Shown: positions 1 to 24,000 of the stretch, piece by piece
How positions within the stretch are numbered: position 1 is the first letter of the stretch
Layout: every line of letters begins with the position of its first letter
DNA from: an uncultured Thiomicrorhabdus sp.
Lineage (GTDB): Bacteria > Pseudomonadota > Gammaproteobacteria > Thiomicrospirales > Thiomicrospiraceae
Assembly: GCA_965602805.1 (NCBI GenBank)
Contig: CBFCZK010000004.1
Coordinates: forward strand, 72,549 to 96,548
DNA: 24,000 bases
Direction of reading: 5' to 3'
Notes under the pieces: generated by a model
What the model was told of the DNA's origin: nothing
The model's database searches: none
What the model saw: only the letters and a program-made list of their open reading frames with translations
Position numbers and translations under genes: made by a program

Positions 1-47
1 GCAGAAAATTCCTGAAGGTGCTGTAGTAAAGTTAGTCTAAGTAGACA

Positions 48-107
48 AGCTAACAAGTCGCTCAAGCGGACGGTGCTACGCGCAGCACCTTAGTTTGGTC
101 GTTAGGT
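48..107 (+). repeat. integron attC (59-be) site, 60 bp
   Basis: AGCTAAC ... GTTAGGT (RYYYAAC-like / GTTRRRY) with internal dyad GGTGCT/AGCACC. The pattern CTAACAA-N4-CTCAAGCGGAC...CGCGCAGC...CTTAG...CGTTAG resembles the classical aadA-type attC as I remember it. Confidence 0.7.
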
Positions 108-140
108 ATCAGCATTTGATTTGAGTCAGACGGAGATAAT

Positions 141-710
141 ATGAGTGATTGGGATTTTCTGCATGATATGCATAATGACGGTTATAGCCCCGAGCAAATA
201 GCAGATGCTGCTGCTTGTGGGTATAACCCAGATGAAATTGATGCATCTGCTTGGGGGTATTCCCCTGATGAGTGGCAGCCCATAGATGAAAATGAGCTGC
301 TGACAGAGGTTTCAAGGGTAAATCCTGAGCTGGTGATGATTTTTGAGAGTTTGGTCGACAATGCAAAGTCTTTTTACACACTAACAGACCGTTACCTGCA
401 AATTTGGGGGGAATTAGGAGAGTTATTCGGTGAAATCCATTATGGTATAAAACGCCATAAGCCTCACACAAAAGGTTCTGATGGCAAACTTGGTAATGAT
501 TTCATTGAAATAAAAACCATTTCTCCAGAAAAAGGGCTAGAGAAAGTAAAAGTTAAACGTGCTGGCAACTTTAATAAGTTATTAATAGTCAAAATCAACG
601 AAGACTTTTCTTTTGAAAGCCAACTAATTGCAAGAAAAAATCTACCAAAAGGTGATGGCGTACATGTACGTGCATCGTGGAAAAAGAAGAAGGTTACTAA
701 GAATGCCTAA
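141..710 (+). CDS. cassette-encoded hypothetical protein, 189 aa; possible PD-(D/E)xK-type nuclease fold in the C-terminal half
   Basis: ORF with GGAG 7-10 nt upstream of the ATG. The N-terminus has three GY(S/N)P(D/E)E motifs. The C-terminal half has GSDGKLGNDFIEIKT (D...E-x-K spacing). The stop TAA lies inside the attC inverse core. Confidence 0.75.
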   Translation: MSDWDFLHDMHNDGYSPEQIADAAACGYNPDEIDASAWGYSPDEWQPIDENELLTEVSRVNPELVMIFESLVDNAKSFYTLTDRYLQIWGELGELFGEIHYGIKRHKPHTKGSDGKLGNDFIEIKTISPEKGLEKVKVKRAGNFNKLLIVKINEDFSFESQLIARKNLPKGDGVHVRASWKKKKVTKNA

Positions 711-765
711 CAAAACACTCAAGCCGACTTCGCTAACGCGCAGCCACTTAGCTTAAACGTTAGCA
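705..765 (+). repeat. integron attC (59-be) site, 61 bp
   Basis: GCCTAAC ... GTTAGCA. Aligns along its length with the 48-107 site (CTAACAA..C.CTCAAGC.GAC....GCTA.CGCGCAGC..CTTAG.TT...CGTTAG). Confidence 0.7.
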
Positions 766-804
766 ATTATACAATTGCACCTCTAAAATTATCTGAGAGC
801 AAAA

Positions 805-1431
805 ATGACAACAGAAAAAACTAATAATGGTGAAAAGGATTCAGATGAGCCACTGAAGGATTTGGCTAGCATTCTTAGTAAAGAAGTGTCCTCTTTAAAA
901 AATAATGACCATGTGGTTGAAATTCTTTCTCAGCAACTAGGGCATGAGAAAGCTTCGCAAATTGTTGATGAAATATCTAAGTCAAATAAAAGATATTACC
1001 TCGGCATGTTCTTTTTTGTGTTGATTAATCTTTCATTGATGACTGCGTTAGTTATGATTTTAAAAAATGCTATACCCATGTCAGAGATAATATTCTATTC
1101 TTGGTGGCTTTTATTAATTGGCTTTATATCGATGGCAATTGCTGGCAAGACTATGGATTCATTAAGTACGGTCATCAGTAAGTATGGATTATTTTTCCTC
1201 TATATTGGTGGAGGTAGTGCTTTGTTATTGGCAGGTTTTCTGTTTCTGCAAGGAGATTGGAGTCATATTGAATTAAATCGTTCACCTGGGGGTTTGGCTG
1301 TAATATTGTTTATGCTAATAAAATTAGTTGTAAATATCGGCCCAAATATTTTTGGAGTAGTTTTTGGCCTTATAGGCCTGATGCTAATATCAGGTTTTTA
1401 CGCTGGGGTTAGAAATTTACGAATAAGCTAA
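805..1431 (+). CDS. cassette-encoded integral membrane protein, 208 aa (soluble ~65-aa N-terminus, then ~5 hydrophobic helices)
   Basis: Long ORF with hydrophobic segments (YYLGMFFFVLINLSLMTALVMIL, IIFYSWWLLLIGFISMAIAG, LFFLYIGGGSALLLAGFLFL, LAVILFMLIKLVV, VVFGLIGLMLISGFYAG). The stop TAA lies inside AGCTAAC. Confidence 0.75.
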   Translation: MTTEKTNNGEKDSDEPLKDLASILSKEVSSLKNNDHVVEILSQQLGHEKASQIVDEISKSNKRYYLGMFFFVLINLSLMTALVMILKNAIPMSEIIFYSWWLLLIGFISMAIAGKTMDSLSTVISKYGLFFLYIGGGSALLLAGFLFLQGDWSHIELNRSPGGLAVILFMLIKLVVNIGPNIFGVVFGLIGLMLISGFYAGVRNLRIS

Positions 1432-1472
1432 CAATACTATCTCGTCGAACGCAAAATGCGCTGTTTGATTGT
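1426..1472 (+). repeat. degenerate or truncated attC-like site (array breakpoint)
   Basis: Begins with the same AGCTAACAA as the other attC sites. It then diverges and folds only as a short imperfect hairpin (GAACGC-AAAAT-GCG..). No GTTAG core is present. Confidence 0.25.
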
Positions 1473-1785
1473 GGCGCTTTCTGCTTGTCACGGTAAAGGG
1501 GACGCAAAAGACAATAAAGGCAATGTTTTCAAGGTTCTGTTTTAAAGCCCAACCCTGCAGTCGAGAGGGGCGCTGCTATCAGGGGCTTCCAATTGAGCAA
1601 AATGCATAACAAGTCAATTAACTTTGCGCCTTCGGTGCCGGACGCAACTAGAGCTGCGCCGTTTACCCAGGTATTATGCCAGTCTCTATTTCCTAAATCT
1701 AATTTCAGCATCTCTCCAGCTAAGCTCTCTAGTCCTCTCAGTTTCATCATGCGCCTCAACATCAACTTTAATGATTAAGATCTGA

Positions 1786-1815
1786 GTGTAAATGAAACGA
1801 CCGTTTTGTTTACAC
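1786..1815. promoter_or_regulatory. serine-recombinase crossover-type site (14-2-14 imperfect palindrome)
   Basis: GTGTAAATGAAACG-AC-CGTTTTGTTTACAC: 12 of 14 positions are symmetric around a 2-bp centre. The centre AAACGACCGTTTT resembles the hix/gix core AAACC(A/G)AGGTTTT as I remember it. Located 90 nt upstream of the recombinase gene. Confidence 0.55.
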
Positions 1816-1856
1816 CTTTCTGGTAAGTCTTAAAACACCCAAAAACACTTGTTATT

Positions 1857-1901
1857 GTGTAAATAAATTACGATAATAATTCTATGTAAATAAAAGGTAC
1901 G
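1857..1901 (+). promoter_or_regulatory. two additional direct copies of the recombinase half-site, overlapping the likely promoter/RBS region
   Basis: GTGTAAATAAATTACG (1857-1872) and ATGTAAATAAAAGGTACG (1884-1901) repeat the left half-site GTGTAAATGAAACG. This is reminiscent of accessory res subsites. Confidence 0.4.
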
Positions 1902-1905
1902 TTTT

Positions 1906-2493
1906 ATGATCATAGGATATGCTCGCGTTAGTACACAAGATCAAAATCTTGAACTTCAATTGGATGCACTTGAAAAAGCTGGTTGCGAAGAAACTTTCCA
2001 TGAAAAGATTACAGGGAAGAGTAAAGAGCGCCCTGAACTCAATCTATGTTTTAAAACGCTTAGAAAAGGAGATGTGTTAGTTGTCTGGAAACTAGATAGG
2101 CTCGCACGTTCACTTAAAGATCTTGTTGAGATTCTTTCTGAACTTGAGGACAGGGGGGTTGGATTTCGCTCCCTTACAGAATCGATTGATACGACCTCTC
2201 CTAGTGGGAAATTAATTTTTCATATCTTCGGGGCTTTGGCAGAGTTCGAGCATAGTTTGATACGTGAAAGAACTTTGGCTGGTTTAGCGTCAGCAAGAGC
2301 AAGAGGGCGCAAAGGAGGTCGAAAACCAGCATTGTCTAAAGGCGATGTCCAGAAGGCGGCTGCAATGTTAAAGGATCCCCAAATTACCAAAATGGAAGTG
2401 GCAGAACATTTCAAAGTTAGTCGTTTAACACTCAACAATTCTTTAGCTAGAGAAGGATATGATGGAATGCCTGGAAATTTAAATTATCAGTGA
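1906..2493 (+). CDS. serine recombinase, Gin/Hin/Pin invertase-resolvase family, 195 aa
   Basis: MIIGYARVSTQDQNLELQLDAL...VVWKLDRLARSLKDL...FRSLTESIDTTSPSGKLIFHIFGALAEFEHSLIRERTLAGL...GRKGGRKP, plus a C-terminal HTH. Collinear with Gin/Hin as I remember them. Confidence 0.92.
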   Translation: MIIGYARVSTQDQNLELQLDALEKAGCEETFHEKITGKSKERPELNLCFKTLRKGDVLVVWKLDRLARSLKDLVEILSELEDRGVGFRSLTESIDTTSPSGKLIFHIFGALAEFEHSLIRERTLAGLASARARGRKGGRKPALSKGDVQKAAAMLKDPQITKMEVAEHFKVSRLTLNNSLAREGYDGMPGNLNYQ

Positions 2494-2595
2494 GGGCGAA
2501 CTTTATTCTTTATAGGTTAAAATGCGTAAATAAGCTTTGATTTCAAGAGTTTTAGATTACCGTCAAAAAGAAATACCTTATTAAAAAGGACAAGC

Positions 2596-3273
2596 ATGTC
2601 AGAAGTAGAAGAACAAATTAAAGCAGTTGATAAATTACTTAAAGAGCCTGTTTTTTTGGGGCACGATACCAATACAAAACTTATTCGTGCCCATCTTTTT
2701 CTTGTAAGTGCTTTAGTCTTAATTTATGTCAATTTTGATTTAAAAATAAGTGACGGATTCTCTTTTCTTGGTTTTAAATTTGAGAATCTTCAAGACATAG
2801 ACTTTCAACACATATTGTTGATTTTGCTACTTTATTTAAGCTTTCATTTTATTTGGCTTTCTTGGAATACTTTTAGTGAATGGCGATTGCGTATTACTGG
2901 AACTAAGGTTTCATTTATTACAGGTTCTTCTCTTGAAAGTGAAATGACTGATAATCCTTCAGACCCTAGGCAGTCAACACTTCATAACTATTATGCAACC
3001 TCAATGAAAAAGCATATTCCTCGATTAGATTCATTAATTAATGAAATTAATGAAATTGATAAGCCAGATAAAAAAGATAGTCGTATTGGTGAAATTCAAA
3101 GTTTAATTAAAGAAATTCAAAAATCTAATTTGAGAGTAGAAGCTTCTGTTAAACGGTTCGACAATTGGACAAAGTATTTTCATAAAAGTCAAAATTATGA
3201 ATGGTTGATAATAGAGTTTTTGCTACCTTTGATTTTGGCTTTCATTGCAGTTGTTTCTATATACAAAAGTTGA
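2596..3273 (+). CDS. membrane protein, 225 aa (2 N-terminal TM helices, charged/coiled central region, C-terminal TM helix)
   Basis: Long ORF with AAAAGGA 6 nt upstream of the ATG. Hydrophobic segments LIRAHLFLVSALVLIYV, HILLILLLYLSFHFIWLSW and WLIIEFLLPLILAFIAVVSIY. Confidence 0.75.
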   Translation: MSEVEEQIKAVDKLLKEPVFLGHDTNTKLIRAHLFLVSALVLIYVNFDLKISDGFSFLGFKFENLQDIDFQHILLILLLYLSFHFIWLSWNTFSEWRLRITGTKVSFITGSSLESEMTDNPSDPRQSTLHNYYATSMKKHIPRLDSLINEINEIDKPDKKDSRIGEIQSLIKEIQKSNLRVEASVKRFDNWTKYFHKSQNYEWLIIEFLLPLILAFIAVVSIYKS

Positions 3274-3320
3274 ATAAAGTGGATGCTACTATTTTTAATT
3301 TCCTAACCGAAATCGACCAA

Positions 3321-3346
3321 AAAATTGACCAGGCCTGGTCAATTTT
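3321..3346. promoter_or_regulatory. 26-bp perfect palindrome, candidate operator or tight terminator
   Basis: AAAATTGACCAGG|CCTGGTCAATTTT with no loop. Lies 48 nt after the 225-aa gene and 76 nt before the SMODS gene. Confidence 0.4.
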
Positions 3347-3421
3347 AGAACAAACCAAAGTCTTTAAAAAGGCTTATTACAGAAGATGTTTATTTAAAAC
3401 ACAAGTCAAAAGGAATAAGTT

Positions 3422-4300
3422 GTGTCGATTAGTGAAAAGTTTTCAATTTTTTGTAAAAACCTAAGAATGAGTGATGTAGTTCTTAGAAATGTCAGAGCCC
3501 GAACGAAGAACATTACTAGAAGAATAAATTCGGATATTAGATGTTTAAACTCTGATACAAGATATTCCATGTTTGTGGGCTCATATGGGAGAGGTACAGC
3601 AATTCATACTAGTGATATTGACCTTGTTATTGAATTACCTTACTTGCTATATACAAAATATAATTCATATAGTGGAAATGGTCAGTCTGCACTCTTGCAA
3701 GAAGTAAGAAACACTATTCATAAAACGTATTCTACAACTCATATTAGTGGTGATGGTCAGGTTGTAAAATTGAACTTCACTGATGGGGTTTGCTTCGAGA
3801 TAGTACCCGTTTTTATAAATAAGGATGCTTCAAGTTTTACATACCCTGATACCAATAATGGGGGAAGCTGGAAAATTACCAAACCAAGAGAAGAAATAGC
3901 TGAAATAAATAAAAAAAACAACGAATTTAACAGTAACTTAAAACACCTATCTAGAATGGCAAGGGCTTGGAAAGAAAAGTGGAATGTTCCAATTAATGGA
4001 CTGCTAATAGATACACTGGCTTATAATTTTTTGCTTACCTGGGAATATAGTGACAATGGCTTTATTTTTTATGATTGGATGACAAGGGATTTTTTTGCTT
4101 TTTTACAAAAGCAAAATTCCAATCAAAGTTATTGGCTTGCCCCAGGGAGTAATCAGAAGGTTTTTAGAAAGGGAGTTTTTGAGAATAAAGCATCACGTTG
4201 TTTTGAACTCTCCAAGCAGGCGATTGAGTGTGAAGAAAGCAATATGCCGTATTCGGCAAATCAGAAATGGAAAGAAATTTATGGAACAAGGTTTGGTTAA
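3422..4300 (+). CDS. SMODS/CD-NTase-like nucleotidyltransferase, 292 aa (GTG start)
   Basis: GSYGRGTAIHTSDIDLVIELP (G-S...D-x-D pol-beta NTase signature). A later acidic strand GVCFEIVPVF, then ...W.ITKP... and ARAWKEKW typical of this family. The N-terminus EKFSIFCKNLRMSD fits the usual F-x-x-F-x-x-x-L start. Confidence 0.7.
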   Translation: MSISEKFSIFCKNLRMSDVVLRNVRARTKNITRRINSDIRCLNSDTRYSMFVGSYGRGTAIHTSDIDLVIELPYLLYTKYNSYSGNGQSALLQEVRNTIHKTYSTTHISGDGQVVKLNFTDGVCFEIVPVFINKDASSFTYPDTNNGGSWKITKPREEIAEINKKNNEFNSNLKHLSRMARAWKEKWNVPINGLLIDTLAYNFLLTWEYSDNGFIFYDWMTRDFFAFLQKQNSNQSYWLAPGSNQKVFRKGVFENKASRCFELSKQAIECEESNMPYSANQKWKEIYGTRFG

Positions 4301-4844
4301 TCAGCCATTAGAGCAGCAGATTAGAGAATGTTATGGAAGAGTTGTTTGGGCGCATAAGGTTCATGAAAAGTGTGCTGATTTGTTAAACAAAAAACTAGAT
4401 CGTATCAAATTTTGGCAAATCATTCTGTCCGCTATAATTACCACCGGCATTCTCATTTCTGTTTTTGGAGATTCTGTAGAGGTTGGAATAGCGGCCGCTC
4501 TCATCTCTTTTGCTCTTACAGTGCTTAACACCTATGTGAAGCAATATAATTTAGGAGAAACTGCACAGAAGCACTCAGATGCAGCAATATCTATTTGGAG
4601 TATTAGGGAGTCTTATTTATCGCTGTTAACTGACATTAATTCAGGCGAAATTAGTCAAGTTGACGCTAGAAAATTACGTGACTCTCTACAAACAAAGTTA
4701 GAAGATATTTACCGAGGCTCGCCTAGAACAAATGATAAAGCATATAAAGAGACATCAAAGGCTCTAAATAAACTTGATGAAATGACTTTTAGTGATGAGG
4801 AAATTGATAAGTTCCTCCCATCAGGATTGAGAAGAAGTAAATAA
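4281..4844 (+). CDS. SLATT-like 2-TM effector protein, 187 aa
   Basis: Start ATG at 4281 overlaps the NTase gene by 20 nt. Helical N-terminus (YGRVVWAHKVHEKCADLL). Two adjacent TM helices (FWQIILSAIITTGILISVFG, VGIAAALISFALTVLNTYV), then a helical tail. This is the architecture described for SMODS-associated SLATT domains. Confidence 0.6.
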   Translation: MEQGLVNQPLEQQIRECYGRVVWAHKVHEKCADLLNKKLDRIKFWQIILSAIITTGILISVFGDSVEVGIAAALISFALTVLNTYVKQYNLGETAQKHSDAAISIWSIRESYLSLLTDINSGEISQVDARKLRDSLQTKLEDIYRGSPRTNDKAYKETSKALNKLDEMTFSDEEIDKFLPSGLRRSK

Positions 4845-5231
4845 GTGGCAACTCAATCCGAACAAACCCTCGAAATTAATCTAGTCCAACAGTTAGCCAA
4901 TCAAGGCTATGATTCTGTTGTGATTGAAAATGAAGCCGACCTGTTAGCCAATCTTAAACGCTAGTTAGAAAAACACAATATAACTGTTTTTTCGGATAGC
5001 GAATTTGGGAAAATCCTTAACCACCTCAATAAAGGTAATGTATTCGAACGAGCGCAGACGTTACGCGATAAGGTCAAAAAACTTATTTAAAGCTACTTGT
5101 TTACTGAGAAACGGCCTTATCTTGATGACGTTGTTGATACTATGAAGACTAAACCGTAAGAATATTTCTCAGCGAGTGCTAGACAAAATTCTGGATTACA
5201 TAAGACGTTTGTAGATGAGGCTCCTGAATGA
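4845..5231 (+). pseudogene. hsdR: type I restriction enzyme R subunit relic (N-terminal ~80 codons fused to C-terminal ~40 codons; in-frame stop and frameshifts)
   Basis: (V)ATQSEQTLEINLVQQLANQGYDSVVIENEADLLANLKR*LEKHNITVFSDSEFGKILNHLNKGNVFERAQTLRDKV is a typical HsdR N-terminus with TAG at 4962-4964. RPYLDDVVDTMKTKP / RKNISQRVLDKILDYI / TFVDE are spread over two frames, like an HsdR C-terminus. Confidence 0.75.
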
Positions 5232-5238
5232 TTTGTAA

Positions 5239-5270
5239 AAGCCCAATTCAGGGCTTCTACAGTTTTTGTT
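5239..5270. terminator. bidirectional rho-independent terminator
   Basis: AAGCCC-aattca-GGGCTT, followed by a T-run on the plus strand (agtttttgtt) and by TTTT on the minus strand. Sits between convergent genes. Confidence 0.55.
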
Positions 5271-5271
5271 A

Positions 5272-5763
5272 TTAGTGGCGAGTTTTATCTGTTCCAACTA
5301 TTTCTTTTGCGTTGTCTAAAAAGTCACTATCAGGGTTTATATGCAACAACTTCTTTGGATCAAAGATATCCAGAATCGTTGGTTTTGTGTATTCAAATCC
5401 AGATAGTTTCTTGATGTATTTAAACTTAGCGAAAGTTGTGTAATGCCGGTATAAATCAAGGTTGACGACTAATTCTTCGACAGGAATTTCAACACCTCTA
5501 TTCCGCTTTGGATTTTGCTGAAGAAGTTGCTCACCTTTTATAATGGATATTATGAAGATTAATATTTCAAAAACTTTGTCATTTGGATTTTCTTCTTCAA
5601 AATATAGATCAAAGCATAGACTTACTTGAGTAAGAAGCGAGGAGGATAAGTTGTGAGGCAGTATAGCTTCGGGACCATTTTTCTTTATATGGGTGATTAG
5701 ATTTCGCTTAAGTTCTTCAGTAAATTTTCTAATTTTTGTTGGGGAGTTTAAATTGTTTTTCAT
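5272..5763 (-). CDS. hypothetical protein, 163 aa
   Basis: Long ORF, last gene of the minus-strand operon. No motif recognised. Confidence 0.65.
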   Translation of the reverse strand: MKNNLNSPTKIRKFTEELKRNLITHIKKNGPEAILPHNLSSSLLTQVSLCFDLYFEEENPNDKVFEILIFIISIIKGEQLLQQNPKRNRGVEIPVEELVVNLDLYRHYTTFAKFKYIKKLSGFEYTKPTILDIFDPKKLLHINPDSDFLDNAKEIVGTDKTRH

Positions 5764-5795
5764 TTGTGATGTCCTTTTAGAATTTTTAAAAAATG

Positions 5796-6134
5796 TTATT
5801 TGAATTTGTTGCTTAGTAGTGGTTTTCGACCCCCATTTATGTTGGGTTTTTTGTGCTTAGGATTGGGTAAATATGGTTCCCAGCTATGCCACTTACCGAG
5901 GCAAGAGGCTATCACTCTTATGGTTAACCAGTAGTCGTATAGAGTTGAAATGGTTAATTCTCTTTTTAGAGCGTCTACGGTCCATTGAAAATGCTTTACT
6001 CGCCATTTATATGGGGAGTTGATAGAAAACTGCTCATCAATCATATCGGCGAGTCTTTCACCTCTCTGGATGTGTTTCTGTATTGATATAGTGGATCCTG
6101 GTGTACTTTTTTTTAGTAGTAATGCAATGCTCAT
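5796..6134 (-). CDS. hypothetical protein, 112 aa (possibly SAM-like / integrase N-terminal-like helical domain)
   Basis: ATGA start/stop overlap (6131-6134) with the upstream recombinase gene. KWRVKHFQWTVDALKRELTISTLYDYWLTIRVIASCLGKW is helical and Trp-rich. Confidence 0.65.
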   Translation of the reverse strand: MSIALLLKKSTPGSTISIQKHIQRGERLADMIDEQFSINSPYKWRVKHFQWTVDALKRELTISTLYDYWLTIRVIASCLGKWHSWEPYLPNPKHKKPNINGGRKPLLSNKFK

Positions 6135-7069
6135 TTTCTTCCTCCAATATATTCACTTAAAACATCAATTCGTCCATGACCTAATTCATTCGCAATCTGT
6201 AATCGGGCTTCATAATCTACTTCACGATTCTCGATGGGAAAGCCAAATACGGATGCCTTATGCCCGGTTATTTCTTGGTAACGTTCACAGGCATAAGCAG
6301 CACGTAATTCATGAAAGCCAGGTATGCCATGCTCTTTAAGGATTTCTCGACATTCTCTTAGTTCGCCTTCTTTCCAATGAGACCAGCTACAACCAATTGG
6401 TATAAGGTTTGAAGCGTTTCTTTGAATTAGAGATGAGTTTTGCAAAGCTTGAATTTGACTCTCATGAAGAATCTTTAACTTCCTGGTTAGTCCTCCTTTA
6501 GTTCCTGATGAGATTGTTATTTCTGATGATTGAGAAAACTCTCTCAAAGCTTTTTTTGGATTGATGAGAAAGGATTCTTTTGATCTTAATCCGAGTTCAC
6601 GTGCTAGTTGTGCAGCGCATGCACCACGAACAAGTCCTTTTAAATTCATCTCTAAAATAGCCTGTGAAAGAAGGTCTTTGTCGATAATAGGGGGAATCTC
6701 TCTAATGGTTGATCGCTCTCCAATCCATTTACTAGGCGATATGTAAAGATCTCGTTTGCCTTTTAAAGCTTCTAATGTCGTGTTTACGCTTGAAAGTAGG
6801 TTCTGGCCATATGCAACAGCAACTTCACCCAATGCGGCGCGTCTAGCAACGTAAGAGGCGTAGCTTTCAATGTGGTCAATATCTATTTTTGCGACATCGC
6901 TAATATTGAGAGAGTTTTTGGAAAACTCAACGAATTGATTCCATCTGCTTGAGTGCGACGCAACCGTCGCATAATGGCCTTGTCCATAAAGGTTGCGTAG
7001 GGCATTTTTGCCTGCAAACGACATCTGCTTTCCCCATCCCAGATTTAATTTTGAATTACACTTTTTCAT
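6131..7069 (-). CDS. tyrosine recombinase, Integrase_1-like family, 312 aa
   Basis: Start chosen at ATG 7069 (GGAG 6 nt upstream). Catalytic pattern in order: GLRSKES (R), TKGGLTRK (K), HELRAAYA (H-x-x-R), LGHGRIDVLSEYI (H...Y). Confidence 0.75.
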   Translation of the reverse strand: MKKCNSKLNLGWGKQMSFAGKNALRNLYGQGHYATVASHSSRWNQFVEFSKNSLNISDVAKIDIDHIESYASYVARRAALGEVAVAYGQNLLSSVNTTLEALKGKRDLYISPSKWIGERSTIREIPPIIDKDLLSQAILEMNLKGLVRGACAAQLARELGLRSKESFLINPKKALREFSQSSEITISSGTKGGLTRKLKILHESQIQALQNSSLIQRNASNLIPIGCSWSHWKEGELRECREILKEHGIPGFHELRAAYACERYQEITGHKASVFGFPIENREVDYEARLQIANELGHGRIDVLSEYIGGRK

Positions 7070-7329
7070 AAAGACTCCAATAATTTGAAAATAAAATCCT
7101 CTCGTGTCTCGCTTCGACAGTTGTTGAGTGGTAAACCAGAAACGCTGGTCGCGCTGAGAGGTAATTTGTTTTCGTACAAATCGAACGACCGCAATAAGAC
7201 TGGTTCTTGATACGTATAGCGACAGTAACAAGATTCATTCTTGGTGCGAATTTGATCAATGACTCCATCCTCTAAAATGCCTAAACACTGAAACGAGGGG
7301 ATGTTGTGGGTTGGACGACCACAAGCCAT
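7066..7329 (-). CDS. possible small leader ORF, 87 aa, Cys-containing
   Basis: Its TGA overlaps the recombinase ATG as ATGA (7066-7069), suggesting coupling. There is no SD before its ATG, and two other ORFs overlap it. Confidence 0.25.
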   Translation of the reverse strand: MACGRPTHNIPSFQCLGILEDGVIDQIRTKNESCYCRYTYQEPVLLRSFDLYENKLPLSATSVSGLPLNNCRSETREDFIFKLLESL

Positions 7330-7927
7330 ATTGATTTTTCTAGATGCAATTAACCGTATTTTTTTATTTAAATTCTTACGCCGAGGGTGCCGTCCTTGGT
7401 GTCAATTTGACAAAGAAAAATCATATAAAATAGGTTTTAGTTCAGGTTTTAGTTCTGACGTTCAGACTAGAAATCCTGGTTATGAAGGGCATTGGGTACA
7501 CTTTTTTAAATCCGTCTCTTTGTGAGGATTTATTGCAGACACAATAGTTAGCATGCAGTCAGTATTGAAGTATCAATACCATTGATCTCATGCATATTTG
7601 TCTTAGGGTGCAAAGCGTAGATATAAGGTGTGAGGAAGTGGCATAACTAAATTTTAGTTGTGGCTATCCGAGGAGTTTTAGATTTTTTATTAAAACGATC
7701 GTTTTAATCTGGCATTACTTCTCTTTGGACGTTGGTGCGAAAGCATCAAGTTCTTTGAGGTAAATACCTAATGTTGGTATGAAACTTATTGAGTAAGGAA
7801 GTATGACAAAATTTAGGCACACGAATCCTACTGTGTTGAACTCAGTTTTAAAAAAACTGATTTTTTAGACTTCTGGTGCAGATATTAACTATCTGTCAGT
7901 GGTCTATTAGTTAGAAGGCCTAGTACA

Positions 7928-8015
7928 GCTTACAACGAGGGCCCTTGTAAGCCGTCTCATGGGTTGCATGAGACTACTCGATGCAATATCGAGGTTTTCG
8001 TTCAGAATGGAACGA
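7928..8015 (+). ncRNA. array of four abutting hairpins (candidate structured RNA or DNA structural site)
   Basis: GCTTACAA-N9-TTGTAAGC (7928-7952), GTCTCATG-N5-CATGAGAC (7954-7974), CTCGAT-N5-ATCGAG (7977-7993), TCGTTC-N6-GAACGA (7998-8015). All stems are perfect. Strand unknown. Confidence 0.35.
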
Positions 8016-8170
8016 TACATTTAAAGAAGTTTTAGTCTACAATTGAAAGGGCTTGTCAGCAAGAGTTTTTTGGAAATTAATTTCTAACTATCTGTAAAAC
8101 CTACAAAAAATGTAGGTATAGAAGATTTTTTGTTTAATATTTAAAGCGAAAGGAAATAGTCTTGCTAAAT

Positions 8171-8257
8171 ATGATACCTATATTAATTATCGTTGTTGCT
8201 GTCTTATCTCTTGTGCATGCTGCCTCTAAATCAAGGTCACAGGATGAAGATTCGTAA
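8171..8257 (+). CDS. mini-ORF, 28 aa, hydrophobic N-terminus with acidic tail (type I toxin-like)
   Basis: MIPILIIVVAVLSLVHAASKSRSQDEDS. AGGAAA lies 13 nt upstream of the ATG. Not in the ORF track (too short). Identical in both repeat copies. Confidence 0.35.
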   Translation: MIPILIIVVAVLSLVHAASKSRSQDEDS

Positions 8258-8298
8258 AATAATTATTTTGTTCTAAGAGCTTTTGAATTTACCCGTTA

Positions 8299-8436
8299 TT
8301 AATCTTGTGAGCCGTCTTGAGCTTTCTCCTCTGCTTCTTTTTCTTTAGAGGCTTTGTGTAAAAGGAAGGCTACCCCAAAAAGTACAAATCCGAAAGCTAG
8401 TGCAATCGAGGCTGTGATAAAAAGTATCCAGTTCAT
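8299..8436 (-). CDS. small single-TM protein, 45 aa
   Basis: MNWILFITASIALAFGFVLFGVAFLLHKASKEKEAEEKAQDGSQD. AAGGA lies 7 nt upstream of the ATG. Compared with the copy at 13450-13587 there are 3 synonymous third-position changes and 4 amino-acid changes (W->A, I->T, F->L, F->L) that leave the segment apolar. Confidence 0.55.
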   Translation of the reverse strand: MNWILFITASIALAFGFVLFGVAFLLHKASKEKEAEEKAQDGSQD

Positions 8437-8820
8437 ATTAAGTCCTTTTCTTGCTATGTTAATAGAGTGAATTTAACATGCAGTTATAAACACGCATTGT
8501 GCGGAGAACGTGATTTCGGCTGCCTAATTCGAGAGGTTAAAGCTTATTTTCTATAAAGGTTTCTGGTATGAAAGGTGTGGTCAAAAACGTTGACCACAAA
8601 CAGCAGGGTTCTTTGCTCAAGAAGGCCCCTTTATCTAGTCTTTTTAGTATCAATTTGAACAGTGATATTGAGACTAAATGCTACTTTTCAATTCATCCGA
8701 ATCTAAAGCTTGAATTAAATCCATGTTAGGAATGTTGAACGCCCGTCCTAAAACTGCCTGACAGCCACGAATGGAGTAGATTATTATTTTAGATGTAATG
8801 CGGTTATCTAAAGGATAAAT

Positions 8821-9465
8821 ATGAATGAAGTACACGTGAATGAAATAAAACATTTGGTTTCTCAAATAGATGAAGTAAATTCAAATGATATATGTAAACA
8901 AATTGCACAGATATTGATGTGTGAATATCAGTTAGATATAAAGGATCATATATTTAGTCTCTCAGAGTTAGAGTTTTATATTTATTCTGATCAACATCCT
9001 GATCCATACGTCCATAAAAATGATAGACAAAAAAAAATTGGAAAGTTTTATGTCCATCCACAGGATGGAAATTATGGAGGTATTGATTTTACAATTGGGG
9101 ATACTGAAAAATACATTTTTGGTGGAGTCTTAATAAGAGGCTTGAAACGGGAGTGTGACAAGAAATTTATTAGTGGGCCAAACCTGGTAAAAAAAGAAAT
9201 CTACAATATTTTAAATATAGAAAATAAAGAAACTGAAAAAAAATATGAACAGTTACAGAATATATCCGATGAACAAATTAAAGTCGTCAGTCATAAAAAC
9301 GACAAAGTTGTACGATGTTCGACCAGAATAGGATTAAAGCCAAAATTTGAAGACTATCAAGTTGGTGGAAAATATATTTACAAATTACACCGATTTATTA
9401 CCTATGCAGAAGAAAAAGGGCATAAATTTAAAGAAAAAGGAAGTGTAACTCAATACAATAAATAG
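8821..9465 (+). CDS. Mpg/AAG-like (purine DNA glycosylase-like) protein, 214 aa
   Basis: AAGGA before the ATG. Ordered motifs SELEFY (cf. E-x-E-A-Y), DPYVH, GKFYVH, YGGIDFTIG, GGVLIRGL, ISGPNLV follow the order of the 3-methyladenine glycosylase (AAG/Mpg) family as I remember it. Divergent. Confidence 0.45.
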   Translation: MNEVHVNEIKHLVSQIDEVNSNDICKQIAQILMCEYQLDIKDHIFSLSELEFYIYSDQHPDPYVHKNDRQKKIGKFYVHPQDGNYGGIDFTIGDTEKYIFGGVLIRGLKRECDKKFISGPNLVKKEIYNILNIENKETEKKYEQLQNISDEQIKVVSHKNDKVVRCSTRIGLKPKFEDYQVGGKYIYKLHRFITYAEEKGHKFKEKGSVTQYNK

Positions 9466-9656
9466 ATTGTAATCCCTCTCTCCCTCCTTTCTTTTAACTT
9501 ATGGTTCAGGTACCTCTCGGCTATATGGCCGGGGGTGCCTTGTGCCGTTAATTCGAAATGATCTAAACTCCGTAATTTAGTAAGGCTAGTATTTAACTCT
9601 TCAAAGTCGTATTCCTTTCCTGTTAAAACATAGTTCCTACCTAGTCTTTGAACCAC
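9450..9656 (-). pseudogene. relic of an integrase gene 3' end (copy 1)
   Basis: ...TAQGTPGHIAERYLNHKLK-ERRE... matches the C-terminal AERCLNH...ERREA motif of the relic at 12432-12590. Shares a 55-nt core (9491-9545 vs 12533-12586). Lacks ~39 nt relative to copy 2. Confidence 0.5.
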
Positions 9657-9762
9657 AAATGTATTTTTTTATTTTTTCTCGCTTTTAGCCTTGCTGACGA
9701 AATTCATTAAGTCACTTAATCTGGAGGTACCCAATTAAGGGTGTTAATAAAAGGAAAATAAA

Positions 9763-9900
9763 ATGACTAATATTTATTCAGCAATTCATTCAAATCGTGG
9801 TCCATCAAGTCATCCTGGTCCAGGAGGAAATTGGCCAAGTACTACTGGCGGGACTTCTGGTGGTGGGCGCGGAAACTCTACGCCTACTAAAGGCAAGTAA
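9763..9900 (+). CDS. Gly/Pro/Ser/Thr-rich small protein, 45 aa
   Basis: MTNIYSAIHSNRGPSSHPGPGGNWPSTTGGTSGGGRGNSTPTKGK. AAGGA lies 8 nt upstream. G+C is concentrated in codon positions 1-2 with mostly A/T in position 3. Not in the ORF track. Confidence 0.45.
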   Translation: MTNIYSAIHSNRGPSSHPGPGGNWPSTTGGTSGGGRGNSTPTKGK

Positions 9901-9949
9901 TCACAAATCAATCCCCTCTGTTATCAGGGCAGGGGGGAGAGGAGTAGTT

Positions 9950-10171
9950 ATGAAAATATATAGCAGTTCAAAAGATGTTAATAGACTGGTAATGAGCTTG
10001 ATTAAATTCGGTTGGCAGGTTAAAACAGGCAAAAGGCACAATAGAATAATCTCTCCAAGAGGGCGAAAAGTTACATTCTCATCAACGCCTAGTGATTTTA
10101 GAGTATTCAAAAATTTTAGATCGCAAATACGAAATGAAATAAAGGAAATAAGTAGTCATGCCTTGCAGTGA
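9950..10171 (+). CDS. HicA/YcfA-like small protein, 73 aa
   Basis: Strong SD GAGGAG 6 nt before ATG 9950; the GTG at 9797 in the ORF track has none. SKDVNRLVMSLIKFGWQVKTGKRHNRIISPRGRKVTFSSTPSDFRVFKNFRSQIRN follows the L-x-K-x-G(W/F)...H...P...I layout of HicA-type toxins. Confidence 0.5.
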   Translation: MKIYSSSKDVNRLVMSLIKFGWQVKTGKRHNRIISPRGRKVTFSSTPSDFRVFKNFRSQIRNEIKEISSHALQ

Positions 10172-12413
10172 AATTAAATCTTCCTACCCGACATTGATTG
10201 AAGCCATGCGCTTTATGGCGACGTCTTTAGATCTTAAAGGAAATAATAAACGCATCGATGACAAATCCACAGGGCATATTGATCCAAGAGAAGTTGATAG
10301 TCTTATTCCGGAATTATTTGTAGATCGCGTGGATAGGGATATAGGGCCACACGCATCTGAATTTATTAGCGTACAGATTAACGGCTTAAAGGATCAATAT
10401 ATTGATTTTATAAAGGATTACAATGCCGATGGGCTTACAAGAACACAGCTTGTAAAATTATTGAACAAATCTGTTTTTCCAGCTTGGATTGCAAGGGTCT
10501 TTACTGAATTACACAAAGAGTTTGGAGGGCCTTCTGTTGCCACATTATTTGTGCAGCATAATAAGGCTGTTCCTTTGGTATTAAAATGGATTTCTAAACA
10601 CAATTCTTCTTGGAATGAACTTCTTGATTCAAGAGAAAAGAAGGATAGGGATAGAGTTTCTGAGTGGATAAAAGGCAATGAGATACCATCTTCTCAATCC
10701 ATTTTCGCATTAAAAAATATATGGATTCAGGAGTCTGGCTTATCGGTTCAAAACTTTGAAAATATCCAAGTATTATTGTTAATGGCTAGATTCGTTGATT
10801 CTTTGCGTAGATCCGATCAAACATGCACATTGATGAACGCTGTACTTCTTCAATTATGGCAAGGTTTTGCTGAGTTGCCAGTACCATTTCAAAAAGAAGT
10901 AGGAATAATTCTAAGTAAAGTGTCCAGTGATTTTGATCCTTCTTTTTATGATGCGCTTTCTAAGTTGCAATATAAATTAATACCAGATATATCTAAAGAT
11001 TCTATGTGTAAGGAAGACACGCGAATTTTGCTGGATTATGCACGTGCAAAATTAGTAAATATAAGTTGTAATCCAGGCATTCAGTCTTGGCTGGATTGGG
11101 GAGAGGCAAAGTGGCATGTGTTTTCTGGAACTTTAGAAGAAGCTAATAATTTTTATAAAAAGGCTTTTGATGCTGCTCTATATCAAGGAGGGATTAACCT
11201 TCTGGATATCATTAATCAATCTCTAGTTGTTGCTTCTAGTCTAGAGAAAGCAGATAAAGTCTTTCTAAAGCGTCTCAAGTGGGCCATGCTATTGTTCAAG
11301 TATGACATCCCATCAGTAACTAGTCCCAATACATCAAATAGATTTGAAGACAGCATTGAGGAATGGGAAATTCGTGCTTGGAGGTTAAATTTTTCTCGAA
11401 TCTTTCCTACAGTCGGGTTATTTCCAGGAGTTCAATTTGATATGGACGCTTTGCCATACACAATGGTTAATAGTGAGGATGAAGTTAAGCCAGATTTTCG
11501 ATACCCAAATAGAAAGTTCAAAATTGGTGAAGGTCATGTATTAAAAATGCCTCAACTTAACTGGTTCATTATCAAGGAAAATTATGATGTTTTCACAAAG
11601 CTATTAGAGGCAGGTGCTAGTCCTAATGTATTTTCGGATTCAATGGACACTCCTTTACAACTTTCTTTACAGCTATTGAATGTTTTAGATCCCTCTAGTA
11701 GTTTTGATGACAGATTCTTTTGGAGGCTTGCTGAGTTTCCTTATAAGGGGGAAGTCGTCAACACAAGGTCGCAAAAGAAAAGGTCTTTACCGTTAATTTT
11801 AGCAGTTCAATCGGGCGACCCTAAAATCGTTCAAAAGGTTATTGATATGGGGGCTGATCCCAATGGAAGAGGTCAAACTGATGAGCAAACCGCGTTAAAT
11901 GTCTGTTTGAAGCTGATGGCTTTGTGTAAAAATCCAATCGGTTTTATGGAGAATCAACGAGAAATGCCCGAGACAACTGAGGTGCTGGATTCTTTTAGAA
12001 GGCATACTGGAGGAGCAGTTGGTTCTTCCCTTGATCAAATGAAGGCTGTTCTGAATCAATATAAGACTGATCCTCTATATCAAGCTTTAACTATAGCTTT
12101 TGAAAAAAGGCTAATTGAAAATGCTTCTCGACTGGATTATCAATCTTTAATGCAGATTGCAGAAGTGCTTATTAAGGCTGGCGCCGACGTTAATGCGGAG
12201 CATAAGAGCCCTTTTAAAGGCTATACTCCATTGATGCTTGCGGCAGAAAATAATGAACACGAACTTTTTCAGTTAATGTTAAAGCATGGTGGACTTCCTG
12301 ATAAGGGTTATTGCACTCCTGAGAGGAGGGGGGCAATAACATGTTGGGAAATAGCAGAATACTTTAACTCTGTTAATGTTTTAAATCTGTTGAAAAAGTC
12401 CCGGTTGCACTGA
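10158..12413 (+). CDS. large protein, 751 aa: unrecognised helical N-terminal ~480 aa plus C-terminal ankyrin repeats
   Basis: ATG 10158 lies inside the previous gene (14-nt overlap). ANK-type repeats: TKLLEAGASPNVFSDSMDTPLQLSL, LPLILAVQSGDPKIVQKVIDMGADPNGRG, LMQIAEVLIKAGADVNAEH..GYTPLMLAAENNEHELFQLMLKHGGLPD. Confidence 0.85.
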   Translation: MPCSEIKSSYPTLIEAMRFMATSLDLKGNNKRIDDKSTGHIDPREVDSLIPELFVDRVDRDIGPHASEFISVQINGLKDQYIDFIKDYNADGLTRTQLVKLLNKSVFPAWIARVFTELHKEFGGPSVATLFVQHNKAVPLVLKWISKHNSSWNELLDSREKKDRDRVSEWIKGNEIPSSQSIFALKNIWIQESGLSVQNFENIQVLLLMARFVDSLRRSDQTCTLMNAVLLQLWQGFAELPVPFQKEVGIILSKVSSDFDPSFYDALSKLQYKLIPDISKDSMCKEDTRILLDYARAKLVNISCNPGIQSWLDWGEAKWHVFSGTLEEANNFYKKAFDAALYQGGINLLDIINQSLVVASSLEKADKVFLKRLKWAMLLFKYDIPSVTSPNTSNRFEDSIEEWEIRAWRLNFSRIFPTVGLFPGVQFDMDALPYTMVNSEDEVKPDFRYPNRKFKIGEGHVLKMPQLNWFIIKENYDVFTKLLEAGASPNVFSDSMDTPLQLSLQLLNVLDPSSSFDDRFFWRLAEFPYKGEVVNTRSQKKRSLPLILAVQSGDPKIVQKVIDMGADPNGRGQTDEQTALNVCLKLMALCKNPIGFMENQREMPETTEVLDSFRRHTGGAVGSSLDQMKAVLNQYKTDPLYQALTIAFEKRLIENASRLDYQSLMQIAEVLIKAGADVNAEHKSPFKGYTPLMLAAENNEHELFQLMLKHGGLPDKGYCTPERRGAITCWEIAEYFNSVNVLNLLKKSRLH

Positions 12414-12431
12414 TACAGGTTTTATTGATTT

Positions 12432-12590
12432 CTACTTGGTCTTAATGACAGGGCTTAGGGTCTGTGAAAGCTTTTCAAATGCCTCTCTTCTTTCGTCTAA
12501 ATAATCATGTCTATCGTAAATACCTTCTACACCTTTTAACTTATGGTTCAGGCACCTCTCGGCTATACGGTCGGGGTGCCTTGTGCAGCT
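12432..12590 (-). pseudogene. relic of an integrase gene 3' end (copy 2, last ~50 codons)
   Basis: Minus-strand translation ...HPDRIAERCLNHKLKGVEGIYDRHDYLDERREAFEKLSQTLSPVIKTK* is a typical C-terminus of P4/CP4-57-type tyrosine integrases. No upstream part remains. Confidence 0.65.
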
Positions 12591-13080
12591 AATAGAGTTT
12601 AGAAAGTGCAACGAAGAGCGGCGTGTACTGGTTATGTTCGTTATAGCTTGTGTGTAAGGTATGCAAAACGGTATGCAAATGCCGTATATGGTAATATAAA
12701 CCCGAAATCAATGGAGTTTTGGTGTTCGGTGTAGCCACTATGTTCAAAAGTTAATCTGTCGTTTTTTTACCTAACCCCCCGCTCTTGTTTCTTTCTCAGA
12801 TTTTTATTGTTGAGCCAATTGCTTTGAAAAATAAATAATTTTAAAGGCTGATCTTAAATATAATTGAGGCGGATAAGTTGAATTATTTTAATGGCTATAT
12901 ATACAATGTATTGTATTGGCACTTTTAGTGTAGGGAGGTCACTCGACCCTATCAAAATAAATCTTTTATAAGAGAGCTTGAGGAAAGAGGGTGGGAAATG
13001 GTAAATAGAATTAATGGTATATAATTACAATTCAATTACTTAACTTATTGAATTTTATTGACTGTTTAAGACCTAGTCCA

Positions 13081-13166
13081 GCTTACAACAAGGGCCATTG
13101 TAAGCCGTCTCATGGGTTGCATGAGACTCGATGCAATATCGAGAGTTTTCGTTCAGAATGGAACGA
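13081..13166 (+). ncRNA. four-hairpin array, second copy
   Basis: Same four stems as 7928-8015. Changes are confined to loop 1 and to the linker between hairpins 2 and 3 (3-nt deletion, stem retained). Confidence 0.35.
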
Positions 13167-13321
13167 TACATTTAAAGAAGTTTTAGTCTACAATTGAAAG
13201 GGCTTGTCAGCAAGAGTTTTTTGGAAATTAATTTCTAACTATCTGTAAAACCTACAAAAAATGTAGGTATAGAAGATTTTTTGTTTAATATTTAAAGCGA
13301 AAGGAAATAGTCTTGCTAAAT

Positions 13322-13408
13322 ATGATACCTATATTAATTATCGTTGTTGCTGTCTTATCTCTTGTGCATGCTGCCTCTAAATCAAGGTCACAGGATGAAG
13401 ATTCGTAA
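13322..13408 (+). CDS. mini-ORF, 28 aa (copy 2)
   Basis: Identical to 8171-8257. Confidence 0.35.
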   Translation: MIPILIIVVAVLSLVHAASKSRSQDEDS

Positions 13409-13449
13409 AATAATTATTTTGTTCTAAGAGCTTTTGAATTTACCCGTTA

Positions 13450-13587
13450 TTAATCTTGTGAGCCGTCTTGAGCTTTCTCCTCTGCTTCTTTTTCTTTAGA
13501 GGCTTTGTGTAAAAGGAAGGCTACCCCAAAAAGTACAAGTCCGAAAGCCAGTGCAATCGAGGCAGTGATTAAAAGTGTAGCATTCAT
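13450..13587 (-). CDS. small single-TM protein, 45 aa (copy 2)
   Basis: MNATLLITASIALAFGLVLFGVAFLLHKASKEKEAEEKAQDGSQD. Lies 79 nt downstream of the DUF3987 gene on the same strand. Confidence 0.55.
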   Translation of the reverse strand: MNATLLITASIALAFGLVLFGVAFLLHKASKEKEAEEKAQDGSQD

Positions 13588-13666
13588 ATATAAACCCTTT
13601 TCTTTTTTAATAATTTTTTCAGAGTTAGGGATAAGAATAAGCGTGTTTAAACTTATCCGCAGGACT

Positions 13667-15040
13667 TTAAATCCATCTATAAGCTTCCAGTGGTTGTCTT
13701 CCTTTAGTGCTTGTTTTTTCTTGTTTTACAGCTTCAATATAATGATGCTCCAGTAGTTTTTTAATTGCACCTAAAATCGCCTCTCGCTTGGTTAGCCCAC
13801 CCCAGCCCTTTAGTTCAATTTGGCGGGTGTTAAAGGTATCCGGGAGCTTCTTTTTTTCCTCGTAGATACGCCTAGCGTTTTCAATATCTTGGTCGCGTTT
13901 GTGAGGGTAAATTTTAACAGCATGTGACTCTAGATATTCACCAAGCTTACGGGCTTTGGTAAGGCTATCAAGACTGATTTCATTACTATAAGGGTTTTCT
14001 AAAACCTGAAAGATAAGTGATAAGGAGGCTATTAAGCTGTCATATTTGCCAAAGTGAGCGCTCAATGACTCATGTAAATCACCTGAAGATATTTTATTAC
14101 GGTTCTGTATGACGAAATCGTTATAAGCCTCTTGGGCTGGAAGTGAAAAGTTTAGTGTTTTACTAGATTTCATCTCTGTACATGCTTTATAAGCATTGTT
14201 AATTACATTGTAAGCTTCTTCTTTTGCAGTAAGATCGGGGGCACGATCTACTAACTTAAAAGAGGGGTCTTCTTCGGGCCAAACGGCAAGTTGAAAGCGC
14301 TGAAGAAACCCATCATTGCCAGAGCTTTTACGAATAACGTCTTGTATGTATTTATTCAGTTTTGAGGGTTGTATACCACCAATAATACTAATGTTCAGTT
14401 TTTCAATATGAATAGTCCCCCTCTTAATTCGATCGTAAGTGTACGGTGAATTTCCATTAAAGCTTTCAAGAAAAAATGAGCGATCATTTTCTCTCCCTGC
14501 TTTATTGAGTGATGAGAGCCAGCCGTCCAGCTCATCCCGGCAGAGAAGAATTCCTTGTTTTGAATAAGACAGTATTTCTCCTATTTTTTCGGTGGTTGCG
14601 TCTCTAACAACGGACCTTTTTTCTACTGAAGTATTTTCAAAGTATGAGTTTTCAATGTGATGAATTGCTCCGAGGGCTTCTTGAAGCATGGGTGATTTCC
14701 CTGCAGATGGCTCTCCTATTAGCATTCCCCATAAGTTAGGAGTAACGACCCATGAGTTGTCGTGTTGTTTGGGGCAAACTTTGAATTTATCCGAAATTAA
14801 AGAGGCTACCGAGATAATCATCGGTATTGCCATGAAGTCATGAGGGAATTGCATTCTTTCAGCGCAGTCGTAAATCCAGTTGTTAAGGCAGCTAGGTAGT
14901 AAATCACGACTGTATGCGTTAGCCTTAGCTTTATGAATCGAGTCTAGAGGTATTTTCTCCTTTAACTTTTCAGGAAAAGTGGAGTGCCCTTTTTTTTCAA
15001 CTGGGGCTGGTGGTATTTGAATAATATTTGAGGATGCCAT
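13667..15040 (-). CDS. DUF3987/YfjI-like P-loop protein (island replication/helicase-like), 457 aa
   Basis: Walker A GEPSAGKSP, Walker B-like LLCRDELDGWL, IIGGIQPSKL. Position directly after alpA, as in CP4-57/P4-like islands. Confidence 0.8.
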   Translation of the reverse strand: MASSNIIQIPPAPVEKKGHSTFPEKLKEKIPLDSIHKAKANAYSRDLLPSCLNNWIYDCAERMQFPHDFMAIPMIISVASLISDKFKVCPKQHDNSWVVTPNLWGMLIGEPSAGKSPMLQEALGAIHHIENSYFENTSVEKRSVVRDATTEKIGEILSYSKQGILLCRDELDGWLSSLNKAGRENDRSFFLESFNGNSPYTYDRIKRGTIHIEKLNISIIGGIQPSKLNKYIQDVIRKSSGNDGFLQRFQLAVWPEEDPSFKLVDRAPDLTAKEEAYNVINNAYKACTEMKSSKTLNFSLPAQEAYNDFVIQNRNKISSGDLHESLSAHFGKYDSLIASLSLIFQVLENPYSNEISLDSLTKARKLGEYLESHAVKIYPHKRDQDIENARRIYEEKKKLPDTFNTRQIELKGWGGLTKREAILGAIKKLLEHHYIEAVKQEKTSTKGRQPLEAYRWI

Positions 15041-15079
15041 TTTATTTCCTTAATGTTTTTTCCGATATATCCCTGTTTT

Positions 15080-15304
15080 TTATACTGATTGAGTATGGGT
15101 ATGAGTTCTGGATATAAGCCAGTTATCAAGGTCTGAATGGCGGTATAGGACCTTTCTACCCACTTTTATAAAAGGTATCTGATATCTTCCTGTGGTTCTC
15201 CAAATCGCGAGAGTTCCAACAGTAGTGCTTAAATAGTCAGCGGCTTCATTTGTAGTTAATAGTTTTTGCTGTAATGGATTAGGTGTCATGTTTATCTCCG
15301 TCAT
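15080..15304 (-). CDS. alpA: AlpA-family excisionase/transcriptional regulator, 74 aa
   Basis: LLTTNEAADYLSTTVGTLAIWRTTGRYQIPFIKVGRKVLYRHSDLDNWL (MerR-type excisionase HTH). Confidence 0.85.
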   Translation of the reverse strand: MTEINMTPNPLQQKLLTTNEAADYLSTTVGTLAIWRTTGRYQIPFIKVGRKVLYRHSDLDNWLISRTHTHTQSV

Positions 15305-15373
15305 GTTTAATTAATAATGATTAATGCTTGATCACGGAGGTAATGCTAGAGGTGTTTTGTCGTTTATAGAAAT

Positions 15374-15413
15374 GGGTTCTGGTACCAGAACCCAAGTTTG
15401 GTACCAGAAACCC
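15374..15413. promoter_or_regulatory. 20-bp perfect palindrome plus a second half-copy (terminator and/or operator upstream of alpA)
   Basis: GGGTTCTGGTACCAGAACCC (15374-15393), followed by TTTGGTACCAGAAACCC (15397-13). Lies between the ORF397 stop and the alpA start. Confidence 0.45.
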
Positions 15414-15416
15414 ATT

Positions 15417-16610
15417 TTATGGATGGTTTTTTGTTGTCGAAATAGATGTGTGTGAGTTTTTTAGGACTCTTAGCTTTAATTTTATCCAAGTAATGAAGGT
15501 ATCATTTGTGAATGGTTTTACTGCATCCATTGCCTGATCATCCCAGCATTTTTGAATAAGGGCCTGCATCCTTGAATCATTAAAGATAGCCATCGGCTTT
15601 AATTTAGTCGTTTCAGAAAAGATTTCTTCCACCGTCGACTCTATTAAAGGGCGGTATGTATGGGAGAATTTATGTTTGTTATCCCGGCCTTTTTGAGTGC
15701 CGCTTACGTAAGTGTTTAGCTGGCTATTAACTTGTAGTTTTTCCGCTTTAACGCTGCTTAGTGTTTTTTGTAACGATTGAAAGCTAGTTTGTTGTAATTG
15801 CAATATATAGCTAAAACAATCTTTTATTTCTAGGGATGTGGCTAGTAACTCTTCCAGTTTAATATTTGTAGGTTTTGTAGGTTTTGTAGGTTTTGTAGTG
15901 CCTTCTATCAAATAAAAAATAATCAAATACAGCCCGTCTATTTGAATGTTTTTGTATTCTATTCCGCTACACAGTTCATCACAGTATGTATCCTCTATCC
16001 ATTTAGATTTATTGTTATGAATTGAATGGTCCAAAAGTTCATCGAATAGAGTAGGAAATACTTCGGTGTTTGATGTTTTTGAATTCCTTAGATATTTGCA
16101 AATAAAGCTCCTTATATTCAAGCCTGATAGATAAAGTTCAAGCATGGTGGAGAAATTCAATTCAGCGAGCAAGTGATCTTGGATTCTTTCCTGAATTTCT
16201 TCGTTCATTATCGATGCTGGCAAGTCTATGCCTTGAATATAGTCGTCGCCATTTATTTCTGCTGAGATTAAGGCATTGTTTATTTCACAAGAATTAAGAG
16301 GTTTTAAATTATTGGTCAACCAGTTAGAAAAGTTATCTAAATCTTCGTCAAGTACTTTTAAAGTTAGGTTTCCGATGTCATAGCTTTGTACCGAACTGAT
16401 AAAATCTAGGTCATTAGAAACCTCTTCTATTAGTACTTTCTGGGTCTGTTTAATTTCCGAGGCAAGAATTCCCATGAAATTTTTACGAATGTGGTTTTCC
16501 AAGCCGGCTATATTAATTTGGCCTGCTTTATTCCAGCGGCTATCAAAATAATCAAGGACTTGTTGCATGTCTTTTTTTAATGAACTCAATAAAATGTTAG
16601 GAATGGTCAT
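15417..16610 (-). CDS. hypothetical protein, 397 aa, co-transcribed with the integrase
   Basis: Long ORF whose start overlaps the integrase stop by 14 nt. No motif recognised. Contains a (TKP)3 repeat. Confidence 0.75.
   Translation of the reverse strand: MTIPNILLSSLKKDMQQVLDYFDSRWNKAGQINIAGLENHIRKNFMGILASEIKQTQKVLIEEVSNDLDFISSVQSYDIGNLTLKVLDEDLDNFSNWLTNNLKPLNSCEINNALISAEINGDDYIQGIDLPASIMNEEIQERIQDHLLAELNFSTMLELYLSGLNIRSFICKYLRNSKTSNTEVFPTLFDELLDHSIHNNKSKWIEDTYCDELCSGIEYKNIQIDGLYLIIFYLIEGTTKPTKPTKPTNIKLEELLATSLEIKDCFSYILQLQQTSFQSLQKTLSSVKAEKLQVNSQLNTYVSGTQKGRDNKHKFSHTYRPLIESTVEEIFSETTKLKPMAIFNDSRMQALIQKCWDDQAMDAVKPFTNDTFITWIKLKLRVLKNSHTSISTTKNHP
15865..15898. repeat. 9-bp tandem repeat, ~3.8 copies (TTTGTAGGT)
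   Basis: tttgtaggt x3 plus tttgtag. Encodes TKPTKPTKPT in the 397-aa ORF. Confidence 0.9.
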
Positions 16611-17910
16611 TAAGTAGCTCCTGGAGTAGTTGGTTTTGATCTTCTTTGGAAAGTTTAGAAAGCATTACTTTTATAGAGTCGTTCAATTGAATTGGTCTTT
16701 CTTTTTTGGTCATGAAGTCGGTAATCATCTGAGAGGGAGGTCTTAGTTCGTCAGCTGTTTGGATTACATAGCCTTGGGTAACATCATTCTCATTGCGACT
16801 ATGGTTTGCAAGCTGCTTTAGTGTGTAAGAACTTATGTTTAGTCTGTTACCTATAGTCATAAATGTTCTGCGTAAATCATGAGGGGATATTTTGATTCCG
16901 GTTTCTTTAAGCAAAGATTTTAGTGGTTTTTTTGTATCTGAAATGCATTTACTATGATCTTTCACGGCGGGAAATAAGTATTCGCTATCATTGTCAGATA
17001 GCATACGTCTTTGAAAAACTTGTTCTGTAAAAGAAGTCATTGGTAGCCAGAGCTTAGTTTTGTTTTTGGTCTTTGTTAGCCAAAACCTTTTATATTTGAG
17101 ATCTACCATAATCTTAAGCATATTAGATGTTTCATTAAATCTAGTTCCATGAAACAGCATTGTTAATAACAAATCAGCCCCAGTTGTATAGAATTCATAT
17201 CCATTTTTGTCTTCAGCCATTCTTTGAATAAAATCAATAAAAATGGGTAATTGATCATCTTCCAGATGGGAGGTTTTACGATCTAATTTGTGAGTTTGCC
17301 TGTTTTTATAAAGTTTTTTGACTGGATTAATAGTTAATAGTGCTGTGCCTTTCGAGTCTTTTAATTCTTCAATAGCATAATTGAAAACGGCTCTTAGAAG
17401 GCGCATTGCTCTGTCGGCCTCTGCAGGGCTACGTATAGAATAATCTTGATGAACGGAAAGGATTATTTCGTATGAAATATCGAGTATTTTTTTATTGGAA
17501 AGTGGTGCAAGCACATTGGACATGCTTGATTGATAACCTTTTATAGTAACGTCACTTAATTTCCGTGATTTTAAGTAGTCTTCAAATATTTCATATAAAG
17601 TGGTGTTCAAGGAAGATATAGATTTCTTGTGTTGGTTTGGATTGATGCCTTGGTGAATTAGTGATTGCTGTTCGCGGGCATTGTTTCTAGCTTCTTCAAT
17701 TGTCATTAGGCCAAACTCACCAAGGGTCAAGGTTATAGTTTTGCCATTAAGTTTTTGTTTTATTCGAAAGTATTTTTTACCCGAAGTCATGACTTCTAGC
17801 TTGAGGCCATTTGATTTGGGGTGAGTGTCGTGGCAAAGGTATCGAGTTGAGAGAACAGGAAGTTCCGTAATTGACTTGATTGTGAAATTAAAGGTGTTTG
17901 AAGATGCCAA
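16597..17910 (-). CDS. int: tyrosine integrase, P4-like (DUF4102-type N-terminus), 437 aa
   Basis: N-terminus ...LKLEVMTSGKKYFRIKQKLNGKTITLTLGEFGLMTIEEARNNA... and C-terminus HDLRRTFMTIG...LANHS...TQGYV (R-H-R-Y set). Confidence 0.92.
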   Translation of the reverse strand: MASSNTFNFTIKSITELPVLSTRYLCHDTHPKSNGLKLEVMTSGKKYFRIKQKLNGKTITLTLGEFGLMTIEEARNNAREQQSLIHQGINPNQHKKSISSLNTTLYEIFEDYLKSRKLSDVTIKGYQSSMSNVLAPLSNKKILDISYEIILSVHQDYSIRSPAEADRAMRLLRAVFNYAIEELKDSKGTALLTINPVKKLYKNRQTHKLDRKTSHLEDDQLPIFIDFIQRMAEDKNGYEFYTTGADLLLTMLFHGTRFNETSNMLKIMVDLKYKRFWLTKTKNKTKLWLPMTSFTEQVFQRRMLSDNDSEYLFPAVKDHSKCISDTKKPLKSLLKETGIKISPHDLRRTFMTIGNRLNISSYTLKQLANHSRNENDVTQGYVIQTADELRPPSQMITDFMTKKERPIQLNDSIKVMLSKLSKEDQNQLLQELLNDHS

Positions 17911-18109
17911 AATATATTCCTTATCAAACTAAGTTATTAATGAGGAATGTAGCAGTACTTAAATGTTTGTGCAACCCATGTGCAACTTTGAAGAAGTATT
18001 TTGGTTAATCTCGAGAAAGTTAAGGTAATTTTGTTTTATTATAACTTGTTGATTTTTATGTAAAATACTATTTACATGTATTTTAATATATCTTGATTTA
18101 ACTGTCGGT

Positions 18110-18161
18110 CTGCCGACTCATAATCGGCAGGTCCGCAGTTCAAGTCTGCGAGGGCCCACCA
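18110..18161 (+). tRNA. 3' fragment of a tRNA (anticodon CAT; Met or Ile2-like), island att-site copy and not an intact gene
   Basis: Anticodon arm GCCGA-CTCATAA-TCGGC, variable AGGTC, T arm CGCAG-TTCAAGT-CTGCG, acceptor 3' strand AGGGCCC-A-CCA. There is no matching GGGCCCT 5' acceptor strand or D arm upstream. Confidence 0.75.
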
Positions 18162-18543
18162 TTCATTTTTCTTTGTATTCAATACCTTAAGTATTCTTGT
18201 CTTTAGCTCTAATTCCTTTCGTTTTTATTTTAGGTCGCCCATAGGTAACTTTATGCGCTATGCAATTCGGTATCTCTTTTTGATGAGCTAAGCTTGTATC
18301 TGAAGCGATTTACAGGATGATTCAGGGCTTAATAGATTGCTTGTGCATTTTGATTAGGCGTTAAATCAAGATGATAATATGGTGGGAGTTGAGCTGTTTT
18401 TGTAAAGATATTTAAGTGATGCGCTTATATTGAGAGTGATTAAGAATGGTTACCAGTACAAAGCGTCTTGCAAGTTTTATATAAAATGGATTTTAACTAT
18501 TTAAGCTACAGGTTCATGATTAAAGTACGCGCGTGGTAGCTTG

Positions 18544-19386
18544 TTATTGATCTCGTTCGGTATTTGAGGCCTTTTTTTTTGCTTTACCATTCAGGTTTAG
18601 TATGTCTTCTCGTCCAAGTGCTGCACGACTAATGGCTTCGTTGACCTTCTTGATGATTGCTATCTTGGCTTCATCAGATACAAAAAAAACATCTACAAAG
18701 GTAGACGAATTCTTAATGTTTGCATAATTTTTCTTGGCTTTTTCAGGGACTGTCAGCGTTATCTGGTGGCTTTCATCTCTTGGTTGCTCAGGTTGTATTT
18801 TAAAATCAGGGTTTTCCAGCATACGTTCGATGTCTTCGATAAAACAATCGGTATTATGTACGACTCGACTTTGAGTTGAGAGGGTGATGGAGGTGTATTG
18901 TTCTGGAGTGTAGACTTTGTTTACGGTAATCTGTTTTGCGGTGGACTGTTGCTCGGCAGAAATAAAGGGCTGTATCGCTTTCATGAAGTCTTGACGTTCC
19001 AGCGCCATTATAGGCTTAAGTGCTGCTGATTTTGCTTCATCCAGTTGATATTTATAGATGGCTAGATAGGCGAGTCCAAAAATAACCGTCAGGATGCTGA
19101 ATACAATCATGATCGAGGGCATCTTGGTATCTGTAAAGAAAGCTAGGATTAGGATGCTTAAAAAGATGATGGCAGAGTATGCCGATATGATGCTGATAAT
19201 ACCTGGCTTTTTGACATACCAGGGATAGTAGAGTTCCTCTTTGAATATAGCGGTGTCTAGGTCGAGCAGTTGTTTTAGTGCGCTAATGTTGTCAAAACGA
19301 ATCACAGATCTTTCCCTATCTTTTTGGATTGAATAAAATAAAAGCTTTAATGTCCGGCGGGACCTTTGCCCACTGACTGCCCCCAT
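18544..19386 (-). CDS. membrane protein, 280 aa (2 TM helices)
   Basis: Long ORF with TM segments GIISIISAYSAIIFLSILILAFF and SIMIVFSILTVIFGLAYLAIY. ATG 19386 overlaps the upstream gene by 40 nt. An alternative GTG at 19305 has a GGGAAAG SD-like motif. Confidence 0.7.
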   Translation of the reverse strand: MGAVSGQRSRRTLKLLFYSIQKDRERSVIRFDNISALKQLLDLDTAIFKEELYYPWYVKKPGIISIISAYSAIIFLSILILAFFTDTKMPSIMIVFSILTVIFGLAYLAIYKYQLDEAKSAALKPIMALERQDFMKAIQPFISAEQQSTAKQITVNKVYTPEQYTSITLSTQSRVVHNTDCFIEDIERMLENPDFKIQPEQPRDESHQITLTVPEKAKKNYANIKNSSTFVDVFFVSDEAKIAIIKKVNEAISRAALGREDILNLNGKAKKKASNTERDQ

Positions 19387-20207
19387 TTCATGACCGCTGC
19401 ATTGGCTGCTTTAATGGCATTATCAGGCAGGTCAAGTTGTTTTAACCCTAGGTTACGGTACTCTTTGAGTTCTTGAGTGATGTACTGCCCGCCTATTGTT
19501 GAGCTGACGATATAGTTGGCCACCATTATGAGTGCTGTAATATGGCGAGTTTTTTGATCATTCGCCGTTTTAAGTTCAAACTGAGAGTCATGGTGCAGTA
19601 GGATTGATTTGTAAACCTCTGGGTTGATATGCCATTTTTTGGCAATAAAAGTTCCCATAAAGGTGTGTCCTGTCTTATATTCTTCAAGTTCTTTTGCATA
19701 AGCACTCACGGGATTTGCTAGCTGAGCGTTAAATATTTCTGTATAAGTTTCGGGGTTTAATCTTGATAAATATACAGCACCAACATTTTGCATCAGTCCG
19801 GCGATATAAGCTTCTGAGCGGGTAACGTCAAACACCCAGTAAGAAAGTTCTGCGGCGGCTAACCCCGCTTTTGCTCCGTGCGAGAGAATTTGTCGTTCAA
19901 GTGGGTTTTGGGCAATTAGATTGGTTAAGCTACTGGCAAGGAATATGTTGTATATTTCATCCAAACCTAAGACGTTAACAGCGGCTTTTGCATCACGAAT
20001 GTCGGTTTTTTCACTGGTTACGTTGGTATTAACCAGTGTCATAAAGTTGCCTAAAAGCTCAGGGTTATGGCTGATTAAGTTCGCGATTGAAACGGTATTT
20101 GGGTATTTTTTATTCAGCTCTTCCTTTAATCGAAGAATCTCTTCTGGGATGTTCGGAATAGATGTTTTGGCAATAAATTGCGCTGCGACGGCTAGTTTTT
20201 CTTGCAT
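19347..20207 (-). CDS. HDOD domain protein, 286 aa
   Basis: ...NVLGLDEIYNIFLASSL...GLMQNVGAVYL...GHTFMGTFIAKKWHINPEVYKSILLHHD..., typical HDOD layout. Confidence 0.8.
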   Translation of the reverse strand: MQEKLAVAAQFIAKTSIPNIPEEILRLKEELNKKYPNTVSIANLISHNPELLGNFMTLVNTNVTSEKTDIRDAKAAVNVLGLDEIYNIFLASSLTNLIAQNPLERQILSHGAKAGLAAAELSYWVFDVTRSEAYIAGLMQNVGAVYLSRLNPETYTEIFNAQLANPVSAYAKELEEYKTGHTFMGTFIAKKWHINPEVYKSILLHHDSQFELKTANDQKTRHITALIMVANYIVSSTIGGQYITQELKEYRNLGLKQLDLPDNAIKAANAAVMKWGQSVGKGPAGH

Positions 20208-20612
20208 AGTGATTTGCTTAAATTTCTTTTTTACTTTTATTTAGGGGGTTATAGGTCTATAAATTAGCCTAACGCATTGTTAGGCTGTCGTATCAATGGT
20301 TTTTTAAAGAGCCAGATCTACATTTCTTCTATTATTGACTGCTGAGTTGGTTAAAACAACCATCCCGCCCATAGGTATAGGTAATTAGACTGACATTTTC
20401 TTACATTACCCTAATGGTAACGGAAAACAGCGCTTTGGTAACGCGTTAAATCACTGTGAGTTACTAATGGAAAAGTGCATTGTTGTTAATCTATTGATTT
20501 TTATCATTATTTTGGTAAAATTAAATTAAATTGAATTGAATGTAAAAGTGGTTTTATCCATGTGCTTGACTGCTTTTAATAGAACTTTAATCTTGTTTAG
20601 GGTTGTCAGACG

Positions 20613-21416
20613 ATGATTAGTCAGGTGAATAGCGCAAGTCTTGCTTATACACCGCTTTCACAAGTGGTTAAAGTTTCATCTGTGCCTGAAACAAAAATTC
20701 TGCCTTCTCAATCCGCACGTCCTGTGAACTATTCAAACTCGATTACGAATAACAGTCCACCTTCTCAATCATTTTCTGGCACGAGGGATTCCGAGAATGC
20801 TAATTCTACGGACTCAGCCAATGATACCCTTCAGAAAAATTCTCAAGTTCAGCAAGTTATTAATCAGCTTAAAGCACGTGACTCTGAGGTTAAGGCACAC
20901 GAAATGGCACATTTGTCTGCTGCGGGTGGTTATTCAACAGGTGGTATGAGTTTTACCTATCAGACAGGCCCAGATGGGCGTCAGTACGCAATTGGTGGAG
21001 AGGTTGGTATTGATGTTTCAGCTGTGTCAGGCAATCCGCAAGCCACGTTGCAGAAAGCAATGGTTGTTTACGGTGCAGCTTTAGCCCCAGCAGAGCCTTC
21101 TGTACAAGATCGTAAGGTTGCGAGTGCGGCTACGCAAATGATGGCGCAAGCACGTGCCGATATTATGGCGCAATCTCAAGAAGAGCGAGCAGAAAAGGAC
21201 TCGGCTTCTGAAATAGAGTCCGAGAATCGTTCAATGGACACAGGGTCTATTTCTGAGAAAACCTTGAGTTCGGCCAGCAGAAGCGATGAGGTTTTACAGA
21301 GTGGACTGTTAATGCAAAACCTTAATAGCAATAGGCCTATAGAGAACCCTGACCGTAATCAGTTTGACTTAAGGATGCAGTTTTCGGCAGGCAATCTATT
21401 ATCAACTCTCCGCTAA
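20613..21416 (+). CDS. SprA-related family protein (putative metalloprotease-like), 267 aa
   Basis: QVINQLKARDSEVKAHEMAHLSAAGGYSTGGMSFTYQTGPDGRQYAIGGEVGIDVS...ATLQKA matches the conserved core of this family as I remember it. Confidence 0.7.
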   Translation: MISQVNSASLAYTPLSQVVKVSSVPETKILPSQSARPVNYSNSITNNSPPSQSFSGTRDSENANSTDSANDTLQKNSQVQQVINQLKARDSEVKAHEMAHLSAAGGYSTGGMSFTYQTGPDGRQYAIGGEVGIDVSAVSGNPQATLQKAMVVYGAALAPAEPSVQDRKVASAATQMMAQARADIMAQSQEERAEKDSASEIESENRSMDTGSISEKTLSSASRSDEVLQSGLLMQNLNSNRPIENPDRNQFDLRMQFSAGNLLSTLR

Positions 21417-21436
21417 TCTTGATCGATTTTAAGAAA

Positions 21437-21766
21437 TCAAAGATTTTCAACAGAGCAGAAAGTTTGTTGCATGGCGCTCATTAAACGCAGGATGTTGTGA
21501 TCGCGAACCTTGCATAAAATTTTACTGCCTTCACGACGCGAGGTAATAATATCTTTTTCTCTTAAAATATCGATATGCTGAGAAATATTACTTTGCGTTG
21601 TTCCTACCTTTTTAACGATATCCATAACCGGCAGTTCTTGCTCGCCAATCACGCATAGAATTTTAAGGCGTAGTGGGTGTCCCATTGCTTTAAGTGCTTT
21701 GGAAGCTTTAAGGATGTTTTCTTCTTTCATCCCAAAAAGAGGGTTATCTTGCTGATCCATGCTCAT
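21437..21766 (-). CDS. ArsR/SmtB-family transcriptional regulator, 109 aa
   Basis: LKAMGHPLRLKILCVIGEQELPVMDIVKKVGTTQSNISQHIDILREKDIITSRREGSKILCKV (winged HTH). Confidence 0.88.
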   Translation of the reverse strand: MSMDQQDNPLFGMKEENILKASKALKAMGHPLRLKILCVIGEQELPVMDIVKKVGTTQSNISQHIDILREKDIITSRREGSKILCKVRDHNILRLMSAMQQTFCSVENL

Positions 21767-21788
21767 CTACTATCCATTTGTTAATAAT

Positions 21789-21812
21789 TTCATTATATAA
21801 GAATATTATGAA
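21789..21812. promoter_or_regulatory. candidate ArsR-type operator (10-4-10 imperfect inverted repeat)
   Basis: TTCATTATAT-AAGA-ATATTATGAA, 23 nt upstream of the arsR-like start, in the divergent intergenic region. Confidence 0.4.
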
Positions 21813-21939
21813 TATATTGAAATTCTAATGAAATCGAGTCATTCTGTCACTTAAAGTTCACTTATAATGTACAAAATATTTAAGAAATATCTTGGTTTTT
21901 AGTTTAACAGGTTGAAAACTAAGCGAAAATTTAATTGGT

Positions 21940-23337
21940 ATGGAGAGCGGTGTGAGTACATCAGGTTTAAAGAAAATCATGTGGATTGGGACTGGTACTC
22001 TTTTGGGTGCCATGATTGCCGTCGGTACAACCGTTTGGGCAGATCGAGAACAGGCTGTTACGCCTACAGAAGAAACAACATTGTCTTTGCCATTAAAAGA
22101 ACTGCGTGCGTTTGTCGAAGTATTCGAGCGCGTTTCTCATGACTATGTTGATCCTGTCGATGATAAGAAATTACTGGAAGGTGCGATCAGCGGTATGCTT
22201 TCCAATCTTGATCCGCATTCGGCCTATCTACCACCAGAAGACTTTACCGAGATGCAGGAGCATACCACGGGTGAATTTGGTGGTTTAGGGATGGAAGTTG
22301 GTATGGAAGATGGTTTTGTTAAAATCATCTCTCCTATTGATGATACCCCCGCACAGAAAGCGGGCATCAAAGCCGGTGACTTGGTCATAAAATTGGGTAA
22401 TGAGCCTGTTAAAGGTAAGACATTAGGCGAAGCCGTTAAAATCATGCGTGGTAAGCCTGGCACTAAGCTAGAGCTAACCATTATCCGTAAAGGTGAGGAT
22501 GCGCCTCTTAAAATCGTCATTACGCGTGCCGTTATCAAAGTCAAAAGTGTTAAACAACGTATGCTTAAAGACAATATCGGTTATCTGCGTATTAGTCAGT
22601 TTCAGATTAGAACAGGAAGTGATTTAGTTAACGGAATTGCTAAGCTTGAAAAAGAGAATAAAGGGCCTTTAAACGGGTTGGTTCTTGATTTGCGTAATAA
22701 TCCTGGTGGTGTGTTAACGGCAGCCGTTCAAGTATCCGATGCTTTCCTAAATAAAGGATTGATTGTTTATACCGAAGGTCGTATTAAAAATTCACAGATG
22801 CGTTTTGAAGCTGAAGCCGGTGATGTTATGGCCGGTAAGCCGATCGTTGTTTTGATTAATGAAGGTTCGGCTTCTGCTTCAGAGATCGTCGCGGGTGCTT
22901 TACAAGATCAGAAAAGAGCTTTAATTGCTGGGCGCACAAGTTTTGGTAAGGGCTCTGTGCAAACCTTACTACAACTGAATAATGGTGCAGCGATTAAAGT
23001 TACCACTGCACGCTATTTCACGCCTTTAGGTCGCTCAATTCAGGCAGAAGGGATTGAGCCAGATGTGGAAATTGAGCTAGTGAAGGTTGAGAAAGTAGAT
23101 GCCGAAAAATCAACACGCGTTAAGGAGAAAGATCTAACGGGTCATATCTCTAATGGTAATGGCGATGACGGTCATGATGCTATCGCTGACGTGAAAGAAG
23201 ATGTTGATACTAAGGCCGTCGATAAAGCGGAAAAGGCTTTGGAAGAGTTAACAGAACTGTTAGACAAAGACTATGAGTTAAATGAATCGTTACGTATTAT
23301 TAAAGCAATGATTCTCGCTCAGAAAATGCAACAGTAA
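21940..23337 (+). CDS. S41-family carboxy-terminal processing protease, 465 aa
   Basis: N-terminal TM/signal, PDZ region (GGLGMEVG...ISPIDDTPAQKAGIKAGDLVIKL), catalytic GSASASEIVAGALQD...GKGSVQT. Confidence 0.92.
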   Translation: MESGVSTSGLKKIMWIGTGTLLGAMIAVGTTVWADREQAVTPTEETTLSLPLKELRAFVEVFERVSHDYVDPVDDKKLLEGAISGMLSNLDPHSAYLPPEDFTEMQEHTTGEFGGLGMEVGMEDGFVKIISPIDDTPAQKAGIKAGDLVIKLGNEPVKGKTLGEAVKIMRGKPGTKLELTIIRKGEDAPLKIVITRAVIKVKSVKQRMLKDNIGYLRISQFQIRTGSDLVNGIAKLEKENKGPLNGLVLDLRNNPGGVLTAAVQVSDAFLNKGLIVYTEGRIKNSQMRFEAEAGDVMAGKPIVVLINEGSASASEIVAGALQDQKRALIAGRTSFGKGSVQTLLQLNNGAAIKVTTARYFTPLGRSIQAEGIEPDVEIELVKVEKVDAEKSTRVKEKDLTGHISNGNGDDGHDAIADVKEDVDTKAVDKAEKALEELTELLDKDYELNESLRIIKAMILAQKMQQ

Positions 23338-23365
23338 ATTGCTGTAGCTTAAAGTGAATAACATT

Positions 23366-23401
23366 AAACCACTGCTCTTGAATTAGACAGTGGTTTTTTT
23401 T
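23366..23401 (+). terminator. rho-independent terminator
   Basis: AAACCACTG-N13-CAGTGGTTT followed by a T8 run, 29 nt after the protease stop. Confidence 0.8.
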
Positions 23402-23506
23402 GGTGATGATTTTAGGTTTGTCGGAAAATTTATGGGCAAGCTTGCTACATAATTTTGGCATTTATGCCATGATTTTTTAACACAATGACAATTTGAGGAT
23501 AAGGAT

Positions 23507-24000
23507 ATGCCAAAAGTTTTAGTACCTTTAGCACAAGGCTGCGAAGAGTTGGAAGCGGTGACCATTATTGACCTGTTAGTCCGTGCTGGCGTAAATGTAA
23601 TTACGGCAAGTCTGGACGATAATCAGGTGATTACTTGTAGTCGTGGTGTGCAACTTATTGCTCAAGTGACATTGGAGTCAATGTTAGATGAGACGTTTGC
23701 AATGGTGGTTTTACCAGGAGGTCTACCAGGGGCTGATTATTTAGAGCAGGATGAACGAGTTTTGAATTTATTGCGTCGTACTGCAAAAGAGGGTGGCGGT
23801 GTTGCTGCGATTTGCGCAGCGCCTAAAGTCCTGGTGGCGGCAGGCCTGTTGAATGGTCGCCAGGCGACGAGTTATCCGGGTGTGATTGATGTTTTACCAG
23901 CGCATGATATGACTTATCTTAACCAATCGGTGGTGGAGGATGGTAACGTCATTACTTCAAGAGGTCCAGGCACAGCCATCGACTTTACATTGCGGTTAAT
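23507..24000 (+). CDS. yajL: DJ-1/PfpI-family protein, YajL-like (3' end beyond the window)
   Basis: MPKVLVPLAQGCEELEAVTIIDLLVRAGVNVITAS...ITCSRGV...VVLPGG...VAAICAAP...ITSRGPGTAIDF is collinear with E. coli YajL as I remember it. AAGGA before the ATG. Confidence 0.85.
   Translation, partial: MPKVLVPLAQGCEELEAVTIIDLLVRAGVNVITASLDDNQVITCSRGVQLIAQVTLESMLDETFAMVVLPGGLPGADYLEQDERVLNLLRRTAKEGGGVAAICAAPKVLVAAGLLNGRQATSYPGVIDVLPAHDMTYLNQSVVEDGNVITSRGPGTAIDFTLRL

Follow-up and report, generated by a model that had tools for sequence, protein, structure and literature searches.

The locus studied here lies within a 24,000-nucleotide stretch of DNA from an uncultured Thiomicrorhabdus sp. (hereafter the window) and comprises three tightly packed ORFs on the same strand. 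Gene A (9763-9900, +), recognised by its open frame and ribosome-binding site, encodes 45 aa and is preceded by AAGGAAA. Gene B (9950-10171, +) encodes 73 aa and carries GAGGAG upstream at 9939-9944. Gene C (10158-12413, +) encodes 751 aa, and its ATG is located 14 nt inside gene B (ATGccttgcagTGA). This layout, with both ribosome-binding sites and the B/C start/stop overlap, had been proposed in a preliminary description of the window and was borne out in each of these points. Between genes A and B, a hairpin with an 11-bp G+C-rich stem (9912-9938, +) directly abuts the GAGGAG site. The 61-nt stretch that contains it (9895-9955) folds at -21.1 kcal/mol (z = -3.7), and none of 200 shuffled sequences was as stable. 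A strong hairpin is found at the equivalent position in all 10 loci folded, even though their sequences are unrelated. A consensus terminator scan reported none within 9400-12800, and an Rfam search of the region returned no RNA family.

The operon occupies a cargo slot of an island, as had been suggested, and adjoins defence genes; a CBASS cyclase and a 2TM effector are encoded in the window. The left border of the slot is an integrase-gene relic (9450-9656, -), and a second relic (12432-12611, -), identified by tblastn as the 3' end of a P4-type tyrosine integrase gene, lies downstream. A total of 923 plasmid records encode annotated site-specific integrases or DUF4102 proteins that are 60-65% identical to this second relic over 37 aa. 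Both relics, which the preliminary description had also claimed, are real and resemble each other, with 52% identity over 25 aa; moreover, a 44-nt direct repeat is common to the upstream relic and 12533-12576. Their derivation from the intact integrases of the window was considered and rejected: neither intact integrase matches them, and their origin is a different integrase of the P4 type. A unit of about 5.1 kb is bracketed by direct repeats of about 520 bp, with the left copy at 7915-8430 and the right copy at 13068-13585 (no strand assigned). The two copies are nearly identical, as had been stated, but their length is about 515-530 bp and not about 540 bp.

Examination of co-occurrence in other genomes revealed the trio, with its gene order unchanged, in about 30 species-level genomes as well as in many metagenome contigs, the hosts being mostly marine or cold-water bacteria, and thus confirmed it as a genuine conserved operon. 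Of 35 genome loci, about 33 encode a peptide of the Gly-rich or SMP-like type, and in about 28 the HicA-like gene (gene B) immediately precedes the large gene. The B/C start/stop overlaps are conserved across loci. The distribution is patchy and strain-level. On contigs of the Pseudomonas sp. C27 type an identical trio is found in two different flanks, and at another locus the trio is inserted alone between housekeeping genes. Elsewhere it is carried in Tn7-like cargo together with Shedu and Fic, and its neighbours at other loci include SIR2_2 and Fic, SNF2 and an Eco57I-like gene, type I RM, GmrSD with PLD-SNF2, and McrBC with an AAA_15/21 ATPase. A DUF262-HNH gene and an AAA gene lie nearby on an A. 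soli plasmid, and the 105 flanking ORFs include SspA, PbeA and type IIG and type IV REases. Some loci are situated amid housekeeping genes, with no defence neighbour. Collectively, these data show that the cassette is real, mobile and usually located beside known anti-phage genes, in dozens of mostly marine bacteria.

Such surroundings could also be those of an ordinary addiction (toxin-antitoxin) module, whose role would be to stabilise islands, transposons and plasmids and not to defend against phages. Indeed, the cassette resides in Tn7-like cargo, on plasmids and in integrase-bordered islands, and the product of gene B resembles the HicA toxin. On the other hand, its adjacency to many unrelated defence systems is repeated, and a 750-aa repeat scaffold would be atypical as an antitoxin. 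We consider this explanation unlikely, bearing in mind that toxin-antitoxin function and abortive-infection defence are not mutually exclusive.

The product of gene A is a basic peptide of 45 aa, rich in Gly, Pro, Ser and Thr and probably disordered, with the core RGPSSHPGPGGNWPSTTGgtSGGGRGN. An 18-residue core, GGNWPSTTGxxSGGGRGN, is nearly invariant, yet each residue is encoded by 3-5 different codons; among 31 DNA versions, the pairwise codon differences within these 18 codons amount to 4012 synonymous versus 1178 nonsynonymous. Gene A is under strong protein-level selection, and the proposal that this overlooked ORF is coding was therefore correct, the protein being kept amid abundant synonymous change. 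Taken together with the same gene order in about 30 unrelated genomes, this protein-level conservation is far beyond chance. The 18-residue core has hardly changed between proteobacterial classes (Gamma- and Alpha-, plus one Desulfuromonas genome), which points to an important conserved target. By eye, the peptides show no N-terminal hydrophobic export signal.

In about 26 genome loci, the gene that immediately follows a peptide homolog is the HicA-like or the large one. The peptide family as a whole, with at least 639 clusters, is about ten times larger than the families of B or C, and most of its members have other downstream partners or none. Indeed, of 67 informative loci from metagenomes or viruses, 48 have the peptide with neither B nor C; its role may thus be independent of these two genes. 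Searches of Pfam, NCBIfam, PADLOC and PHROG gave zero matches for the gene A peptide. A tblastn search of plasmids and phages was also blank although a plasmid copy exists, and the low-complexity filter of BLAST is the likely cause; a degenerate DNA pattern did retrieve peptide genes. The peptide is notable by itself, as a very widespread and unannotated small protein of mobile elements.

In a divergent branch, the position of gene A is taken by an SMP/LEA-like peptide devoid of the Pro/Trp motif, and one locus carries both peptides. These substitutes reach the Pfam SMP threshold (PF04927) in 4 of 6 cases, which recalls the SMP/LEA D-34 hydrophilins, whereas neither the peptide of the window nor three other Gly-rich peptides matched this family. 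Furthermore, the bacterial peptides are single units of about 50 aa encoded in a mobile operon. A stress-protection module, in which a disordered peptide would act against desiccation, osmotic or cold stress with the scaffold as chaperone or regulator, would agree with these SMP matches and with the marine or cold-water hosts. The context of mobile elements and defence islands, the coupling to a HicA-like protein and the patchy distribution between strains all argue against such a function, which appears very improbable.

The 73-aa protein had been compared with small HicA-type toxins, and this comparison was upheld. Gene B matches the PADLOC-DB v2 model PDLC02910 'HicA-like' with E 2.6e-22 and 76.5 bits (profile positions 3-59 of 61), and its relatives score 80-93 bits; the model recognises this family over the full profile. 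H30 and P47 are invariant among 55 gene B homologs. In an hhalign comparison, GKRH of gene B is aligned with GSNH of E. coli HicA, placing H30 on the catalytic His, with E 0.0015 and a probability of only 16%. The Pfam HicA_toxin profile (PF07927) gave no match for the protein of the window at E <= 1, weak matches in 4 of 19 relatives (best E 2.2e-4), and a precomputed match in one cluster. PHROG 2089 and 2053 are matched as well. The family is narrow (70 clusters), and profile searches of PDB sequences with HicA-like alignments of 19 and 55 sequences retrieved no HicA structure. Gene B encodes a HicA-like small protein, the putative RNase or RNA-binding effector.

Comparison with the type II toxin-antitoxin systems HicAB, in which HicA is an mRNA interferase and HicB its antitoxin, reveals both likeness and difference. 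In both cases, a toxin-like gene (about 70 aa for gene B, with the pattern LxxxGW...G-x-x-H...P and the invariant His) precedes and overlaps its partner gene, and both are frequent on mobile elements and in defence islands. In contrast to HicAB, the partner here is a 750-aa helical and ankyrin scaffold with neither an RNase-H-like nor a DNA-binding domain, the operon is led by a peptide gene, gene B falls below the Pfam HicA threshold, and about 20% of loci dispense with the HicA-like gene. The earlier remark that no HicB gene follows the 73-aa gene also holds: the only Pfam matches of the next gene are to ankyrin repeats, and the rest of its product includes a novel helical domain.

The two-part organization proposed for the large protein, a helical domain followed by C-terminal ankyrin repeats, was confirmed by Pfam, Foldseek and AlphaFold. 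The N-terminal part (residues 1 to about 420; 10158-11420, +) is predicted by AlphaFold, with pLDDT 83-86, to be an all-helical, solenoid-like domain of about 20 helices; a Foldseek search of PDB and BFVD found no match for it (best E 0.36, TM <= 0.23). TPR repeats gave neither a Pfam match in gene C nor a significant fold match. The C-terminal part (11421-12413, +) consists of a linker with the conserved motifs ExWE, FP and PDxRxPN, followed by the ankyrin-repeat domain, in which an insert carries an invariant RR (residues 614-615). Within the C-terminal ~300 aa, Pfam Ank (48 bits), Ank_2 (44 bits), Ank_3 and Ank_5 are above threshold. Foldseek yielded 166 PDB matches at E <= 1e-3 for this part; nearly every one of the best 50 of the 166 is an ankyrin-repeat protein, natural or designed, and E values go down to 6e-8, against proteins such as ankyrin-B and designed ankyrin repeats. 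As modelled, the product of gene C is a repeat scaffold of two domains, neither of which has a recognisable enzyme fold.

An exhaustive profile search retrieved 418 representatives of the gene C family, nearly all of 730-780 aa. Full-length homologs are encoded by free-living Alteromonas, Shewanella, Vibrio, Marinobacter, Pseudomonas, Acinetobacter and others. The gene C protein was not found in phage genomes or IMG/VR, an outcome that is neutral for the model presented below. We also considered whether the 751-aa protein could be a secreted ankyrin effector of the Dot/Icm type from an intracellular bacterium, with the small genes unrelated to it; the low G+C content of the window and weak NCBIfam matches to Dot/Icm Ank effectors through the repeats would be in line with this. 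These matches, however, reach only 15-25 bits against equivalog cut-offs of 500-1400 (AnkG/AnkH/AnkY/AnkX), and the family is widespread outside Legionellales, in free-living hosts and always with the same small partners. For these reasons this extremely improbable reading was rejected.

A second partner family downstream of the peptide, of the Proteus type, is homologous to gene C over residues 5-230 only (hhalign probability 88%, E 2.9e-6) and is not accompanied by a HicA-like gene. In addition, the peptide and the large gene occur without gene B, and with short clean intergenic gaps, in five genome loci. The preliminary description had viewed the locus as a small toxin paired with a large sensor; such a pair is indeed common, but it is not an invariant core, the HicA-like gene being cleanly missing in about 7 of 35 genome loci (about 20%) and in several metagenome loci. 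It follows that gene B cannot be the sole effector. One could therefore imagine a two-component peptide-scaffold system, in which the HicA-like protein is merely accessory, for example as an RNA-binding regulator, and the activity resides in the scaffold or in the peptide-scaffold complex, which might sequester a conserved host or phage factor. Besides the loci that have the peptide and the large gene alone and the second partner family with its N-terminal module, the invariant charged residues E401 and E404 in the linker and R614 and R615 in the ankyrin insert, a possible unrecognised site, speak for such a system. It seems somewhat unlikely to us, given that no enzyme fold was detected in gene C and that gene B is kept in about 80% of loci, with its His invariant and its translational coupling to C conserved.

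The second partner family also bears on the converse possibility, namely that only B and C make up the system, with the 45-aa ORF either acting as a regulatory leader or belonging, as an independent gene, to the backbone of mobile elements. The size of the peptide family and its mostly different or absent downstream partners would suit this, as would the hairpin directly 3' of the peptide gene and abutting the next ribosome-binding site; extreme conservation of the peptide would be in keeping with a universal target, for example the ribosome. Nevertheless, the cassette moves as a unit with the peptide included, the divergent branch places a different, SMP-like peptide at the same position, and the two partner families found 3' of the peptide have homologous N-terminal modules. 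Moreover, the peptide core is retained even where the gene C protein is only 26% identical. A role as mere leader or backbone gene is thus distinctly unlikely.

Our preferred reading, to which we would tentatively assign a probability of roughly 35%, is that the trio constitutes a conflict cassette, of the defence or toxin-antitoxin kind, that is self-contained and spreads horizontally, with the peptide and the scaffold as its core. According to the mechanism that we infer, the hairpin would attenuate read-through, so that more of peptide A than of B and C would be produced, and the peptide would bind the N-terminal module of about 230 residues of scaffold C. The scaffold, through its helical and ankyrin grooves, would also keep the HicA-like protein inactive, in place of HicB. 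A trigger would then free B; this could be capture of a phage protein on the ankyrin or solenoid surface or, alternatively, loss or titration of the labile peptide on shut-off of host expression. Freed B would cleave RNA and thereby arrest the cell. The peptide-scaffold pair would represent the ancient core, and the HicA-like gene a frequent (~80%) but exchangeable effector add-on.

Elements of this cassette model have parallels in known systems. In tripartite TAC systems (HigB-HigA-SecB-like), a large helper controls a small RNase toxin by binding a small partner that is disordered and labile. This three-gene logic is similar to the one that we infer for the cassette, whereas there is no homology to any TAC component, and gene order and sizes differ. 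In RNase L of animal antiviral immunity, ankyrin repeats sense and an RNase is the output, and its sensor domain is among the Foldseek matches to the ankyrin part of gene C; RNase L, however, unites these repeats with a kinase-like domain and a KEN RNase in one polypeptide and senses 2-5A, whereas the candidate RNase here is a separate protein. Peptide receptors of the TPR type (Rap/NprR/PlcR, AimR) are likewise helical-repeat proteins encoded beside a small-peptide gene, but gene C lacks a DNA-binding output domain, and Rap and NprR appear only among weak Foldseek matches at noise level (E > 1, TM < 0.23).

The preliminary description had presented the trio as an undescribed system. In the literature searched, no description of the peptide/HicA-like/ankyrin combination was found, and the N-terminal part of gene C has no model in PADLOC v2, nor does PADLOC have one for the gene A peptide. 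This database does, however, hold 'HicA-like' and 'Ankyrin' models, and a related pairing may already be catalogued. The 'Ankyrin' model PDLC02908 is an 880-position profile with repeats at its C-terminal end, a domain order similar to that of gene C. In the gene C family, PDLC02908 and PDC-M72A match only the ankyrin repeats, never the N-terminal 450 residues, and PDLC02908 covers only about 30-130 residues of them.

Should the cassette prove to be a defence or toxin system, its HicA-type effector would be controlled not by HicB but by a small disordered peptide together with a large repeat scaffold, a control logic not known to have been described among bacterial toxin or immune modules. As a broader and rather unlikely extension, the 'GGNWPSTTG' peptides and the proteins with the ~230-residue N-terminal module might form an unrecognised class of peptide-dependent conflict or immune systems. 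The hyper-conserved, disordered and presumably abundantly expressed peptide would then serve as bait for, or mimic of, a universally conserved target, and the scaffold would read the state of the peptide and free exchangeable effectors, including the HicA-like protein. Loci of the family are present in the tractable model Aliivibrio fischeri ES114, which naturally has no gene B, and also in Pseudomonas, Acinetobacter and Proteus, which makes experiments straightforward.

The three plus-strand ORFs of the preliminary description are all present where it placed them: gene A, encoding the 45-aa Gly-rich peptide (9763-9900, ribosome-binding site AAGGAAA), gene B, encoding the 73-aa HicA-like protein (9950-10171, GAGGAG upstream at 9939-9944), and gene C, encoding the 751-aa protein (10158-12413), whose ATG lies within the 3' end of gene B, with an overlap of 14 nt (ATGccttgcagTGA). 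The location of this trio between integrase relics and inside direct repeats was also confirmed. The two short remnants that flank it are similar to each other and neither matches either of the two intact integrases of the window; the downstream one (12432-12611, minus strand) has 60-65% identity over 37 residues to annotated P4-type/DUF4102 integrases. The repeats, measured at ~520 bp and nearly identical (roughly 7915-8430 and 13068-13585), enclose a 5.1-kb unit, an arrangement suggestive of tandem island accretion or duplication. A 214-aa ORF (8821-9465, plus strand) shares the cargo slot with the trio; it has no Pfam match above threshold and none in PADLOC, NCBIfam or PHROG, and is absent from the cassette in all other loci examined. 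Each repeat also carries two tiny hydrophobic ORFs, of 31 aa (plus strand) and 45 aa (minus strand), located in the right copy at 13313-13408 and 13450-13587. The window as a whole is a defence and mobile-element island. A CBASS oligonucleotide cyclase gene (3422-4300, plus strand; PADLOC E 1.6e-128; Pfam SMODS) is overlapped by a 2TM CBASS effector ORF ending at 4844 (plus strand; E 1.5e-77), and 3422-4844 is a complete type I CBASS. A resolvase gene (1906-2493) lies upstream of it, and the window further contains two integrases and a DUF3987 helicase/primase-type gene (PHROG DNA helicase match, E 5e-25). The latter, together with a 397-aa unknown gene and a 437-aa tyrosine integrase gene, lies on the minus strand at 13667-17910, immediately after the right-hand repeat, as a satellite- or island-like replication/integration module.

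The anatomy of the cassette is conserved. A one-genome-per-species scan gave 55 loci, about 39 of them (L005-L043) true relatives, found in Amphritea, Shewanella, Marinobacter, Alteromonas, Pseudoalteromonas, Glaciecola, Rheinheimera, Endozoicomonas, Photobacterium, Vibrio, Marinomonas, chromosome II of Aliivibrio fischeri ES114, a Desulfuromonas genome and Rhodospirillales genomes. HMMs built from three examples for the upstream small genes placed a HicA-like ORF immediately before the large gene in about 28 of the 35 informative loci, and the Gly-rich peptide before the HicA-like ORF in about 26. The trio co-occurs in the same order across species-level genomes; the B/C overlap is kept among the loci, existing gene calls at these positions are of 41-45 and 71-73 aa, and all three genes are coding. 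The cassette behaves as a unit, since in one locus (L060) it has inserted by itself between the genes for acyl-CoA dehydrogenase and transketolase, and an identical 43+73+754-aa trio occurs within two different flanks on Pseudomonas sp. C27-type contigs. Signs of decay were seen in some copies (L006 2820-3103, L013 1167-1424, L064 7225-9233); in two genomes a frameshift interrupts the HicA-like gene, and in Thioclava the large gene is broken into parts of 521 and 159 aa.

The defence-island setting recurs elsewhere. Trio loci are found in a Tn7-like cargo with Shedu and Fic, beside an SNF2 helicase and an Eco57I-like giant gene, beside a 1273-aa SIR2_2 protein and Fic, and with PLD-SNF2, GmrSD and RhuM or with McrBC and an AAA_15/21 ATPase. 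The Thioclava locus has type I RM, DUF4268 and an integrase, and the Acinetobacter soli plasmids carry DUF262-HNH and an AAA protein. The 105 ORFs flanking 28 further loci include type I RM (in 3-4 loci), type IIG and type IV restriction enzymes, PbeA, SspA, PDC-M16A, Zeta toxin, integrases, TniQ and YagK/YfjJ. A listing of neighbours of this kind is guilt by association and not a statistical test. Collectively, the data support a mobile conflict cassette.

The 45-aa ORF, proposed as a gene missed by the ORF track, is a real gene and the most conserved member of the trio. Alignment of 22 peptides gives the core RGPSSHPGxGGNWPSTTGxxSGGGRGN. Among 31 distinct DNA versions of an 18-codon core, the invariant residues are encoded by 3-5 codons each, and pairwise codon differences are 4012 synonymous versus 1178 nonsynonymous, the latter mostly at two variable positions; this set was gathered by amino-acid motif, so that the invariance is partly by construction, whereas the synonymous spread is not. 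The same peptides were recovered by an independent HMM search. This synonymous excess and the recurrence upstream of the trio partners support coding. On A. soli plasmids, whose large protein has only 26% identity, the core SSHPGPGGNWPSTTGRPSGGGRGNA is nevertheless intact. On one of them, pAS903-1-2 (L070 4630-4780), the peptide frame has no ATG, GTG or TTG start, so it either uses a non-canonical start or was recently inactivated; neither the peptide nor the 75-aa HicA-like ORF is annotated in this record. The peptide has zero matches in Pfam, NCBIfam, PADLOC and PHROGs, and no mention of its motif was found in searchable literature.

The family of the Gly-rich peptide extends far beyond the trio: it has at least 639 clusters, Proteus, Cronobacter, Vibrio and Pseudomonas among them. 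Of the metagenome or viral loci, 67 have sufficient sequence downstream; N-domain (the helical N-terminal part of the gene C protein) and/or HicA-like genes are present in 19 of these and neither is in 48. A longer version of ~60 aa with a Gly/Ser/Lys-rich N-terminus, MSKGGGGKG...SSRGPSSHPGPGGNWPSTTGGVSGGNRGNAPSAPGKKG (L077-L093 from IMG/VR, L095-L174 from metagenomes), is frequently found on G+C-rich viral or prophage-like contigs, where its same-strand downstream partner varies or is missing. A second recurrent partner of 400-540 aa directly follows the Gly-rich peptide, for example in Proteus terrae (L071 6001-7364; also L100, L143, L145, L159). Its homology to the 751-aa protein is confined to residues 5-230 (hhalign probability 88%, E 2.9e-6, 223 columns; missed by single-sequence comparison), with the common motifs FPTLxE and W..G..(I/F)PS; these N-terminal ~230 residues are thus the part travelling with the peptide. 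This peptide-N-terminal module linkage stands against the rival reading of a leader or independent peptide, to which the 48 loci with neither gene would be congenial.

The first gene of the cassette can itself be exchanged: the divergent branch (Endozoicomonas, Photobacterium, Vibrio, A. fischeri, Psychromonas, Rhodospirillales) has M..PMTPxAAARIQSAEAKANGGxVAKGSFAARAQSAAAKN there in place of the Gly-rich peptide (L026, L027, L033, L035, L036, L038, L041, L043), and in Marinospirillum (L018 9579-9767) Gly-rich and SMP-like peptides stand in tandem. Four of six substitutes exceed the threshold of Pfam SMP (seed-maturation/LEA; PF04927), as a rival hydrophilin function would have it; the Gly-rich peptide of the window and three others of its type have no such match.

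The gene C protein was described as a helical N-terminal part followed by ankyrin repeats, and this holds. Sequence profiles show ankyrin repeats in the last ~300 residues and nothing else; a Dot/Icm ankyrin effector identity was rejected (scores of 15-25 bits, where the cut-offs lie at 500-1400). Searching 5.8 billion proteins yielded 29 full-length homologs (700-780 aa, 26-52% identity), which come from Colwellia, Oceanospirillaceae, Microbulbifer, Pseudomonadales and metagenomes, and the confident AlphaFold model built on this alignment (pLDDT 86, pTM 0.83) has about 20 helices in residues 1-420, then a highly conserved, partly disordered linker and an insert-bearing ankyrin domain. When the N-domain was modelled by itself (pLDDT 83), Foldseek gave nothing significant for it in the PDB (best E 0.36, TM at most 0.23; the best are generic solenoids: proteasome lid, 14-3-3, APC, Rap/NprR) and nothing among viral models; the whole model matches ankyrin proteins only. 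Among 1.84 billion representatives, searched exhaustively by profile, 418 are relatives of the N-domain, almost all of 730-780 aa with the domain N-terminal and some of ~400-440 aa; the family is thus uniform in architecture, with no recognisable enzyme domain, and the large protein is of scaffold type. No copy of it occurs in 50,697 phage genomes, and IMG/VR has effectively none. A secreted effector is a further rival, for which the weak hits through the ankyrin repeats speak and against which the low scores and the spread of the family among free-living bacteria do.

The resemblance of the 73-aa protein to HicA stood in part: it matches the PADLOC 'HicA-like' model (E 2.6e-22) but not Pfam HicA_toxin. 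Its relatives, a narrow family of 70 clusters, score up to 93 bits to the PADLOC model over the entire profile, 4 of 19 weakly match Pfam HicA_toxin, and some sources annotate them as YcfA/HicA-like; PHROGs of unknown function also match gene B. H30 and P47 are invariant across 55 homologs, and hhalign places His30, with low probability, on the catalytic His of E. coli HicA. Given the PADLOC match, the invariant His, the weak Pfam matches and these labels, 'HicA-like' is a reasonable description, short of a Pfam family or fold assignment. A small toxin as constant member of the trio was not borne out: gene B is absent in L008, L018, L030, L035 (A. fischeri) and L038, where the gap between peptide and large gene is 65-105 nt, and L023 and L042 have the large gene without either small gene. 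The HicA-like gene is dispensable. The main rival, in which peptide and scaffold are the entire system and the HicA-like protein is accessory, has the loci with peptide and large gene alone on its side and the widely kept B/C coupling on the other; we consider it unlikely.

All 10 loci that were folded have a strong G+C-rich hairpin in the spacer downstream of the peptide gene, with unrelated sequences (z-scores -1.2 to -5.3; in 7 of 10, at most one of 200 shuffles is better). The window's stem (9912-9938) abuts the ribosome-binding site of gene B with no U-run after it; a short U-run follows some of the others. From this placement, the peptide could be produced in excess over B and C. We propose that the abundant disordered peptide would bind the N-module of the scaffold, which would also keep the HicA-like RNase silent until a phage-derived trigger or peptide loss sets it free; we give this mechanism as a whole a probability of roughly 0.35. 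HicAB is the closest known kind, with a small HicA-type protein translationally coupled to a (here putative) neutralising partner, a likeness that plain addiction, another rival, could share. However, the cassette fails the Pfam HicA threshold and the partner is not HicB, in line with the reported lack of a HicB antitoxin. Since PADLOC v2 has models for the HicA-like family and an unrelated-looking 'Ankyrin', a related pairing may already be catalogued; neither the N-domain of the 751-aa family nor the peptide is covered there. That the peptide/N-module pairing defines something categorically new is doubtful.

HicA-like genes also occur in other settings. In a 7-Mb genome (L065/L066 6814-7315), a type I-F CRISPR-associated Tn7-like transposon carries, between TniB and TniQ-Csy2-Csy3-Csy4, an SMP-like peptide and a 104-aa HicA-like gene but no large gene. 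A protein of the same family (PADLOC 83 bits) has a different partner set in L067-L069 (6732-7427), its gene lying between those for a 90-aa WG_beta_rep protein and a 63-aa ORF, with a 1976-aa UvrA-like giant protein adjoining.
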